Positions 1 to 64,000 of a stretch of 64,000 bases of DNA are shown here, piece after piece. Under the pieces are notes generated by a model that did not search any database, had not been told where the DNA came from, and saw only the letters and a program-made list of their open reading frames with translations. Position numbers and translations under genes: made by a program. Positions within the stretch are counted from its first letter, which is position 1. Every line of letters begins with the position of its first letter. The stretch is from Vulcanimicrobiota bacterium (GTDB lineage Bacteria; Vulcanimicrobiota; Vulcanimicrobiia; Vulcanimicrobiales; Vulcanimicrobiaceae): assembly GCA_963723515.1 (NCBI GenBank), contig CAVRQT010000003.1, positions 128,001 through 192,000 on the forward strand. Direction: 5' to 3'.

Positions 1-25
1 CCCGTTCGTCAAACGGAATTCAATC

Positions 26-1670
26 ATGCAACGAATAGCTGTGGTTGGAGCAGGGACGATGGGCGCGGGCATCGCGCTGACCGCGGCGATCGCCGGCTTC
101 GACGTCGATCTTGTGGAGATCGACGCGGCGATCCGCGAGCGCGCAGGCGAGCGCTTGAAGCGCGACTCGCAACGCCTCGGCCGCTCCGATGCGCTGTCGC
201 GCATTCAGATGTGGGGCTCGATCGCCGAGCTTCGTGCGGTCGAGCTGGCGATCGAGGCGGTTCCTGAAAATCTCGCTCTCAAGCAGCAGGTGTTCACACA
301 ACTCGAGCAACGCTTAGGCGATCGCGCGATTCTCGCGACAAATACGTCGTCGCTCAGCGTTACCGAAATCGGCGACGCACTTGCCGATCCCGGCCGGTTG
401 ATCGGCCTGCATTTCTTCAATCCGGCGGCCGTGATGAAGCTCGTCGAAGTTGTTAAGACGAATCGCAATGACGAGACCGTTGTAGAGATCGGCCGCGCAT
501 TTGTGCAGTCGCTCGGCAAGACCGCAGTACTTACCGCCGATACACCGGGCTTCATCGTTAATCGCGTCGCACGCCCGTACTATCTTCAAGCGTTGCGTGC
601 GTTGGATGCCGGGCCGGCCGAGATCGCGGATCTCGATCTCTTGGCGCGCGGCGCCGGCTTTCGCATGGGCCCGTTCGAATTGATGGATCTGATCGGCTTA
701 GACGTCAATCTCGCGACGACGGAATCGATATACGAGCGAACGGAAGCGGCGCGCTTTGGGCCGGTGCCGCGTCAGCAGAAGATGGTCGCGGAGAAGAAGC
801 TAGGTCGAAAGACCGGGCGAGGGTTTCTACAGCGTACGAAAGCGATCGGGGTAACGCGATCGGCGCCAATTACGGCGCCTGAGCCGCCGGCTCGTAATGA
901 AGATGAAATGATTGTCGTCCTCGGCTTCGGCGACAATCGCGGAGACGATTGCTTCGTACGTTGCAGCAGACGTATGCAAACGTTCAGCAGATCCAGACCG
1001 ACATTGGGCCCGATGATGCATTTCGACGGACCTTGACGCTGAGCCGACGATCGTCTTCGATATCGGTGACGGCGTCTCAGATCGCATCAGCGGCGCTGGC
1101 CGAGATCGAAAACCTTATTTCGGATGATGCGGTTATCTTCTTTGATGCCTATGCGACGCCGATGCGAAGCATTGCCAAGCGCTTGAAGCACCCCGAGATG
1201 GTTGTCGGATACGGCATCGTTGGATCGTTGGAACGACAAGCCGTCGTCGAAATCGTTGATGCGGACGCAACGGATGATGATGCGCTGGCGCTTGCCGAAG
1301 AAATTTTCGCTGCGCTCGGCAAGCAGCACGATGCTCGTGGCGAGTTCCAGCGACTGTTTTTGGGGCGCGTTATCGGTTCGATTGTCAGCGAAGCAGTATA
1401 TGCGGTACAGGACGGCGTCGCTGCGCGTGATGACATCGATCTGGCGATGCAACTCGGCACGAACTATCCAATTGGCCCGATCTCGTGGGGCACAGAGATC
1501 GGCGCGTGAGCGCATCGCGCGAATGCTCGACGCAATTGGCGAATGCCGAAGGAAAGGAATTCGGGCCGGCCCGCGCGCTTGTGGGCGATGGATGCGCAGA
1601 GCGGAGCGGTGCGAGCAGATGGCCGAAGACAAATCGAGGTCAGCACCATGCGTACGGCACGGAGTTCTAA
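26..1670 (+). CDS. paaH: 3-hydroxyacyl-CoA dehydrogenase, PaaH-like long form (several apparent frameshifts after ~830; 3' end approximate)
   Basis: GAGTMGAGIA Rossmann motif, EAVPE, ATNTSSLS, GLHFFNPA, PGFIVNR, MGPFELMDLIGLD. A second C-terminal domain (DIDLAMQLGTNYPIGP) lies in ORF 949..1509. Confidence 0.85.
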
Positions 1671-1680
1671 CGGCCATAAC

Positions 1681-2871
1681 ATGAGAGACGTTGTCATCGT
1701 CGATGCGGTTCGCACGCCGATCGGGCGGTATGGCGGCGCGTTGGCAGGGGCGCGCCCCGATGATTTGGCGGCGACCGTCGTTAAGGCGCTTGTTGAGCGC
1801 ACCGGTGTCGATCCCGCAGCGATCGAAGATGTCTTCTTCGGCGCTGCGAACCAAAGTGGTGAAGATAACCGCAACGTTGGCCGGATGGCGGCGATCCTTG
1901 CAGGTTTGCCGTTAGATGTCGCGGGGGCGACGTTCAATCGGTTGTGCGGCAGCAGCCTGCAAGCGATCAACTCAGCCGCGCAAGCCATTGCATGGGGCGA
2001 TGGTGACGTCATCATCGCGGGCGGGGTCGAATCGATGACGCGCGCGCCGTTTGTACAACTGAAGTCGGAGCGCGCATTCGAACGTTCACCCCAAGTGTTT
2101 GATACGACGATCGGGTGGCGGATGATCAATCGCTCCATGCCCCACGAATATACAATCGCGCTCGGCGCAACGGCTGAGAACGTTGCCGAGCGCTATAAGA
2201 TCTCTCGTGAAGAGCAAGATCGATTCGCCTTCGAGTCGCAGCGTAAGACGAAGGCGGCCGTTGAGAGGGGCTGCTTCGATGATGAGTTGGTTCCCGTTAC
2301 GGTTGCACATGGAAAGCAGACAAGCGAAGTTGTCGCCGACGAACATCCACGGCCGCAGACGTCGCTCGAAGATTTGGCGCGACTGAAACCGGCTTTTAAA
2401 GAAGGCGGCACGGTGACCGCCGGAAATTCATCGGGGATCAACGATGGCGCGGCGGCGATCTTGCTGTGTGAAGCGCAAGCCGCAAAGCAATTTGGTTTTC
2501 GGCCGCTTGCCCGCATCGTCGCATCCGGCGTGGCCGGCGTTGACCCGCGCTTTATGGGCTTAGGACCGATTCCGGCGACGAAGAAGGCGTTACAGCGGGC
2601 TGGACTGCGGATGGAAGACGTCGATCTGGTTGAGATCAACGAAGCTTTTGCCTCGCAGTCGATCGCATGTCTGCGCGACCTAGAGATCGATCCCGCGAAG
2701 GCGAATCCGAACGGCGGCGCGATTGCGTTGGGACATCCGCTTGGAGCAAGCGGCGCGCGGATCATGACGACGCTCGTGCATGAGCTCCGCCGCCAAAACC
2801 TGCGCTACGGCGTGGCGACGATGTGCGTCGGAGTCGGGCAAGGAATAACGACAGTCATTGAAAGGTTGTAG
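1681..2871 (+). CDS. pcaF: Acetyl-CoA C-acyltransferase (3-oxoadipyl-CoA thiolase PcaF/PaaJ-like)
   Basis: MRDVVIVDAVRTPIGRYGG, ANQSGEDNRNVGRM, NRLCGSS catalytic Cys, NEAFA, GGAIALGHPLGASG, MCVGVGQG. ATG at 1681. Confidence 0.9.
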   Translation: MRDVVIVDAVRTPIGRYGGALAGARPDDLAATVVKALVERTGVDPAAIEDVFFGAANQSGEDNRNVGRMAAILAGLPLDVAGATFNRLCGSSLQAINSAAQAIAWGDGDVIIAGGVESMTRAPFVQLKSERAFERSPQVFDTTIGWRMINRSMPHEYTIALGATAENVAERYKISREEQDRFAFESQRKTKAAVERGCFDDELVPVTVAHGKQTSEVVADEHPRPQTSLEDLARLKPAFKEGGTVTAGNSSGINDGAAAILLCEAQAAKQFGFRPLARIVASGVAGVDPRFMGLGPIPATKKALQRAGLRMEDVDLVEINEAFASQSIACLRDLEIDPAKANPNGGAIALGHPLGASGARIMTTLVHELRRQNLRYGVATMCVGVGQGITTVIERL

Positions 2872-2874
2872 AAG

Positions 2875-4350
2875 ATAACAAAGACACAACTGCTCATTGC
2901 CGGCGATTGGCGCGACGCCGCCGAGGGCGCCTCGTACGTCGATCGCAATCCGGCGACGAGCGAAGAGCTTGCGCAGGTCGCGAGCGCCTCTGCTGCCGAT
3001 GTCGATCGCGCGGTGCAAGCCGCGCGTAAGGCCTTGGAGAGCGGGAAGTGGGCCACAATGGCCGCCTCGCGTCGCGCGAAGATCGTCTACAAGGTCGCGC
3101 AGTTGATCGCGGAGCGCGCAGAGGAGCTGGCTCTGCTTGAAGTTCGCGACAACGGCAAGACGATCGCCACGGCCAAAGGCGAGCTGAGCGCGATTATCGA
3201 CACGTTCGAATTTTACGCCGGTGCCGCGACCAAGAACTACGGTTCGACGTTACCTGCGCCTGTGCCGAACTACGTAGCGCACACGCTTGTCGAGCCGGTC
3301 GGCGTCGTAGGAGCAATCGTGCCGTGGAATTTTCCGTTGCTGCTTGCGAGTTGGAAGGTTGCACCGGCGCTTGCAACCGGCTGCACCGTCATCCTCAAGC
3401 CGGCATCCGCTACGCCGTTGACCGCACTCGAGCTTGGAAAAATTGGGCTTGAGGCCGGCCTCCCCGAAGGCGTCCTCAACATCCTTACCGGCCCCGGATC
3501 GGAACTGGGGCAAGCGCTCGTGGAGCATCCGGGGATCGACAAGATTGCGTTCACCGGAAGCACGTCGGTCGGCAAACGCGTCGCAAGCACGGCGGCGCAA
3601 ACGCTCAAACGAGTGACCCTCGAGCTCGGCGGAAAATCGCCGTCGCTTGTCTTCGACGATGCGGATGTTGATGCGGCGATCAACGGCGCGCTCTACGGTA
3701 TCTTCTACAACGCCGGACAAACATGCGAAGCACGTTCACGGGTTCTCGTTCACGAAGCAATCTACGATCAGTTCGTAAGTCGCTTCGGTGAGCAGGCGCA
3801 GAAGTTACGCATCGGCGACCCCGAGGATGCAAAGACGCAGATCGGCGCGATCACGGTCGAAGAGCAGCTCGAAAAGATTGCGGCCTACTGCGTATCCGGT
3901 GAAAAGGAAGGCGCGAAACGTCTGTTTGGCGGTCGTCGAGCCGCCGTCGGCAACGGGCAAGAGCGTGGAATGTTTTGGAGCGCTACGGCCTTTGAAGCCG
4001 AGCCCAACCATCGCATCGCGCAAGAGGAGATCTTTGGGCCGGTCGTCGTTTTCTTGAAATTCAAAACCGAGAGTGAGGCAATCGAGCTCGCGAACGATAG
4101 TGAATATGGCCTTGCCGCAAGCATCTGGTCAAAAGACATCAGCCGCGTCTATCGCGTTACGCGGGCGTTGCGCAGCGGCACCGTCGCAATCAACACGCCA
4201 TACGCGGTCTTTCCGGGCGTCCCGTTCGGCGGCTACAAGCGCTCCGGATACGGGCGGGAACTAGGACTAGAGACGATGCGCCTCTATTCTGAAACGAAGA
4301 GCGTTATAACGTATGTGGGCGAGAAACCCATAAATGCATTCGGGGTATAA
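2875..4350 (+). CDS. NAD(P)-dependent aldehyde dehydrogenase (start uncertain; ALDH-like sequence begins ~46 codons before the first canonical start, GTG 3013)
   Basis: PWNFP, FTGS, LELGGKSP, NAGQTC, EEIFGPV, PFGGYKRSGYGRE. The upstream in-frame segment KTQLLIAGDW..NPATSEELAQV is a typical ALDH N-terminus. Confidence 0.9.
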   Translation: MTKTQLLIAGDWRDAAEGASYVDRNPATSEELAQVASASAADVDRAVQAARKALESGKWATMAASRRAKIVYKVAQLIAERAEELALLEVRDNGKTIATAKGELSAIIDTFEFYAGAATKNYGSTLPAPVPNYVAHTLVEPVGVVGAIVPWNFPLLLASWKVAPALATGCTVILKPASATPLTALELGKIGLEAGLPEGVLNILTGPGSELGQALVEHPGIDKIAFTGSTSVGKRVASTAAQTLKRVTLELGGKSPSLVFDDADVDAAINGALYGIFYNAGQTCEARSRVLVHEAIYDQFVSRFGEQAQKLRIGDPEDAKTQIGAITVEEQLEKIAAYCVSGEKEGAKRLFGGRRAAVGNGQERGMFWSATAFEAEPNHRIAQEEIFGPVVVFLKFKTESEAIELANDSEYGLAASIWSKDISRVYRVTRALRSGTVAINTPYAVFPGVPFGGYKRSGYGRELGLETMRLYSETKSVITYVGEKPINAFGV

Positions 4351-4677
4351 ACGCACATCGAACAGCTAAAAATCGGACAGACCTACGAAACGACGTACGG
4401 CACGCTTTGGAAGGAAGGCACGTATTTTCCGCGCGGTACGAAGGTCGAGGTCGTCGGCGTTCATCTCGAGCAAGGATTTTGCGTGCGCTTTCCCGCGGAA
4501 GTTGATGGCGAGCCGCTCGAGACGTGGGAAGATTGGGCCGAATCCGATTTTCTCGCCGAAGAAGGCACCGTTGAACCGACGCAAACGATCTCTGCCTCGG
4601 TGCTCGCTGAAGCGCGCGAGGTGCTCAGCGATGCGGAAGACGGCTGTCACCTGCACCTTCACGAAGGCGAAGAGTAG
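4351..4677 (+). CDS. Small acidic hypothetical protein (open frame 4351-4677; first canonical start GTG 4483)
   Basis: An open frame with protein-like composition fills the gap between the ALDH stop and the convergent paaX stop. Confidence 0.5.
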   Translation, partial: THIEQLKIGQTYETTYGTLWKEGTYFPRGTKVEVVGVHLEQGFCVRFPAEVDGEPLETWEDWAESDFLAEEGTVEPTQTISASVLAEAREVLSDAEDGCHLHLHEGEE

Positions 4678-4689
4678 CGGTCGCGCGTC

Positions 4690-5511
4690 TTACAGCGCGC
4701 TCTTGAAGAACCGTTCGGCCTTCTGAGAAATCAAACCGTAATATTGCCGGAAGATCGCGGAGGCGACGCTGCCGGGCCAATGCGCCGGAAGCAACGCGCT
4801 GGGTAGTCCGGGATCGACATATAAGAATTTGCGAAAGTCCTGAACGAGTTGCAAGCGTTCGATGAATGCGTCGCGCTCGCTGAGCGCGCGAGCGGAGCGT
4901 TCTTTTTCAATCCGCGGTTCGTAGAATGCAACGAACTCGCGATACGCGGCGGCGATCGCCTCGACGTTCCAGCAGCGTTCCAGCAGATCGCGGTCGCCCA
5001 TGGGCCCCTCGTAGTCGGCGATGAAGAGTTGCACGTTGCCGGAGAGAGCGGGCTGCCTTGCGAGCTCTTGAATTTCGGCGCGAACGTCGCGCGGCGAGAT
5101 CCAAACCGCCGGCGCGAGCGGCGCAAAGCCGAGCAGCGCCAACTCTTTGCGCAAACGGTCCCGCAGTTGCCGCTGCTTTTCCGCAATGCCGTAAACGACG
5201 ATCCGCCAGCGTCCATCCCATTCACCTGCCGGTTCATAAATGCGCGGCGCAATATGTGCGATGCGGTTTGTGCCGTGTTCCGTAAGCGCGTATGAAGCGC
5301 GCCCGCCATCTCTTACGCGCGCGAGCCAGCCCTGTGCGGCCATCCGTGAAAGCGCTTGGCGCACTGCCTGTTCGCTGATGCCTAGCTCCGCCATCAGCCT
5401 CACCAAGCTGCCGACCGGCAGTCTGCCGTTGCACATCCGGCCGAAATCACCGTATAGCGTGAAGATGAGCGATGCGGCTCGAGCCGCCTTGACAGCCGTG
5501 GCGTTGCGCAT
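4690..5511 (-). CDS. paaX: PaaX-family transcriptional regulator
   Basis: SLIFTLYGD, LGISEQAVRQALSRM winged helix, WDGRWRIVVY, LGFAPLAPAVWISP, DPGLPSALLPAHWPG. Confidence 0.92.
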   Translation of the reverse strand: MRNATAVKAARAASLIFTLYGDFGRMCNGRLPVGSLVRLMAELGISEQAVRQALSRMAAQGWLARVRDGGRASYALTEHGTNRIAHIAPRIYEPAGEWDGRWRIVVYGIAEKQRQLRDRLRKELALLGFAPLAPAVWISPRDVRAEIQELARQPALSGNVQLFIADYEGPMGDRDLLERCWNVEAIAAAYREFVAFYEPRIEKERSARALSERDAFIERLQLVQDFRKFLYVDPGLPSALLPAHWPGSVASAIFRQYYGLISQKAERFFKSAL

Positions 5512-5568
5512 GCTAGTATAACGTTATTCTCACGACATCACAAAATTCCGTCACAGCGACGAGGAGAC
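5489..5568 (+). promoter_or_regulatory. Candidate promoter/operator region between divergent paaX and the boxB-like gene
   Basis: TTGACA 5489-5494, TG-c-TAGTAT 5511-5519, perfect palindrome ATAACGTTAT 5518-5527, TCAC at 5530/5538/5551, GAGGAG RBS 5561-5566. Confidence 0.4.
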
Positions 5569-5579
5569 ACTTCCGAACG

Positions 5580-6701
5580 ATGACGCGCATAGCGACCTTC
5601 GATGACTGGGTCGATCTGCTGCGGCAATGGCAGCACGATATCGGGCTCGACCAGGAACTGGTCGAGCGCTACATGCCCGGCTACGAATTTGAAGCCAAAT
5701 ACGGCGAATTGCCGACAGACGAGATCACCTTCGGTGAGTTTGCCGGCGAGCGCAAGTGGGAGAAAGTCCTGGAGATTCCCGATCAGCGCATGCGCGATGC
5801 CGTCTTGAACATGGTCGTCTATCAGGGCGATACGGAGTTCGCTTCCAACGAGCAGCAGCGTTTTCTCGTCAACAACGCGCCCAGCGAGTACGATCTTGCT
5901 TCGCTCGTTCGCATCATGGTCGAAGAGACGCGCCATGGCTATCAGATGTGCCATCTGATGATCAAGCACTTTGGCGAAGACGGCAAAATAGAAGCGCAAA
6001 AGATGCTCGAACGGCGTGCTTACGGCAAGAAGAACCGCTTGCTGAATGCCTTCAATGACGACGTGACGCATTGGCTCGATTTCTTCGCGTATACGAATTT
6101 CATGGATCGCGACGGAAAATTCCAGTTGACGATGCTCTCGCACTCCGGCTTTGCGCCGTTGGCGCAATCGATGGGCCCCATGCTTCGCGAAGAGTCCTTT
6201 CACATGGGAACGGGAGTCTCGGGTTTGAAGCGGATCGCGCAAGCCGGCGTCATTCCGGTTGAGCTGCAGCAGAAGTACTACAACAAGTGGCTCTCGGGTT
6301 CACTCGACCTCTTTGGAACGGACCACTCGAGTTCCGCGCAATGGGCGTATGCCTGGGGCATTAAGGGGCGCGTCGATGAGGACAAGACGCAAGACCAGGT
6401 CGACCGCGAGCATTTGAATGAACGCGCCCGCGCGCAGTTCTACGACGAGGCCTCCAAGACGGTCGAGAGGGTCAATAGCGTCAATCCGTCGCCGACGAAG
6501 TTGTACATTCCGGATTTGCGCTTCAATCGTGAAATCGGGGAATTCGCCGGTCAGCGTTGGAGCGTTGATGGACGTCGCTTAACCGAAGAAGAGTGGCAAG
6601 CATACGCGCCGACGGTCCTTCCGAACGTACAAGATGAAGCGGCGCTCGCAGAACTTTTCAAGAGTCCGAATTGGATCGCACCGAAAGGAAAGGCAGCATG
6701 A
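5580..6701 (+). CDS. boxB: BoxB-like ferritin-fold di-iron aromatic-CoA epoxidase (short form, 373 aa)
   Basis: QGDTEFASNEQQR, APSEYDL, VEETRH, NAFND, DRDGKFQL, EESFH match the BoxB pattern as I recall it (QGDTEPASVEQQR, EEGRH, DRDGKFQL, EEAHH). Two ExxH iron motifs. Confidence 0.8.
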   Translation: MTRIATFDDWVDLLRQWQHDIGLDQELVERYMPGYEFEAKYGELPTDEITFGEFAGERKWEKVLEIPDQRMRDAVLNMVVYQGDTEFASNEQQRFLVNNAPSEYDLASLVRIMVEETRHGYQMCHLMIKHFGEDGKIEAQKMLERRAYGKKNRLLNAFNDDVTHWLDFFAYTNFMDRDGKFQLTMLSHSGFAPLAQSMGPMLREESFHMGTGVSGLKRIAQAGVIPVELQQKYYNKWLSGSLDLFGTDHSSSAQWAYAWGIKGRVDEDKTQDQVDREHLNERARAQFYDEASKTVERVNSVNPSPTKLYIPDLRFNREIGEFAGQRWSVDGRRLTEEEWQAYAPTVLPNVQDEAALAELFKSPNWIAPKGKAA

Positions 6702-7594
6702 CCGTTCGACACGCAGCTCCCTTCGACAAGCTCAGGTGACAGCTCGGCAAGATCGGCGCGTAAGGAGACACCGTTCGGACGCGAGGGCCGGCCGCTCGAC
6801 GGCAAGCGTCTCATTAACTCTAGCCGCGAAGGGCACATCGCGCTGCATCGAGATGAACGACCCGCCCGCCAATACGTACACGCACGAGATGATGCGCCAG
6901 CTCGATGACGCGATTTTGGATGCGCGCTTCGACGATGAGGTCGAAGTGATCGTCGTGACGGGATCCGGTGAGAAGTTCTTCTCCGCCGGCGCCAACATCG
7001 GCATGCTTAACTCGCGTCACGCCACAGTTCAAGTACATGTTTTGCCTGCATGCCAACGAGACGCTCTGCCGATTCGAGCAGACGCCCAAACTCGTTATCG
7101 CGGCGCTCAACGGCCACACGGTCGGCGGCGGCCTCGAGATTGCAATGGCGTGCGACATTCGCATCGCGCGCAAGGACGCTGGCAAGATCGGTCTGCCCGA
7201 AGTCGCGCTCGGCGTGCTGCCTGGCACCGGCGGAACGCAACGCTTGGCGCGCCTTGTCGGAAAATCCAAAGCGATCGAGCTGATGGCGTCGGGCCGCACC
7301 TTTAGCTTCGAACAGGCGCTCGATTTTGGAATCGTCAACGAGATCTTCGAAGGCGATGCGCAGTCGTTTCGCGAGCAAGTGCTGAGCTACGCGAAGCAGT
7401 TCGCATCGCCCAACAAGGCGCCGATGGCGGTCGGACATATCAAGCGGAGCGTGCAAACGGGCATTGAACTGCCGCTCAACGATGCACTGGCGTTGGAACG
7501 CGAGCTGCAATCGCTGCTCTTCAAGAGCGAAGATGCAAAAGAAGGGCTCGCGGCCTATAACGAAAAGCGCGTTGCGCGCTTCAAAAACCGCTGA
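6698..7594 (+). CDS. Enoyl-CoA hydratase/crotonase resembling the N-terminal half of BoxC (frameshifted; N-terminus contains a hairpin repeat)
   Basis: PPANTYTHEMM, FFSAGANIGML, FCLHANET, NGHTVGGGLEIAMACD, GLPEVALGVLPGTGGTQRL. ATGA overlap with the boxB-like stop. Confidence 0.85.
6719..6741 (+). repeat. Hairpin repeat copy, TGACA-tail type
   Basis: CCCTTCGACAAGCTCAGGTGACA, with CAGCTC at both 6714-6719 and 6740-6745. Confidence 0.8.
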
Positions 7595-7645
7595 TCGTCC
7601 GGCGAATGCTACACCGCGCACACGCTAGGGTCGCGTAGGATTACA

Positions 7646-9387
7646 ATGATCAATTTGAGCGCAATCATTGGCACGGCACTCTTAGCGGCCCAACTTGCCG
7701 CGGCGCCGGCGCCGCCGCTCCGTCCGTCAAGCGACGCGACGCTCAATGCCTTGGCGCAAGCCTATTTCGCTTACGCGTGGCGCGATAATCCGGTGCAGGC
7801 GACGAACGCCGGCGTGCATACGTACGACACGGCGCTTGGTTCGTACAGCGCGGCGGCGTATCGCGCGCGCATTGCGGCGGCCAAATCGTATCTGCGCGCG
7901 CTGCACGCGATCGACCGGCGTAAACTTTCTACCGAAGCCGGATACGACTATGCGATCTTTGAAAGCCGCCTCCGCGCGACGCTGCTCTCGCTTCGAAACG
8001 GAGCAGAGTTGGCGGCATCATCCAAGCCAATACACCGGCGCCGCCTCAAATGCGATCTTCTCGCTGATCAAGCGTGACTTTGCGCCGCTCGACGTGCGCC
8101 TGGGCGACGCAATCGCGCGAGAACGTCAAATTCCGAAGTTACTGGCAGACGGTGCGGCAAACATCACCACGGTCGATCCGACGACCGCGCAAATCGAAGC
8201 CGCCGACGTCAAAGGCGCGATCACGTTCTTCTCGACGATCGTTCCGCAAGCGTTTCACGAGCGTTAGCGATCCGCTGTTGCAAGCGCAGTTCAAGACGGC
8301 CAATGCGGCGACCATTGCGGCGATTGAGCGGTTCAGCGATCGAATGATGGCGGGACCATTCGCGCATCCCTCCGGCACTTATGCCATCGGAGCGAAAGAC
8401 TTTGCCGCCCGCCTAGCGTTGCAAGAGCTGACGCCGATTCCGCTCACTGAGTACGAGCGCGTCGGAATGCGCGCGTTGGACCAAACGAAGGCGCAATTTG
8501 TCGCGATCGCGCAGCAGATCGATCCAGCGAAGACGCCGCAGCAGGTTGCGGATGAAATCGGCGTCGACCATCCAACCGCGGATCAACTGCTTCCTGCGGC
8601 GCAGCGCGATCTTGACGATCTGCGCGCCTTTGTGATCCAACACCACATCGTGACGCTGCCGCCCGATTACAACATCAAGGTCGTTCCGACGCCGGTCTTC
8701 GCACGGCAGACCACCTTCGCATCGATGGATGCGCCGGGGCCATTAGAGACGGTGGCGACGCAAGCATACTATAACGTGACGCCCGTTGAACCGGATTGGT
8801 CGCCGCAGCGTGCCGAATCGCACCTAACGTTTTTCAACAATTACTACCGTCCGATCGTCGGCGCGCATGAGGTGATGCCCGGTCACTACGTCAATTTTAC
8901 GCTGAACCGGCACGAAAAGCTCTCGCTGATTCGCCGGCTCTTCGCAAGCCCGTCATATGCCGAAGGGTGGGCGCATTACGACGAGCAGATGATGGTCGAT
9001 GAAGGGTGGGGCAACGGCAATCCTAAGGTTCGTTTAGCGCAGCTTGAGGGCGCGCTCTTGCGAGAAGCCCGCTACATCGTTGGTTTGCGCGAGCATACGC
9101 AAGGCATGACCGTCGACCAAGCGACGCAATTCTTCATCGACAACGCCTTCGTCGGGCAAGAGCCGGCGCATCGCGAAGCGTTGCGCGGGACGCAGGATCC
9201 GCTTTATGGCTACTACACGCTCGGCAAACTCGAGCTGCTCAAACTGCGCGACGATTATCGTCGCAAGATGGGGGCCGCATATTCGCTGCAGCGCTTCCAT
9301 GACGCATTTCTTGCGCACGGCGATCCGCCGATCGCGATCACGCGAAAGGAATTGCTCGGCAAATCTGACGACGGCCGTTTGCTCTAG
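7646..9387 (+). CDS. DUF885-family secreted protein (two apparent frameshifts)
   Basis: Signal peptide, then HEVMPGH, YAEGWAHYDE, YTLGKLELLKLR, FHDAFLAHG. Confidence 0.85.
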
Positions 9388-9407
9388 GGAAGCGGCGGCG
9401 ACACGCT

Positions 9408-10139
9408 CTATGAAACGGACGTCGCGGTGAATTTCGGGCACAGCAGCGTGTCGATCGGATCGGTAGCGATCGAATCGAGATAGCCCTCGGGAATATTCAA
9501 TTCGAATGCCGACGGCCAAGGCGTCGCAGGCACCGGAAACTTGACCGGGATCCTGACATAGTGATACTCGCCGGTCGCCGTACGTAACTTCATAACGACG
9601 GAAAGCGATTCGATCGCCCTATCGGGCAGTTGCGGCATGAATTGCGCATAGTATGCGTCTTCATCTTTTTCGATCGTCGTTTGCAGCGGGATCGGATTTG
9701 AGATCGGCTGATTGCACGGCGCGTTTCGATCGAGTGCGACGAACTCGGGTTGCGCGTACGAGAATGCTGCCGGTGTGGTACCTGTCAAGAGCAACGGCAC
9801 TCCGCCAGGAGACGGGCCGCTTGCAAGGGTTTCTTTGATGTTCCGCAGTTGGTCCGGGATGAAGAAGACGAAATCAGAAGCGCTGCAGCCGTATTTCGGA
9901 ACGCTGACTTGCAGACGGTAGAGGCCGCGAGGCACATCAAACTCCACGACCGGCTCCTCGCCGTAGCCCCGATCCGCCGAATAGGTACGGTCGACTTGCG
10001 GCCGGCCGATTCGATCGCTCACGCGTACGTGCATCGCAAAGGCGGTTTGCGCCCTCAAGCGTGAAATCGGGCCACAGAGGCCAACGTGAAGCGCGACATG
10101 CGTTAGACCGTTCATCGAACCGCGCTCTCCGTTCGCCAT
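9408..10139 (-). CDS. Hypothetical protein, probably exported (start uncertain)
   Basis: Long open frame with beta-rich composition directly downstream of the ligase. No family recognised. Confidence 0.55.
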   Translation of the reverse strand: MANGERGSMNGLTHVALHVGLCGPISRLRAQTAFAMHVRVSDRIGRPQVDRTYSADRGYGEEPVVEFDVPRGLYRLQVSVPKYGCSASDFVFFIPDQLRNIKETLASGPSPGGVPLLLTGTTPAAFSYAQPEFVALDRNAPCNQPISNPIPLQTTIEKDEDAYYAQFMPQLPDRAIESLSVVMKLRTATGEYHYVRIPVKFPVPATPWPSAFELNIPEGYLDSIATDPIDTLLCPKFTATSVS

Positions 10140-10155
10140 CTCTAGGACGAACGCT

Positions 10156-11856
10156 TCACGATGCGGACGGTGACGCGATGCCTTCACGAGCGAGCATGGC
10201 GGTGTAGATCTCACGCACGCTTTCCAGCGTGTCGATCTCGTCAGGCGGTTTGTCATCACGGATCCGCACGATCCGGGGGAAACGCAGCGCAAAGCCGCTG
10301 TCATGCAAATCGCTTTCTTGAATGATGTCGAAGGCCACTTCCAAGACGACTCGCGGCTCAACGGGTATCGCACGTCGCCATCCGCGGCTCCGTGCTGGCG
10401 CTTCCGCAACCGTGTGAGACAAGAACCACTCCGTCAGGCGGGCGATCTCCGCATCCGTGAGACCTGAATATGCCTTTCCGATCGTCAGCAAGCGGCCGTC
10501 CTCTCCGCGAACCGCAAAGGTATAGTCGGAGAGCACGTTTGCGCGTTTCCCATGGCCCCACTCAACTCCAACGACGACAACGTCGAGCGTTGAGAGCTCG
10601 CGCTTGAGTTTTAGCCACCACTTTCCGCGCCGCCCGGGAAGGTACGGCGAATCGGCGCGCTTGAGCATCAACCCTTCATTGCCCCGTTGCCGTGCCGCCT
10701 CAAAATGCTCGTGCAGCTTCTCGGCGCCGGCCGCGCTCTCCCAAAGTGACCACGACGCGAGCTGCACATGGTCGCCGCCAACGGCGATCTCGGAGAGAAT
10801 CTCCCGGCGCATCGAAAGCGGCTCGTCGAGCAAGAAGCGTTCGTTCCGTGCGAGCAAGTCGAAACACGCGAACGTCACCGGTACCTCGGCAAGCAACCCC
10901 TGCGAGACGTCTTTGCGCTGCAATCTGGCTTGCAAGTAGCGGAACGGCAACACACGACCGTCTTTTTGTGCGATGATCTCGCCATCGAAAATCATCGAAC
11001 CGGAAATCTGCCGCGCGTCAGCGACGATCTCCGGATACGAATGCGCGACGTCGTTGAGCGTACGCGAGAAGATTCTGACGATATCGCCATGCTTGTGCAA
11101 CTGCGCGCGAATCCCGTCAAACTTATCTTCGAGGATCCATGGTGCTCCGCGCAGCTCCTTATAGGATGAGCCGTAAAGAATCGGGGACGCCAGCATGAAT
11201 CCGATCGGCGAGCCATATGCGACTGCGATTTCGTTAAGACGATGATGGCGCGCCGCGAGTGCGACCTCACCGATATCACCGCTCGCCATCACGGCACGCC
11301 GCACGTCGCGGCTTTCGCAATCGAAGGCTTTCGCAAGAGCGTCGATGACGAGACCCTCTTTGAGCCCGATGCGCAACTCGCCGGTCATAATCTTGATCGC
11401 GTATTTGGCTTCAAGTTGGCAGCGGCACGCGCGCAAGATGCGTTCGCAGAGCAACTGTCGTTTTCGTGAAGCGGCTTTTCCGGACGCGGCCGCGATTTGA
11501 TCCAAAATCACCTTTAAGGACGCGGGGTGGAGCGTTTCGCTAAAGAGTTCAGGCGTATCGCTCGGTTTGATGAGCGGCGCGAGAGCCGCACCGAGGTCGC
11601 CGTGGCGGCGATAGCCGTGAGCAAGTTCCGCCTCACCGACGTTCCACGCCGCACGAGCGGCCGCTACGATCGTGCTGCCGCCAAGCGAGAGCGCCCGCTG
11701 ATCGCGCGCTGCAAATGGATTGCCGGTGAAGAAGCGCGTTGCCGCGGCGAGATCGAGATCGTCAAGCTCGCGCAGGTAGCTTGCGAGCAAATCGATCTTC
11801 GCCAGCTTCGACGACGTCGCTGCGATCGCGTCAGCGGTCTGCGCGAATCGCAACAT
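10156..11856 (-). CDS. ATP-dependent DNA ligase (LigB/Cdc9 type)
   Basis: EDKFDGIRAQLHK motif I, FDGEI, FDLL, EGLMLK, YLPGRRGKWWLKLK, LRFPRIVRIRDDK. Confidence 0.93.
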   Translation of the reverse strand: MLRFAQTADAIAATSSKLAKIDLLASYLRELDDLDLAAATRFFTGNPFAARDQRALSLGGSTIVAAARAAWNVGEAELAHGYRRHGDLGAALAPLIKPSDTPELFSETLHPASLKVILDQIAAASGKAASRKRQLLCERILRACRCQLEAKYAIKIMTGELRIGLKEGLVIDALAKAFDCESRDVRRAVMASGDIGEVALAARHHRLNEIAVAYGSPIGFMLASPILYGSSYKELRGAPWILEDKFDGIRAQLHKHGDIVRIFSRTLNDVAHSYPEIVADARQISGSMIFDGEIIAQKDGRVLPFRYLQARLQRKDVSQGLLAEVPVTFACFDLLARNERFLLDEPLSMRREILSEIAVGGDHVQLASWSLWESAAGAEKLHEHFEAARQRGNEGLMLKRADSPYLPGRRGKWWLKLKRELSTLDVVVVGVEWGHGKRANVLSDYTFAVRGEDGRLLTIGKAYSGLTDAEIARLTEWFLSHTVAEAPARSRGWRRAIPVEPRVVLEVAFDIIQESDLHDSGFALRFPRIVRIRDDKPPDEIDTLESVREIYTAMLAREGIASPSAS

Positions 11857-11882
11857 GGAACCGTACGCCGCGAGGTGCGGTG

Positions 11883-12560
11883 CTAGTGTTGGGCCACCGC
11901 CGTTTGCTGGATTGTATACTGCGTGAACATGGCATGCGCCGTCAACGCTTCGCCGGGCATGTCAATATTCACGTCACCACCGGCCGGAAGGCGATACCCT
12001 TGAGTCTGCGAGGGGTGAATGGTCAAGGTTATTGTGCCGTGAGCATACTGCATCGCAACCGTTCGCGTCGCATACCGTGAATCGAGCGTGACGATCGCCT
12101 GCACGAGCGGATTGGCGTCACGCCGGTCGCTCGTTTTTGGCCGAAGTGAAAACGTCGTCGAGCCTTGATGTTGACCGACAAGACGCACGGCGTACTGCTT
12201 TTGCCACATGCTCGGATCCAACGGCGAAAGGTCGATCGTGCGGAAGGCCGTTGCGAAAAACGGCATGTGCTCGAAGTTGACGTCATAGAGCTGACCGCGA
12301 ACATATTGACCGCTTCCATTTATGTGGAAGTGTAGCCAGGGAAAATGGCGCATTGCCATGGCGACGGTCATCTGAAACGTGTACGCATTGAGGCCGGCAT
12401 TGCGATTGCAAGCCGCCGCGAAGATCGATGTAGGTGCGATTGCGGCGCCCGCTTCGGCGTTTACAACAATCAAGACGGCGCTTACCGCCGCAACAGTCGC
12501 TCGCGCGGAATAAAGCCGCGCAAGCAAACGCTTGGTCTTGTTCGTCAGCGGAATAACCAT
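11883..12560 (-). CDS. Hypothetical exported protein
   Basis: Hydrophobic signal-like N-terminus followed by a beta-rich body. Lies between the exonuclease and the ligase. Confidence 0.6.
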   Translation of the reverse strand: MVIPLTNKTKRLLARLYSARATVAAVSAVLIVVNAEAGAAIAPTSIFAAACNRNAGLNAYTFQMTVAMAMRHFPWLHFHINGSGQYVRGQLYDVNFEHMPFFATAFRTIDLSPLDPSMWQKQYAVRLVGQHQGSTTFSLRPKTSDRRDANPLVQAIVTLDSRYATRTVAMQYAHGTITLTIHPSQTQGYRLPAGGDVNIDMPGEALTAHAMFTQYTIQQTAVAQH

Positions 12561-12619
12561 AAAAGAAATACTGCCGCTGATAGGATACCGTCTTTTGGCG
12601 TGAGTTAAGCGCCCGGCCG

Positions 12620-13642
12620 TTAGAGCAAAGTGAGCTGCGCGTTCTCCTCGAGATACTCTGCATCGATTCCGAGTCGCCGAAGGCGGAAAACGAAATCACG
12701 CCAGCCGTGGTTGAGCAAGACTTTGCTCGGCTGCGCAAGTTCGACGTATCGCAATAGCGCGGGGTAGTCGGCGTGATCCGATAACGGAAACGCGCGATCG
12801 ACTCCATAGCGAAAGATCGTGCCGCGGTCAACGGACCACCCGGTCAAGATGGCCGTCTTTGTCGTGTGCCGGCGTACGGTTTTTGGTAGCTCGCCGGACG
12901 GTGGCCAAACCAAGGCGGTTCCGCCGTCAAATCGCTGCGCGTCGTACCGTTCGTATGGCGGTAAAGGAACGCCGGCGTCTTCGTAGATCTTGCAGATCGA
13001 GTCGACGGCGCCGTGAACCGTTATCGGGATGCCGGCGTGGCCTAAGATTGCGATTGCCTCCTGCGCTTTGCCGAGCGAGTAGGCAAGGAATACCGGAACG
13101 CCGTCGCCCGCGAGCGTTTCATGCGCGAACGCGACGATTTGGGCCGCGACTTCAGCGCGCGGCGGAAAGGCGTATTGCGGGCGCCCGTACGTGCACTCCA
13201 TCAGCACGACGTCGCACCGCTTGACTTCAGGGGGTTCGGCGGTGTACGAGCGTTCAAGTTTGAAGTCGCCGGTATAAACAAACGAACCGCTCTCTCCCTC
13301 GATCAAAAGCTGCGAGCTCCCGAGCACGTGGCCGGCGGAAAACAACGTCAACCGATGGTCTGCGACTTCCCACGGTTCGTTGAACGCGTGTTCTTCAAAG
13401 TCGCACGCAGGGGTGCTTTTGCGAGCGGATTCGAGCAACGACTGCTGTGCCGACTGTCCGTTACGCCGCAAGAAACGCAAGCGGCAAATCTTCGCGCTGT
13501 TGATGGAGGTGACGATCGTTTCGTGCTCGCGAGCGTGGTCGGAGTGTCCGTGAGAGACGTAGCAGCGTTCGCGCGCCTTCATCGAATCGATCCAAAGGTC
13601 GAGCGCGCTTACATACAGCGATTTTTCGGTAACGCTGAACAT
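12620..13642 (-). CDS. MBL-fold/beta-CASP exonuclease (ligase-associated, SNM1-like)
   Basis: [45 protein letters not shown] at 13642. Confidence 0.88.
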
Positions 13643-13714
13643 TGGGACGAACAGGTGTTTGGCCGCCTGCACGCCGGAAACCTGTGCGATGCGGAGCCTG
13701 TTAAAGAGCCCACT

Positions 13715-14683
13715 ATGGCACGAATCTATGAAAATATCACGGACACGTTCGGCAATACACCGCTCGTCAAGATTCCGCGGCTGACTCGCGCGCTTCAGGC
13801 GACCGTGCTGGTCAAGATGGAGTCGTTCAATCCGGCGGGTTCCGTCAAAGACCGTATCGGCGTTTCGATGATCGAGGCGGCTGAACGCGAGGGCCGGCTG
13901 CGCCCGAATACGACGATCGTCGAACCGACGAGCGGCAACACCGGGATCGCGCTCGCATTTGTGGCCGCCGCGAAAGGGTATCCATGCATTCTGACGATGC
14001 CCGATACGATGACGATCGAGCGGCGCAACCTGCTGCGCGCCTACGGTGCGCAAGTCGTGCTGACGCCGGGCGCTGAAGGCATGCCCGGCGCGATTCGCCG
14101 CGCACGTGAAATCGTCGCCAGCGATCCGGCGCGTTTCCACATGCCGGGGCAGTTTGAGAATCCCGCAAATCCCGAAATTCACCGCCGAACGACTGCTGAA
14201 GAAATTTGGCGCGACACGGACGGAAATATCGACGTGCTCGTCGCGGCGGTCGGAACCGGCGGCACGATCACCGGCGTGGCGGAAGTCATCCGCTCGCGGC
14301 GACCATCGTTTCAAGCGATCGCCGTCGAACCCGCCGGATCGCCCGTGCTTTCCGGAGGTGCGCCCGGCCCACACAAGATTCAAGGAACCGGCGCCGGCTT
14401 TGTGCCGCAAGTGCTCAACACGGAGATCTATGCCGAAGTCATCCGCGTCAGCGATCAAGACGCGATCGAAACGGCGCGTCGTGCGGCGCGCGAGGAAGGC
14501 ATGCTCGTCGGCATTTCGTCGGGTGCGAATCTGTGGGCTGCGCTCGAGGTCGCAAAGCGCGAGAAGATGCGAGGAAAAACGATCGTCACGATCGCGTGTG
14601 ATACGGGCGAACGGTATCTCTCGAATCCGCTCTTCGCCGATCAGGCGCCGCCCGTTCACGAAGCGACCCTGAGCCTGCCCTGA
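13715..14683 (+). CDS. cysK: Cysteine synthase A
   Basis: [48 protein letters not shown]. The last codons (TLSLP*) come from a repeat. Confidence 0.95.
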
Positions 14684-14718
14684 GCTGGTCGAAAGCCTGC
14701 ACTGAGCTTGTCGAAGTG
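14668..14718 (-). repeat. Cluster of three nested/tandem hairpin repeat units
   Basis: The minus strand reads CACTTCGACAAGCTCAGTGCAGGC-TTTCGACCAGCTCAGGGCAGG-CTCAGGG. Confidence 0.85.
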
Positions 14719-14721
14719 GGT

Positions 14722-15742
14722 GTGAATGATGCGTTCGTCGAGATAACGCGCGGCCCGATCGTCGAATCGGCTCACGCCATTTGGGCGTGCGCCGTCGATC
14801 GAACCGGCACGCCGATCGTGCAAATGGGCGATATCGAAACGCCGGTCTACCTTCGCTCAAGCGCGAAACCGTTTATTGCAGCCGCAGCGGTCCGCGCCGG
14901 CGTCGTGCAACGCTTTGGCCTAGAACCACGCGAAGTTGCCGTCATGGCAGCGTCGCATTCCGGCGAGCCTTTCCACATCGATGCGGTGCGATCGATCTTG
15001 CGTAAGATCGGCTTGCCGGAATCCGCCTTACAATGCGGACCGCATCCGCCGTACAATGCGGCGGCGGCAAAGGAACTGGCCGATCGCGGTGAGCCGTTTA
15101 CGGCGATTCACAACAATTGCTCGGGCAAACATGCGGGCATCTTAGCGCTGTGCGTCCTTCTGAATTGCGATCCGGCGACATACATGCAGCCGGCGAACCC
15201 AGCGGAGCAGGAGATACTCGCCTTCTGCGCACGCATGACGGGCGATACCGTCGCAGATTTTCCCATCGGCGTAGACGGCTGCGGCATTCCGGTGTTCGCC
15301 GTTCCGGCACTGCACGGGGCGCGGGCGTTCATGCGATTGGCCACCCTGGAAGGCATCGATGCAGAGGATGCTCGGGCACTGGGTGCCGTGCGTGAAGCGA
15401 TGCTCGACTATCCTTTATATATCGCCGGAACGGATGAGTTTGATTCGGTCTTAATGGCGCAGTCGAATCGCACGATTGCCTGCAAAGGCGGAGCAGAAGC
15501 GGTTCACGGCGACGCCGTCATCTCCGAAGGGATCGGCTTGTTCGTCAAAGTGCGCGATGGAGGGCGTCGTGCCGTCGCGCCCACCGTTCTTGCGATCTTG
15601 GACGAACTCGAAGCGATCGCGCTGAACAGCGCATCCGGCGTTGGCGGATTTCGCGGCGCCGCCGATTCGAAATCGCGCCGGGCGAACCGTCGGGGAAACC
15701 CGCGTGAAGCGGGCGATGATTACGAAGACGCGAAAACCGTAA
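14722..15742 (+). CDS. L-asparaginase II (Rhizobium AnsA type); frameshift near 15630
   Basis: RGPIVESAH, RSSAKPF, ASHSGE, NNCSGKHAG, DGCGIP, KGGAE. The shifted frame gives PPIRNRAGRTVGETRV.. ending at TAA 15740-15742. Confidence 0.85.
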
Positions 15743-15747
15743 GCACC

Positions 15748-18700
15748 ATGCCTTCTTATCTCGATCTGCTGCGCGAGCGAATCGTGCTCTTTGATGGTGC
15801 GATGGGCACGCAGGTCATGGCGTTAGAGCCCGAAGCAGCGCGCTTCGGCGGTGCGCAGTACCACGGCTGCAACGAAGCGCTCGTCTTAAGCGAGCCGCAG
15901 CTGATCGAACGCATCCACGCGGGCTACTTCGAAGCAGGCGCCGATATCGTCGAAACCGACACCTTCACCGGCTCGCGCCTCAAACTCGATGAGTACGGTC
16001 TCGGCGAACGCACCGCCGAAATCAATCGCAGAGCGGCCGAAATCGCGCGTAGTGCGGCAGAGAGGTTCAGCACGCCGGATTGGCCGCGGTTCGTTGCGGG
16101 CTCGCTCGGTCCAACCGGGATGCTGATTTCGTCCTCCGATCCGCTGCTTTCGCGAATTACCTACGATCAGCTCGTCGAGCTCTATCGCGAGCAGGCCGTC
16201 AATTTGCTTGCAGGCGGCGTCGATCTGCTCGTCATCGAGACGATGCAGGATCTGCTTGAGGCGAAGGCTGCGATCGCAGGAATCCAGCAGGCGTTTGAGA
16301 GCGGCTCCCGCCGCGTTCCCGTTCAGGCGCAAGTGACGCTCGACGTCACGGGTCGCATGCTGCTCGGCACCGATATTCGCGCCGTCTGCGCGACGCTCGA
16401 CGCGTTGCCGATCGACGTCATAGGGCTCAATTGTTCGACCGGCCCGCTGCACATGCGCGATCCGGTGCGGTATCTTTGCGAAGCGTCGACCAAATTCATC
16501 AGCGTGATTCCCAATGCGGGACTTCCCAAGATGGGTCCGCAGGGTGAGACGATCTATCCTGAGACACCCGATGAGCTGGCGCATGAGTTGAAATCGTTCG
16601 TTCAGGATTTTGGCGTCAACGTCGTCGGCGGCTGTTGTGGGACGACGCCCGATCACATCGCGGCCTTGCGCGACGCGATCCGCGGAGTGAAGCCGCGCAT
16701 GCCCACGCGCAAGACGCACCAGTTTGTCGCATCGGCCATGACGGCGGTCGCGCTCGAGCAAGAACCGCGTCCGCTGCTCGTCGGCGAACGCATCAACGCG
16801 CAGGGTTCGCGCCGGACAAAACGCCTGTTGCTCGAGGAGAAGTATGACGACATCATGCTCGTCGCGCGCGAGCAAGTTGAAGGCGGCGCGCACGTGCTCG
16901 ACATCTGTTGTGCAATGACCGAGCGAACCGACGAGGATGCACAGATGCAGACGCTCGTCAAGAAGTTAGCGCAATCGACCGAAGCGCCGCTGATGATCGA
17001 CTCGACGGAGCCGCGCGTGCTCGAAACGGCGTTAAAGAATTACGGCGGACGTGCGATCGTCAATTCCGTGCACTTGGAGAATGGGCGCGTCAAGATCGAT
17101 ACGATCATGCCGCTCGTGATGGAAACCGGTGCCGCGGTCGTTGCGCTCACGATCGACGAGCAAGGGATGGCGAAAACCGCTGAGCGCAAAACGGAGATCG
17201 CCGGGCTGATTTACGACATCTGCGTGCGCGAATATGGGTTGCCGCCGGGTGCGCTGATCTTCGATGCGCTAACGTTCACGCTCGCCACGGGCGCCGAAGA
17301 GTACATCGATTCAGCGATCCAAACGATCGAGGGCATCCGCAAAATAAAGGCGCAACTGCCCGGCGTTCTCGCCTCGCTTGGCGTTTCGAATGTCTCATTC
17401 GGGCTCAAGCCGCACGCGCGAGCGACGCTCAACTCCGTCTTCCTGCATCACTGTGTCGAGGCCGGTCTTGGATATCGCGCTCGTCAACGCGAAGGAGATC
17501 ACGCCTTACGCCGAGATCCCCGGAGAAGAGCGAAGCCTCTGCGACGACCTCGTCTTCAATCGCCGACCCGATGCGCTGCAGCGCTTCATCGAGCACTGGG
17601 AGAGCAAATCGGCCCCGGCCGCCGGCGCACAAGCCGAGGCGACTGAAGATGCGGACGAGCCCATTGAAGTCCGCATTCATAACGCGATCTTGCGGCGGCG
17701 TAAAGACGGGATTGAGGCGAAGATCGATGAGGCGCTGGAAGGCCGTGGACCGATCGACGTCTTGAACAACATCCTTCTGCCGGCGATGAAGGATGTCGGC
17801 GATCGTTTCGGCGCGGGCGAGCTCATCTTGCCGTTCGTCTTGCAGTCCGCCGAAGTGATGAAGAAAGCGGTCGCGCACCTCGAGCAGTTCTTAGAGAAAC
17901 AGGAGGGCACGACCAAAGGTAAAGTCGTGCTCGCCACCGTCTTCGGCGATGTGCACGACATCGGCAAGAACCTCGTCAACACGATTCTGACGAATAATGG
18001 TTACAGCGTTTTCGATCTCGGCAAGCAAGTGCCGATGAACACGATCCTCGAAAAGGCGACAGAGGTGAACGCCGATGCGATTGGACTCTCGGCGTTGCTT
18101 GTCTCTACGAGCAAACAGATGCCGGTCTGCGTTGCGGAGCAGGAGTCGCGCGGGCTCGCGTTTCCCGTCATCGTCGGCGGCGCGGCAATCAACCGCGACT
18201 TCGGCCGGCGCATCGCCCTCGTTGAGGGCGAGCGCTTCTTCGAGCCGGGCGTCTTTTACGCGAAGGACGCCTTCGAAGGCCTCGACCTGATGGAGCAACT
18301 GACGCACGAGTCGTCGCGCAAGACGTTGCTCGAGAAGAGCAAGCGCGAAGCGTTCGCATTACGCAGCAGTGCAGTGGCCGCCGCAACCCCGCCCAAACGG
18401 CGAAGTTTCCAAGGTCAAAGCGGAGCGCCCGGATATTCCACGCGCGCCGTTCTTTGGGCCACGGACGCTTGCGCGTCGATCCCAATGAATTGTGGCCCTG
18501 CTTCGATCTGCGCAGCCTGTACCGGCTTTCGTGGGGCGCTTCAAATACGAAGGGCGAGCAGTGGGAGACGCTGCTGCGTGAAGATTTCGAACCGCGGCTT
18601 CATCGGTACGAGCAACTCGCCGTTGATGAGAAGATCCTCGACCCGCGTATTGTGTACGGTTATTTTCGAGCGGCAGGTGAGGGGAACGATGTGCTGCTCT

Positions 18701-19215
18701 TCGATGCCGATGATGCGACGCGCGAGGTCGCGCGCTTTGCATTCTCACGCCAACCCGGGGGTGAGCATCTTTGTCTCGCTGACTACGTGCGGCCGCGTGA
18801 GAACGGCCAGCCCATCGATGTTGTCGCGCTGCAGATCGTGACTGTCGGTTCGGAGGCGACCAAGCGCATCGACGCCTTGCAAGCGCGCGGCGATTACAGC
18901 GAGTCGTATTTTCTGCACGGTTTCTGCGTGCAATCCGCTGAGGCGCTCGCCGAACATACGCATCGGCGTATCCGAACTGAATTGGGATTGCCCGACGATC
19001 GCGGCAAGCGCTACTCTTGGGGCTACGGCGCATGCCCCGATCTCTCGCAGCATGAAACCGTTTTCAGATTGCTCGATGCGTCAAAGGCAATGGGCGTGCA
19101 GCTCACGCCGGCGTACCAAATCGTACCGGAGCAGTCGACCGCGGCGATCGTCATCCATCATCCGAAGGCGGCATATTTTAACGCCGCCGCCGTACGCGAG
19201 CTGACAACGGCGTAA
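15748..19215 (+). CDS. metH: Cobalamin-dependent methionine synthase (two apparent frameshifts, ~17470 and ~18400)
   Basis: FDGAMGT, GLNCSTGP, GGCCGTTPDHI, GERINAQGS, GDVHDIGKNLV, RYSWGYGACPDL, PEQSTAA. Confidence 0.95.
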
Positions 19216-19227
19216 GCGAGGCCAAAT

Positions 19228-19581
19228 ATGGTTAAAGAGATTGGGTTTGTGGTGTATACCGTGTCGGATTTGGAGAGAGCGAAGGCGTTTTATCGTGACG
19301 TTGTCGGCCTCGGCGAGCCGAAAGATCTGCACGCCAGCTGGTCGGAGTTCGACGTCGGCGGCACGACGTTCGCAGTCGTTACAGGCGGTGAGGCGGTCGG
19401 AATGCCGCCCGGCTCCAGCTTCAGCGTCGCGTTCGAAGTTGACGATTTAGACGCCGCATTCAAGCGGCTGAAAGAGAAGGGCGTCGATATTAAGGAGCCG
19501 TTTGAATCCCCGACGTGCCATGCGTGCTTCGCAAAGGACCCCGACGGCAACCGCTTCGCGTTACATCAGCTAAAGAAGTAG
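19228..19581 (+). CDS. VOC/glyoxalase family protein
   Basis: VSDLERAKAFYRDVVGL, FEVDDLD, KDPDGN. Confidence 0.88.
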   Translation: MVKEIGFVVYTVSDLERAKAFYRDVVGLGEPKDLHASWSEFDVGGTTFAVVTGGEAVGMPPGSSFSVAFEVDDLDAAFKRLKEKGVDIKEPFESPTCHACFAKDPDGNRFALHQLKK

Positions 19582-19597
19582 CGCGCGAAGCGGCACT

Positions 19598-19610
19598 GCT
19601 CAGGGTGACA
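19598..19610 (+). repeat. Half copy of the hairpin repeat; supplies the YceI-gene stop codon
   Basis: GCTCAGGGTGACA is the exact reverse complement of 56058-56070. Confidence 0.55.
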
Positions 19611-20211
19611 GGACGATGTCGAAATCCACTTTTACGTCGTCTTTGACTGAGACGGCGCCGCCCATCACTTTGATCGGCGTAATGCCGAACGACGTCTGCC
19701 GGATCATCGTTGAGCCCGTAAAATGAGATGCGTCCAATTTAGCAACTTGAAGCGTAATGGGCCGCGTCGTCCCGTGCAGCGTGAGATCCCCGTTGACGAT
19801 CCACCGTCTTGGATCGCGATCGTCGATCGACGTTGAGCGAAACGCGATCGTCGGATATTTCGCGATCTCGAGCACTTGGTTATCCATCGCTTTTTGAATG
19901 CTGTCGCGATAGTTTCGATCGAGGACTTGCATCTTTGCGACCTCGATCGTCAATTCGACGCTGCGCGCTGCGGGATTATAGCGGCCGGCGCTGATCGGCG
20001 CGTCGATCGTGTGGTTGTCGGCCAAGGCCGAAAAGAAGCCTTGCTTGTAGACGTAGACCGTCATCTTCGAGCGCTGCGCGTCGATCGCGCGGGAGGCGGG
20101 AACGGAAGTGGGCGGTGGTGCTGCGAGCGTAGGCGGCATCGCTGCCGCGAGAAGAAGAACGCATGAAACGCATCCGCGCAGCGCCGTCTGCATGCGAGCA
20201 TGATGCAACAT
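19600..20211 (-). CDS. YceI-family secreted protein
   Basis: Signal peptide, KYPTIAFRST, VNGDLTLHGTTRPI, FGITP, VKDDVKVDFDI. Confidence 0.8.
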   Translation of the reverse strand: MLHHARMQTALRGCVSCVLLLAAAMPPTLAAPPPTSVPASRAIDAQRSKMTVYVYKQGFFSALADNHTIDAPISAGRYNPAARSVELTIEVAKMQVLDRNYRDSIQKAMDNQVLEIAKYPTIAFRSTSIDDRDPRRWIVNGDLTLHGTTRPITLQVAKLDASHFTGSTMIRQTSFGITPIKVMGGAVSVKDDVKVDFDIVLSP

Positions 20212-20311
20212 AGTCGTGAATTCTTTATGAATGGTGCGCAACGCTCCCCCGCCAGGGAAGCCCTCCACTCGAGCGTAACGCACGGTCGAAAGGAGGCAAG
20301 AATATCGCGCC

Positions 20312-21205
20312 ATGACGCCCACGCATATACTGCTCGGCATTACCTCGGCAGTCGCCCTCGCGTTTGTCGCCGTCTGGATAGCGCAGATTCGAAGGGAAGG
20401 ACTGCGCAGCCCAAAGTTCATCGAGGTTGTGCTGGGCTTCGTCACGGATTTTCTCGACACGCTCGGGATCGGATCGTTCGCACCCACGACGTCCGTATTT
20501 AAGTTCGCGCGCTTGGTCCCGGACCAGCGGATTCCGGGAACGCTCAACGTGGGGCACATGCTGCCGACCTTGATCGAGGCGCTGGTCTTCATTGCGATCG
20601 TCGCGGTGGCGCCGCTGACGCTTTATGCGATGATCTTCGCTGCCGTGGCGGGAGCCTGGCTCGGCGCCGGCATCGTTGCGCGGTGGCCGCGCCGGTACGT
20701 GCAGCTCGGCATGGGCATCGCCCTGGCCGTGGCCGCCGTTTTGTTCACCATGAAAAATTTGCAGCTTTTTCCGCCGGGCGGTAGCGCGCTTGCGCTCACC
20801 GGCGCGTTGCTGGCGCTCGGTGTGGCAGCGAACTTCGCACTTGGTGCGCTCATGACGATCGGTATCGGCCTCTACGCGCCCTGCATGATCTTGGTGAGCC
20901 TACTCGGCATGAATCCGATCGCTGCATTTCCGATCATGATGGGATCCTGCGCGTTTTTGATGCCTATCGCTGGAATTCGCTTCATCCGCGCAAACGCATA
21001 CGAAATCGGCGCCGCGCTGGGCCTGACGATCGGCGGGATGCCCGGCGTGCTGATTGCCGCCTTCATCGTCAAGTCGTTGCCGCTGATCGCCGTGCGATGG
21101 CTGGTGGTGGTCGTCGTCATCTACGCCGCCGTTACGATGATACGGTCTGCTTTGCAGGAACGCCGCTATGCGGCCGTCGCTTCCTCCGTCCCGACAGCGC
21201 TGTGA
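20312..21205 (+). CDS. TauE/SafE (TSUP) family permease
   Basis: GFVTDFLDTLGIGSFAPTT, multiple TM helices, AFPIMMGSCAFL. Confidence 0.75.
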   Translation: MTPTHILLGITSAVALAFVAVWIAQIRREGLRSPKFIEVVLGFVTDFLDTLGIGSFAPTTSVFKFARLVPDQRIPGTLNVGHMLPTLIEALVFIAIVAVAPLTLYAMIFAAVAGAWLGAGIVARWPRRYVQLGMGIALAVAAVLFTMKNLQLFPPGGSALALTGALLALGVAANFALGALMTIGIGLYAPCMILVSLLGMNPIAAFPIMMGSCAFLMPIAGIRFIRANAYEIGAALGLTIGGMPGVLIAAFIVKSLPLIAVRWLVVVVVIYAAVTMIRSALQERRYAAVASSVPTAL

Positions 21206-22698
21206 GCGCGTCCGTACAATCCGTAGATCACGAGACCGACGATCAACCAAACGATGAATCCAAACCACGGAGCGGGCACGCCGAACCACAACGGACTGCC
21301 GTACTGCAAGGACCAAATTAAGAATGCGGCACTCAACGCCGCGAGCGTCGGAATGAGGTACGGACCGAAGGGAACCGAGAAACCTTGCGTTCCGGGATAG
21401 CGCGCACGGATGATCGGCAGCGCGACCGAAACGAGAATGAACGCTACAAGCGTCCCCATATTCGTGAGCGCGCCGACGATCCCAATCGGAGTAAAGGCCG
21501 CCAGAAGCGCGATGAAGGCGGTAAAGATGATCGTGGACGTTCCCGGCGTGCGAAACCGCGTGTGAACGCGCGCGAAGACAGGTGGTAAGAGACGGTCGCG
21601 CGCCATCGCGAAGAACACTCGAACCTGGCCGAACATCATGACGAGCAGGACCGTCGTCAATCCAGCGATAGCGCCGAGCGAGATGATCGTGCTGGCCCAT
21701 CCAAGGTGGACCGAATCCATCGCAAACGCGACGGGCTGCGGTACGTTAAGCTTGGTATAGGGCACGATCCCTGTGAGGATCGCAACGACGATAATGTAGA
21801 GCACCGTGCAAACCACCAAACTGCCGATGATGCCGATCGGCAGATCGCGTTTGGGATTTTTCGTTTCCTCCGCAGCCGTGGAAACCGCATCGAAGCCGAT
21901 GTAAGCGAAGAAGATGAACGACGCGCCGCCGAGCATTCCGGTCACACCGAAAGGAAAATACGGCACCCAGTTGCCCTGATTGACGTGCCCGACTCCCAAA
22001 ATGATGAAAAAAAGCACGACCGCAACTTTGATCGATACGACGACATTGTTGAAGAGGGCCGATTCGCGAGTGCCGCGGTACAGCAGGAAGCCGATGAGCA
22101 CGATGATGCAAAACGCCGGCAGGTTTACTATGCCGGGTCCAGTTGTGACGCTGCCCCCCATGCCAATCGTCCAGTGGCTCGACGTAAACGCCGGCGGAAT
22201 GTTGATGTGCAGCGCGTTCTTGAGCAACGTAGCGAAATAGCCGGACCACCCGATACTCACCGTTGCGGCGCCGAGCGCATATTCCAGAACCAAGTCCCAT
22301 CCGATGATCCAAGCGATGAGCTCGCCGAGCGACGCGTATGCGAATGTGTACGCGCTGCCTGCGATCGGAACGCGGCTGGCCACCTCCGCGTAGCAAAGTG
22401 CGGCGAAGGCGCTGACGAGACCGGCGATGATAAAGGAAATCGTCAGGGACGGCCCGGCTCGGGTCGCCGCTGCTACCCCGGTCAGCACGAAGATTCCCGT
22501 GCCGATGATCGCACCGATGCCCATTGCGGTGAGCGATACTGGGCCTAGCGTGCGCTTGAGCGTCGCGCCGGTCGCCGGCGCGCCGGTAACGGGCGCACCG
22601 GTCGCTATCGATGTCGGTGCCGCTGCGGGCGACGGTACTGTTTCTCCGGCGCTCTCGGCGAGCAGGCGTTCCAAGGGCTTCACGCGTTTGAACAGCAT
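21166..22698 (-). CDS. APC-family amino acid permease
   Basis: GIGAIIGTGIF, AGSAYT, GWDLVLEY, FFAYIGFDAVSTAAEETKNP. Confidence 0.92.
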   Translation of the reverse strand: MLFKRVKPLERLLAESAGETVPSPAAAPTSIATGAPVTGAPATGATLKRTLGPVSLTAMGIGAIIGTGIFVLTGVAAATRAGPSLTISFIIAGLVSAFAALCYAEVASRVPIAGSAYTFAYASLGELIAWIIGWDLVLEYALGAATVSIGWSGYFATLLKNALHINIPPAFTSSHWTIGMGGSVTTGPGIVNLPAFCIIVLIGFLLYRGTRESALFNNVVVSIKVAVVLFFIILGVGHVNQGNWVPYFPFGVTGMLGGASFIFFAYIGFDAVSTAAEETKNPKRDLPIGIIGSLVVCTVLYIIVVAILTGIVPYTKLNVPQPVAFAMDSVHLGWASTIISLGAIAGLTTVLLVMMFGQVRVFFAMARDRLLPPVFARVHTRFRTPGTSTIIFTAFIALLAAFTPIGIVGALTNMGTLVAFILVSVALPIIRARYPGTQGFSVPFGPYLIPTLAALSAAFLIWSLQYGSPLWFGVPAPWFGFIVWLIVGLVIYGLYGRAHSAVGTEEATAA

Positions 22699-22820
22699 GA
22701 GGCGAAATATCGCGCTCCACCCAGCGGAAACCTCGTTCAACGTGCGCGGCATATAAAGAAAGCGAGCGTGATGTCGTCACGCTCGCTGTGCTTTAGAGGT
22801 TTCTCCGCTCTTACAAAGAG

Positions 22821-23234
22821 CTATGGCTTCGGCGGATGCGCCGGACGCACGTGGCGCACCATGTGCCGGTGTATCGTCATTGTGCCGCTTGTATCGGGAC
22901 CCGGATTACGCGCAAACTTCGAAAGCCAGCTCGGGCCGTTTGGATTATCGTTGAGCATATTGGTACCCGCCGGCTTTCCGTTGTACGTGGGAACGCCTGG
23001 ATTCATCGTCCCGCTCGGAGTTGTTGTGTTGGGCGTCGTGTTCGGGTTCGTCGTGGTCGTTGGAGTCGTGTTCATGTTCTGATCGGGACTCGATGTGTCG
23101 GTCGGCGCTGGGGTCTGTTGCGCTACTTGAAGCGTCGCTGCGCTTGAGGCTTTGGGAACCGCGCTCCAGCACATGAGTCCGATAAGCGCAACGGCAAAGG
23201 CCCCTGCCGCAACGCGAAGCAGTGAAATTCTCAT
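22821..23234 (-). CDS. Hypothetical secreted Thr/Pro/Asn-rich protein
   Basis: Signal peptide, GAGG RBS, low-complexity body, basic His-rich tail. Confidence 0.65.
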   Translation of the reverse strand: MRISLLRVAAGAFAVALIGLMCWSAVPKASSAATLQVAQQTPAPTDTSSPDQNMNTTPTTTTNPNTTPNTTTPSGTMNPGVPTYNGKPAGTNMLNDNPNGPSWLSKFARNPGPDTSGTMTIHRHMVRHVRPAHPPKP

Positions 23235-23338
23235 CTATTGATTTCCTCGCATGAAAAACGTTGGACTTCAGGCGTACCCGTTTCTGGTAGGAAGGCCACG
23301 CATCAGCCGCTCGGCTGGTTGGCAACCGGTGGGTTCAG

Positions 23339-24499
23339 TCAGCTTACATTGGCGGTGGCCGGAGCGAGAAACTCGCCATGCACGACCTTGCCGCCGACGA
23401 TCGTGCCGATCACGTCAAACGCGCCGTCCCAAATCGAAAGGTCAGCGCGCATGCCTTTGCCGATCAAGCCGATGTCGCGGGCGAGGCCAAGCATCTGCGC
23501 CGGAGCCTGCGTCGCAGCGCACACCGCCCGCTCGAACGGCAATTCCGTGTACTCCATATAGTTGCGAACGGCTTGATCGATCTTTAAGGCGCTTCCCGCG
23601 ACGGTGCCATCTTCGACGCGAACGAGTCCCCCTTCAATATGAAGCCCCGGACCGGAGGCCGGCATGTGATCGGTCGCAAGCACAACGCGGTCGCCGACCG
23701 TGCGCCGCAAGATGTCTACCATCGCCGGCGCGACATGGTAGCCGTCGCAAATAACTTGCACCGCAGTGCGACGATCTTGGATGAAGGCAGCAAGCAACGA
23801 CGGATCGCGATGATCCAACGGCGGCATCGCGTTGAAGGCGTGGGTCAAACTGCGAAAACCTAAACCGATGGCGAGCATGCCTTCGCGATAGCGCGCTGAC
23901 GTGTGGCCGGCGGAACAGACGACGCCGCGTTCCAGAAAAAACCGCGCAGCGTCCGTCGCGCCCTCGACTTCGGGCGCCATCGTCACCATGAGCACTGCGC
24001 CTTTGGAGGCATCATGCAATGTCCGCGCAGCATCAACGCTCGCCGGCCGGATCCATTCATGGCGATGCACCCGCCTGAATTTCGGATTGATGAACGGCCC
24101 TTCGAAGTGGATCCCGAGACATCGTGCTCCAATCGGTGCTGTTTCTTCGAGCGTGTGCGCGGCTTCAGCAATCTCCCCCGCGGCATGCAACATCGACTCC
24201 CATGGCGCGGTCATGACCGAAGCGACAAACGCTGTCGCGCCTTGCCGCGCGTATTCCAGCGATGCAACCGCGACCGCATTTCCTTGATCGCGGTTGAAGA
24301 GAAATTCGCCGGCGCCGTTGGTGTGGACATCGATTAGGCCGGGCGCGACGGTGGTCTCGGGCGGAAGCGTAAAATCGACCACTCCGTCTGGCGCCAAAAC
24401 CTCTGCGATCCTGCCGTGTTCGATGACAAGACGGCCATTAGCCAAAGATCCGTTTCCGAATGCGAGACGCGCTGGCCCAATGCAATAACGGTCCGGCAC
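23339..24499 (-). CDS. nagA: N-acetylglucosamine-6-phosphate deacetylase-like amidohydrolase
   Basis: PGLIDVHTNG, HFEGPFINP, AGHT, THAFNAM, DGYHV, AGSAL. Confidence 0.85.
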   Translation of the reverse strand: MPDRYCIGPARLAFGNGSLANGRLVIEHGRIAEVLAPDGVVDFTLPPETTVAPGLIDVHTNGAGEFLFNRDQGNAVAVASLEYARQGATAFVASVMTAPWESMLHAAGEIAEAAHTLEETAPIGARCLGIHFEGPFINPKFRRVHRHEWIRPASVDAARTLHDASKGAVLMVTMAPEVEGATDAARFFLERGVVCSAGHTSARYREGMLAIGLGFRSLTHAFNAMPPLDHRDPSLLAAFIQDRRTAVQVICDGYHVAPAMVDILRRTVGDRVVLATDHMPASGPGLHIEGGLVRVEDGTVAGSALKIDQAVRNYMEYTELPFERAVCAATQAPAQMLGLARDIGLIGKGMRADLSIWDGAFDVIGTIVGGKVVHGEFLAPATANVS

Positions 24500-24504
24500 T
24501 AGCT

Positions 24505-25854
24505 TCAGCTGCCGATCAGCGCGAGCGCTTCGTCGCGATGCTTCTCCATGAGTTCTTTCGTATCGCCTTCCACGTTGAGGCGCAGCAGCGGTTCGGTATT
24601 CGATGGCCGCACGTTCATCCACCAATGCGGATATGAAATCGTCACGCCGTCGAGGTGGTCGATTTGCGCATCTTTGTAATGTTCTTCGATCTGCTTGAGC
24701 TTCGCCGGAACATCTTCCACGTGGCTGTTGATCTCGCCCGAGCGAAACCGCGTGTCGATCGGCGCGATCACTTCGCTGACCTTCTTGTTTTGCTCGCTGA
24801 AAAGCTCAAGGCACTGCATGAGTGCAATCATTCCCGAGTCGGCGAACCAGTTATCTTTGAAGTAAAAGTGGCCGGAATGCTCACCGCCAAAGATCACGTC
24901 GTTCTCGCGCATCGTCTTCTTGATCAGCGAGTGGCCGACTTTGGACCGCAACGGCTTGCCGCCGGCGCGTTCGATAACTTCGGGAACGCTGCGACTACAG
25001 ATCAAGTTGTAGAGAATCGTTGCGCCCGGATGTCGCTTGAGCGTATTGAGCGCGACGATCGCGGTGACCATGTCGCCACCGATGAGATTCGCCTTCTCGT
25101 CGACGATGAACATCCGATCCGCATCGCCGTCGAACGCAGCGCCGAGATGGCAGTTGTACTTGAGGACGGCAGCTTGCAAATCGCGCATGTTTTCCGGTTC
25201 GATCGGGCTCGCCGGATGATTCGGGAAGCTGCCGTCGAGCTCGAAATAGAGCGGGATGACTTCGCAGGGCAGCCGCTTGAAGACGTGCGGCACCGTCTCG
25301 CCGGCCATTCCGTTGCCGGCATCGATTGCGATCCGAAACGGCTTGATCGCCGAGCGATCGACGAATGAAAGACAGTGTTCGGCGAAATCGTCGAGGATGT
25401 TGCGCGCCGTCACCGTTCCCGGCGTCGGCGCATCGGGCGGGAGGTCGCCCGAGAGAATGCGATCGCGCATCGTGGCAAGCCCAGTCTCGAGGGAGAGCGC
25501 TTGCGCTTCTTCGCGCGTGAATTTCATGCCGTTGTATTGCGCGGGATTGTGCGAGGCCGTGATCATGACGCCGCCGTCATAGCCATACTTGCCGACCGCG
25601 AAATAGAGTCCATCGGTTGAGGTCATTCCAACGTCGACAACGTTGGCGCCGGCGCGCGTAACACCGCGCGCGAACGCGGAGAATAAACGCTCGCCGGACG
25701 GTCGCATGTCGCGGGCAACAGCGAATGTTTTTGGACCGAGCAGGCCCACAAACGCCCGACCAATGTCGCATGCCACATCGTCGTTGAGTTCTGACGGATA
25801 AACGCCACGAACGTCGTAGCTCTTGAAAATTGAGGCGTTCAGCTTTGTCTGCAT
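24505..25854 (-). CDS. Phosphomannomutase/phosphoglucomutase
   Basis: FKSYDVRG, TASHNP, FDGDADR, GGEHSGH, RPSNTEP. Confidence 0.95.
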   Translation of the reverse strand: MQTKLNASIFKSYDVRGVYPSELNDDVACDIGRAFVGLLGPKTFAVARDMRPSGERLFSAFARGVTRAGANVVDVGMTSTDGLYFAVGKYGYDGGVMITASHNPAQYNGMKFTREEAQALSLETGLATMRDRILSGDLPPDAPTPGTVTARNILDDFAEHCLSFVDRSAIKPFRIAIDAGNGMAGETVPHVFKRLPCEVIPLYFELDGSFPNHPASPIEPENMRDLQAAVLKYNCHLGAAFDGDADRMFIVDEKANLIGGDMVTAIVALNTLKRHPGATILYNLICSRSVPEVIERAGGKPLRSKVGHSLIKKTMRENDVIFGGEHSGHFYFKDNWFADSGMIALMQCLELFSEQNKKVSEVIAPIDTRFRSGEINSHVEDVPAKLKQIEEHYKDAQIDHLDGVTISYPHWWMNVRPSNTEPLLRLNVEGDTKELMEKHRDEALALIGS

Positions 25855-25931
25855 CCGGTTCTCTTAACGCGCTTTCGGAGGTCCAAATCGTGAAACCTAT
25901 GCGGCGTTTTCAGCCGCAGCGGTAGGTCAGA

Positions 25932-27311
25932 TTGCGGAGCTTTCAGGAAGTGTTGCGAGGCGCCGGTGCATTGACCGCAACGGCGATCCTTGCCTTTGGA
26001 CTCTTCATTGCCGTAAACAGCACGCTCGCGACGCGCGCAACGATCCGTGCAGCATTCGACCGCGAGCGCCAGATTCAAAGCGCGCAGCTTGCGCTTTCCC
26101 AACTCTTGAAGTTGCAACTTGATGAAGAGACATCTGTGCGTGGTTATACGATCACACGCGAACCGGTCTTCCTCGACCCCTATTACTCCGCGAGCGTTCA
26201 ATTTCCACCGCTCGACCACGCCGTAGGCAGCGTTTTGAGGCAAGAGCACATGGATGAAGCGAGGGCGGCGCTCACGGAATTCGATCAGACACACGATGAG
26301 TGGCATCGGTTGGTCGCTGAGCCACTGATCGCCCATCCGAGCACTGCGTTCGCCGTCGACTTGGCGAAGCGTGGTAAGGCGCTCATCGACGCCGAACGCA
26401 ACGATGCCGCCGACATGCAGATGCTGCTCACGCAGCGCGACGATCTGCTCCGGCGCGAAACCCAAGATGAAATCAACCGTACAGGTTACTCCCGTGCCGG
26501 CTGGCTCGTCGCCTTCGGTTTGATTGCACTCCTTTTCAACGCCTACCAATCCCGGTTGACGCGAGAGCTCGAGCAAGAACGTACGACAACGGAGATCCTG
26601 CAGCGCGCATTCCAAAGCGAATTTGAACCGATCCCGCATGCGGATGTCGGCAGCGCCTACATTTCAGCCACGCGGCATGTTGCCGTTGGGGGCGATGTCT
26701 TTGATTTGTATCGCATGAGCGACCGGTTGGCGCTGATGTTGATTGCCGACGTCAGCGGAAAAGGCGTGGATGCGGCCGTCATCACTGCGTTCATTAAATT
26801 CACAATTCGCGGGATCGCGCTGCGGCGGCATGATCCGGCCGACATTCTCGCTGAATTCAACACCGCGTTCCAGCAAGCGGTCGCGAATCCCGATCTCTTC
26901 GTTTCAATGCTGGTAGGCGTGCTGGACGTTGAGAATCGCACGCTCACCTATGCAAGCGGCGGCCATGATTCCGCCTATTTGAGACGCGCAAAGGGTGCGG
27001 TGGAATCGTTGCCGGTGACGGGACCGATTCTCGGAGTGATGGAGCAGCCGTTTGCAAACCGGGTCGTGCAGCTCGAGCCGGGCGACGTGCTGCTGCTGGC
27101 GACCGATGGCTTGACCGAATCGCGCGACCGGCAAGGACAGCAGTTGAATGAAAGCGGCGTCCTCTCTTGGTTAGCGCAGGCAGATGGCGGCCCGCAGCAG
27201 ATAGTCGATCGATTCATTGCGCGCGTACGCAAACGTACCAGCAATCGGTTGAGCGATGATCTCGCGATGCTGGCAATTCGTATGAACGGTGATGGGGCTT
27301 CTGTTGCTTAA
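25932..27311 (+). CDS. Membrane CHASE3-like sensor with SpoIIE/RsbU PP2C phosphatase domain
   Basis: Two TM segments flanking LDEETSVRGY, then VGGDVFD, ADVSGKG, ATDGLTE, SDDLAML. Confidence 0.88.
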   Translation: MRSFQEVLRGAGALTATAILAFGLFIAVNSTLATRATIRAAFDRERQIQSAQLALSQLLKLQLDEETSVRGYTITREPVFLDPYYSASVQFPPLDHAVGSVLRQEHMDEARAALTEFDQTHDEWHRLVAEPLIAHPSTAFAVDLAKRGKALIDAERNDAADMQMLLTQRDDLLRRETQDEINRTGYSRAGWLVAFGLIALLFNAYQSRLTRELEQERTTTEILQRAFQSEFEPIPHADVGSAYISATRHVAVGGDVFDLYRMSDRLALMLIADVSGKGVDAAVITAFIKFTIRGIALRRHDPADILAEFNTAFQQAVANPDLFVSMLVGVLDVENRTLTYASGGHDSAYLRRAKGAVESLPVTGPILGVMEQPFANRVVQLEPGDVLLLATDGLTESRDRQGQQLNESGVLSWLAQADGGPQQIVDRFIARVRKRTSNRLSDDLAMLAIRMNGDGASVA

Positions 27312-27708
27312 GCGCTCCGTCTTATTCTTGACGATCGTGGTGCTTTTGCCGATCGCCTCGCAGGCGGATTGTTCCAATATGCCGGGTAGCCAAATCGCGT
27401 TGTTTTCGAGCAATTACGACCCGGATGTCCTCGTTTGGGACACGCGTCGCCGTCTCTTGAGCTACGCAAGCGACTCGTATCGCCTTGCCAAGCTCCTACT
27501 GCCGCATGCGATCCTTGCGCGCGCCGGTACGCTGGCGGTCGTGACGTTGTGTCAACGCAACGCGATTCGTCAAAAATTTCACACGTCGCCGAGCGACGTC
27601 GTCAACGTGCGCATGACAAACGGCGAATATCGCGGCCGCTCCGGGTGGGTGATGGTGGACGACGTTCACGTCATTGGTGATCGCGCGACGCACCGGCGTC
27701 ATCCTTAG
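27304..27708 (+). CDS. Hypothetical secreted protein
   Basis: Signal-peptide-like N-terminus overlapping the upstream stop. Confidence 0.55.
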   Translation: MLKRSVLFLTIVVLLPIASQADCSNMPGSQIALFSSNYDPDVLVWDTRRRLLSYASDSYRLAKLLLPHAILARAGTLAVVTLCQRNAIRQKFHTSPSDVVNVRMTNGEYRGRSGWVMVDDVHVIGDRATHRRHP

Positions 27709-27744
27709 TAGGGCTATCCGGACTGCGGCGGGTATAGCGGCGAT

Positions 27745-28602
27745 ATGGTCGTTGCAACGCGAGAGAAGCTCACCGGCCTGGAATTGCACGCGAATTCCGT
27801 GCGTCAAAACATCATTCGTTCGCTGCTTTCCGCCGGTTCCGGTCACTCCGCCGGACCGCTCGACATGGCCGACATCTTCACGGCGCTCTATTTTGAAATA
27901 TTGCGACACGATCCGAAAAATCCGCAATGGGAAGATCGCGATCGTTTGCTGCTCTCCTGCGGTCACATCGCGCCGGTTCGTTATGCCGCGATGGCCGAAG
28001 CCGGTTACTTTCCAACCGAAGAGCTGCTCACGCTCCGAAAATTTGGGACACGGCTTCAAGGGCACCCCGAGCGCGTGCGATTGCCGGCCGTTGAGACGAC
28101 CTCAGGTCCGCTGGGCGAAGGGCTCGCACAGGGAACCGGCATGGCCGTCGCCGCCAAGCTGGACCAGAAGAGCTGGCGCGTGTACGTCGTTACATCGGAT
28201 GCCGAGCACCAATGCGGACTGCATTGGGAAGCGGTCATGACGGCGGGCAAGTTCCGGCTCGATAATCTCATGAACATCATCGACCGCAACTTCATTCAGA
28301 TCGACGGCAATACGGAGGCCGTCATGCCGCTGGAGCCGCTCGCGGACAAATACCGCAGCTTCAATTGGGAAGTCTTTGAATGCGACGGTAACGACATCGC
28401 CGAGTTCTTAGCGACCGTCGAGCGCGCGCAGAAGATCAAAGATCGTCCGAGCGTCATCATCGCGCACACGATCCCCGGCAAAGGCGTCTCGTACATGGAA
28501 GGCGATTACACGTGGCACGGTAAGCCGCCGAATAAGGAGCAGGCCGACCAAGCATTGCGCGAATTGCAAGCCGAGCGCGAGCGGATCATCGCGCGTGGCT
28601 AA
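27745..28602 (+). CDS. Transketolase, N-terminal subunit
   Basis: AGSGH, DRDRLLLSCGH, LQGHP, TSGPLGEG, PGKGVSYME..WHGK. Confidence 0.92.
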   Translation: MVVATREKLTGLELHANSVRQNIIRSLLSAGSGHSAGPLDMADIFTALYFEILRHDPKNPQWEDRDRLLLSCGHIAPVRYAAMAEAGYFPTEELLTLRKFGTRLQGHPERVRLPAVETTSGPLGEGLAQGTGMAVAAKLDQKSWRVYVVTSDAEHQCGLHWEAVMTAGKFRLDNLMNIIDRNFIQIDGNTEAVMPLEPLADKYRSFNWEVFECDGNDIAEFLATVERAQKIKDRPSVIIAHTIPGKGVSYMEGDYTWHGKPPNKEQADQALRELQAERERIIARG

Positions 28603-29598
28603 GACGATCGATGCTGCCGCGACGATGCAGCTCGTCAACTACCTGAGAATGCGGAGATCAAGCAAGTCCCGACGCGTAACGGCTTCGGCGAAGGATTGAT
28701 CGAAGCCGGAAAAAGCGATCGCAATGTGATTGGCATTTGCGCCGATCTCTCGGAATCGACGCGCATGGAAGGCTTCAAAAAGGCCTTGCCGGAGCAGTAC
28801 ATCGAGATCGGTGTCTCGGAGCAGTTGCTCGTCGCGATGGCGGCGGGTCTCGCGAGTACCGGAAAAATTCCCTTCATCGCAAGCTACGCGATGTTCAATC
28901 CCGGGCGTTCCTGGGAGCAAGTTCGCACGACAATGGCGCTCAACGAGACGAACGTCAAGATTGCCGGTGCACACGCCGGCGTCTCGGTCGGACCGGACGG
29001 TGCGACGCACCAAGCGATCGAGGATATCGCAATCATGCGCGTGATTCCAAACATGACGGTCGTCGTGCCGTGCGATTCGGCGCAAACGAAGAAAGCGACG
29101 CTCGCAGTCGCCGAGCGTTGGGGACCGACGTATTTGCGGTTCGGCCGTGAAAAATCGGCGGTCATTACGACCGAAGCAACACCGTTTGAAATCGGCAAGG
29201 CGCAGGTCTTCCGCGAAGGCAACGACGTCGCGATCGTCGCCTGCGGCATTCTCGTCTACAATGCACTGATTGCCGCCCATCAACTCCAACAGGAAGACGG
29301 CGTCGACTGCACGGTCGTCAACAACCATACGGTCAAACCGATGGACGATCCGTTGATCTTGGAGGTTGCGCGGCGTTGCCATACCGTCGTCACCGTCGAA
29401 GAGCATCAGCAGGCGGCCGGAATGGGCTCGCGCGTGGCAGAGCTTTTGGCGCGCGAACATCCGGTGCCGATCGAGTTTGTCGGCGTGGCCGATGCGTTCG
29501 GGCAATCGGGCGACCCGATGGAATTGATCGAGTATTACGGCATGGGGACCAACTCAATCAAAGAGGCGGTTCGCCGCGCCTACGCGCGCCGGCACTAA
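28595..29598 (+). CDS. Transketolase, C-terminal subunit (frameshift near 28645)
   Basis: TRNGFG, GVSEQ, VGPDGATHQAIED, YLRFGR, TVEEHQ, FGQSG. Confidence 0.92.
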
Positions 29599-29602
29599 CA
29601 CA

Positions 29603-30559
29603 ATCACAGCGCTCCGCAGCCTCGCGGTCGTAACGCTCGCCGTTATACTGTTGGCTGCCGCGCCGGCGTGGCATGAAGAAAACGCTTCCGTCGTTGTGCC
29701 GGGCGGAATGCTTTCGGGCACGTTGACGATTCCCTCAGGCAACGGACCGTTTCCGGTTGCGCTTGTCATTGCCGGTTCCGGCCCGACGGATCGTGATGGA
29801 AATGGACCTTTGGCGCGTACCGACGCGTACAAATTGTTAGCCCACGAACTCGCCAATCGCGGGATCGCGACGCTGCGTTACGACAAACGCACCGTCGGGA
29901 CGAAGCGTTATGCCGGGCATTCATGAAGCGGACCTGCGTTTCGATATGTTCGTTGATGACGCGCTTGCCTGGCTGGCGTTTCTGCGGCACGACCCGCGGT
30001 TCAAGACGATATCGATCGTCGGGCACAGCGAAGGCTCGTTGATCGGCATGTTGGCCGCGCAACGCGACGGCAATGTCGATTCCTTCGTTTCGCTTGAGGG
30101 CGCGTGGCCGCAACGCGGCCGATGTGCTGGTCGAACAGGCGCGCGAAGGAGGTGACGCGAGCGTCGTTGCGACGGTGCAGCAGATCACGAGCGATTTGCG
30201 CGCCGGCAAAACCGTTAGCAACGTCGATCCGTCGCTTTATCTGTCATATCGGCCGAGCGTTCAGCCCTATCTCATCTCTTGGTTCCGATACGATCCGGCG
30301 ACCGAAATCGCCAAGCTCCATTTGCCGGTTTTGATCGTCCAAGGCACAACCGATTTTCAGGTCGGTCGTCGATCGATGCGCAGCGCTTGAAAGCAGCCGA
30401 TCCGGCGGCGAAGTTAGCCTCATTAACGGGATGAATCACATTTTGCGCACTGCCCCCGCCGACCGAACAGCAAACATTGCGACCTATAATCAGCCGTCAC
30501 TGCCGCTCGAACCCGAACTCGTTGACGCGGTTGCGGGCTTTATCACCAATCCGCGTTAG
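29603..30559 (+). CDS. Secreted alpha/beta hydrolase (several frameshifts; start uncertain)
   Basis: AGSGPTDRDGN, RYDKR, GHSEG nucleophile motif, QGTTDFQV, GMNHIL. Confidence 0.8.
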
Positions 30560-31324
30560 GCTTCGGAAAGACTCGCACCGAGCCGTCCGCTAAGCGGATC
30601 GATTCCATCGGCAAACCGTAGGCCCGTCTTCGAGGACGTGCGTCTCAGTGAAATCGCGCGTCGTTGCCGTCGAGAGCACACTGCCCTCGCCTAATACGAC
30701 GATCCGGTCCGCAAACTCGAGCGCTTCGTTGAGCTCATGAAGGACGCAGACAATCGATCTTCCTGACGCCCGCTGTTCGCGCAAGAGCGCAAGAATATCG
30801 CGTGCGACATGGACGTCCAAATGATTCGTCGGCTCATCCAGCAGCATGACCTGCGGCTCTTGCGCTAACGCGAGCGCAATCCAGCAGCGTTGGCGTTCGC
30901 CGCTGGAGAGCGTCACGAAGAGCCGATGTGAGAAATCGCGCAAGCGGACGGCCTCCAATGCCGCCTCGATTGCGCGCGAATCTTCCGGCGTCTCGCGCCA
31001 ATTGAACCACGCATGATGCGCGTAGCGGCCATTGGCGACGACGTCGCGGACGTTGAGCATCTCCAGCATCAGTTCATCGCTTGCGACATAGGAGATGGCA
31101 CGGGCGCGTTCGGTCGCGGAATAATCGGCTATTGTTCGGCCACCGATCTCAACGACGCCGCTGTAGTCGCGATGCAATCCGCAGAGCGTGCGCAGGAGCG
31201 TCGTCTTTCCGACGCCGTTTCGTCCTAGAATGGCGACGAACTCGCCATCGTCCACCGTAAGATTGAGATGCTTGAGTAACGTCCGCGCTGCGATGCGAAT
31301 TTCCAAGTCGCCGACGACGATCAT
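30543..31324 (-). CDS. ABC transporter ATP-binding subunit, BtuD/FecE-like (frameshift near the C-terminus)
   Basis: GRNGVGKTT, LSSGERQR, LLDEPTNHLD. Confidence 0.88.
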
Positions 31325-32303
31325 ACTTGCACGAGCGCGCTGTCGCGAAAGTAAAGGTAGAGAAACGCCGGCACGCCGATGCACGCCAAGAGAACGCTCA
31401 GCGGAATTTCGATGGGAGCGAACAGCGAACGACTTGCAGCGTCCGCAAGCGTCATGAAGGCCGAGCCACAGAGCGCGCTGAGCGGCAAGACAACCCGCAT
31501 ATCGGATCCGCCGATGCGCCGCGCAATATGCGGCACGATGAGTCCAACGAAGCCGACGATGCCGCTGAGCGCGACGGCGCTTGCCGTTAAGAGCGCGGCG
31601 GACCCGAGGGTGATCCATTGCGCCCGATCGACCTTCACGCCAAGCGCGGCTGCGCGCATGTCGCCGAGGCGCAGAACGTTGAGCGCCGGCACTGCGATCG
31701 TCGCGCCGACCGTGCCGACAACCAAGTATGGCACCGTCCACTGTAGATCGTGCCACGTTCTTCCTGCTAGGGAGCCGGCGAGCCACGAGATGATCGTCTC
31801 GGCGTAGCCGCCTTGTTGAAGGCGCGTGAGCACGAGCGCGACGATTGCCGAAAAGAGCGCCGACAACGAAACACCGGCCAAGATCAAGCGGTTCGCGTCC
31901 AGACCACTGCCGCGACGCGCCAGCGTTGCAACAAGAATCGCCGCGCCCAGACCCGCGCAGAAGCCGAACGCCGGAACGAATGGCGCCGCGATGCCTGAGG
32001 CGACCGCAATGGCAATCGCAGCCGCCGCACCGGCGCTGACGCCGGTCAAATACGGATCGACGAGCGGATTGCGCAGCATCCCTTGCAAATGGCGCCCGAG
32101 ATGCCAAGCGCCGCGCCGACGATCGAGGCAAGGATTGCACGCGGCAGCCGTAAGCTCCACAAAATCGTCGCTGCGTCGCTTCCGGAGTTCGGATGTTCGA
32201 GCGCCAGCAGCAGGTCGTGCAGCGAGATTTGCGTCGCGCCGACCATTCCTCCGATCAAAATCGCGATAACGAGCGCGAAAATTGCTGCGCCTAGCCGCAG
32301 CAT
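31321..32303 (-). CDS. FecCD/BtuC-family ABC permease (one frameshift)
   Basis: LRLPRAI, LRNPLVDPYLTGVSAGA, GFVGLIVPHIAR. Confidence 0.9.
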
Positions 32304-32328
32304 CACATAAGCGGCCGTGCTCGCCGGC

Positions 32329-34194
32329 TTAGCGCGTAGCGAACTCAAGCAAGAAGCGCCGGCCGGGTTGCGGGTAACCCGGTACGTCGGAGATTCGATG
32401 GTTTGCGATGTTGTAGAGCCGCAACGAAAGCAGCGCATCGCTGCCCACTCGAAAGCGCGCGAAGCCGTCGAGACGGGTGTATCCGGCGGCTGGTTGCGGA
32501 CTGAACGAATAGAACTGGCCGCCGCGACTTTGGCTCGTCAGTCCCCAACTCTCAACGGCGCTGCGTGACGTGCCGACAAAGCCGAGCTCCGTACTAACCG
32601 AGAAAACCGGGCCGGCGGCTGAAATCCGCAGATTCGTGTTGGTATCGACGGCGCGGTAGAGATCCGTCACATTGACACGCGCATAGAGACGCCGCGCCGG
32701 AGGCGTTGTTATTTCTGCGGTTATGCCTTCGATATCCGCATGACCGATGTTCTGCGGAACGAAGTTTGCATCGGGAACGATCTTGTTGACCGTCTTTGAA
32801 GAGAACCAAGTGAGCGCCGCTCCGCCGAAGCTCGCCGCATCGCTCAATCGAACATCCGAAACGCGCATTCGCTCCGGCTGAAGGGCGCGGGTTGCCGAAG
32901 CCGCCGGGAAAGTACAGATCTTCGGCGCTCGGCGCACGGAACGCGGTCGCATAGTTTGCTCGAATGGTGAGCGCCGGAGAGAGCCGATGCAAAATGCCGA
33001 GAGCCGGCGCAACGATGCCTCCTTGGGCGCCGTCGCGTTCGGCGCGAATTCCGGCGTAAGCGCGATTCGCATCGCTCCAAAGCCAGCTTTGTTCGGCGTA
33101 GATTGCCGTTTGCGCATAGGCGTTGGTCGTGATATCGCCGATGCCGTCATCGAGCCGCGCGACGCCGCGCGCCAGGTCGATTCCATAAACGAGTTTGTTG
33201 CGCGGCGCGCGCACGGTGTTGCGCAAACTTGCCTGCACGCGCGCGTCGGTTGTGAGGGCCTCAGACGTTGTAAAGCAGTTCGGATCGTCCGGGTCGACGC
33301 AATAGAAGAGAAACTGCTCGGCTGCGCCGCCAAGTTCGAGCGTCGTTTCCGCGTGGACCGTTCGATGCGTGAAGCTTGCGAAGAGATTGCGGTCGACGCT
33401 GTCTTGCCGGCTCGGCGTTGTAAACTCGGCCGGCACAGACCCCGGATCGCCGAGATGGTGGGCGATCAATGCGCCGCTGATCTTTGTTTCCCACGAACCT
33501 TTATTGTTGTCGGCGACGAACCGCGCTGCGCTCAACTGTGAATCGGCAGCAGTGCGAACGCCCGTACCGTACGGGATAGTCGTTCGTCGCCACGCTGCGC
33601 TCGATCGTAACGTTGCGCAATTGAAGGTGAAACGTGCGGTCACCGAATGAGCCGTCGGCCAATTTGAGCGCGGGACGTACCTTGCAGCGGCCGCGTGATG
33701 ATATTGATGACGCCGCCGACAGCGCCTGCGCCGTAGAGCGTCGAACCGCCGCCTTCAACGACCTCGATCCGATCGATGCCCGCGGTCGGAATCGAATTCA
33801 AATCGAGCGTTCCGGTCTGTTGACCCGCGGCGGGCAGGCCATCGAAGAGAATCAGGACCTGCGCCGATGTCGAGCCGCGCAATCCGACACTGCTGAGCGA
33901 GCCGGTCGAACCGTAGCGAAAGACATTCACGCCCGGCAAATCGGCAACCGCGTCGGCGACGCTTGCAAAGCCGCGGCGTGCAATCTCATTTGCGGTCACG
34001 ACGTACGTCGTGCGCACGGTATTTCTGAGCGTCTCCTCGGACCGATCGCTCGTCACGACGTGTCCGATTTCCGGGATCGGCGTTGCCGACGGATAGGGCG
34101 AGGGCGTCGCGTTTTGTGCGGATGCCGCGGCAAACGGCGCGATGATGAAGAACACCGCGCAAAGGAATGTGCCGAAGATCGAATGTGAAGACAT
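32329..34194 (-). CDS. btuB: TonB-dependent receptor, BtuB-like (frameshifts)
   Basis: Plug domain LRGSTSAQVLILFDG and IDRIEVVEGGGSTLYGAGAVGGVINIIT, then FRAPS..DLY, GYPQPGRRF. Lies downstream of a cobalamin riboswitch. Confidence 0.85.
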
Positions 34195-34228
34195 GCTGTC
34201 CCTCCTTCTCGCGAGGCGGATTCAAGCA

Positions 34229-34374
34229 ACGTCTGCACCGGTATCCTGACTTGCGGGTCGTAGCCGAGGTGCTCGCGGCCTTCCGATCCTTTACGGATTG
34301 TGGCTTCCGAGCGGCTCACCGCATACAGTGGCGCGACCGTGCCGGCATCTCACCGGCTTCCCGCGCGCAGACGC
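34229..34374 (-). ncRNA. Cobalamin (B12) riboswitch
   Basis: Minus strand: GGGAA-GCCGGTGAGATGCCGGC-ACGGTCGCGCCACTGT..GCCAC..GGAAGGC..AAGTCAGGA, closed by GCGTCTGC/GCAGACGT. A downstream CCTC/GAGG hairpin covers the RBS. Confidence 0.92.
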
Positions 34375-34388
34375 GAAGGTCCGCTCTT

Positions 34389-35232
34389 ACGAAGGTCGCG
34401 GCGCTCTTCCTCGTTGCTGTGGCGCCTTTGAGCGCGTGCACCCCTCCCGCGCAGGCGCCGCGCGCCCCCGCCCACGTGCAGCGCATCGTCTCCCTTGTGC
34501 CGTCGCTGACCGAGGATCTCTTTGCGCTCGGCGTCGGCAAACACGTGGTCGCCGTTACGCAAGCCGACGATTATCCGCCGCTCGTGAAGCGGCTGCCGGC
34601 CGTCGCATCCTTCAGCAGCGTCAACAATGAGGCGATCGTTCACCTGCATGCCGATCTTGGTTGTCGGCATTCCCGCGCAGGAGCGGCTGACGGCGGCGCT
34701 TCGTTCAGCCGGAATCGTGACCGTGTTTCTGCCGGACGATTCCTATAGCGACATCTTCACCGACATCTCGGCGTTAGGTGCGTTGACTTCACACCGTGAG
34801 GCGGCGCTGAAATTGATTCGAGCGTTGCACGCGAAGACGAAGCGTCTGCAGCGCAGAGTCGTGCGTGCACATGCCAAACCGCACGTACTCTTCGTCATCA
34901 ATGTCAAGCCGATCATCGTCGCGGGGGAACGTTCGTTCATCTCGACGCTGCTTGCGCTGAGCGGAGCAACGGATGCCGTGCATGTCGCGCAAGCGTATCC
35001 CGCGCTTTCCGCTGAAGCCGTTCTTCGAGCGCAACCCGACGCCATCGTGACGGACGACCAAACGCAGCTCCGTGCGGTGCTTGGCACGCCGCCGTGGCGC
35101 TCGCTCGCGGCAGTGCATCGCGGGCGCGTCTTCGTATTAGATAAGCGACACGCCGATGTCGTCGAGCGCCCGGGTCCACGGTACAACGAAGGCATCGCGT
35201 GGCTGATCGCACATCTGCACCCCGTTCACTGA
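34389..35232 (+). CDS. btuF: BtuF-like periplasmic binding lipoprotein (one frameshift; non-canonical start suspected)
   Basis: KVAALFLVAVAPLSAC lipobox, RIVSLVPSLTEDLFALG, PWRSLAAVHRGRV, RPGPR. Confidence 0.82.
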
Positions 35233-36306
35233 CGTCGCGCCCGAAAGCCGTCGTGCTGGGGGTGCAGCTTCCGCAAGCGCGAGATTCGTTCGCCGCGGAG
35301 CTCGCGGAATTTGCGGCCCTGATCGAGGCGGCCGGCGCCTCCATCGTAGAAGAAATCGTCCAAAGTCGCGCTCGGCTCGATCCAGGATTTGTCGTTGGAA
35401 GCGGTAAGGCGCATGACGTTGCGGATCGCATCTCCGCAACCGCTGCGAAGCTGCTGTTCGTGTTGAATCCGATGCGGCCGCGCCAGCGACGCAATCTGGA
35501 ACGGCTCATCACCGTCCCGATCATCGACCGCACGATGTTGATCCTCGACGTCTTTGCGCGCCATGCCCGTTCGAGGGAAGGCAAGTTGCAAGTCGAGCTG
35601 GCGCAGCTGCGGTATCGGCAATCGAATTTGATCGGCGTCGGGACGCGATCTGTCGCGGCTCGGCGGCGGGATCGGCACGCGCGGCCCCGGCGAGACGAAA
35701 TTGGAGACGGATCGGCGCCGCATCGCACAACGAATCAAAATGATTGCGCATGCCCTTGAAGGCGTGCGCCGCTCGCGTGCGACCCGACGCGACCGCGAGC
35801 GCACCGAGCCGATCGTGGCGCTGGTCGGATACACCAATGCCGGCAAATCTTCGCTGCTGAACCGGCTGGCGCGCGGCGACGCGCTCGTCGCCGATCAGCC
35901 CTTTGCGACGCTCGATCCATTGATGCGCCGCGCTTATCTCGGTGATGGAAGGTTCGTGCGGGTGGTCGATACCGTCGGCTTCATCACGGATTTGCCGCCC
36001 GACCTCGTGACGGCGTTTCAGGCGACGCTTGAAGAGCTGGACGCCGCGGATTTGTTCATCCATGTGATCGATGCCTCAAATCCGGATTGGAGACGGCAAG
36101 TCGCAAGCGTGGATATGATCTTGCACGACTTGCGGCTGAGCGGAAAGCCGCAACTTCTCGTCCTGAACAAGTGCGATGCTCTCGCCGAGCCGCCGCAGGC
36201 GCCGGAACACTTCGACAAGCTCAGTGCGGGCTATCTCTGTATCAGCGCAAAAACCGGCGCGGGCATCGACGCGTTGCGCGCCGAAGTGCGTGAACGTTTC
36301 CCATGA
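35229..36306 (+). CDS. hflX: GTPase HflX, short form (one frameshift ~35645)
   Basis: GSGK, DRTMLILDVFARHARSREGKLQVELAQL, GPGETKLETDRR, GYTNAGKS, FATLDP, DTVGF, NKCD, SAK. Confidence 0.93.
36208..36231 (+). repeat. 24-nt hairpin repeat unit in frame within hflX
   Basis: CACTTCGACAAGCTCAGTGCGGGC encodes HFDKLSAG and is 23/24 identical to the reverse complement of 14695-14718. Confidence 0.9.
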
Positions 36307-36962
36307 AGCGGCTCCTCGTCGTCGCGCTGCTGGCGCTCTGCGCATGCAACCACTCTTCGCCGGATCCTTTCGTTGATGCGGTCCACGCAATGCGGGCTTC
36401 GGTTGTCTTACTGACGATGCAAGTGCCGGATCATCACGCGTGGGATACGGAGTACGCGACCGGAACCGTGATCGCGAGCGGTTCCTGGGGCAGCGACATT
36501 CTGACAGTGCAACATGCCGTCGACCAAGCGCGCAACATCAAGCTCACGATTGCGAACCGTTATAAAGCAGCCGGAAAATTGGTCGCCGCCAATCCGAAAC
36601 TCGACGTAGCGGTTGTTACGACGAAGGTCAAACTGCCGGTCGCACAGCTCGGCGATTCAACGCAAGCGCAGCCCGGTCAATCAATCGGGGTGATGGGCTA
36701 CCCAATTCCCGACATCTTCGAAGCAGAAGGGCTCGGACTTGCGACCTCGATCAATTCCGGCCGGATATCAGCGATCCGTCCACATGCGATCGAGTTGAAT
36801 CTGCCGATTGTTCCCGGCGAGAGCGGTGGTCCGGTGTTTACAAGCGATGGCGGCGCCGTCGTCGGCGTCGCCGAATCGCGGTTCGATGAAGAACGCTCCA
36901 TCGGCTTCGCACTGCCCATCAACGAAGCGAAGCCGTTCCTGCATAAACACAGCCACTATTGA
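36303..36962 (+). CDS. Trypsin-like (S1C) serine protease lipoprotein
   Basis: LCAC lipobox, LTVQH, LDVAV, PGESGGP. Confidence 0.85.
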   Translation: MKRLLVVALLALCACNHSSPDPFVDAVHAMRASVVLLTMQVPDHHAWDTEYATGTVIASGSWGSDILTVQHAVDQARNIKLTIANRYKAAGKLVAANPKLDVAVVTTKVKLPVAQLGDSTQAQPGQSIGVMGYPIPDIFEAEGLGLATSINSGRISAIRPHAIELNLPIVPGESGGPVFTSDGGAVVGVAESRFDEERSIGFALPINEAKPFLHKHSHY

Positions 36963-37751
36963 GGCTGCGGCGGCGCTTGAACGCCGGCCAGCGCCCGAAT
37001 CTCGTCGCGCAATGCGCTGATCTCACGCCGTAACGCTTCGACCGAATGTTCGCCTGCGACAGATGCCTGCGGACTTGACGCGTCGCGGTCGATAAAGAAA
37101 CTCGCGACCGACGCGGTGATGTAGCCGAAAATCGAAAAAGCGAAGACAGCCAGCAAAAAGCCGAGGATTCTTCCGGCCTCGGTGTGGGGGAAGTAATCCG
37201 ATCCGAGCGTCGTCATGACCATCGCGGTCCACCACACTGACGTGCCGTAGCTCGTCAATTCCGTACCCGGATAGTGGCGCTCGAACGCGTACATGCCCGC
37301 AGCGCCGCCAAGCGTTACGATCCACGTTAAGGTCAATGCATACCCGAAGCCGCGCCGGCCCATAACGAGCGTCAAAGCCGACATTCCGCGGTTCACGCCG
37401 CTAAGCAGTCGCAAGATTTGCACTTGCCCGGACGGCACTGCGCCGAGGATCGGAACGATCCGCAAGATGTTTAACGCCGGCGCCACCAGCGCGATCGCCG
37501 TAAACCAATTTGACTTGAGGAAGCGCACCTTGCTCGGTGCGATGATCAAACGCATTGCGAAGTCTACGATGAAGATTCGCCCAGATAACGTAGATGACCG
37601 TTTGCTCGATACGCGTCAGACCCCAAATCATCTGCACGACGACGAGCGCAAACCATCCGATGCCTAAGACGATCAGCGGTTTTTCCATCATCTTATGGAG
37701 CTGCGCGAGAAGACGGTAGCGTTGCCGGGCGATCCGTTGATCCATGCTCAT
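36956..37751 (-). CDS. Kv-like ion channel (one frameshift) with a divergent filter, TTLGSD
   Basis: Multiple TM segments, S4-like Arg repeats, pore helix SVWWTAMVMTTLGSDYFP, GRI, coiled-coil tail. Confidence 0.8.
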
Positions 37752-37766
37752 GTCACGATCCTTTGC

Positions 37767-38870
37767 TTACACCGAACGCACCTCACGTTCGGTAAGCTGT
37801 TCGCGAACGTGATGCGCTGCGAAAATTGAGCGATCTCCGATCCATTGCAGGGGCGGAATTTGCCAAAACGTCGCCATTGCCGCGAGCGCGCCAGCATACG
37901 CCACACGCAGCTCGGAAAAATCCCGCCACGAACGATCGGCATCGCGCATTTCGATTCCCATTTCGGCGAGCCGCGCATAGGCCTGATCGAACTCGTGCCG
38001 TTCGATGCCGACCGCTTCCTCAGCGTGTAGTCCGAAGTAACGCACGAAATCATGCGTTAAGTGCCGGCCCAGCCAATAGAAAATCTGCGCTTGGCCGCGC
38101 GCTGTTTTCTCCGTCGAGGTGAGCAGCAGCGTTGCCGCATCGAGCATCGTTCCCAACGTACCGACCCACGATTCGTAATCGTGGCTCGAACGAAAAAATG
38201 CCAAAATCGGATACGCGAGGTGACTTTCCATTACTTCGGCGGTCCACTGTTGTGCCTGAACGAACAGCGCGGGCAGATCATCCAATATGCCTTTGCCCGT
38301 CGCAATCGCCAGCAAACCCAATCCGCTGGGCGGCGAGCCCGCGCGGCTTCCGACATTGACGACGAAAACTTCCCGCCGTTGGAACGCTCCAAAGACGGCA
38401 AATAGGAACGCCGTTGTGATCGCGAGGACGCTTAAACCGGACGCCGCGGCAGCCAGGGACAAAAATCTCGTCCAGCCGTCGTGACCCGTAATGTCTCCGA
38501 AACCGATCGTGAGCAGCGACGTGCCGGCGAAGTAGAGAGATGACAAAAAGCTGACCGGCTGCGGTTGCAAGTGACTGCGAAGCGCGTAGAAGATGAACCC
38601 GTAACCAACGATCAGCGTCAATACCCAGGCCGCGAGAATGCTGATCAGCACGAAGGGTGCGAACGTCGCTAAGAAATCTTCCCGCTTGTCGTCATCGGAA
38701 ATCCGCCACGACATTTGCGGCCAAATGCGCCATAAGAAGCGGACAAGATACGCGCTGATGCGCAACCGCCGATCGACGGCGCGTGGTAGGACGACGGATT
38801 GAAAGACGTCGCGCAGCGCGATCCATATCAAGAAGAGACCAAGCAGGCCGGCCGCGATATTGAGGACCAT
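37767..38870 (-). CDS. Potassium channel family protein (Ion_trans_2) with a cytoplasmic C-terminal domain
   Basis: LYFAGTSLLTIGFGD filter, ESHLAYPILAFFRS. Confidence 0.85.
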   Translation of the reverse strand: MVLNIAAGLLGLFLIWIALRDVFQSVVLPRAVDRRLRISAYLVRFLWRIWPQMSWRISDDDKREDFLATFAPFVLISILAAWVLTLIVGYGFIFYALRSHLQPQPVSFLSSLYFAGTSLLTIGFGDITGHDGWTRFLSLAAAASGLSVLAITTAFLFAVFGAFQRREVFVVNVGSRAGSPPSGLGLLAIATGKGILDDLPALFVQAQQWTAEVMESHLAYPILAFFRSSHDYESWVGTLGTMLDAATLLLTSTEKTARGQAQIFYWLGRHLTHDFVRYFGLHAEEAVGIERHEFDQAYARLAEMGIEMRDADRSWRDFSELRVAYAGALAAMATFWQIPPLQWIGDRSIFAAHHVREQLTEREVRSV

Positions 38871-38878
38871 TTGCGGTG

Positions 38879-39217
38879 CTACTGCACGGGCGTTAATTTA
38901 ATGTAATCGAGTTGAGTCGTTTGGTCTTTCTTGACGCTTGCGGTCTGGGTTGACGTTGTGTAACCGGCAGCGCTGACGGTCACGGTTTGCGTGCCGGCCG
39001 GCACTTGCGTCAATGTGAAACCGCCTTGCGCATCGGTCGTCGCGGTTACCGTGGATCCGACGGCAACGAGCGCGCTGCTGATCGCCTGGTTCGTTTTGGC
39101 GTCAATGACGCGTCCCGTCACATTTCCGTAATCCTGTACCCCGATGTCATTGGGATTCGAACACCCGCCGCCTTGAGCGCCGAGCAAAAGAACAAATGCA
39201 AGGGCAATGACTTTCAT
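38879..39217 (-). CDS. Carboxypeptidase-regulatory-like (Ig-fold) lipoprotein
   Basis: GGAG RBS, signal peptide with GGC, VTGRVIDAKTNQAI, TTDAQGGFTL, VSAAGY. Confidence 0.78.
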   Translation of the reverse strand: MKVIALAFVLLLGAQGGGCSNPNDIGVQDYGNVTGRVIDAKTNQAISSALVAVGSTVTATTDAQGGFTLTQVPAGTQTVTVSAAGYTTSTQTASVKKDQTTQLDYIKLTPVQ

Positions 39218-39294
39218 GGCTCCTTGTAGTTTGCTGCAATTGTGGGGTTTACTCCCCAGGTATAGCGTTGAAAATGGGAAAAATTGTAGCCCGC

Positions 39295-39648
39295 ATGAAT
39301 CCCTACGTCCCCGTCGCGATTTACTTGGGGGTTGCCGTCGCGGCGGCACTCCTTTTTTCGCTCGTGCCGGGGCTGCTCGCGCGCAATAAGCCGAATCCCG
39401 AAAAGGCGGAAGCGTACGAATGCGGCGTCGAGCCAACCTCGAGCGTCTCCGGCCGTTTTCCGGTCCGTTTCTATCTCATTGCGATGCTCTTTGTGATCTT
39501 CGATGTCGAAGCGGCGTCGTTTTACCCCTGGGCGGTTCAGATGCATTCGTTGCGACTCTTCGGATTGATCGAAATGGTCGTTTTCGTGATCGTCCTTGCA
39601 ATCGGGTACGCGTACGTCTGGAAAAAGGGAGGATTCGTTTGGAGATAG
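39295..39648 (+). CDS. nuoA: NADH-quinone oxidoreductase subunit A
   Basis: YECG, FVIFDVE, YVWKKG. Confidence 0.95.
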
Positions 39649-40118
39649 GCCCAGGCCAATTCTTTTTGGCGAAGCTTGACGACGTTGCGCGGTGGGCGCA
39701 GTCATCGTCGGTCTGGCCGCTGACGATGGGGCTGGCGTGCTGCGCGATCGAGATGATGAGCGTCACTGCGCCTGAATACGACATCGCGCGCCTTGGTTCG
39801 GAAGTCTTTCGCGCATCGCCGCGGCAAGCGGATTTGATGATTGTCTCCGGGCGCGTCTCGCAAAAAATGGGACCGATCGTCAAGCGCCTGTACGACCAGA
39901 TGGCCGACCCCAAGTGGGTGATTTCGATGGGAGCATGCGCGAGCTCCGGCGGAATCTTCGACAACTACGCCATCATTCAGGGGGTGGACACCGTCATTCC
40001 GGTCGATGTGTACGTCCCCGGATGCCCGCCGACGCCCGACGGTTTATTGCACGCCGTGAATCTGATTCAAAAACAGATTCGTGAAGGCGGGCGCGGCGGA
40101 ATTTTGGCGCGCGCTTAA
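39639..40118 (+). CDS. nuoB: NADH-quinone oxidoreductase subunit B
   Basis: TTG start after [30 protein letters not shown]. Confidence 0.95.
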
Positions 40119-40127
40119 CGTACATCG

Positions 40128-40772
40128 ATGCCAAGCCCGCAGATGCCGCCGATCGCCGGTTCAGCGATCGACCCAACCGCACTTCGAGCGCCGATTGAAG
40201 ACGCAACGATCGAACGCATCGCGCCCGAGAATTTGCGCGCCCGCTTGCAAGCGCTCAAAGACGACGGTTATACGATGCTTCTCGACCTCGGCGCTGTCGA
40301 TTATCCCGAGCGCGTACCCCGATTCGACGTCGTCTATCATTTGCTGAAGATGCCGGCGAGCGTCGCGAGCCCTGCGCAAGTCGGTACGCCGCAACGGTAT
40401 CGCTTGCTTTGCGGCGTGCCGATCGAGCATACAAATGTGCAAAGCGTTTGCGATCTCTGGCGCAACGCCGATTGGGCGGAGCGCGAAGTCTTCGATCTCT
40501 TTGGGATCAGCTTCGATGGACACCCGGATTTGCGGCGCATTCAAATGCCGACGCATTGGGAAGGCTATCCGCTGCGCAAGGATTACCCATTGCGCGGTCC
40601 GGCGCGAGAGCGTTCGCCGCGCCCACAATTCGCGAACAAGAGCAATTTGGTTGCCGGCACGCCGCCCTCAGGCCGCACCGCTGAAGCGCTGCAACAGCAA
40701 GTCGCGATGCGTCGTGCGCAAGCATCCACGACGGCGGAGCAATCGACGCCTGAGGATCGTCCGAAGCCATGA
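40128..40772 (+). CDS. nuoC: NADH-quinone oxidoreductase subunit C
   Basis: EREVFDLFGISFDGHPDLRRI, PLRKDYP. Confidence 0.93.
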   Translation: MPSPQMPPIAGSAIDPTALRAPIEDATIERIAPENLRARLQALKDDGYTMLLDLGAVDYPERVPRFDVVYHLLKMPASVASPAQVGTPQRYRLLCGVPIEHTNVQSVCDLWRNADWAEREVFDLFGISFDGHPDLRRIQMPTHWEGYPLRKDYPLRGPARERSPRPQFANKSNLVAGTPPSGRTAEALQQQVAMRRAQASTTAEQSTPEDRPKP

Positions 40773-42004
40773 GTGTGGGGACGGTCAGCTCGCTGCCGCT
40801 TGAACCGCAAGGTTCGCAGATTCTCTCGCACGAGGGCAATGCGATGGTCCTCTCGATGGGACCGCAGCATCCCTCGACGCACGGCGTCTTGCAGATCATG
40901 CTCGAGATCGAGGGTGAAAGCGTCGTCAAAGCCGAGCCGGAGATCGGCTACCTCCACACCGGTATTGAGAAGAGCGCCGAAAATCTCTTTTGGACGCAAG
41001 CGCAGACGGTGATCGAGCGCATGGACTACCTTGCGCCGGAATGCAACTCGCTCTGCTATGCGCTAGCCGTGGAAAAGCTGCTCGATATCAGCGACCGGAT
41101 TCCGGAACGCGCGCAAGCAGTGCGCGTCATCGTCGCGGAGCTGACGCGGATCGCTTCGCACTGCGTTTGGCTTGGCACGCACGGAATCGACCTCGGAGCG
41201 CTCTCGATCTTCTTTTACTGCTTCGATCTCCGCGAGAACATCCTCGACATTCAAGAGGCGGCCGGCGGCGCTCGGATGCATCCGAATTACGTCCGCATCG
41301 GCGGATTGCAAGCCGATTTTCCGGAGGGACATGTCGAGCGTCTGGACGCGCTGCTCAAGAAGTTCCCCATCCGCATGCGCGAACTGCGCGCCATTTTGCA
41401 GAAGAACCCGATTTGGCAAGATCGCACGATCGACGTCGGCGTCGTCACGCCCGAAGAAGCCGTCGCGTGGGGATTGACCGGACCGTCGCTGCGCGCGAGC
41501 GGCGTGGCGTACGACGTACGCAAGGCGTTCCCGTATAGCGGTTACGAGAACTACGAATTCAATATTCCGACGCGCACCGAAGGCGATGCGTACGCGCGGT
41601 TCGCCGTCCGGCTCGACGAGATGGAAGAGTCGATGCGCATCGTCGAGCAAGCGCGCAAAGCGCTCAAGCCAGGGCCGGTCATGATCGACGACGTGAAAGT
41701 CGCGCCGCCGCCGAAAGAGACGATCGCGCTCTCTATGGAGGCGCTCATCCACCACTTCAAGGTCGTCAGCGAAGGCATCCGCGTTCCGCCCGGGGATGTG
41801 TATCAGGCGATCGAGAGCCCGCGCGGCGAGCTTGGGTACTACGTCGTCTCCGACGGCAACAACAAACCGTATCGCGTGCGGACACGCCCGCCCTCAATGT
41901 ACAACCTACAAGCGCTCAAAGGGATTGCGCCGGGCAATCTGATCGCGGACTTGGTCGTCATGATCGGTTCGCTCGATCCGGTCTTCGGCGAAGTCGACCG
42001 ATGA
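40769..42004 (+). CDS. nuoD: NADH-quinone oxidoreductase subunit D
   Basis: MGPQHPSTHGVL, GYLHTG, ESPRGE, GEVDR. Confidence 0.96.
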   Translation: MSVGTVSSLPLEPQGSQILSHEGNAMVLSMGPQHPSTHGVLQIMLEIEGESVVKAEPEIGYLHTGIEKSAENLFWTQAQTVIERMDYLAPECNSLCYALAVEKLLDISDRIPERAQAVRVIVAELTRIASHCVWLGTHGIDLGALSIFFYCFDLRENILDIQEAAGGARMHPNYVRIGGLQADFPEGHVERLDALLKKFPIRMRELRAILQKNPIWQDRTIDVGVVTPEEAVAWGLTGPSLRASGVAYDVRKAFPYSGYENYEFNIPTRTEGDAYARFAVRLDEMEESMRIVEQARKALKPGPVMIDDVKVAPPPKETIALSMEALIHHFKVVSEGIRVPPGDVYQAIESPRGELGYYVVSDGNNKPYRVRTRPPSMYNLQALKGIAPGNLIADLVVMIGSLDPVFGEVDR

Positions 42005-42046
42005 CGAAGCAGCGCTCTGGAATCGGAAAATTGCGTGGGTCATCGC

Positions 42047-42821
42047 ATGAGCACCGTTCCCGACGCAACGGAAAACACTCAGGATTTCAACGCACTATGC
42101 GAGCGGTTGCGGCCGCGGTGCGAGGAACTGATCGCGCAATATCCCTCGAAGCGATCGGCCCTCATGCCAATGATGCATCTCTTCGTCGACGAACAAGGTT
42201 TCGCGTCCAAAGACGCGATGTGGTTTTGCGCCGAGCTGCTCGGGCTGACGTCCGCCGATGTCGAGAGCGTCGTCTCGTTCTACACGCTCTTTTTCCAGCG
42301 GCCGATCGGAAAGTATCTCCTGCAAGTCTGCCGCAATTTGTCATGTACGCTAAACGGCGCCGCGAGCTATCATGGCGCACTGTCGCGAGCGCCTCGGCAT
42401 CGACCATCTTGAAACCACCGACGACGGGCTCTTCTCGTATGAAGAAGTCGAGTGTCTCGCTGCCTGCGATCGGGCTCCGTGCATGCAAGTCAATTTGGAA
42501 TTCGTCTATGATTTGACGCCGCAAAAGATCGACGAGATGCTCGCGGCAATCCATGGCGGAAGTTACAAGACGGCGCCCCTGCCGCAAACCGAACGTCCGC
42601 CTCGCACGTGGATCGTTCGGGAGGATCAAGAGATCGCGCAAGGCCAGCGCGCGCCGGGCGCAGCCGGAGTTACGAACCCCGATGACGCCGGCGGAGTCGG
42701 CGACCCGAGCGGCATCATCATGCTCGACCGTATTGTGAGCGATCCGGGGCGTTTCGCAGGCCGCACGCGCGAGCGAGCCGTCGCCGAACCCGCGCAAATC
42801 CTCGAAGCAATTGGAGAGTAG
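42047..42821 (+). CDS. nuoE: NADH-quinone oxidoreductase subunit E with C-terminal extension (one frameshift)
   Basis: SFYTLF, VCRNLSC, ECLAACDRAP. Confidence 0.9.
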
Positions 42822-42822
42822 C

Positions 42823-44091
42823 GTGGGCGCGTTCGAGCCGATTTTGATGAAAGGCATCGGCGAAGCGAACTTGCGCGACATCAACGTGTATCGTGAGCGC
42901 GGCGGTTATCGTCAGCTCGAACGCGCCTTCAAAGAGTTCACGCCGGCACAATTGCTCGACATGGCAAAGAGCTCGGGACTGCGCGGCCGTGGCGGCGCCG
43001 GTTTCCCGACCGGAACGAAGTGGGGTTTTCTCCCTGGAAGCGATGCACCGCGTTATCTCGTCTGCAACTGCGACGAAGCGGAGCCCGGGACGTTCAAGGA
43101 TCGCATGCTGCTCGAGGAAGCACCGCATTTGGTTCTCGAGGGCATCTTGATCGGCGCGTATGCGATCGGCTGCCGTCACGCATTCATCTACATCCGCGGT
43201 GAATTCAAAGACGGATACGAGATTATGCGTCAGGCCGTTGAAGGCGCTCGCACCGCAGGCTTCATCGGGCGCGACCTTTTCGGCAGCGGATACGACCTCG
43301 AGTTTACGATCCACCGCGGCGCGGGCGCGTACATTTGCGGCGAAGAAACAGCACTGCTCAATTCGCTGGAGGGCAAACGCGGTGAGCCGCGTCTCAAGCC
43401 GCCGTTTCCGGCGACGCAAGGCCTCTACAGCATGCCGACCGTCGTCAACAACGTGGAGACGCTGGCGTATCTCGTTCCGATCATGGAGCGTGGCGCGCAG
43501 TGGTTTGCGAGCGTCGGCTCCGAGAAATCGAAGGGATTCAAAATCGTCTCCGTCAGCGGGCATGTTCGCAACCCCGGCAACTACGAAGTGCCGATGGGCA
43601 CGCCGGTGCGTCAGATCATCGAGCTTGCGGGCGGCGTTCGCGAAGGACGAAAGATCGTTGCGGTGCAGCCCGGCGGCGGCTCATCCGCATGCATCTTCGA
43701 AGAAGACTTCGACTTACCGTACGACTACGAGTCGATGCAGAAGGCCGGCTCGATGCTCGGTTCGGGTGCAATGGTGATCTTCGACGACACGACTGATTTC
43801 GTCGAGGCCGCCCACTCGCTCGTGCGATTTTTTGCGCATGAATCGTGCGGACAATGCACGCCGTGTCGCGAAGGCGGACATTGGCTGGAGCTGACGTTAG
43901 AACGCCTCGTGCATAACCGCGGCGTTCCCGGCGACGTCGAGATCTTGGAAAAAGCATCGCACCAAATGACCGGGCTCAACCTTTGTCCGCTCGGCGATTC
44001 GATCGAGCCGTTTTTGGCTTCCGTCGTCAAACGGTTCCCGGAGCAATTCAATGCGCGCGTTCTAAAATTGGATGGCGCGAAGCGTGGCTGA
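42823..44091 (+). CDS. nuoF: NADH-quinone oxidoreductase subunit F
   Basis: GRGGAGFPTG, DEAEPGTFKD, GAGAYICGEET, ESCGQCTPCREG. Confidence 0.96.
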   Translation: MGAFEPILMKGIGEANLRDINVYRERGGYRQLERAFKEFTPAQLLDMAKSSGLRGRGGAGFPTGTKWGFLPGSDAPRYLVCNCDEAEPGTFKDRMLLEEAPHLVLEGILIGAYAIGCRHAFIYIRGEFKDGYEIMRQAVEGARTAGFIGRDLFGSGYDLEFTIHRGAGAYICGEETALLNSLEGKRGEPRLKPPFPATQGLYSMPTVVNNVETLAYLVPIMERGAQWFASVGSEKSKGFKIVSVSGHVRNPGNYEVPMGTPVRQIIELAGGVREGRKIVAVQPGGGSSACIFEEDFDLPYDYESMQKAGSMLGSGAMVIFDDTTDFVEAAHSLVRFFAHESCGQCTPCREGGHWLELTLERLVHNRGVPGDVEILEKASHQMTGLNLCPLGDSIEPFLASVVKRFPEQFNARVLKLDGAKRG

Positions 44092-46371
44092 TCAAAGCCC
44101 GGGCGTAACCCTCACAATCGACGGCATTCAGCTCAGCGTTCCGAAGAACACGCTGCTCGTTGAGGCAGCCAAGACGGTCCGCAACGAGATTCCGGTCTAC
44201 TGTTACCATACCAAGCTCGGCCCCGCCGGGCTCTGCCGCATCTGTCTTGTCGAGATCGAAGGGACGCCGAAGCTGCAGATTGCGTGCAATACGCGCGTCA
44301 CGGAGGGGATGGTCGTCCATACGCGCTCGCCGCGCGTCAACGACGGACGCCGTGCCGTCCTGGAATTCTTCTTGTTGAATCATCCGCTCGATTGTCCGAT
44401 TTGCGATAAAGGCGGAGAATGCGATCTGCAAGACTTTTCGATGGCCTACGGTCAAGGCCAATCGCGCCTTGCCGATCCGAAAGCGAGCAAACCAAAAGCC
44501 GTCGATCTCGGTCCGACGATCGTCTTGGATGAGGAGCGTTGCATCGTCTGCCAGCGTTGCGTCCGCTTCGACGACGTCATCACGGGCGAGAAATCGCTCG
44601 TCGTCAAAGGGCGCGGCCATCGCGACATCATTGCCACGGCGACGGAAGAACCGTACCACTCCAACTTTAGCGGCAACGTAACCGAGCTCTGTCCCGTCGG
44701 AGCCCTGACTTCAAAGACGTATCGTTTCCGGTCGCGGCCGTGGGACTTGCAGCGGACGAAAACGACCTGCACGCAATGCAGCGTCGGCTGCCAGATGCAT
44801 GTGGACGTTCGTGAAGGCGCGGTGCTGCGCACGATGTCCGTACCGGACGACGACCGGATTTCGGACGGCTGGCTCTGCGACCGCGGCCGCTACAATATCG
44901 GTTTCTACGACGACCCGCGCCGTCTGAATTCGCCTATATATAAGGAAGGCGGAGATTGGGTGCGGCTCGGGTGGGACGATGCGATCGAGCGTTGGGCCTC
45001 CGCGATCAAGGATGCGTTGGCAACTGCCGGCCCGCAATCGATCGGTGTCCTGGGCGGAGGCCGCCTTCTGAACGAAGAGGCCTATGCGCTCCAGCATCTC
45101 TTCCGGAAGCTCGGCATTGCCAACCTCGACTGGCGCGCCGGACGGCAACGGCAGGCGACGCCCGGTCACGAGAGCGGAACGCCGGCCGGCCTCGAGGCCG
45201 CGCAAGCGATCGTCGTTCTCGGGCAATCAGCGGCAGAAACGGCGCCGGTTTTGGATCTGCGGATTCGCAAAGCGGTCATGCATCACGGCGCGACCTGCGT
45301 CGCGATCGATATGCGAGATCCCGCGCCGCCCTATGACTGTCGCGCCGTTGCAACGATTCGGGAAGCAATTGCGGCGGTGCCGCAAGGCGCGCAGCGGATT
45401 GCCGTCGTGTGGGACGGCGTCGATGCGACGGCGGCGCGCGATTTGCTCGCTGGACTGCAAGGCCGCGGCGCGATTCAAACGTTCATTGCCGGAGAGCAGC
45501 CCAATGCGCGCGGCGCTGAAGCGGCCGGCATGCATCCGGCGCTTGGGCCGGCCTACGACGTGCTCTCCAACGCGGGCCGTGACTTTGCAGGCATGATTGA
45601 AGATGCGCGCACCGGCAAATTGCACGTCCTCTGCATTCTCGGCGCGAATCCGGCGCTGCACTTTCCCGACGGCCAAGCGATGCGCGAGGCGCTCGAACGC
45701 GTCCCATTCGTTGCGGTCTCGGAGCTCTTCATGACGCAAACCGCCAGCGCCGCAAATCTCGATCTTGCCGGCCGCCGCGCCATTTGAAAAAACCGGCACG
45801 ACGCTCAATGCATGCGGGGACTTATTGCCGGTGAACGCGGCACGCCAAGCGTTCACGGGAACGCACAGCGATTTGGAAATGATTGCGGGGCTCGCGCAAG
45901 CGCTCGGCGTCGAGATGCCGGCGCTCGATGAAGTGCAGGAGCGCGTGCTCGATTGTGCGGCAGCCAAAGGCAACTTCTCGCTCGGAGATACGCGGCTCTG
46001 TGGCACGCAGCAATCATCGAAAACCGCGCGCCGATCGACTCCAAGTTGCGGTTCAGTCGCGGATCTTCGCAGGCGGTGGAACGGCTGCGCACGACACGTG
46101 GATCGAGGAGTTGCGTCCGCTGCCTGAAGCCGCCGTCTCGCCGGCTGTTGCGCGGCGCTTGAGCATCCAAACCGGTGATTGCATCGATCTGCAAGGTACA
46201 AGCTCGACGATGCACGATCTCCTCGTCGAGGTGCGGCCGAACTTACCGGACGGCGTTGTGGCGGTCATCGACGGTTTGCCGGACGATCCGGCAAACCGCT
46301 TGGGCGACGAGGCATCCGTCTGCGTCGTCAACATTCGCCGCAGCCGCGAACTGGCAGGCGCAGCGTCCTGA
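44084..46371 (+). CDS. nuoG: NADH-quinone oxidoreductase subunit G (two apparent frameshifts)
   Basis: CRICLV, HPLDCPICDKGGECDLQ, CIVCQRC, CPVGAL, CTQCSVGC..LCDRGR (N7-type Cys motif). Confidence 0.93.
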
Positions 46372-47351
46372 TGCCGCTCTGGCTGCTCGTCTTGATCAAG
46401 TCGGCGCTCTTGCTTTTCGTCGTCATCACGACGTTCGCGTACGCGATGCTGTTCGAGCGCAAGATCATGGGCTGGATGCAGTTGCGTCCGGGGCCGAATC
46501 GCGTCGGACCGTGGGGTTTACTGCAGCCCGCGGCCGATGCAGTGAAGATGTTGTTCAAGGAAGATCTGACGCCGAGCACGGCGGATCCGTTGATCTACAA
46601 GTTCGCGCCGTTCATCTCGCTCGTTTCCGCCTTTGGCGCCTACGCGATCATTCCGTTCAGCGAGCCGTCGCCCGGCGCGCTGTGGTCGATAGCGAACATC
46701 AACGCCGGCATTCTTTTCATCTTTGCGTTGACGGCGATCGGCGTCTACGGCGTCTCTTTGGGCGGCTGGGCGTCCGGTTCGAAATATCCGCTCCTCGGCG
46801 CGATTCGGGGGACGGCGCAGATGATCAGCTACGAGCTAGCGATGACGATGTCGGTCATCGGCGTCTTGATTCTCGCCGGAACGACGTCGCTCGCCGGCAT
46901 CGTACACGCGCAAAATCGGATCTGGTTCGTCATTCCGCAGATTGTCGGTTTCGCTATCTACTTCATGACAGCTGTTGCAGAGACGAATCGCGCGCCATTC
47001 GATCTCGTCGAGGCGGACGCTGAACTTGTAGCGGGCTTTCATACCGAGTACTCCGGCTTGCGTTTCGGTCTCTTTTTCATCGCTGAATACGTGAACATGC
47101 TGACCGTCTCGTGCATCGCGACGCTGCTCTTCTTCGGCGGCTGGAATCCGCTCTTCGGGGGGACTATCATCCCCGGAATCGTCTGGTTTATCCTGAAGGT
47201 CGTCTTCTTTCTCTTCTGTTACATCTGGCTGCGCGCGACGCTGCCGCGTTTCCGCTACGACCGGTTGATGGCGTTCGGCTGGAAGGTGCTCTTGCCGGTT
47301 GCAACGCTCAACTTAATTGTGACCGCCGTGGTCGTGGCGGTTAAGGGATAA
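46371..47351 (+). CDS. nuoH: NADH-quinone oxidoreductase subunit H
   Basis: ERK..GPNRVGPWG, ETNRAPFDL, PRFRYD. Confidence 0.96.
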   Translation: MPLWLLVLIKSALLLFVVITTFAYAMLFERKIMGWMQLRPGPNRVGPWGLLQPAADAVKMLFKEDLTPSTADPLIYKFAPFISLVSAFGAYAIIPFSEPSPGALWSIANINAGILFIFALTAIGVYGVSLGGWASGSKYPLLGAIRGTAQMISYELAMTMSVIGVLILAGTTSLAGIVHAQNRIWFVIPQIVGFAIYFMTAVAETNRAPFDLVEADAELVAGFHTEYSGLRFGLFFIAEYVNMLTVSCIATLLFFGGWNPLFGGTIIPGIVWFILKVVFFLFCYIWLRATLPRFRYDRLMAFGWKVLLPVATLNLIVTAVVVAVKG

Positions 47352-47353
47352 AT

Positions 47354-47983
47354 ATGCAGAGCAAGGCGACAAACGGCCGCACGCGGATGCGCAAACACCT
47401 CTACAACGTCGGCGCGCTCTTCCGCGGATTTGCAACGGTCTTCAGCTTCATGTTCATGCGCAAGCCGACGATCGGCTATCCGAGCATCAAGAAGCAGCAT
47501 GCGCCCCGATTTCATGGGCTTCACGAACTGCGCCGTTACGCGGACGGCAAAGAGCGATGCATCGGTTGTGAGCTCTGCGCGATTGCCTGCCCCGCCAATG
47601 CGATCACCGTTATCGGCGCCGAGAATCGGCCTGACGATCGCCGTTCACCCGGCGAGCGGTATGCAGCGCGCTATGAGATCGATGAGTTGCGCTGCATCTT
47701 CTGCGGCATGTGCGAAGAGGCGTGTCCGACCGACGCGATCGTGCTCACGCCGCGCTTTGAGATGTCCGATTACCGGCGCGGTTCGTTCATTTACGCGAAA
47801 GACCGGTTGCTCGTACCGCCGCAAGCCGGCGTCGGAACGTCGCCCGACGAGCGTCCCGGCGGGATCCCGGCGGATCTCGGAGAGGTCGCCGAAATCAAAT
47901 CAACCGTCGATATCGAGCGCGGCTACGATGCAACCTATCGCGGTCAGATCCTCAAGACGCAGCGCCGGGGCTTAGCGGATTGA
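47354..47983 (+). CDS. nuoI: NADH-quinone oxidoreductase subunit I
   Basis: CIGCELCAIACP and CIFCGMCEEACP. Confidence 0.95.
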   Translation: MQSKATNGRTRMRKHLYNVGALFRGFATVFSFMFMRKPTIGYPSIKKQHAPRFHGLHELRRYADGKERCIGCELCAIACPANAITVIGAENRPDDRRSPGERYAARYEIDELRCIFCGMCEEACPTDAIVLTPRFEMSDYRRGSFIYAKDRLLVPPQAGVGTSPDERPGGIPADLGEVAEIKSTVDIERGYDATYRGQILKTQRRGLAD

Positions 47984-48588
47984 CGCTCTTTTGGATCCTC
48001 GGCATCTTGCTCGTCGCAAGTGCCGTCTTTGTGATCAGCCAGCGCAAGCCGGTATACAGCGTCGTTGGGCTGCTCGTACACTTTGCCGTGCTGGCTGTTT
48101 TCTATCTCACGCTGAATGCGGAATTTCTCGCGGTCATTCAAATCGTGATCTATTCCGGTGCGATTCTGATTCTGTTCGTCTTCGTGATCGCGCTGCTTTC
48201 GAGCGGCGTTTCGGCATTTTCCGTCGGGCCGAACCGCATGCCGAAAGCTGCCGTTCCGGCAGGCGTGCTCGCCTTCGTTGCACTCGCCTTCGTCGTCTAT
48301 GGGATCTTGCGCATGCCGCTCGTCGCCGCCGGCGCGCGTGCCGTGACAACCTCGATTCCGGGAGCCGTCGGCGCGCCGAATGTCTTCGGCAGCGTTGCAG
48401 ATTTCGGACGAGCGCTCTTCACGACGCATTTGCTGCCTTTTGAGATCACGGCTTTCATTCTGATGGTGGCCGTCATCGGCGTCGTCGCTCTCGCCGGTGA
48501 GCAAACGCCGTTCGTCCCATCGTTGCGGCGCGCCCGTGCGGTCGAACGTGAGATGCGCGAAGCGCTCTTGCGCGGCGGCGAGCAGTGA
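47980..48588 (+). CDS. nuoJ: NADH-quinone oxidoreductase subunit J
   Basis: AEFLAVIQIVIYSGAI, PFE. Confidence 0.93.
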   Translation: MTLFWILGILLVASAVFVISQRKPVYSVVGLLVHFAVLAVFYLTLNAEFLAVIQIVIYSGAILILFVFVIALLSSGVSAFSVGPNRMPKAAVPAGVLAFVALAFVVYGILRMPLVAAGARAVTTSIPGAVGAPNVFGSVADFGRALFTTHLLPFEITAFILMVAVIGVVALAGEQTPFVPSLRRARAVEREMREALLRGGEQ

Positions 48589-48905
48589 ACGAAGCGGCGC
48601 TGCCGGTCGCGATCGTCAACTACATCGCGCTTTCGGCGGTCATTCTGTTCATTGGCGCGGCAGGCGTCATGCTGCGACGCAACCCGCTGATCATGCTGAT
48701 GTCGATCGAACTGATGTGGAATGCCGCAAACCTGCTCTTCCTCGCCTTCGCGCGCGCATGGCTCAACAACGCCGGACACATCTTCGCGTTCATCGTCATT
48801 ACGGTCGCCGCGGCGGAGGCCGCGATCGGCTTGGCGATTGTGGTCGTCGTCTTTCGATCGTCGCGCACGGTTGACGTCGACGAAGTGACGAGCTTGAGGG
48901 GTTGA
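48585..48905 (+). CDS. nuoK: NADH-quinone oxidoreductase subunit K
   Basis: RRN..MSIELM, VAAAEAAIGLA. Confidence 0.95.
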   Translation: MNEAALPVAIVNYIALSAVILFIGAAGVMLRRNPLIMLMSIELMWNAANLLFLAFARAWLNNAGHIFAFIVITVAAAEAAIGLAIVVVVFRSSRTVDVDEVTSLRG

Positions 48906-49106
48906 TGCATCAGATACGCCCTGTCACGCTGAGCCTGTCGAAGCGCCACCGTTATCGCGGCATTAAAGTAGCGCCTTTAGACGTGATCCAGGATAGGCTA
49001 GCCAGATTTGCACGACCCTTCGATGCTTCGACACTTCGACATGCTCAGTGCAGGCTGCCGCTCAGCACAGGCGTTCTCAGGGTGACACACCGCTGATGCA
49101 TCAGAT
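48903..49106. mobile_element. Non-autonomous (MITE/REPIN-like) insertion: an inverted pair of hairpin repeats with nested copies, flanked by a 13-bp direct repeat
   Basis: TGATGCATCAGAT at 48903-48915 and 49094-49106. Inverted ends TGTCACGCTGAG (48922-48933) and CTCAGGGTGACA (49076-49087). Confidence 0.75.
48905..49096 (+). CDS. 63-aa repeat-derived ORF coupled (TGATG) to both nuoK and nuoL
   Basis: Its ATG overlaps the nuoK stop and its stop overlaps the nuoL ATG. Translation is inferred, not shown. Confidence 0.45.
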   Translation: MHQIRPVTLSLSKRHRYRGIKVAPLDVIQDRLARFARPFDASTLRHAQCRLPLSTGVLRVTHR

Positions 49107-51087
49107 TGGCGTTGCCGGAACCTATCCGCTGCTGTATTTGATTTGGCTCTTGCCGCTCGCCGGTGCGATTGTGTGCTGGGCGTTTGGCCCGCAGCTGCGC
49201 ACGCTGGCCGGTTCGCTCGGCAGTGCGGCAATCGGCGCTGCGTTTCTTGCGACGATTCTCTCCTGGGGGAGCGCGATGCAGCGCAGCGGCGGACTGCTCG
49301 GCGCACATCAGCATATCGGCTCCTGGTTCCGCGGCTTCGATTTCGGGCTGCTGCTCGATCCGCTCTCGCTCATTTGGGCGCTAATCATCACGGGCGTCGG
49401 GTTCGTCATTCACCTCTACTCGATCGGCTATATGAGCGGCGATCGTGCGTACGCGCGCTTCTTCGGTTACATGAATTTCTTCGTCTTCGCGATGCTGACG
49501 CTCGTGCTCGCGGACAACTTTGTGCTTTTGCTCGTCGGCTGGGGCCTCGTTGGTTTGGCTTCGTACTTCTTGATCGGATTCTGGTTCGAACGGCCGACGG
49601 CCGTCGCCGCGGCGCGCAAGGCGTTCGTCATCAATGTTGTCGGCGATGTCGCCATGCTCTTCGCAATCTTCATTATCTTTGCAAAGGTGGGCTCGATTTC
49701 GTATGCCGACGTCTTTGCAAATCCAACAGTGCTTGGATCGTCATTATTGCTCGTTTGCATCTGCCTCTTCATCGGCGCGGCGGCGAAATCGGCGCAAGTA
49801 CCGCTGCACACATGGTTGCCCGACGCGATGGAGGGTCCGACGCCGGTTTCCGCATTGATTCACGCGGCGACGATGGTCACCGCCGGCGTCTATCTCGTCG
49901 CCCGGTGCTGGCCGCTTTGGAATGCCTCACATGATGCGCAGACGATTGCCGGCACGATCGGCGCATTGACGGCGCTGATCGGGGCGGTTCTCGGAACGTC
50001 CCAGTGGGATATCAAGCGAATTTTGGCCTATTCGACGATGTCGCAGATCGGCTACATGATCATGGGCGTCGGCGTCGGTGCATATGAAGGCGGCGTCGCA
50101 CATTTCTTTACGCACGCATTTTTCAAGGCGCAGCTTTTCTTGGCGGCGGGGCTCGTCATTCACGCGCTTGCAAACGAGCAAGACGTGCGATTGATGGGCG
50201 GTTTACGCAAACGCATGCCGCTGGCGTTCTGGGCCATGGTGGTCGGCGTCTTGGCGATCTGCGGCGTTCCGGGACTCTCGGGCTTTTTCAGCAAGGACGC
50301 GGTCATCTTCGGAGCGCTCGAGCACGGCCATCCGTGGCTCTATGCGATCGGCATCGTTACCGCGGGCATCACGGCATACTACATGTTCCGGATGCTCTTT
50401 CTGACGTTTTTCGGCGAGTATCGGGGCGAGATGAGGCCGGACGAACTCGGCATTCCGTCCGAGGAAGCGCAAGCGATTACCGCCCTTCGAGAGCCTCAGG
50501 ACGCACATGAGCCGGCGCACGAAGAAGAACATGCGCCGGCGTGGGTGATGAACGCGCCGGTTGCGGTGCTCATCATCCCGTCAATCATTGCGGGCTGGCT
50601 GCTCGTCGGCGGCGAGAGCTCGCCGTGGCACCGGTTCTTCGCGGGGCAATTTCAAACCGTGACCGGCCCGACACCGGTCAGCGAGCTCGTGACGTCGCTG
50701 CTCGTGCTGCTTTTCGTTTTGGCCGGCGTCGCGGTCGCCTATCTGCGTTATGCTGCTGCGCCGGCACTGGCCAACGCGCCGGCGCGCTTGCAACGCGAAT
50801 CGCTTCGCATGCCGGCCGCACTCACGCAGCTGCTGTATTTTGATACCGCGATCGATATACTGTTCGTCAAACCGGCCATCGGTTTAGGGGTGATCTTCGG
50901 CCGTGCATTCGATCCGCACGTTATCGACGGCGCGGTGCGTGAGGCGGTAATTTCCGCCCGCTGGCTCGGGCATCTCTTTCGTAGCTTTCAAACGGGACTC
51001 GTTCGTGCGTACGCAGTGATCATGATCTTCGGCGCGGCATGCTTCATCGCGTATTATGCCTTTGCACGCGGGCTCGTGATGCGCTGA
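49096..51087 (+). CDS. nuoL: NADH-quinone oxidoreductase subunit L
   Basis: YSIGYM, KSAQVPLHTWLPDAMEGPTPVSALIHAATMVTAG, HAFFKA, GFFSKD. Confidence 0.96.
   Translation: MHQIGVAGTYPLLYLIWLLPLAGAIVCWAFGPQLRTLAGSLGSAAIGAAFLATILSWGSAMQRSGGLLGAHQHIGSWFRGFDFGLLLDPLSLIWALIITGVGFVIHLYSIGYMSGDRAYARFFGYMNFFVFAMLTLVLADNFVLLLVGWGLVGLASYFLIGFWFERPTAVAAARKAFVINVVGDVAMLFAIFIIFAKVGSISYADVFANPTVLGSSLLLVCICLFIGAAAKSAQVPLHTWLPDAMEGPTPVSALIHAATMVTAGVYLVARCWPLWNASHDAQTIAGTIGALTALIGAVLGTSQWDIKRILAYSTMSQIGYMIMGVGVGAYEGGVAHFFTHAFFKAQLFLAAGLVIHALANEQDVRLMGGLRKRMPLAFWAMVVGVLAICGVPGLSGFFSKDAVIFGALEHGHPWLYAIGIVTAGITAYYMFRMLFLTFFGEYRGEMRPDELGIPSEEAQAITALREPQDAHEPAHEEEHAPAWVMNAPVAVLIIPSIIAGWLLVGGESSPWHRFFAGQFQTVTGPTPVSELVTSLLVLLFVLAGVAVAYLRYAAAPALANAPARLQRESLRMPAALTQLLYFDTAIDILFVKPAIGLGVIFGRAFDPHVIDGAVREAVISARWLGHLFRSFQTGLVRAYAVIMIFGAACFIAYYAFARGLVMR
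50483..50501 (+). repeat. Divergent hairpin repeat copy in frame within the NuoL loop
   Basis: CCCTTCGAGAGCCTCAGGA (ALREPQD) keeps TTCGA-N4-CTCAG and the stem. Confidence 0.65.
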
Positions 51088-52496
51088 TGGTTATCTCGCT
51101 CGTCCTTCTGCCGCTCGTCGCCGGCTTTGCGCTGTTCTTGCTGCCGCGCGAAGACCGCAGAGTCAGCAAAGCGACCGGCTGCATCATTGCAGCGGCGACG
51201 TTCGTCTTGGCGCTGGCGAGCAGCGATCGAACGCAGACCGCGCGCTGGCTCTCGCGTCCATTTACGGCGGCCTTCCATTTTTCGAACGACGGCATCGGGC
51301 ACTGGATCGTGTTGTTGCTCGCCTTGGCGACGTTTTGCGCGATTCTGGCGACGACCGTGCCGCGAATGCGCAGCTTTATCGCGCTGCTGCTGCTGCTCGA
51401 GGGCACGATGATGGGCGTCTTTTTGGCGCGCGATCTGCTGCTCTTTGCGCTCTTCTGGGATGCAATGCTGATGCCGGTCTTCCTGGCACTGATTGGCTGG
51501 GGAGAACATCCCGCGACGGCGTGGCGCTATTTGATCTACAACTTTGCCGGCGGCCTGACGCTGCTCTTGGCGACCGCTGCTTACGGCGTGATCGCCGGCT
51601 CGACGGACGTCATCGGCAAGACGAACGTGGCGCACATCGGCTACGTGTGGGCGGCGTGGATCCTCGCTGGATTCGCATTTGCATTCTTGGTAAAGACGCC
51701 GGTGTGGCCGTTTCACACGTGGATGCCCGCAACGTACGCCGACACGCCGGCGCCGATGATCGCCGTCGTGAGTGGCGTGCAGTCGAAAGCCGGACTGTAC
51801 GGCTTCATCGTCGTGGGGCTTGCGCTGCTGCCTGAATCGATGCGCGCGGCCACGATTGCGATGTTTTGGCTGGGGTTGATCTCACTGCTGTACGGCGCGT
51901 TGATCGCGCTCGTGCAAACCGACGGCAAACGCATCGTCGCCTATTCGTCGCTATCGCATCTTGGCTTGATCTTGCTGGCGATCTTCAGTTTCAATGCCCT
52001 TGCCTTGCGCGGTGCATTGATCTACATCATCGCGCACGGCCTCTTCAGCGCTGCCCTCTTCCTGATTCTCGGCTATGTTGAGGAACGTGAGGAGACGCGC
52101 TCGCTCCTGCGGCTCGGCGGACTGGGCCGGCGCAATCCGCGTTTGGCGGGCGCGTTCGTGATCGCCGCGCTTGCGGCGCTCGGTTTGCCGGGACTCGCCG
52201 GATTCGCGGGCGAGCTCGTCATTTTGACCGGCCTCTTTGCAGCGGGCAATTTCTGGGTCGCCCTGATCGCGTTGATTCCGATCATCATCGCCTCGGCGTA
52301 CATGCTGCGGCTCTTCCAAGAGATGATGAATGGGCCCGAGGTGGCCGACGTGCCGGTGCGCGCAGACCTGAGTTGGATTGAAGGTCTTGCTGTTGCGCCG
52401 CTGCTCTTAGCGATCGTTTTAATCGGCGTTGATCCGCACGCACTGACGACATTCGATACGGCGCCGTACGCGGCGAGCGTGGCGGTTCAGCAATGA
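51087..52496 (+). CDS. nuoM: NADH-quinone oxidoreductase subunit M
   Basis: KTPVWPFHTWMP, KRIVAYSSLSH, GLPGLAGFAGE. Confidence 0.93.
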   Translation: MVISLVLLPLVAGFALFLLPREDRRVSKATGCIIAAATFVLALASSDRTQTARWLSRPFTAAFHFSNDGIGHWIVLLLALATFCAILATTVPRMRSFIALLLLLEGTMMGVFLARDLLLFALFWDAMLMPVFLALIGWGEHPATAWRYLIYNFAGGLTLLLATAAYGVIAGSTDVIGKTNVAHIGYVWAAWILAGFAFAFLVKTPVWPFHTWMPATYADTPAPMIAVVSGVQSKAGLYGFIVVGLALLPESMRAATIAMFWLGLISLLYGALIALVQTDGKRIVAYSSLSHLGLILLAIFSFNALALRGALIYIIAHGLFSAALFLILGYVEEREETRSLLRLGGLGRRNPRLAGAFVIAALAALGLPGLAGFAGELVILTGLFAAGNFWVALIALIPIIIASAYMLRLFQEMMNGPEVADVPVRADLSWIEGLAVAPLLLAIVLIGVDPHALTTFDTAPYAASVAVQQ

Positions 52497-53926
52497 TTTC
52501 GAACCCGTTTACCGCCCTCGATTGGGCGGCAATTTGGCCGTTGCTCTTCGTTGCGGCAACAGCGCTGGTCGTGCTCTTTTCCGACTTGGTCGTCCCGGTC
52601 ACGATCAAACGGCCCGTCGCGATTGCGATCAGTCTGATCGGGCTTCTCGTTGCGGCATATATCTGCGCGCGAAGCTACGGCCAAAGTTACAGCGCGTTCG
52701 GCGGCGGATTCATCGTCGGCGGCTTCGCGGTCGTCTTTCAAGAGGTGATCTTGCTGGCGGCGATCTTCTCGGTCGCGTTGTTTGCGGCGGTCGGCGAAAG
52801 TGAATATTTGGCGGGCTCACTGGCGCTGATGCTTTGGAGCGCGAGCGGCGCCATGTTGATGGCGGGCGCCGGCAACTTGATGACGATCTTTCTCGGCCTC
52901 GAGCTGCTCTCGCTCGCCCTCTATTGTCTCTGCGGCATGTCGAAGCGCCCGTCGGCGCGCGAGTCCGCGCTGAAATATTTGATTCTTTCGTCGACGGCGA
53001 CCGGCGTGATGCTCTACGGAATGGCCCTCTTCTTCGGAGGCAGCGGCAGCATCAATCTCTCCGCGCTCACATCGGCGCAGGTTGAAAGCAGTCCGCTTTT
53101 CATCATCGGCAGCGGTCTCTTTCTGATTGGATTAGCGTTTAAGTTGAGTCTCGTCCCGTTTCACGTATGGACGCCCGATGTCTACGAAGGCGCACCGCTT
53201 CCGGTTACGGCGTTCATGAGTGTTGCGACGAAAGCCGGGGCGTTAGCCGTCTTTGCGCGATTCGCGTACGCGGCAGTCGGAACGCCGCAGGCGCATGCCG
53301 TGCTCTATCCGATGTGGATCATCGCCGGCATCTCGATGCTCGTCGGCAATCTCGCGGCGCTCGCGCAAACCGACCTTAAGCGACTGCTGGCATACTCCGG
53401 CATCGCGCAAGTCGGCTACATCGTCGCGGCATTCGCGGGGTCGACGCAGCTCGGCTTGCGCTATGCAATTTTCTACCTTGTCGCGTATCTGTTCATGAAT
53501 TTGGGAGCGTTTGCGGTCATCGCGTTGCTCTCGAGCGAGAAAGAAGAAGGCGCGCGGATCGCCGCTTACCATGGCCTCGCCCATCGCCGCCCGCTCCTGG
53601 CCGCTGCGATGACGTTTTTCTTGCTCGCTTTAGCCGGCTTCCCGCCGACGGCCGGCTTCATCGGAAAAATATTGATTCTCTCGAGTCTGATCAGCGCGCG
53701 GTTCGCGTGGCTCGCCGGCGTACTGATCTTAGGCACTGCGATTTCGCTCTACGTGTATTTCAAAATCGTGCGTTTGATGTACGAACGGCAAGAGCCCAAA
53801 CTCGTCGTCGGCGTGAATTCGCGAGCGCCGCTGGCGTGGCTCAGCGTCGCGATCTGCGCAGTCGCGACGCTCGGCTTGACGCTCTATCCGCTCACGCCGA
53901 GTAACGTGCTCCCGCTGGTGAAGTAG
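52493..53926 (+). CDS. nuoN: NADH-quinone oxidoreductase subunit N
   Basis: ESALKY, FKLSLVPFHVWTPDVYEGAP, KRLLAYSGIA, GFPPTAGFIGK. Confidence 0.95.
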   Translation: MISNPFTALDWAAIWPLLFVAATALVVLFSDLVVPVTIKRPVAIAISLIGLLVAAYICARSYGQSYSAFGGGFIVGGFAVVFQEVILLAAIFSVALFAAVGESEYLAGSLALMLWSASGAMLMAGAGNLMTIFLGLELLSLALYCLCGMSKRPSARESALKYLILSSTATGVMLYGMALFFGGSGSINLSALTSAQVESSPLFIIGSGLFLIGLAFKLSLVPFHVWTPDVYEGAPLPVTAFMSVATKAGALAVFARFAYAAVGTPQAHAVLYPMWIIAGISMLVGNLAALAQTDLKRLLAYSGIAQVGYIVAAFAGSTQLGLRYAIFYLVAYLFMNLGAFAVIALLSSEKEEGARIAAYHGLAHRRPLLAAAMTFFLLALAGFPPTAGFIGKILILSSLISARFAWLAGVLILGTAISLYVYFKIVRLMYERQEPKLVVGVNSRAPLAWLSVAICAVATLGLTLYPLTPSNVLPLVK

Positions 53927-54380
53927 CGGCCGTAACGCGCGGTTCGTTTCGGACCGGAAAATTCACTGAATTCGCGATGAAGCAACCGGCGTGCGCCTGC
54001 TCGTGCAGCGCCTTGGCGCTCTCAACGTCGCCTGACACGACGCAGTTCGGATGCAGAATCACCTCAACGAATCTCATCTTGCCGTCGTGCGGCGCCATCG
54101 TGCCCGTGGCGTGGTCTTCGTACGAATGCACCCGGATATTATTGCGCACGCACAGCGCCAAGTACGTCAACATGTGACAGGCGCTGAGGGAGATCAGCAG
54201 CAAATCTTCAGGGTTGTGGACGGCCGGATCACCGCGGAACGCCGGATCCGACGAGCCGGTCAAGCGCGGCTTGCCGGGGATCTCTGCAGTGAACTCTCGC
54301 GAGTACGTTTGGTAATCGGTGGCCGGTCCCGCTTGCGCGCCCGTCCACCGCAGGTGGGTCTGGTAGGGATGCGACTTCAT
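53892..54380 (-). CDS. OsmC-family protein
   Basis: GSSDPAFRGD, NPEDLL..LSACHML, CFIANSV. Confidence 0.88.
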   Translation of the reverse strand: MKSHPYQTHLRWTGAQAGPATDYQTYSREFTAEIPGKPRLTGSSDPAFRGDPAVHNPEDLLLISLSACHMLTYLALCVRNNIRVHSYEDHATGTMAPHDGKMRFVEVILHPNCVVSGDVESAKALHEQAHAGCFIANSVNFPVRNEPRVTAATSPAGARYSA

Positions 54381-54475
54381 CATGGATGCTTGATTCGCTC
54401 TCCAAGGCGGTCACAGCTTGCGGGCGGCATGCGTGAAGAATATACTGACGAACTCTAATGAACTCGGGTACGGAC

Positions 54476-55649
54476 ATGAATAAGAAATTGCGTAGCCTCA
54501 TCGTAGCGTTCGCCTTGGCGTTTATTCCGGCGGTCGCAGTCGCCGCCGGGGTGACCAGCAACCCGGACGAATACACGCTTCCGTTCGATTCAAATCCGCA
54601 GGCGGTGATGCGTAGCGCCCGCGAACGCGTGGCGTCCGGCGACCTCGCCGGCGCGATCAAGCAGCTCGCAACGTACGTGAGCGCGCATCCGCGCGAAGCG
54701 GAACCCGCGCGGCTCTTGGGAGACCTCTACTACCGCGAGGGCAATTTCTCGTCGGCGGATCTCGTCTACCATAAGATCCTCGAGTTCTTCCCATACGATC
54801 GCGAGACGCACAATCGCTTAGGCGCCGTCTATGCGACGACGAATCGCGTTGACGATGCGATCAGCGAGTACAATAAGAGTCTGCCTGGCACGGACGCCGT
54901 GCCCGATTTGGTTTCGCTTCATGCGCGCAAGGGCGATTTGCCGGCTTACATTGCCGACGTGCAACGTGAAGCATCGCTCGGCCCGAGCGATCCCGATGCG
55001 CAGCACTCGTTGGGTTCGCTCTACCTTTCACTCCACGATTACGGGAACGCGCTGAAGTATTTCTTGCGTGAGCTGGACATCGTGCCGAATTCGTTGCCGG
55101 GGCTCAATCAAGCCGCGGTGACGTATATGGATCTTGGCGATTATGAGAAGGCGTTCACGCTGCTGCAATCGTTGTCTGCTCAAGGACGTGACGAGCTACG
55201 CCTGCACGGTAAACTTGGCCGCGGGAGATCTCGAAACGCGTAGTTACGACCAGGGCCGCTCGTTGCTCGATCGCGCGAAGTCGCTCGAACCGGAGCATCC
55301 GGAAATCCTCGTGAATTACGGCTACCTTCAGGATGCGCTCGGCGACTGGAAAGGCGCGGTGGCAGATTATGTGAAGGCGCTGGCGATCTCGCCCTATTCA
55401 CGCGATGCGTATTTGAATCTGGGCATCGATTACGAGCAGCATCATCTCTACGATCTGGCCGAATCGGTTTTGCTGAAGGGCTTGACGGTTGCGCCGCAAG
55501 ATGCGGCGCTGCATTACTGGCTGGGTCGTACGTACCAGGATCAGCACAAGGTCGATTTAGCGGTCAAGCAATTCCAGGCGGCTGCACAAACGAGTGACGC
55601 GCAAGTTGCAAACCTCGCGAAAATGAGGATGGCGCAACTCAGCCACTAG
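54476..55649 (+). CDS. Secreted tetratricopeptide-repeat protein (one frameshift ~55170)
   Basis: Signal peptide followed by repeated TPR-like units (HNRLGAVY, YLNLGIDY, HYWLGRTY). Confidence 0.82.
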
Positions 55650-56025
55650 ACGGACGTATCGCCACCGCGTCGATTTCGACTTTTGCGCCCAGCGGCAACG
55701 ACGCGACTCCGACCGTCGAACGCGCCGGTTTTGATTCTGCAAACGCATTGACGTACGCAGCGTTGACCGCCGGAAAATCGTTCATGTCGACGAGGTAGAT
55801 CGTCGTCTTGACGACGTCGGCGTAAGAAAGACCGCCCGCCTTGAGCACCTCGCCCAGATTGCGCAATACTTGCTCGGTTTGCGCGCTGGCATCGCCGTCG
55901 AGCAACTTCCCGGTTTCCGGAACGATCGCGATTGCGCCGCTGCAGAAAACGACATCGCCGCAGTCGATGGCTTGACTATAGGGACCGATCGGCTGTGGCG
56001 CGTGCGGTGTAAAGAGCGCCTTCAA
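55639..56025 (-). CDS. RidA/YjgF family deaminase
   Basis: APQPIGPYSQA, VVKTTIYL, PARSTVGVASLP, VEIDA. Confidence 0.92.
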   Translation of the reverse strand: MKALFTPHAPQPIGPYSQAIDCGDVVFCSGAIAIVPETGKLLDGDASAQTEQVLRNLGEVLKAGGLSYADVVKTTIYLVDMNDFPAVNAAYVNAFAESKPARSTVGVASLPLGAKVEIDAVAIRPSSG

Positions 56026-56046
56026 TGTGGCGCTGCAGCCTTGTCG

Positions 56047-57093
56047 CTATCGGCAACTGTCACCCTGAGCTGCATCGAAGGGCGACATGGTGCCTTTGTA
56101 CTTCATCGGCGTCTCTTCCATGCCGAAGTTATCTGCGTACAGTGACGAGATTCGCTCCAATTCGTCTCGTGTGAGCGGCGCAGTATCGGGCGCCTTGGCA
56201 AATTCGGTCAATTGTTCTTCATCGTAGATGTTCGGCAAGACCGTCATGATGCGCGGTTCCGCGAGCAGCCATTGAATTGCGGCTTGCCCGAGCGTGCGCT
56301 CGGGCGTCTCGAGAAAGCGCAGCTGTTCGATTTTCTCGATGCCGTTCAAGAGCCAGGAGCGCGGCCGATGGCGGCGGTGGTCGCCGGCCGGGAACGTCGT
56401 CTCGGCAGTGTATTTGCCCTCCAGCATCCCGCTTGAGTGCGGAACGCGCACCATATAACCGGTATTCGCTTGCGCTTCGTAGGCCGCGCGCAGCATCTCA
56501 TTGCCGGGATACTGCTCGAGAATGTTCCAGATCATCTGAATGCTTGTCACGTTGCGTGTCCGCGCCGCTTCGATCCCTTCGACGAGCCACCCGATGGCAG
56601 GGCCGAGCGCAACGCCGTAATAGCGAATCTTGCCTTCCGCTTTAAACGATTCGAGTAGCGCGAAGAGCTCATCGCTCTGGATCTGATCGAGATGCGCGTT
56701 GTGGATCTGGTAGAGATCGATCGTGTCGGTTTGTAAACGGCGCAGCGACTGCTCGAGGGCGAAGCGCACGAACTTCGGTGAGAAGTCGGCCGGAATCTCT
56801 TGCTGGCCTTTGCGCTCGCCGGCGTAGTTGTAGAAATCGTAGCCGAACTTCGTCGCGTAGACAACGCGCTCACGGCGACCGGCAAAAGCTTTCGCTAGTT
56901 GTTGCTCGCTGCGGCCGTTGCCGTATGTATCGGCCGCGTCGAAGAGCGTGATGCCGAGATCGAACGCTTTTTGCAGCAACTCAATGGCCTGGTCATCCGT
57001 CTTGTCGCCCCACCAGCCCGTTGAGGTGGTCCACAGACCGAAGCCGACCTCGCTGACGAGCAGATCCGTCTTGGGATACGGGCGATATTTCAT
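56047..57093 (-). CDS. Aldo/keto reductase
   Basis: VSEVGFG, FDAADTYGNG, ATKFG, SLRRLQTDTIDLYQIH. Confidence 0.92.
   Translation of the reverse strand: MKYRPYPKTDLLVSEVGFGLWTTSTGWWGDKTDDQAIELLQKAFDLGITLFDAADTYGNGRSEQQLAKAFAGRRERVVYATKFGYDFYNYAGERKGQQEIPADFSPKFVRFALEQSLRRLQTDTIDLYQIHNAHLDQIQSDELFALLESFKAEGKIRYYGVALGPAIGWLVEGIEAARTRNVTSIQMIWNILEQYPGNEMLRAAYEAQANTGYMVRVPHSSGMLEGKYTAETTFPAGDHRRHRPRSWLLNGIEKIEQLRFLETPERTLGQAAIQWLLAEPRIMTVLPNIYDEEQLTEFAKAPDTAPLTRDELERISSLYADNFGMEETPMKYKGTMSPFDAAQGDSCR
56058..56082 (-). repeat. Hairpin repeat copy (TGACA tail) forming the C-terminus of the aldo/keto reductase
   Basis: Minus strand CCCTTCGATGCAGCTCAGGGTGACA encodes PFDAAQGD. Confidence 0.85.
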
Positions 57094-57165
57094 GGCCGAG
57101 CCCCTTCGACGAAGCGCCGCACCTCTCCAGGTTCACCAACCATCCGTGCGAAGTGGAGCAGCACA

Positions 57166-58566
57166 TTGGACGATTTTACGCAGCAAAGCCGCCGCACGCT
57201 CGAGTGGATCAGCGAATATCTCGATGATAATCGCGCGTACGCCGTGCTCTCGCGCGTCAAGCCGGGCGAAATTACCGCGGCGCTTCCCGCGCAAGCGCCG
57301 GAAGAAGCGGAACCGTTCGAACGCATCTTCGCAGATTTCGAACGGATCATCATGCCCGGCATCACGCACTGGAATCACCCGCGATTCTTCGCGTACTTTG
57401 CCATTAGCGCCGCGCCGATCGCGATTCTCGCCGAAGCGCTCAGCGCGACGCTCGACGTCAATGCCATGCTGTGGCGTACGTCGCCGTCCGCCACGGAACT
57501 TGAAGAAGTTGTCCTGCGCTGGCTGCGCGAGTTGCTCGGTTTGCCCGAAACGTTTTCAGGGATTGTCTACGATACGGCGTCGATCGGTGGATTCACGGCG
57601 CTCGCTGGAGCCCGCGAGGCGCTCGGGCTAGGGATTCGCGAACGCGGCATGGCGGCCCGTAATTTGCCGCCATTGCGCGTGTACATCACCGAGCAAACGC
57701 ACTCACACATCGAAAAGGCGGCGCTTACGCTTGGCGTCGGTCGTGATGGTGTCGTTTCCATTCCCACCGACGAGCGATTCCGCATGCGGCCTGACGCGCT
57801 GCGCAAGCAACTGGCGAGCGATATCAAAGCCGGCATGAAGCCGATGTGCATCGTCGCAACCGTTGGAACCACATCGACGACATCGATCGATCCCCTGCCG
57901 CAAATAGCGGCCGTGGCGCGCGACTATCGATGTTGGCTTCACGTTGATGCGGCGTATGCCGGCGCTGCAGCGATGCTTCCAGAATGCCGCGCTCTTTTTG
58001 AAGGCATTGAATTCGCCGATTCGATCGTCGTCAATCCGCACAAGTGGCTCTTCGTACCGATCGATTTTTCGGCGCTCTACGTTCGTAAGCCGGAAATTCT
58101 CCGAAGAGCCTTCAGCTTGGTGCCGGATTACCTGGCAACGACCGAGGGCGAAGTTCATAATTACATGGATTACGGCTTGCAGCTCGGGCGCCGCTTTCGC
58201 GCGCTAAAACTGTGGTTCGTCTTACGCTATTACGGCGCCCAGAAAATCCGTGAAATGCTGCGCGCCCACATCGCGCTAGCGCAAGAGTTCGCACGGTGGG
58301 TTGAAGCGCAGCCGCATTGGGAGATCATGGCGCCGCATCCCTTTTCGGTCGTCTGCTTTCGCCACGTCCCGCCGTCGCTTAACGACGCGCTTATCGATGC
58401 GCACAACGAGCGCATTCTTGAAGCCGTCAATGCAACCGGCGAAGCCTATCTCTCCTCGACGCGTTTAAACGGCCGGCTCGTCCTGCGGCTGGCGATCGGA
58501 AATTATCGGACGACGCGCGAGGATGTTTTGGCGGCTTGGGCGTTGTTGCGCGACGCGGCTTCGTAG
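57166..58566 (+). CDS. Group II PLP-dependent decarboxylase (aromatic-L-amino-acid decarboxylase-like)
   Basis: PGITHWNHPRFFAYF, SPSATELE, HVDAAYAG, NPHKW, LGRRFRALKLW. Confidence 0.92.
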   Translation: MDDFTQQSRRTLEWISEYLDDNRAYAVLSRVKPGEITAALPAQAPEEAEPFERIFADFERIIMPGITHWNHPRFFAYFAISAAPIAILAEALSATLDVNAMLWRTSPSATELEEVVLRWLRELLGLPETFSGIVYDTASIGGFTALAGAREALGLGIRERGMAARNLPPLRVYITEQTHSHIEKAALTLGVGRDGVVSIPTDERFRMRPDALRKQLASDIKAGMKPMCIVATVGTTSTTSIDPLPQIAAVARDYRCWLHVDAAYAGAAAMLPECRALFEGIEFADSIVVNPHKWLFVPIDFSALYVRKPEILRRAFSLVPDYLATTEGEVHNYMDYGLQLGRRFRALKLWFVLRYYGAQKIREMLRAHIALAQEFARWVEAQPHWEIMAPHPFSVVCFRHVPPSLNDALIDAHNERILEAVNATGEAYLSSTRLNGRLVLRLAIGNYRTTREDVLAAWALLRDAAS

Positions 58567-59438
58567 ACGATCCGTGCCGCCGCCAGATCTTCGACCGCCT
58601 GCCCGAGCGATTTGAAGACCGTCGTATCGGTTCGCGGTACGGTTTTGGTTCCAGCGAACATTTCGCCGATTTCCGCGGCGATCGTCGCCTTCGATTGAAT
58701 CACGTCGCCGGATTCTTTGAGGGCGGCTTCTCGCGAATCAACGACAAGCGTGTTGCGCATGACGTCATCGTCGAGCTCGCGCCAGGTCGGACGGTTGGCG
58801 CCGACGGAATTCACATGCGCGCCGGGCTTCAGCCACGCGCCTTTAAGAACCGGCTCCTGTGCATTCGTTGCGGTGACGATCACATCGGCATCACGGACCG
58901 CCGCTTCAGCGTCCATCGCTCTGGCATGATTTTCGGCCGCGAATCGCTCGGCGTGCTCTGGCGTCCGGCTCCAAACGCGCACGTCCTCAAATGGATGAAT
59001 CGATGTAAGCGCTTCCAGATGCGCCTTCGCTTGCACGCCGCTGCCCAGAAGCGCCAGCACGCGACTTTGCGATGGCATGAGACGCTTCGTAACCGCTGCA
59101 GAAACGGCGGCGGTGCGCATCTCCGTGATCAGGCGGCCGTCCATGACGGCAACCGGCTCTCCCGTGTCAGCGCGAAAGAGCACGACCACGCCCAGATGCG
59201 TATGCAAGCCGCGGCCTTCATTGCGCGGATAGTAATTGATGATTTTGACGCTCGCAAAATCATCCAGGACGGCAGGCATCAGCCCTAAATATCGCTGCTT
59301 CTCTTCAATCGTCAGAACGTTGCGTACCGGCTGCAACACGCGACCGGCTGAAAGTTTCGCCAGCGCGTCTTCCATCGCCGGAATCAACTCGTCCCAGTGC
59401 AGCAAACCGCGCACGGCGTCTTCGTCGAGAAAGATCAT
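58503..59438 (-). CDS. Ornithine cyclodeaminase / mu-crystallin family protein
   Basis: ITEMRTAAVSA, LGSGVQA, GAHVNSVGA, FKSLGQAVEDLAAA. Confidence 0.92.
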   Translation of the reverse strand: MIFLDEDAVRGLLHWDELIPAMEDALAKLSAGRVLQPVRNVLTIEEKQRYLGLMPAVLDDFASVKIINYYPRNEGRGLHTHLGVVVLFRADTGEPVAVMDGRLITEMRTAAVSAAVTKRLMPSQSRVLALLGSGVQAKAHLEALTSIHPFEDVRVWSRTPEHAERFAAENHARAMDAEAAVRDADVIVTATNAQEPVLKGAWLKPGAHVNSVGANRPTWRELDDDVMRNTLVVDSREAALKESGDVIQSKATIAAEIGEMFAGTKTVPRTDTTVFKSLGQAVEDLAAARIVYEAASRNNAQAAKTSSRVVR

Positions 59439-59453
59439 GAGGTAATTCTTGTC

Positions 59454-60752
59454 TTAGTACAGGCGGAGATACGCCTGATGTTCCCAGGGGTGCACCGCAC
59501 GACGGTAGCGGTCGTACTCCGCGAGCTTCGCATCGCGAAACGCATGGTAAATGTGATCGCCCAATGCGTTGTGGATCACTTCGTCTGCATCCAGCGCTTC
59601 GATCGCTTGGCGTAGGGAAGTCGGCAACGGTTGAATGCCGCGCTCGCGGCGTTCGCGTTCGCTAAGATCGTAACTCGACCCGACAAGCGGATCGCCGGGC
59701 AACGTTTCATGCGTCGCGCCATCGCTCGCCGCGCCGAGAAGAACGGCGAGCTCGAGGTAGGGATTGCCGGCCGCATCCGGGCTGCGCATCTCGATACGCG
59801 CTTGTGATTGCGCCGGCGGAACGCGAACGAGTGCATCGGCGCTGCGGTGCGACCATGCCGTATAGATCGGTGCATCCCACGCTGCAACGAGCCGTTTGTA
59901 CGAATTGACCGTCGAGTTGCAAACCGCCGTTACGGCCGGCGCGTGCGCCAGCAAGCCGCCCACAAAATACAGTTGGGCGCCGTCGTCCGCGTTGCCGAGG
60001 CGAAAATCAACGTGCAATCCGCTGCCCGCTTGATTCTCGATCGGCTTCGGCATGAACGTCGCATCGAGTCCGTAACGCGTGGCAACTTGCTTCGTCACGT
60101 TACGAATCGTCAAGAGATGGTCCGCCGCTCGCAACGGATCCCCGTGCGGCAGGTCAACTTCATGCTGACCGTTGCCGTGCTCGTGGTGTGACGCCGCCAC
60201 TGGGACGCCCATCGTCTGCAATGCGTCGACGATCGCGCTGCGCGCCTCTTCGCCGCGGTCGTTCGGCGAAAAATCGAAGTACGAACCGACGTCCGGGCTG
60301 CGCGTCGATGCGGCTTCGAAGAGGTAGAATTCAACCTCCAGCCCGACTTGCAATCCTGGATAGTGTGCCTGCGTCGTTTCGACGACGCGGCGCAGCGTCG
60401 TTCGCGGACAGCCTTCAAACGGTGTGCCGTCGGTGGCCGCGACGTCGCAAATCATGCGTGCTTCAACGCCGTTTGCTGCGCTCCACGGATAGACGGCGAA
60501 CGTTGCCGGGTCCGGCAAGAGCGCCATGTCGAGCTCCTCGCCGCGCACGAAGCCGTCGATCGAGCCGCCGTCAAAGGTAACTTCGCCCGCGAGCGCGCGC
60601 TCCAGCTCGCCGACCGGAATCGAAACGTTCTTGCTTGCGCCCAAGATGTCGGTGAAGACAAGGCGCACAAAACGCACGTTCTGCTCCTTTGCGGAGCGCA
60701 AGAGATCGCGCTTGTTCGAAACGCGCTTCGAACCGTTACTTGTTGAGTGCAT
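59454..60752 (-). CDS. Glutamine synthetase-family protein (divergent)
   Basis: FTDILG, FDGGSIDGF, EVEFYLF, HHE..GQHE, FMPKP, NSYKRL, IEMRSPD..NPYL. Confidence 0.88.
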   Translation of the reverse strand: MHSTSNGSKRVSNKRDLLRSAKEQNVRFVRLVFTDILGASKNVSIPVGELERALAGEVTFDGGSIDGFVRGEELDMALLPDPATFAVYPWSAANGVEARMICDVAATDGTPFEGCPRTTLRRVVETTQAHYPGLQVGLEVEFYLFEAASTRSPDVGSYFDFSPNDRGEEARSAIVDALQTMGVPVAASHHEHGNGQHEVDLPHGDPLRAADHLLTIRNVTKQVATRYGLDATFMPKPIENQAGSGLHVDFRLGNADDGAQLYFVGGLLAHAPAVTAVCNSTVNSYKRLVAAWDAPIYTAWSHRSADALVRVPPAQSQARIEMRSPDAAGNPYLELAVLLGAASDGATHETLPGDPLVGSSYDLSERERRERGIQPLPTSLRQAIEALDADEVIHNALGDHIYHAFRDAKLAEYDRYRRAVHPWEHQAYLRLY

Positions 60753-61956
60753 CGATTGCCAAAGCGGTGCGTAAGGTCAACTGATCGTGCGGACTTTCGA
60801 GCTTGCAGCCGCAGATTTCTGAAATCTGCCGCAAGCGATAGAAGACGGTGTGACGGTGGACCGAGAGATGTTCGGCGGCCGTCTTGACGTTCTCCCCAAC
60901 GGAAAAATACAACGCGAGCGTGCGCTCGAGTTCGGTTTGATGCTTTTCGTCGTATGCACGAAGCGGCGCGAGTGTGCGCTCCGCGAACTGCCGCAGCGAC
61001 TGCGTCGTGCCACCTTCCAGCAGCAGCGGATAGATTCCAAGGTCATCGTATGCGCAGACATTCCCGCTGCCCAAAATCCTCCTTCCAATCACCAGCGCAT
61101 TCGTCGCTTGTTCGGCCGAGCGCGCGGCGGAAAGCAGCGGCAACCTTTCGCCGACGCCGCCGGAAAACGTCAATCCGCTATGCTTGCGCGCAGCGTTGCG
61201 CGGCAGAAGCGATGCCGCGGTCCGAATGTTTGCAACGTCGACTTCACGCTCCGCCGGAATGAGGAGCAAGAGTGTCGCGGCTCGTTCGAGGACGCCGACG
61301 TCTTTGTCTGCATGAAACGCATCGAGCGCCGCGGCACGCACAGTTGAAATCTCCGCTGCCGCCGTCGCTTCATCCGAAACCTCGGTCTCCAGCGCCAGCG
61401 CGACATACTGGTCGGCAAGCGCAATTCCACGCGCCGTAGCCTCGTCTTTGGCGGCAATGGAATCGTGGTAGCCATGCGCGAGCAGACGATCCCAAAACGT
61501 TCGCTTGCGACTGCGTCCGCCGCCGCGTTCGCGCGCCAGCTCGACGCCGATCGCGCTAGCCGTCAAGCGAATCGCCGGTTCGGCCGTACTGGATAATGTC
61601 GCGCCGAAAACGGCAAGCCAGCCGAGATGCGTCTCACCGGCAAAGATGGGCAGCGCCGCGCCTGAGGCGCCGTTGCGCAAGGCATACAGTTTGCGCGAGG
61701 CCGCTGCAGTATCTTCAAGCAAATCGCGCACGGAAGGCGGCGCACTTGAAACCGATCCGGCGGTCGCGAGATGCCGCCATTCGACGTCCTCGACGAGAAC
61801 CGTGACGCCGAGCTGCTGCGCAAGATAGCCGGCGAATGCCTTCGGGCCGCCACCGCCGGCGGCAATGCGCGAAAGCGCCTCGGCAAACGCAACGACCTGC
61901 TCGGGCGTCATAGCCGAGATTTCGGCGAGCGGTGCTGCGGCACTCCTCACCTTCAT
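60736..61956 (-). CDS. PucR/CdaR-family transcriptional regulator
   Basis: LAPLRAYD..TELERTL, AAEHLSVHRHTVFYRLRQI C-terminal HTH. ATG overlaps the upstream stop. Confidence 0.9.
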   Translation of the reverse strand: MKVRSAAAPLAEISAMTPEQVVAFAEALSRIAAGGGGPKAFAGYLAQQLGVTVLVEDVEWRHLATAGSVSSAPPSVRDLLEDTAAASRKLYALRNGASGAALPIFAGETHLGWLAVFGATLSSTAEPAIRLTASAIGVELARERGGGRSRKRTFWDRLLAHGYHDSIAAKDEATARGIALADQYVALALETEVSDEATAAAEISTVRAAALDAFHADKDVGVLERAATLLLLIPAEREVDVANIRTAASLLPRNAARKHSGLTFSGGVGERLPLLSAARSAEQATNALVIGRRILGSGNVCAYDDLGIYPLLLEGGTTQSLRQFAERTLAPLRAYDEKHQTELERTLALYFSVGENVKTAAEHLSVHRHTVFYRLRQISEICGCKLESPHDQLTLRTALAIDALNK

Positions 61957-63248
61957 CAGGCGCTGGGGAAGAGCGTCTGATACAGAGAGAGCAACGTCAG
62001 TGCGCTTACGATGATGGCGGTCGCCCACGCGATCCCGTTGAACACCGGCCCGTTGCGATACTTGCCCATGAGCGACCGCTTGTTGATCAAGAGCAGCATG
62101 AAGACAAGGATGAACGGTAAGAGCACGCCGCTGACGATCTGCGAAAACGTGATCAGCGCGAGCAGCGAATGGTGCGGAATCGCTAAGACAAGCGCGGCGC
62201 CGACGATCAGGCTCGCTGCGTAGATCGTGAAAAACACCGGTGCCTCCCGAAACCGCTTGTCCACGCCGTGCTCGAAGCCGCCGGCTTCACAGACAAAGTA
62301 GGCCGTTGAAAGCGGCAGGACCGAGGCGGTAAAGACGCCCGCGTTGAGCAGACCGAAGGCGAAGAGGTAGACGGCGAAGGCGCCCGCGATTGGTTCCAGC
62401 GCTTTCGCCAAGTCGGCGGTTTCATTGACGACGTATTGGTGCGCCGGATGCGACGCATTGAAGATGAAGATCGTCGCTGCGGTGGCCATGATCATGAAGA
62501 ACGACATGAAGTCGGTGACGAAGCAGCCGAAGATGACGTCGATCTTCGAGAGCGCGTAATCGCGAATGCGAATGCCCTTGTCCACGATCGATGCTTGAAT
62601 GTAGAACTGCATCCAAGGCGTGATCGTCGTTCCGATCAACGCAATGATCATCCAAAGGTACGCGGTGTTGTGGCTGAACGTCGGTATGAAAAAGCCCTTC
62701 CAAACGTCGTGCCAATGCGGTGCGGCGCGAAAACCGGAAACGACATACGTCAAATAGAGCGCTGATAGGGCGAGGAAAACTCGCTCGACGGTGCCGCGGC
62801 TCGTTCGCAGCACCAAGAAGAAGACGAGGATCGCAACGACGGGCACGGCGATCACCGGCAAAATGTGAAAGATCCCGGCGGCAACCGCGACGCCCGCAAA
62901 TTCGGCTGATGTCGTGAGGCTGTTCGCGATGACGAGGCACAGCATCACGAAAAAGGTCCACCGAACGCCGAAGTTCTCGCGGATCAAACCCGCGAGCCCT
63001 TTGCCCGTAACCGCGCCCATGCGCGCGCCCATCTCTTGAATGACGATCAGCGCGATCGTGATCGGAATAAGCGTCCAGAGAATCGAGTAGCCGAATTGCG
63101 CACCGGCCTGCGAGTAGACGGTGATGCCGCCGACATCGTTGTCGGCGCTTGCGGTGATGATGCCTGGTCCAAGCACCGCTAAGAACAGAGCGACCTTGGC
63201 GCCCCACCCGAATTTACGTCGCGCCGCTTGCCTCGTGGTCGCTTCCAT
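61956..63248 (-). CDS. NRAMP-family divalent metal transporter (NRMT/Mg2+ type)
   Basis: LGPGIITASADNDVGGITVYSQAGAQFGY, VTGKGL, IGTTITPWMQF. Confidence 0.88.
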   Translation of the reverse strand: MEATTRQAARRKFGWGAKVALFLAVLGPGIITASADNDVGGITVYSQAGAQFGYSILWTLIPITIALIVIQEMGARMGAVTGKGLAGLIRENFGVRWTFFVMLCLVIANSLTTSAEFAGVAVAAGIFHILPVIAVPVVAILVFFLVLRTSRGTVERVFLALSALYLTYVVSGFRAAPHWHDVWKGFFIPTFSHNTAYLWMIIALIGTTITPWMQFYIQASIVDKGIRIRDYALSKIDVIFGCFVTDFMSFFMIMATAATIFIFNASHPAHQYVVNETADLAKALEPIAGAFAVYLFAFGLLNAGVFTASVLPLSTAYFVCEAGGFEHGVDKRFREAPVFFTIYAASLIVGAALVLAIPHHSLLALITFSQIVSGVLLPFILVFMLLLINKRSLMGKYRNGPVFNGIAWATAIIVSALTLLSLYQTLFPSA

Positions 63249-63253
63249 GGTCC

Positions 63254-64000
63254 TTAGGTCGCGGCGGTCGTGGGACTCTTGCGGTGATGATGCGCGGTGA
63301 AGCGCGGCAAGCGCTTTGCAAGCCGTGGCGGCATGATCGCGTCGATGGCGTCGTCAACCGTCACGATGCCCATCATCTTGCCACGTTCGTCGACCACGGG
63401 ACAGGCCAGAAGATCGTACCGCGCGATCGTTGCCGCAACGTCTTCGGCAGGCGTATCGGGATCGACCGTTACGAGATCGCTCGACATGATCTGTTCGATC
63501 GGTGCGTCAGGCGATGCGAGCAGCAGCGCGCGCAGCGTCAGCGTTCCCAGCAGCGTCCCATCGGAATCCGTTACGTAGAGGTAGTAGATGAATTCTGTTT
63601 GCGGCGCGATCTGTCGCAATTTCTCGATCGTTGCTTCTGCGGTGCGATGCGGCAAAATCCAAACGTAGTCGGTCGTCATTAGGCCGCCGGCCGTGTGTTC
63701 TTGGTACTTGACGAGGTCGCGCAGCTCGCCGGCCGTGAATTCATTCATCTCCGCGAGCAGCTCGGATTGCTGCTCTTGCGGCAATTCGGCTAAGAGGTCC
63801 GCGGCGTCGTCGCTGTCCATCTCCTCGATGATATCGGCGGCGCGCTCGGTGCCGATGTCTTCGATAATCGATTTTTGCCGGTCGGCATCGAGATGTTCGA
63901 GCGCATCGGCAGCGGTTTCGTCATCGAGTTGGTGAATGACGCTCGCGGCTTCGCGCGTCGAGAGATCGCTGATGATCTCTGCCAACTCCGAAGGATGCAG
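63254..64000 (-). CDS. MgtE intracellular (N-domain plus CBS pair) protein without a TM domain; 5' end lies beyond the window
   Basis: MDSDDAADLL, TAGGLMTTDY, YLYVTD, MGIVTVDDAID, then a stop. Confidence 0.88.
   Translation of the reverse strand: MHPSELAEIISDLSTREAASVIHQLDDETAADALEHLDADRQKSIIEDIGTERAADIIEEMDSDDAADLLAELPQEQQSELLAEMNEFTAGELRDLVKYQEHTAGGLMTTDYVWILPHRTAEATIEKLRQIAPQTEFIYYLYVTDSDGTLLGTLTLRALLLASPDAPIEQIMSSDLVTVDPDTPAEDVAATIARYDLLACPVVDERGKMMGIVTVDDAIDAIMPPRLAKRLPRFTAHHHRKSPTTAAT

Follow-up and report, generated by a model that had tools for sequence, protein, structure and literature searches.

A hairpin-repeat insertion at the nuoK/nuoL overlap and short reading frames that bridge insertions at this junction

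Insertions at the junction of the complex I genes nuoK and nuoL most likely persist where the path of ribosomes from the first gene to the second stays open, as a comparison across related genomes suggests. In the genome under study (G000; 2.11 Mb in 4 contigs, 88% complete, approximately 60% G + C, a metagenome-style assembly), we consider it fairly probable that a mobile element inserted at this junction with duplication of its target, and that nuoL is now reached by translation relayed through a 63-codon open reading frame (the relay ORF). The window analysed is the whole stretch G000:C3:128001-192000 (64 kb). In a complex I operon nearly every stop overlaps the next start, and DNA inserted at one of these overlaps would be expected to interrupt the series; a duplication spanning stop and start, together with an open frame, would be one way to turn one coupling into two.

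The features at the junction, in window coordinates, are as follows.

48585..48905, forward strand: nuoK, 106 codons plus TGA at 48903-48905, start GTG at 48585 (ORF list and NCBIfam)
48896..48901, forward strand: Shine-Dalgarno (SD)-like site GAGGGG in the 3' end of nuoK, preceding the ATG of the relay ORF
48903..48915, forward strand: left 13-bp direct repeat TGATGCATCAGAT, holding the nuoK stop TGA and the relay ORF ATG
48905..49096, forward strand: relay ORF, ATG plus 62 codons plus TGA, with 1-nt overlaps with the nuoK stop and the nuoL start
49094..49106, forward strand: right 13-bp direct repeat TGATGCATCAGAT, holding the relay ORF stop TGA and the nuoL ATG
49096..51087, forward strand: nuoL, 663 codons, start ATG at 49096, stop overlapping the nuoM ATG (TGATG)

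NCBIfam models applied to the ORFs between 47354 and 53926 named NuoI, J, K, L, M and N, with NuoK identified by NF004320 at 100.3 bits (cut-off 57) and NuoL at 665 bits (cut-off 556). The GTG start of nuoK overlaps the nuoJ stop (GTGA), and the N-terminus of NuoL, MHQIGVAGTYP, aligns with the N-termini in relatives. The 13-mer TGATGCATCAGAT was found at 48903-48915 and 49094-49106 and nowhere else in the window, and at least two matches to it occurred in 0 of 100 shuffles, in agreement with the original prediction of a 13-bp repeat at 48903 and 49094 with a stop/start overlap in each copy. Its first 10 bp, TGATGCATCA, are a perfect 10-bp palindrome, so the two copies of the 13-mer also form an 11-nt inverted repeat.

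From ATG 48905 (alternative start TTG 48902), 63 codons are open as far as TGA 49094-49096, which shares its A with the nuoL ATG. TGATG thus stands at both ends of the relay ORF, which runs in the operon direction and occupies the one stop-free frame among the six across the 178-bp insert. It is out of frame with nuoK, and a stop codon separates it from nuoL. The predicted peptide begins MHQIRPVTLSLSK and has no Pfam or NCBIfam match. Both the frame staying open from ATG 48905 to the nuoL ATG and the restoration of a nuoK-TGATG-nuoL junction by a 191-bp deletion had been predicted from the letters, and both hold: removal of the 191 bp in silico gives GGG GTT TGATG CAT CAG ATT GGC, a normal -1 overlap.

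All readable junctions of the operon are overlaps (C/D -4, D/E -4, I/J -4, J/K -4, K/relay -1, relay/L -1, L/M -1 and M/N -4), and the insertion swaps one -1 overlap for two. The ribosome sites on either side differ in strength. GAGGGG forms a duplex of -7.2 kcal/mol with the 16S 3' end, which is canonical in G000, and the best SD-like site before the nuoL ATG reaches -3.9 kcal/mol, 11 nt upstream. GAGGGG appears to have served nuoL before the insertion and now heads the relay ORF. The 204-nt segment from 48903 to 49106 has a predicted fold of -76.4 kcal/mol (z -2.9), with 1 of 200 shuffles folding as well, and an 11-bp helix joining 48903-48913 to 49093-49103 is predicted in both the MFE and the centroid structures. 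Pairing between the two 13-mers is predicted to sequester the nuoL ATG.

We located nuoK and nuoL in relatives and read 135 junctions (88 in a first set and 47 in a hold-out), with nuoL starts in relatives assigned by alignment; the 135 include one compact junction from the unpublished genome G020. Their spacings were distributed as follows.

Spacing -4 (NTGA): 34 of 135 junctions
Spacing -1 (TGATG/TAATG): 9 of 135 junctions
Gap of 0-34 nt: 72 of 135 junctions
Longer overlap: 2 of 135 junctions
Gap of at least 35 nt: 18 of 135 junctions

Compact junctions (gap <35 nt) therefore make up 117 of the 135. One large gap, in G012, was rejected as an insertion, being an artefact of a nuoK frameshift, which reduces the 18 large gaps to 17 real ones. 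Twelve of these are among the 88 first-set junctions (G000, G005, G006, G013, G021, G044, G061, G088, G090, G091, G096 and G158), and the 47 further junctions of the hold-out contributed five.

In the same-genus relative G001 the two genes overlap by GTGA within a diverged counterpart of the G000 sequence, and the junction of G004 reads GGA-TGATG-CATCACC, with TGATGCATCA followed by CCT. Because G001 and most other relatives have compact overlapping nuoK/nuoL junctions, the G000 segment is, on comparative grounds, a derived insertion with a 13-bp target duplication, a target-site duplication being the best reading of its flanking 13-mers. The original prediction had looked to relatives for an empty site with one copy of the 13-mer: compact overlapping junctions are indeed present in relatives, and no empty site with one exact TGATGCATCAGAT was seen in any of the genomes searched, the sequence being diverged in G001 and TGATGCATCA running on into CCT in G004.

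That a misassembly or chimeric read put the 191 bp in the wrong place is scarcely credible. The assembly is of metagenome style and 88% complete, and no record spans the whole insert: in three DNA runs from one soil study, most matches were pieces of nuoK from other organisms, less than 95% alike, and none crossed the insert. The one contig at the left junction, 151 nt long and from the soil run X1, matches 48795-48929 except at a single position. It ends just 14 nt past the first 13-mer, short of the 31 letters required on either side, and read support is therefore weak. Metagenome contigs scanned for exact matches gave 0 hits for 30 nt of the centre of the insert and 0 hits for 25 nt of the left junction. 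Against a misassembly, the X1 contig continues from nuoK past the first 13-mer with insert sequence and not with nuoL sequence; an artefact would not be expected to create an exact 13-bp duplication with both genes kept whole and in register; and insertions of a comparable kind sit at this junction in 16 other genomes, which come from other assemblies.

The 178 bp between the two 13-mers comprise a pair of hairpin units in inverted orientation, with 56 nt of unique sequence at the centre. The parts of the insert, delimited in part by alignment to a sibling doublet elsewhere in the genome, are as follows.

48916..48920, forward strand: filler ACGCC, 5 nt, separating the left 13-mer from the sequence shared with other family copies (from the sibling-doublet alignment)
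48921..48960, forward strand: left hairpin unit (type A), with core CTGAGCCTGTCGAAG at 48929-48943 between GTCACG and CGCC, then a small second hairpin
48961..49016, forward strand: central 56 nt, unique in G000 and missing from the sibling doublet
49017..49089, reverse strand: right unit (type B), inverted and three-fold nested, with its core at 49034-49048 on the minus strand
49090..49093, forward strand: filler CCGC, 4 nt (from the sibling-doublet alignment)

The left repeat and the inverted, nested right repeat of the original prediction were recovered as inverted arms at 48929-48943/49034-49048 (15 nt, 93%) and 48922-48933/49076-49087 (12 nt, 92%). The 12-nt arms, TGTCACGCTGAG and CTCAGGGTGACA, sit 6-7 nt inside the insert ends, and the nesting of the right arm is seen in three occurrences each of CTTCGA and GCTCAG. 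The sibling doublet (G000:C2:476351-476470) has the same left and right units without the central 56 nt. Further copies of the right unit, 85-87% identical, lie at G000:C3:291431 and C2:476392, and a two-layer form of it is present in G001:C26.

BLAST of the insert against the whole G000 genome returned 98 matches, all to its two ends, with the middle (query positions ~45-100) unmatched. The BLASTN of the spacer that had been proposed as a check thus found no other genomic match to the middle, the repeat-family matches being confined to the ends. The centre (48961-49016) was not found in G001, G004, G006 and G013, and a search of 60 other genomes of the family did not find it, the sole hit having E 0.006 over 26 nt.

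The core of the repeat family, CTGAGCNTGTCGAAG, has 109 exact copies in G000, where the family forms 110 islands totalling 11.4 kb; G006 has at least 147 matches to the repeat unit. The core is the loop of a hairpin whose closing stem varies between copies yet remains paired. The first two closing pairs covary: across 108 distinct copies they are paired in 93% and 95%, versus 31% and 5% with the partner slid by one, and C-G, G-C and A-T pairs are all common. Judged from their sequence, the units of the family have two frames out of three without a stop. An Rfam search of the insert gave best hits of E 0.6-4.7, far below the gathering scores, and a search of nine relatives' junction inserts gave nothing near threshold.

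In shape the element is REPIN/MITE-like, with two inverted hairpins, many copies and 12-nt terminal inverted arms. Classical REPs have conserved stems, whereas the G000 family conserves the loop and its stems vary. Single-strand Y1 transposition is not expected to make a target duplication, and the nuoK/nuoL copy differs from REPINs in having one of 13 bp. REPINs (Bertels and Rainey 2011) are mobilised by RAYT transposases according to an excerpt of PMC3337134, and resemble the present family, as far as that excerpt describes them, in forming inverted hairpin doublets and in occurring singly, in doublets and in clusters, with ~100 copies to a genome. By contrast, the Y1/RAYT transposase (Y1_Tnp, PF01797) had 0 matches in G000, in a search that hit control genomes, absence being unprovable in a genome 88% complete, and none in the five relatives G001, G005, G006, G007 and G010. 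The predicted REPIN/MITE-like doublet therefore stands as an inverted doublet of a dispersed family, and its identity as a REPIN is not established because no RAYT/Y1 transposase was found in G000 or these relatives.

Bacterial MITEs such as Correia, Chunjie and Nezha are characterised, in excerpts of PMC3184786 and PMC10969869, as small non-coding elements with terminal inverted repeats, target-site duplications and long hairpins, some of them in operons; Chunjie has 9-bp direct repeats, with one copy in a phosphate-uptake operon. The G000 insert is likewise short (178 bp), with terminal inverted arms and no protein-family match, but differs in that flanking duplications are not seen at most copies of its family. 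Direct repeats of at least 11 nt flank 4 of the 110 islands, and the three besides the nuoK/nuoL one are tandem arrays; a long target duplication, which had been predicted, accordingly flanks the nuoK/nuoL insert and is not a family trait. The flanks of the sibling doublet in G001:C27 (79-84% identity, with a different 479-bp gap) are too diverged for duplications to be read, intergenic DNA being only about 80% identical between the two genomes.

The abundance and structure of the family bear on a role at the level of RNA, in which the hairpins would stabilise nuoA-K or form a processing site, setting the levels of nuoA-K versus nuoL-N, with translation incidental. REP elements are said to stabilise upstream mRNA (Stern et al. 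1988, reportedly), and 34 of the 110 family islands lie between convergent genes by crude GC3-based gene calls, as REP-type stabilisers do. The stable fold of the 204 nt, matched by 1 of 200 shuffles, would suit such a role, as would the concentration of insertion hits at nuoK/nuoL (10/88, versus 0/56 at L/M and 0/27 at J/K). We nevertheless judge this account improbable as the main explanation: active translation would keep the hairpins melted, a scan of the insert found no terminator-like site, and unrelated inserts of other structure occupy the same site in relatives. It is compatible with the relay reading and does not exclude it.

The open frame in G000 taken alone is not significant. The relay frame stayed open in 788 of 5000 dinucleotide shuffles, and a bridging ORF by the junction-window criteria appeared in 12.5% of shuffles of the insert, that is, 12-16% overall. 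Evidence for or against relayed translation was therefore sought in the other insertions. A bridge was defined as a single ORF starting from -8 to +12 nt of the nuoK stop and ending from -12 to +9 nt of the nuoL start, and the expectation was taken from dinucleotide shuffles of the insert interiors, a null that would not capture any intrinsic one-frame openness of the elements. The windows for the first set were chosen after three examples had been seen; the hold-out was scored with the same code and with criteria fixed beforehand. Of the 17 real insertions (gaps of at least 35 nt), 11 had a bridging ORF; the results by set were as follows.

First set, all 12 insertions: 7 bridged, 1.46 expected, P 6.5e-6
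First set, one per genus (10): 5 bridged, 1.27 expected, P 5e-4
First set, one per genus without G000 (9): 4 bridged, 1.14 expected, P 0.003
Hold-out, all 5 insertions: 4 bridged, 0.83 expected, P 2.7e-4
Hold-out, genera without an earlier case (3): 3 bridged, 0.79 expected, P 0.006

These counts come from related genomes that are not independent, and inserts may be shared by descent in G005/G096, in G061/G144 and perhaps in others. When chains of abutting ORFs were allowed, 10 of the 12 first-set insertions were bridged versus 3.1 expected with the G090 start at 572, and 9 of 12 with automatic starts; with the insert interiors reverse-complemented, only 3 of 12 had a chain. In G006 and G088 the bridge is solely a chain, of three and two ORFs, respectively. 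G021 fails the bridge criteria under its automatic start, and G090 is bridged only with its nuoL start at 572 instead of 560, a shift made after the result was seen. In G061 and G144, which belong to one genus, inserts of 237-493 nt have no bridging ORF whatever. Since the hold-out was bridged in four of five cases versus 0.83 expected, we conclude that bridging ORFs at nuoK/nuoL are probably selected rather than due to chance, and the idea of a ribosome relay gains indirect support because unrelated insertions are bridged far more often than shuffles predict. Several bridged relatives have a good SD site before nuoL, among them G005 (AGGAGA) and G006 (GGAG), so a relay would not be strictly needed there.

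A neutral accident would explain the G000 locus differently: the duplication happened to spare both genes, nuoL uses a weak site or RNA unfolding, and the 63-codon frame arose by chance and has no role. We think this unlikely, though it deserves serious weight. That 12-16% of shuffled inserts keep a bridging frame, that family units lack stops in two of three frames, and that unbridged inserts at this junction are tolerated in G061 and G144 all speak for it. The excess of bridging over 17 independent or semi-independent insertions speaks against it, most directly in the hold-out, as does the drop to 3 of 12 in the reverse-complement control. In G000 itself, the apparent loss of the SD site of nuoL and the predicted pairing of its ATG also fit poorly with an accident.

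The inserts at this junction are diverse. Few share sequence, and several unrelated repeat families are represented. The G005 insert is another element, 140 nt long, of which the G005 genome has more than 40 near-full copies, and that of G158 is a MITE with long terminal inverted repeats (TIRs) and an inverted copy of the last 15 nt of nuoK. In genus g5, the inserts of G005 and G096 share the right 197 nt only, and both are one ORF throughout (156 and 203 codons). The bridging peptides in relatives are 14-203 aa long, mutually unrelated and rich in Arg, Pro and Ala; no protein-family match was found for them, and they look like translated non-coding DNA.

It is very unlikely that the product of the 63-codon ORF is a small protein with a function of its own, for example as a new accessory subunit, with the repeat-like sequence secondary. 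Its good ribosome site and its place among the membrane-subunit genes of the operon would be expected of such a protein. Yet the peptide matches nothing in Pfam or NCBIfam and is absent from the same-genus G001, and two thirds of its sequence is repeat-family sequence with ~100 occurrences in non-homologous places; the counterparts in relatives are, as described, unrelated in sequence and length. The relay peptide itself is probably a by-product.

Under the preferred reading of relayed translation, a 178-bp non-coding mobile element would have landed in an ancestral nuoK-TGATG-nuoL overlap, with a 13-bp duplication of the target, presumably through staggered cleavage by a putative transposase. 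Both genes would have stayed intact because the duplication spans the stop and start codons. The left copy would keep the nuoK TGA, and the old nuoL site (GAGGGG, the ATG and the first three codons) would now head the 63-codon frame; the right copy would supply the TGA that ends the relay frame on the nuoL ATG. Ribosomes ending nuoK, or starting at the old site, would translate across the element and melt its structure, including the 11-bp helix predicted to bury the nuoL start. They would then terminate on that start, and nuoL would be expressed by termination-reinitiation, by RNA unfolding or by both. Having no good SD site of its own, nuoL would depend on translation of the relay ORF, and continuous translation may also shield the 190-nt gap from Rho-dependent polarity.

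Delivery of terminating ribosomes to the nuoL start and melting of the structure correspond to published models of translational coupling, and the protection from Rho is our own suggestion. In the part of the review PMC12548453 that concerns spacing, -1 (TGATG) and -4 (NTGA) are enriched coupling motifs; coupling is said there to drop with distance and to depend on RNA structure and the SD site, and reinitiation and RNA-unfolding models are both presented. The pairs considered in that review are real genes, whereas in G000 the ORF of a non-genic insertion would restore two short-range couplings in place of one. Rickettsia palindromic elements (RPEs) survive in essential genes when the frame is kept and the element is translated, as an excerpt of PMC10969869 reports. 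RPEs differ in lying inside genes and adding residues to the host protein, the G000 element forming a separate coupled cistron between genes.

The closest precedent appears to be the mycobacterial MIRU, a likeness that we claim by analogy and for mechanism only. Translational coupling was reportedly proposed for MIRUs by Supply et al. in 1997. In the portion of PMC3184786 that treats them, MIRUs are short repeats between the genes of polycistronic operons, co-transcribed with them and with ORF ends that overlap the adjacent genes; empty and filled sites and short direct repeats are also known. They may control translation of the downstream gene, according to an excerpt of PMC7884335. The G000 insert similarly lies between genes of one operon, with an ORF overlapping both neighbours. 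MIRUs, however, are 40-100-bp units that form tandem arrays in Mycobacterium and have tetranucleotide direct repeats, whereas the G000 insert is a 178-bp inverted hairpin doublet of an unrelated family with a 13-bp duplication, and several unrelated insert families are bridged at the one junction in many genera. What is new here is the other type of repeat, the 13-bp duplication over stop and start, and the statistics across unrelated inserts at one junction. Among the papers searched, none contained the core sequence or its complement, and none combined 'miniature inverted-repeat', 'translational coupling' and 'operon'.

An idea tied mostly to mycobacterial MIRUs would thereby extend to uncultured soil bacteria and to other repeat types. 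With 17 insertions of several families, mostly bridged, selection for continuous translation becomes testable, be its basis reinitiation, unfolding of the RNA or a shield against Rho, and gene annotators have a reason to expect short, non-conserved bridging ORFs inside operons. As a tentative and wider proposal, translation-through may be a general rule by which coupled operons absorb mobile DNA, the survivors of repeated insertion by unrelated small elements being coupled mini-cistrons or chains of them that keep ribosomes flowing to nuoL-N; the G000 element would then belong to a hairpin repeat whose 15-nt loop is shared by many bacterial phyla, moved by non-RAYT machinery that leaves 8-13-bp duplications. 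At the nuoK/nuoL junction of G006, a 1.1-kb array of core repeats of the G000 type is flanked by two copies of the 8-bp TGACTGCG, and the flanking repeats of G000 and G006 both begin at the T of the nuoK TGA.

The nuoK/nuoL junction is an insertion hot spot in the relatives, in which it was read at loci L031–L060 and L200–L306. Extrapolated gaps of at least 60 nt were found at 10 of 88 nuoK/nuoL junctions, 4 of 28 nuoI/nuoJ junctions, and none of the 27 nuoJ/nuoK and 56 nuoL/nuoM junctions. Elements at relatives' junctions include the following:

L253 (genome G158), about 328–536: MITE of 190 nt with 45% G + C and terminal inverted repeats of roughly 30 nt
L044 (genome G005), 1850–1990: distinct element of about 140 nt with a hairpin around TTTCGCATCCATGCGAAA

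The right flank of the MITE repeats the final 15 nt of nuoK in inverted orientation, and the hairpin of the MITE therefore reaches into the end of that gene. Within the same genus, G021 carries a hairpin of this type that is shorter, and the junction of G105 is compact. More than 40 near-full copies of the G005 element (86–93% identity) lie in G005 itself and about 20 in G096, and related pieces, in both orientations, lie at the nuoK/nuoL junctions of G061, G090 and G044.

The palindrome TGATGCATCA stands before nuoL in five of the 88 genomes (L031, L033, L036, L217 and L253), four of which have an insertion just upstream of it. Either the palindrome draws insertions, or its TGA is retained as the stop of a bridging ORF (a single frame from the nuoK stop to the nuoL start) on the nuoL ATG. 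Reading of the junctions also revealed an apparent nuoK frameshift near the 3' end in G012 (L048) and, in G100 (L260), a nuoK frame without a stop that continues into nuoL; each of these anomalies may be genuine or due to faulty assembly.

The insert between nuoK and nuoL in the source genome carries the 15-nt loop core of the hairpin family, CTGAGCTTGTCGAAG, in both of its units. Exact cores in the window are as follows:

48929–48943: core in the nuo insert
49034–49048: core in the nuo insert
about 6721 (contig position 134721), minus strand: exact family core
about 14702 (contig position 142702), plus strand: exact family core
about 36210 (contig position 164210), minus strand: exact family core

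The last three lie in the window in addition to those of the insert. At least 127 public-genome stretches (L061–L187) contain an exact match to CTGAGCTTGTCGAAG, and the hosts among the matches listed include Bacteroidota, Chloroflexota, Cyanobacteria, Actinomycetota, Nitrospirota, Planctomycetota, Acidobacteriota, NC10, Alpha-, Beta- and Gammaproteobacteria, and several lineages of the candidate phyla radiation. The stems around the core change in sequence from host to host and keep their complementarity; the first two stem pairs beside it are paired in 94% and 96% of 149 distinct sites. None of the papers searched contains the core sequence. Because the loop is kept across phyla and the stems are free to vary, these comparisons suggest either a common partner, be it a protein or an RNA, or a promiscuous mobile element.

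Family units are frequently nested, one copy lying inside another between its CTGAGC and TCGAAG halves, to a depth of up to three:

Window 49017–49089: nested units in the nuo insert
Contig C2 of the source genome, 476392–476470: nested units
L190 (contig C26 of the same-genus genome G001), about 1485–1535: nested units

In the G001 copy, the innermost 24 nt of the nuo copy are missing. Comparable nesting is found in other phyla (e.g., L083, L122, L124 and L130). Two tandem arrays containing family units lie outside the window on its contig, C3:

Contig positions 405140–405400: two repeats of a 127-bp unit
Contig positions 373390–374310: regularly spaced run of units

On contig C1 of the relative G006, left-arm matches are nearly all on the minus strand at about 1.41–2.18 Mb and mainly on the plus strand at about 0.64–1.39 Mb, and this difference in strand between the two regions hints at an orientation bias of the units linked to replication direction.

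What the first reader, a model, noticed from the sequence alone, without database searches (positions are those of the whole stretch)
49016..49087. Russian-doll nesting: three repeat units inserted inside each other at the same internal site
Seen: CCCTTCGA[TGCTTCGA[CACTTCGACATGCTCAGTGCAGGC]TGCCGCTCAGCACAGG]CGTTCTCAGGGTGACA. Removing the inner 24 nt restores a unit with a TGCT/AGCA stem and a TGCCG spacer, close to TGCAG in the 56058 copy. Removing that unit restores a CCCT/AGGG unit with the TGACA tail (boundaries +/-1 nt). The left arms (CCC, TGC, CAC) are matched in reverse order on the right (GTG, GCA, GGG), which slippage or tandem duplication would not produce. Inference: CAGG-tailed units insert right after TTCGA of existing copies, i.e. 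a self-targeting micro-element of ~24 nt.
Basis: partly seen in the sequence, partly recalled or inferred. Interest (0 to 1): 0.88.

Follow-up and report, generated by a model that had tools for sequence, protein, structure and literature searches.

The report
Self-nesting 24-base hairpin repeats
Three copies of a tiny hairpin-forming DNA repeat sit one inside the other between two respiratory-chain genes, and the same nesting occurs in bacteria of many phyla, so this looks like a roughly 24-base mobile unit that inserts into the loops of its own relatives.

Summary
It is far beyond chance and is not an isolated oddity.

The units (xyzTTCGA, a 4-5 nt loop, CTCAz'y'x') belong to a repeat family with about 120-170 copies in this genome. 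About 27 copies are doubles and 3-4 are triples. Arms pair in mirror order in 19 of 20 informative doubles, with 0 in direct order.

Inner units carry a CAGGC tail, and 26 of 38 such units lie directly after TTCGA. None of 107 TGACA-tailed units does. Nested inner units share the host unit's orientation in 35 cases and are inverted in 0.

Comparisons of filled and unfilled sites support insertion of a discrete module of about 24 nt:
- two arrays of paralogous repeats;
- one orthologous site, single in the sister species and double here;
- a 24-nt in-frame insert in a GTPase gene, absent from 8 of 8 relatives aligned.

The whole nuoK-nuoL block is absent from the sister species and is flanked by a 13-nt duplication.

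The family flanks a 100-aa GIY-YIG nuclease gene, as the published Ssn/NTS hairpin repeats do. It does not fit that paper's search motif, and that paper does not mention nesting.

Earlier notes of this scan describe comparable hairpin systems on other DNA, but none matched by sequence. The insertion mechanism is inferred, not shown.

The parts
48903..48915 (+). Left copy of a 13-nt direct repeat, TGATGCATCAGAT. It contains the nuoK stop codon TGA and the start of a 10-nt palindrome, TGATGCATCA. It reads as native junction sequence that was duplicated by the insertion.
   Evidence: Relatives have TGATGCATCAC at the uninterrupted junction (L005 and L007).
48916..49093 (.). A 178-nt inserted block, absent from the same-genus genome G001. 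It consists of an inverted single unit, a unique interior of about 70 nt, and the triple nest, with the unit tails pointing outward.
   Evidence: In G001 the nuoK-nuoL gap is 5 nt, against 193 nt here. No other copy of the interior was found in G000.
48920..48945 (-). Single TGACA-tailed unit. On the minus strand it reads CGC TTCGA CAGG CTCA GCG TGACAGG.
   Evidence: core at 48929-48943, minus strand.
49016..49023 (+). Left half of the outer unit (CCC TTCGA).
49024..49072 (+). Middle unit. It reads TGC TTCGA ... (T)GCCG CTCA GCA CAGGC and is itself interrupted by the inner unit.
   Evidence: TGC-armed units with CGCCG-type loops are the commonest inner type in G000.
49032..49055 (+). Innermost 24-nt unit (CAC TTCGA CATG CTCA GTG CAGGC). 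The following T at 49056 may belong to it.
   Evidence: The same CAC unit stands alone elsewhere in the genome.
49073..49087 (+). Loop remnant GTT, right half CTCA GGG and TGACA tail of the outer unit.
49094..49106 (+). Right copy of the 13-nt direct repeat. It contains a TGA that overlaps the nuoL start codon ATG at 49096.
48905..49096 (+). Open frame of 63 codons. It runs from the duplicated ATG through the whole insert to the duplicated TGA, which overlaps the nuoL ATG. It may keep nuoK-nuoL translational coupling.
   Evidence: ORF 48902..49096. Reading it as a bridge for coupling is inference.
36208..36231 (+). Stand-alone 24-nt unit (CAC TTCGA CAAG CTCA GTG CGGGC) inserted in frame in an HflX-like GTPase gene, adding 8 residues. 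The boundaries could instead be 36205-36228.
   Evidence: The insert is absent from 8 of 8 relatives aligned.
14672..14718 (-). CAGGC-tailed unit followed by partial tandem units with a 22-nt period.
56058..56082 (-). Single TGACA-tailed unit with a 5-nt loop, TGCAG.

Best explanation
The 72-nt stretch is a three-deep nest of one repeat family.

The basic unit is a weak hairpin of 19-20 nt: xyz-TTCGA, a 4-5 nt loop, then CTCA-z'y'x'. Host units end in TGACA. On the other strand this reads TGTCA followed by the hairpin, which is the design of the published Ssn-related hairpin repeats. In this lineage these units frame a 100-aa single-domain GIY-YIG nuclease gene.

A sub-family of units carries a short CAGG, CAGGC or CAGGCT tail instead. 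These behave as discrete modules of 23-26 nt that are inserted, always in the host's orientation, between the TTCGA and the loop of a resident unit. Repeating this gives dolls of depth 2, 3 and more.

Shown here:
- the discrete module and its preferred site;
- strict orientation and mirror-order arms;
- presence/absence states at paralogous, orthologous and coding sites;
- the link of the family to the GIY-YIG gene;
- the occurrence of the same nests in many phyla.

Inferred, not shown:
- Insertion happens on single-stranded DNA, in the loop of an extruded or replication-exposed hairpin.
- The Ssn-type nuclease takes part, by releasing unit-length single strands from arrays, by nicking targets, or both.
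- Host repair enzymes seal the joints.

Once formed, nests are also copied as blocks. They are eroded by slippage between the 8-nt-spaced left halves.

At this locus the nest arrived as part of, or built up inside, a 178-nt composite block. That block was inserted into the palindromic nuoK-stop/nuoL-start overlap with a 13-nt duplication.
For: Family size. There are 109 exact cores in 2.11 Mb. A strict parse finds 157 singles, 21 doubles and 3 triples. The nest pattern matches 27 times.

Arm pairing in G000 doubles. Inner arms are perfect in 22 of 27 and outer arms in 22 of 27. Permutation means are 7.3 and 7.0, with maxima of 16 and 15 in 2000 permutations. Of 20 doubles with different left arms, 19 fit mirror order, 0 fit direct order and 1 is a tie.

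Arm pairing elsewhere:
- In other genomes, 63 fit mirror order, 2 direct and 17 tie, out of 82 informative.
- In metagenome triples, 17 fit mirror order, 0 direct and 9 tie, out of 26 informative.

Site and orientation:
- 26 of 38 CA[AG]GC-tailed units lie directly after TTCGA, and 2 more with one mismatch. Of 107 TGAC-tailed units, 0 do. The background frequency of TTCGA is 0.0019 per position.
- Inner units are in the host's orientation 35 times and inverted 0 times.

Clean junctions. The spacer is CAGG plus an intact CA[AG]G loop in 42 of 120 cases and CAGGC plus that loop in 21 of 120.

Empty versus filled sites:
- In the C3:291290-291560 repeats, copies 1, 2 and 4 are single and copy 3 is triple. 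In C3:373590-374300, copy 1 is single and the later copies are double.
- At the orthologous site C3:26215-26330, G000 has a pair of doubles and G001 a pair of singles. The host loop CAAG is left as ..T AAG.
- The GTPase gene has a 24-nt in-frame insert, absent from 8 of 8 relatives aligned.

Not a by-product of copy number. Relatives with 57-426 units have 0-1 nests, against 27 nests for 120 units here.

Nuclease link:
- The gene at C3:290985-291284 lies between outward-pointing units, and its stop codon comes from a TGACA tail.
- Of 12 homologous loci, 9 have units next to the gene, 6 of them on both sides.
- A strong homologue is present in 8 of 11 family-f1 genomes with at least 10 units, against 4 of 14 with fewer. 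It is present in 0 of 16 genomes of f2 and f3, which have no units.

Published biochemistry of the Ssn family. These enzymes cut only ssDNA, bind the hairpin, and cut a few nt upstream of the GTCA-type box (PMC11893778, sections read).
Against: - No enzyme activity was tested. GIY-YIG nucleases are not known to join DNA.
- The preferred site lies inside the host loop. The published Ssn enzymes cut upstream of the hairpin, not there.
- Inner units lack the GTCA box.
- The family matches the published SRM search motif in 0 of 120 units. I could not place the protein in the cd10448 clade. Its nearest solved relatives are UPF0213 proteins.
- G001 has 44 units but no detectable homologue; that genome is 77% complete.
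- In this genome the 3' junction is not clean. CAGGCT is followed by the host loop minus its first base, so the boundary is uncertain by 1-2 nt.
- Many nests in metagenomes have unequal numbers of left and right halves. For example, 64 of 123 loci have 3 left halves but only 1 or 2 matched right halves, and identical arms often recur. Slippage therefore contributes and could mimic repeated insertion.
- The two ends of the C2:752290-752660 element share one inner unit, which shows inheritance of nests as blocks.
- The direction of change (gain or precise loss) at the orthologous site is not polarised by an outgroup.
- The strand bias relative to GC skew is mixed. Contig C3 gives 60 against 31 in the expected direction, but C2 does not follow.
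Confidence: 0.6

Rival explanations
1. Nests are replication errors. Template switching or slippage occurs among clustered quasi-palindromic repeats, with microhomology (TTCGA on the left, C[AG]AGCT/CAGGCT on the right) fixing the apparent boundaries. No dedicated enzyme and no discrete mobile module are involved.
For: - Runs of identical left halves have 4 to 11 copies and unequal numbers of right halves.
- Arrays with 22-nt and 27-nt periods occur in this window and in G006.
- The tail CAGG equals the commonest alternative loop, so the junctions carry microhomology.
- Orphan right halves exist, such as C3:291543 and C3:819201.
Against: - The arms of successive layers differ and pair in mirror order. 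Local duplication cannot make that.
- The same 24-nt module occurs alone in a coding sequence with no family unit nearby, and at other non-family sites.
- Relatives with three times more units have no nests.
- A switch that lands exactly upstream of another unit's left arm would need a donor that is already nested.
Confidence: 0.2
2. The nested form is a selected structure, a protein-binding DNA element or an RNA element. It propagates as a whole and varies by compensatory change. The layers were never separate insertions.
For: - The double has one conserved design in many phyla.
- The two ends of one composite element carry the same inner unit, and their outer arms differ by a compensatory pair, CCC/GGG against CGC/GCG.
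- Arm covariation is strong.
Against: - Predicted folding is unremarkable. The triple as DNA has a minimum free energy of -12.5 kcal/mol, a z-score of -0.68, and a predicted fold that is not the nested one. The single unit has z of +0.8 to +0.9.
- No Rfam family matches.
- Units occur in both orientations relative to genes.
- Single and nested states alternate within otherwise identical repeats and between sister species.
- Depth varies from 1 to 5.
Confidence: 0.12
3. The pattern is chance or an assembly artefact.
For: The genome is a metagenome-type assembly. Public reads do not cover the nested part.
Against: - Shuffles essentially never give the pattern.
- There are 27 nests in this genome.
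- At least 123 loci in other assemblies carry such nests, isolates among them, and at least 123 further metagenome loci do.
Confidence: 0.01

Closest known systems
Ssn-related motifs (NTS/SRM hairpin repeats) with the SsnA GIY-YIG single-strand nuclease (Chenal et al. 2025, PMC11893778). I read the abstract, Results sections 6-8 and 10, the Discussion, Methods section 17 and Supplementary Data 5.
   Same: - Short oriented hairpin repeats with a GTCA-type box on one side.
- Hundreds of copies, mostly intergenic.
- They frame a single-domain GIY-YIG gene of about 95-100 aa on both sides (repeat-gene-repeat).
- They are found across phyla.
   Different: - The stem and loop sequence differ. None of the 120 units fits the paper's degenerate SRM pattern.
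- The stems are only 4-8 bp.
- The paper's main text has 0 occurrences of 'nested' and 'tandem'. It does not show mobility.
- The tailed inner units here lack the GTCA box.
- Membership of the protein in the cd10448 clade is untested.
REP / REPIN elements with RAYT transposases. Known to me from search listings and abstracts; details are recalled.
   Same: - Short imperfect palindromes.
- Often in inverted pairs with a spacer.
- Non-autonomous.
- Tied to one single-copy enzyme gene that they flank.
   Different: - No Y1/RAYT gene was found (PF01797; the genome is 88% complete).
- The partner here is a GIY-YIG nuclease.
- Units are smaller, 19-26 nt.
- Self-nesting is, to my knowledge (recalled), not a described feature of REPINs. 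The one search on this returned listings and abstracts only.
[quoted passage not shown] As summarised in the Discussion of PMC11893778; details are recalled.
   Same: - Insertion directly 3' of a short specific sequence.
- Strict orientation.
- No target duplication at the nest junctions.
- Hairpin-dependent.
- Expected to act on single-stranded DNA.
   Different: - No HUH/Y1 transposase is present.
- The element is a single 24-nt hairpin rather than two distinct subterminal hairpins around a gene.
- The target lies inside the loop of a sister element.
Rickettsia palindromic elements (RPE) and other in-frame palindromic inserts. Recalled; also named in earlier notes of this scan.
   Same: A palindromic repeat is tolerated in frame inside a conserved protein (the GTPase gene).
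   Different: RPEs are roughly five times longer (recalled). Here only one coding case was seen, and most copies are intergenic.

Membership tests
Ssn-related motif (SRM/NTS) repeats with SsnA | Short inverted repeat (20-50 nt) able to form a hairpin | tested here: met
   Complementary arms far exceed permutation (22 of 27 perfect against a mean of 7). The predicted stability of the free hairpin is low.
Ssn-related motif (SRM/NTS) repeats with SsnA | Conserved oriented flank (C)GTCA directly 5' of the palindrome | tested here: met
   107 of 167 perfect-arm units end in TGAC(A), which is TGTCA plus the hairpin on the other strand. The 38 CA[AG]GC-tailed inner-type units do not have it.
Ssn-related motif (SRM/NTS) repeats with SsnA | Fits the published degenerate search sequence HGTCWYN(0-2)YYVSBRHN(0-5)WNVSBRGN(0-2)RNCYNB | tested here: not met
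   0 of 120 units fit. There are 9 matches in the whole genome, against 22-31 in 5 block-shuffled copies.
Ssn-related motif (SRM/NTS) repeats with SsnA | Repeats flank a single-domain GIY-YIG gene of about 95-100 aa on both sides | tested here: met
   G000 C3:290985-291284 has units on both sides. Of 12 homologous loci in relatives, 6 have units on both sides, 3 on one side and 3 on neither (one of the six is the unpublished G022).
Ssn-related motif (SRM/NTS) repeats with SsnA | [quoted passage not shown] | not testable with these tools
   No CDD library is available. Pfam gives GIY-YIG at 53.7 bits. NCBIfam gives no hit. The nearest solved structures are UPF0213 proteins 1zg2 and 1ywl, E about 1e-10.
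Ssn-related motif (SRM/NTS) repeats with SsnA | The enzyme cuts only ssDNA, on one strand, a few nt upstream of the motif | not testable with these tools
   This needs biochemistry.
REP/REPIN with RAYT | A Y1 (RAYT) transposase gene flanked by the repeats | tested here: not met
   PF01797 gives no match in G000, which is 88% complete. The search hits 6 of 14 control genomes.
REP/REPIN with RAYT | Two hairpins in inverted orientation forming the mobile doublet | tested here: inconclusive
   Inverted pairs are common. Their interiors are unique rather than conserved.
IS200/IS605-type single-strand elements | HUH/Y1 transposase | tested here: not met
IS200/IS605-type single-strand elements | Oriented insertion 3' of a specific short sequence without target duplication | tested here: met
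   26 of 38 tailed units lie after TTCGA. Orientation is 35 against 0. No duplication is seen at nest junctions. This shows similar behaviour, not membership.
Known RNA families (Rfam 15) | Match to a curated covariance model | tested here: not met
   In 48800-49200 there are only 4 chance-level matches, at 10.8-15.7 bits against gathering scores of 53-97.

The most novel reading that the evidence does not exclude
A hairpin-plus-tail module of about 24 nt is a mobile DNA unit in its own right, the smallest I know of (recalled, not searched), and it has spread over roughly ten bacterial phyla. It would move as a single-stranded oligonucleotide cut out of arrays by an Ssn-type GIY-YIG nuclease. 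It would then be pasted, in one orientation, into single-stranded hairpin loops, preferentially those of its own family. This would produce Russian dolls, tandem arrays and occasional 8-codon insertions in proteins. It would give the recently discovered Ssn nucleases a role as the engine of a new transposition mode that lacks a classical transposase.
Probability: 0.3. Interest if true: 0.85.

Novelty: new variant of a known kind. Interest (0 to 1): 0.68.

Why it matters
Hairpin repeats tied to Ssn single-strand nucleases were described only in 2025. How they multiply is open, and the authors only raised the comparison with insertion sequences.

This locus and its relatives give sequence-level evidence that members of such a family move as discrete units of about 24 nt. 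The units have a preferred site and a fixed orientation. They can stack inside each other, interrupt an operon junction and add residues to a protein.

This turns the question of how these repeats spread into an experiment with defined substrates: unit, tail and TTCGA loop. It also widens the repeat class beyond the published search motif. Finally, it explains a very common source of spurious small ORFs in many phyla, for example peptides like FDKLS or LRQAQ.

Tried and rejected
- Rfam search of 48800-49200: nothing meaningful.
- Full-text searches for four 14-mers of the unit and their complements: 0 papers. The same strings in 12 of the 14 supplementary files of PMC11893778 (two were not searched): 0.
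- Earlier notes of this scan: none by sequence and none for this genome.
- Public runs: the best share of words was 0.13. Laid contigs cover only 48795-48929 and parts of nuoL, so the nest is neither confirmed nor refuted.
- Metagenome scan for alleles of this junction with a 23-mer: 0 hits.
- Word-indexed protein search with the nuclease: only 16 mostly unnamed hits, no help for family placement. NCBIfam: no hit.
- Looked for remnants of the nuclease gene inside the composite blocks: none.
- Two other G000/G001 orthologous sites (C1 about 73050, C3 about 947060) carry different arrangements in the two genomes. They could not be read as simple gain or loss.
- A fourth G000/G001 site (C2 about 540925) falls at contig ends in G001.
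- Fold-back synthesis as the origin of mirror order: rejected, because the left half (TTCGA) and right half (CTCA) are not complementary.
- Target-site duplication at nest junctions: rejected, because the two adjacent CAGG copies do not flank the insert.
- Replication-strand bias: suggestive in contig C3 but not in C2. Left as inconclusive.
Full report
**1. The observation**

Three left halves stand at 8-nt spacing: CCC-TTCGA, TGC-TTCGA and CAC-TTCGA. They are followed by a 4-nt loop, CATG. Three right halves then follow: CTCA-GTG, CTCA-GCA and CTCA-GGG. The spacers between them begin with CAGGC, and the stretch closes with TGACA.

The arms pair in mirror order. Three TTCGA at this spacing occur once in the window, against 0.02 expected from shuffles. 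The unit core occurs 7 times against 0.62 expected.

The stretch lies between the nuoK stop and the nuoL start.

**2. The family in this genome**

The window is G000:C3:128001-192000. The genome has 2.11 Mb in 4 contigs and GC about 0.60.

- The exact core CTTCGACANGCTCAG occurs 109 times.
- Units ending in TGACA occur 120 times.
- A strict grammar finds 157 singles, 21 doubles and 3 triples. It requires a perfect innermost stem and at least 2 of 3 pairs in outer stems.
- A looser scan shows about 36 clusters, degenerate ones included.

Single units mostly have the loop CAAG (74 of 157) or CAGG (18 of 157). The arms are CGC, CCC, CAC, TGC or TCC.

Two contexts recur for TGACA-tailed units. One is ..ATTACGGTGG-unit-TGACAG. 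The other is ..GTCA-unit-TGACACTGGGAC, where GTCA/TGAC lengthen the stem.

**3. Is the nesting more than juxtaposition?**

For the 27 matches of the double-nest pattern in G000:
- Inner arms are perfectly complementary in 22 and outer arms in 22.
- Re-dealing the right arms gives means of 7.3 and 7.0, with maxima of 16 and 15 in 2000 permutations.
- Of the 20 doubles whose two left arms differ, 19 fit mirror order better, 0 fit direct order and 1 ties.

Tail type predicts position. Of 38 perfect-arm units followed by CA[AG]GC, 26 lie directly after TTCGA, 2 after a one-mismatch TTCGA and 10 elsewhere. Of 107 units followed by TGAC, none lies after an exact TTCGA and 2 lie after a one-mismatch version. 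TTCGA has a background frequency of 0.0019 per position.

An inner unit in the host's orientation follows TTCGA 35 times. An inverted inner unit inside a host was found 0 times.

The ten tailed units that stand outside nests show that the tail travels with the unit.

**4. Empty and filled sites**

(a) Paralogues.
- At C3:291290-291560 a tandem repeat of about 62 nt carries a single unit in copies 1, 2 and 4, and a triple in copy 3, with the same flanks.
- At C3:373590-374300 the first copy of a longer repeat has GTTG-CCC-TTCGA-CAAG-CTCA-GGG-TGACAGTGGCG. The later copies have 26 nt (TGC-TTCGG-CGCTG-CTCA-GCA-CAGGCT) in place of the first loop base.

(b) Orthologue.
- At C3:26215-26330, G000 has a head-to-head pair of doubles. 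The same-genus genome G001 has a head-to-head pair of singles between the same flanking genes.
- The G001 single CGC-TTCGA-CAAG-CTCA-GCG-TGACA corresponds to the G000 double CGC-TTCGA-[CAC..GTG-CAAGCT]-AAG-CTCA-GCG-TGACA.
- The pair appears flipped between the two genomes. The direction of change is not polarised.

(c) Coding sequence.
- The HflX-like GTPase gene at window 35701-36306 has 8 extra residues (..PEHFDKLSAG..), encoded by CAC-TTCGA-CAAG-CTCA-GTG-CGGGC.
- The 24 nt are absent from all 8 relatives that I aligned: G001, G002, G003, G005, G006, G007, G008 and G028.
- Five further loci returned were not examined.
- The boundaries can be placed at 36208-36231 (unit plus a CAGGC-like tail) or at 36205-36228.

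(d) The nuoK-nuoL block.
- G001 has a 5-nt gap where G000 has 193 nt.
- Of the 17 relatives whose locus held both genes, three have large inserts: G013 with 289 nt, G006 with 1145 nt and G005 with 454 nt. In the other 14 the tblastn gap is 5 to 113 nt. The longer of these gaps reflect alignments that stop short of the gene ends, by my reading.
- The G006 insert is filled with arrays of this same family. The G013 insert begins with a degenerate unit. The G005 insert is other DNA.
- In G000 the block is bounded by a 13-nt direct repeat, TGATGCATCAGAT (48903-48915 and 49094-49106). This is native junction sequence containing the 10-nt palindrome TGATGCATCA.
- No relative shows 1 or 2 layers at this site.

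(e) A 370-nt block at C2:752290-752660 has an inverted double at each end. It is replaced by 10 nt in G001.
- Its two ends share the same inner unit, while their outer arms differ by a compensatory pair.
- Nests are therefore also inherited as blocks.

**5. Distribution**

The record titles shown name the following groups:
- Comamonadaceae and other Betaproteobacteria, and Gammaproteobacteria;
- Flavobacteriia and other Bacteroidota;
- Chloroflexota and Planctomycetota;
- Verrucomicrobiota and Kiritimatiellia;
- Cyanobacteria;
- Binatia, Latescibacterota, Dadabacteria and Eremiobacterota-type taxa;
- two candidate-phyla-radiation groups.

In 120 parsed nests from 119 loci:
- Outer arms are perfect in 81 (permutation mean 24.0) and inner arms in 63 (mean 21.0).
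- Of 82 nests with different left arms, 63 fit mirror order, 2 direct order and 17 tie.
- The spacer is CAGG plus an intact CAAG/CAGG loop in 42, and CAGGC plus that loop in 21. This is what a clean insertion of a 23-24-nt module between TTCGA and the host loop predicts.

- 49 loci could be parsed with three right halves.
- Of 26 with differing outer and inner arms, 17 fit mirror order, 0 direct order and 9 tie.
- Two loci (L281, L314) repeat the hierarchy seen in the window: a CAC unit inside a TGC unit inside a CCC or CGC unit.
- Depth reaches 4-5. Many loci have more left than right halves, up to 11 left halves against 1 right. I read this as later slippage of the 8-nt-spaced left halves.

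Nesting does not follow copy number. Relatives G006, G017, G007, G016 and G002 have 426, 396, 146, 90 and 57 TGACA-tailed units. They have 0, 1, 0, 0 and 0 nests. G000 has 120 units and 27 nests, and G001 has 44 units and 2 nests. G006 instead expands units as arrays with a 27-nt period.

**6. The partner gene**

G000 has three Pfam GIY-YIG matches:
- One lies in a 665-aa open frame. I take it to be uvrC from its size; this was not tested.
- One is a 92-aa gene without flanking units.
- One is a 100-aa gene at C3:290985-291284.

The 100-aa gene lies between units whose tails point outward: minus-strand units at 290798, 290915 and 291001, and plus-strand units at 291310, 291372, 291432 (a triple) and 291543. 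Its stop codon is the TGA of a TGACA tail. No Y1/RAYT gene was found.

Among 12 homologous loci in the taxonomic family, 6 have units on both sides of the gene, 3 on one side and 3 on neither. The last three are genomes with 0-3 units.

A strong homologue (E of 1e-24 or lower) is present in 8 of 11 family-f1 genomes with at least 10 units, and in 4 of 14 with fewer. It is present in none of the 16 genomes of the two neighbouring families, which have no units. These genomes are kin, so no statistical test is claimed. G022 (unpublished) is among the eight.

**7. What is known**

Chenal et al. 2025 (PMC11893778) describe the Ssn family. I read the abstract, Results sections 6-8 and 10, the Discussion, Methods section 17 and Supplementary Data 5.

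- The enzymes are single-domain GIY-YIG nucleases of about 94 aa.
- They bind an oriented hairpin repeat (NTS/SRM, CGTCA plus a palindrome) only as ssDNA, and cut a few nt upstream.
- The repeats flank the gene, and the authors point out the likeness to insertion sequences.
- The main text has no occurrence of 'nested' or 'tandem'.

The present family shares the architecture and the GTCA-type box, but it fits their degenerate search pattern in 0 of 120 units. I could not test whether the protein belongs to cd10448. Its nearest solved structures are UPF0213 proteins.

No paper in the library contains the unit's sequence. No Rfam family matches.

**8. Mechanism**

Shown:
- There is a discrete module of 23-26 nt.
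- It has a preferred site after TTCGA in the loop of a sister unit.
- Its orientation is strict.
- There is no duplication at the junction.
- It occurs at non-family sites.
- The family is linked to the GIY-YIG gene.

The free hairpins are weak. The triple has a DNA minimum free energy of -12.5 kcal/mol with z of -0.68, and the single unit has z of about +0.8 to +0.9. Recognition probably needs a protein, and a stable-RNA reading is not supported.

Inferred:
- Insertion occurs on ssDNA. This rests on the one-orientation rule, a site inside a loop and an ssDNA-specific partner enzyme.
- The tail side of the module ends 4-7 nt from the stem. This is about where the published enzymes cut relative to their box. 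Cleavage of tandem arrays would therefore release exactly unit-plus-tail fragments. This is a hint, based on geometry only.

Not explained:
- How the loop is opened after TTCGA.
- Who joins the ends.

The strand bias of units relative to GC skew is in the expected direction in contig C3 (60 against 31) but not in C2.

**9. Consequence at this locus**

The insertion split a TGATG stop/start overlap. The 13-nt duplication keeps a stop for nuoK and a start for nuoL. The frame from the duplicated ATG (48905) stays open for 63 codons through the whole insert, as far as the duplicated TGA that overlaps the nuoL ATG. This could keep translational coupling. An open frame of this length would arise by chance about one time in ten (my estimate).

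**10. Verdict**

The family-level identity is a variant of a kind described in 2025: hairpin repeats partnered with an Ssn-like GIY-YIG nuclease. The following are, as far as my searches reach, not in print:
- the self-nesting 24-nt module;
- its site and orientation rules;
- its occurrence across phyla;
- the coding insertion.

Claims that rest partly on genomes flagged unpublished:
- the co-occurrence and gene-flank counts include G022;
- the junction list includes G020;
- G009 and G036 enter only as genomes without units.

Noticed in passing
window 48903-48915 and 49094-49106; ORF 48905-49096: A 13-nt direct repeat bounds the whole inserted block. A 63-codon open frame bridges from the duplicated start to the duplicated stop that overlaps the nuoL ATG. 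This may preserve translational coupling between nuoK and nuoL.
   Followed up: partly
window 36208-36231: A 24-nt unit is inserted in frame in an HflX-like GTPase gene, between the NKxD and SAK motifs. It is absent from 8 of 8 relatives aligned.
   Followed up: yes
window 14672-14718 (minus strand): A tailed unit is followed by partial units with a 22-nt period that lack their own left arm. The stretch lies near the 5' end of a long minus-strand open frame, and a plus-strand frame starts at 14716. I did not test whether it is coding.
   Followed up: no
G000 C3:30527, C3:282206, C4:1174 (outside the window): The 19-nt CAC unit, without a tail, sits at the tip of a GC-rich inverted repeat (GCCCGCCC ... 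GGGCGGGGGC) in three copies of a larger repeat.
   Followed up: no
G000 C2:631483 and C3:760901 (outside the window): Two copies of a conserved element of about 90 nt (GGGGGCCCCAGCTCGGCTGGGGGGCG, then a TCC unit, then CAAGC..GCGCTTAGAGCGGAGCGCC). One copy lies directly upstream of an rpmH-like start (MKRTFQP..).
   Followed up: no
G006 C1:441169-441729, C1:1886211-1886667 and locus L009: A relative expands the same family as long tandem arrays with a 27-nt period and has 0 nests. One array cluster of 1145 nt fills its nuoK-nuoL junction, so this junction is a recurrent insertion site.
   Followed up: partly
G000 C2:752290-752660 (locus L175:7290-7660): A 370-nt composite block, absent from G001, has inverted doubles at both ends. 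The ends share one inner unit, and their outer arms differ by a compensatory pair (CCC/GGG against CGC/GCG).
   Followed up: partly
G000 C3:291543 and C3:819201: Orphan or tandemly repeated right halves carry TGACA tails (for example CTCAGTG-TGACAGGTTAG three times). They are consistent with loss of left halves by 8-nt slippage, or with nests whose inner unit is TGACA-tailed.
   Followed up: no
G000 contig C3, whole: Unit orientation follows the sign of GC skew. In the positive-skew part there are 31 minus and 15 plus units; in the negative-skew part there are 29 plus and 16 minus. Contig C2 does not show this.
   Followed up: partly
G000 C3:112533-112811 (locus L147:234-512): A second small GIY-YIG gene (92 aa), with no family units beside it.
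   Followed up: no
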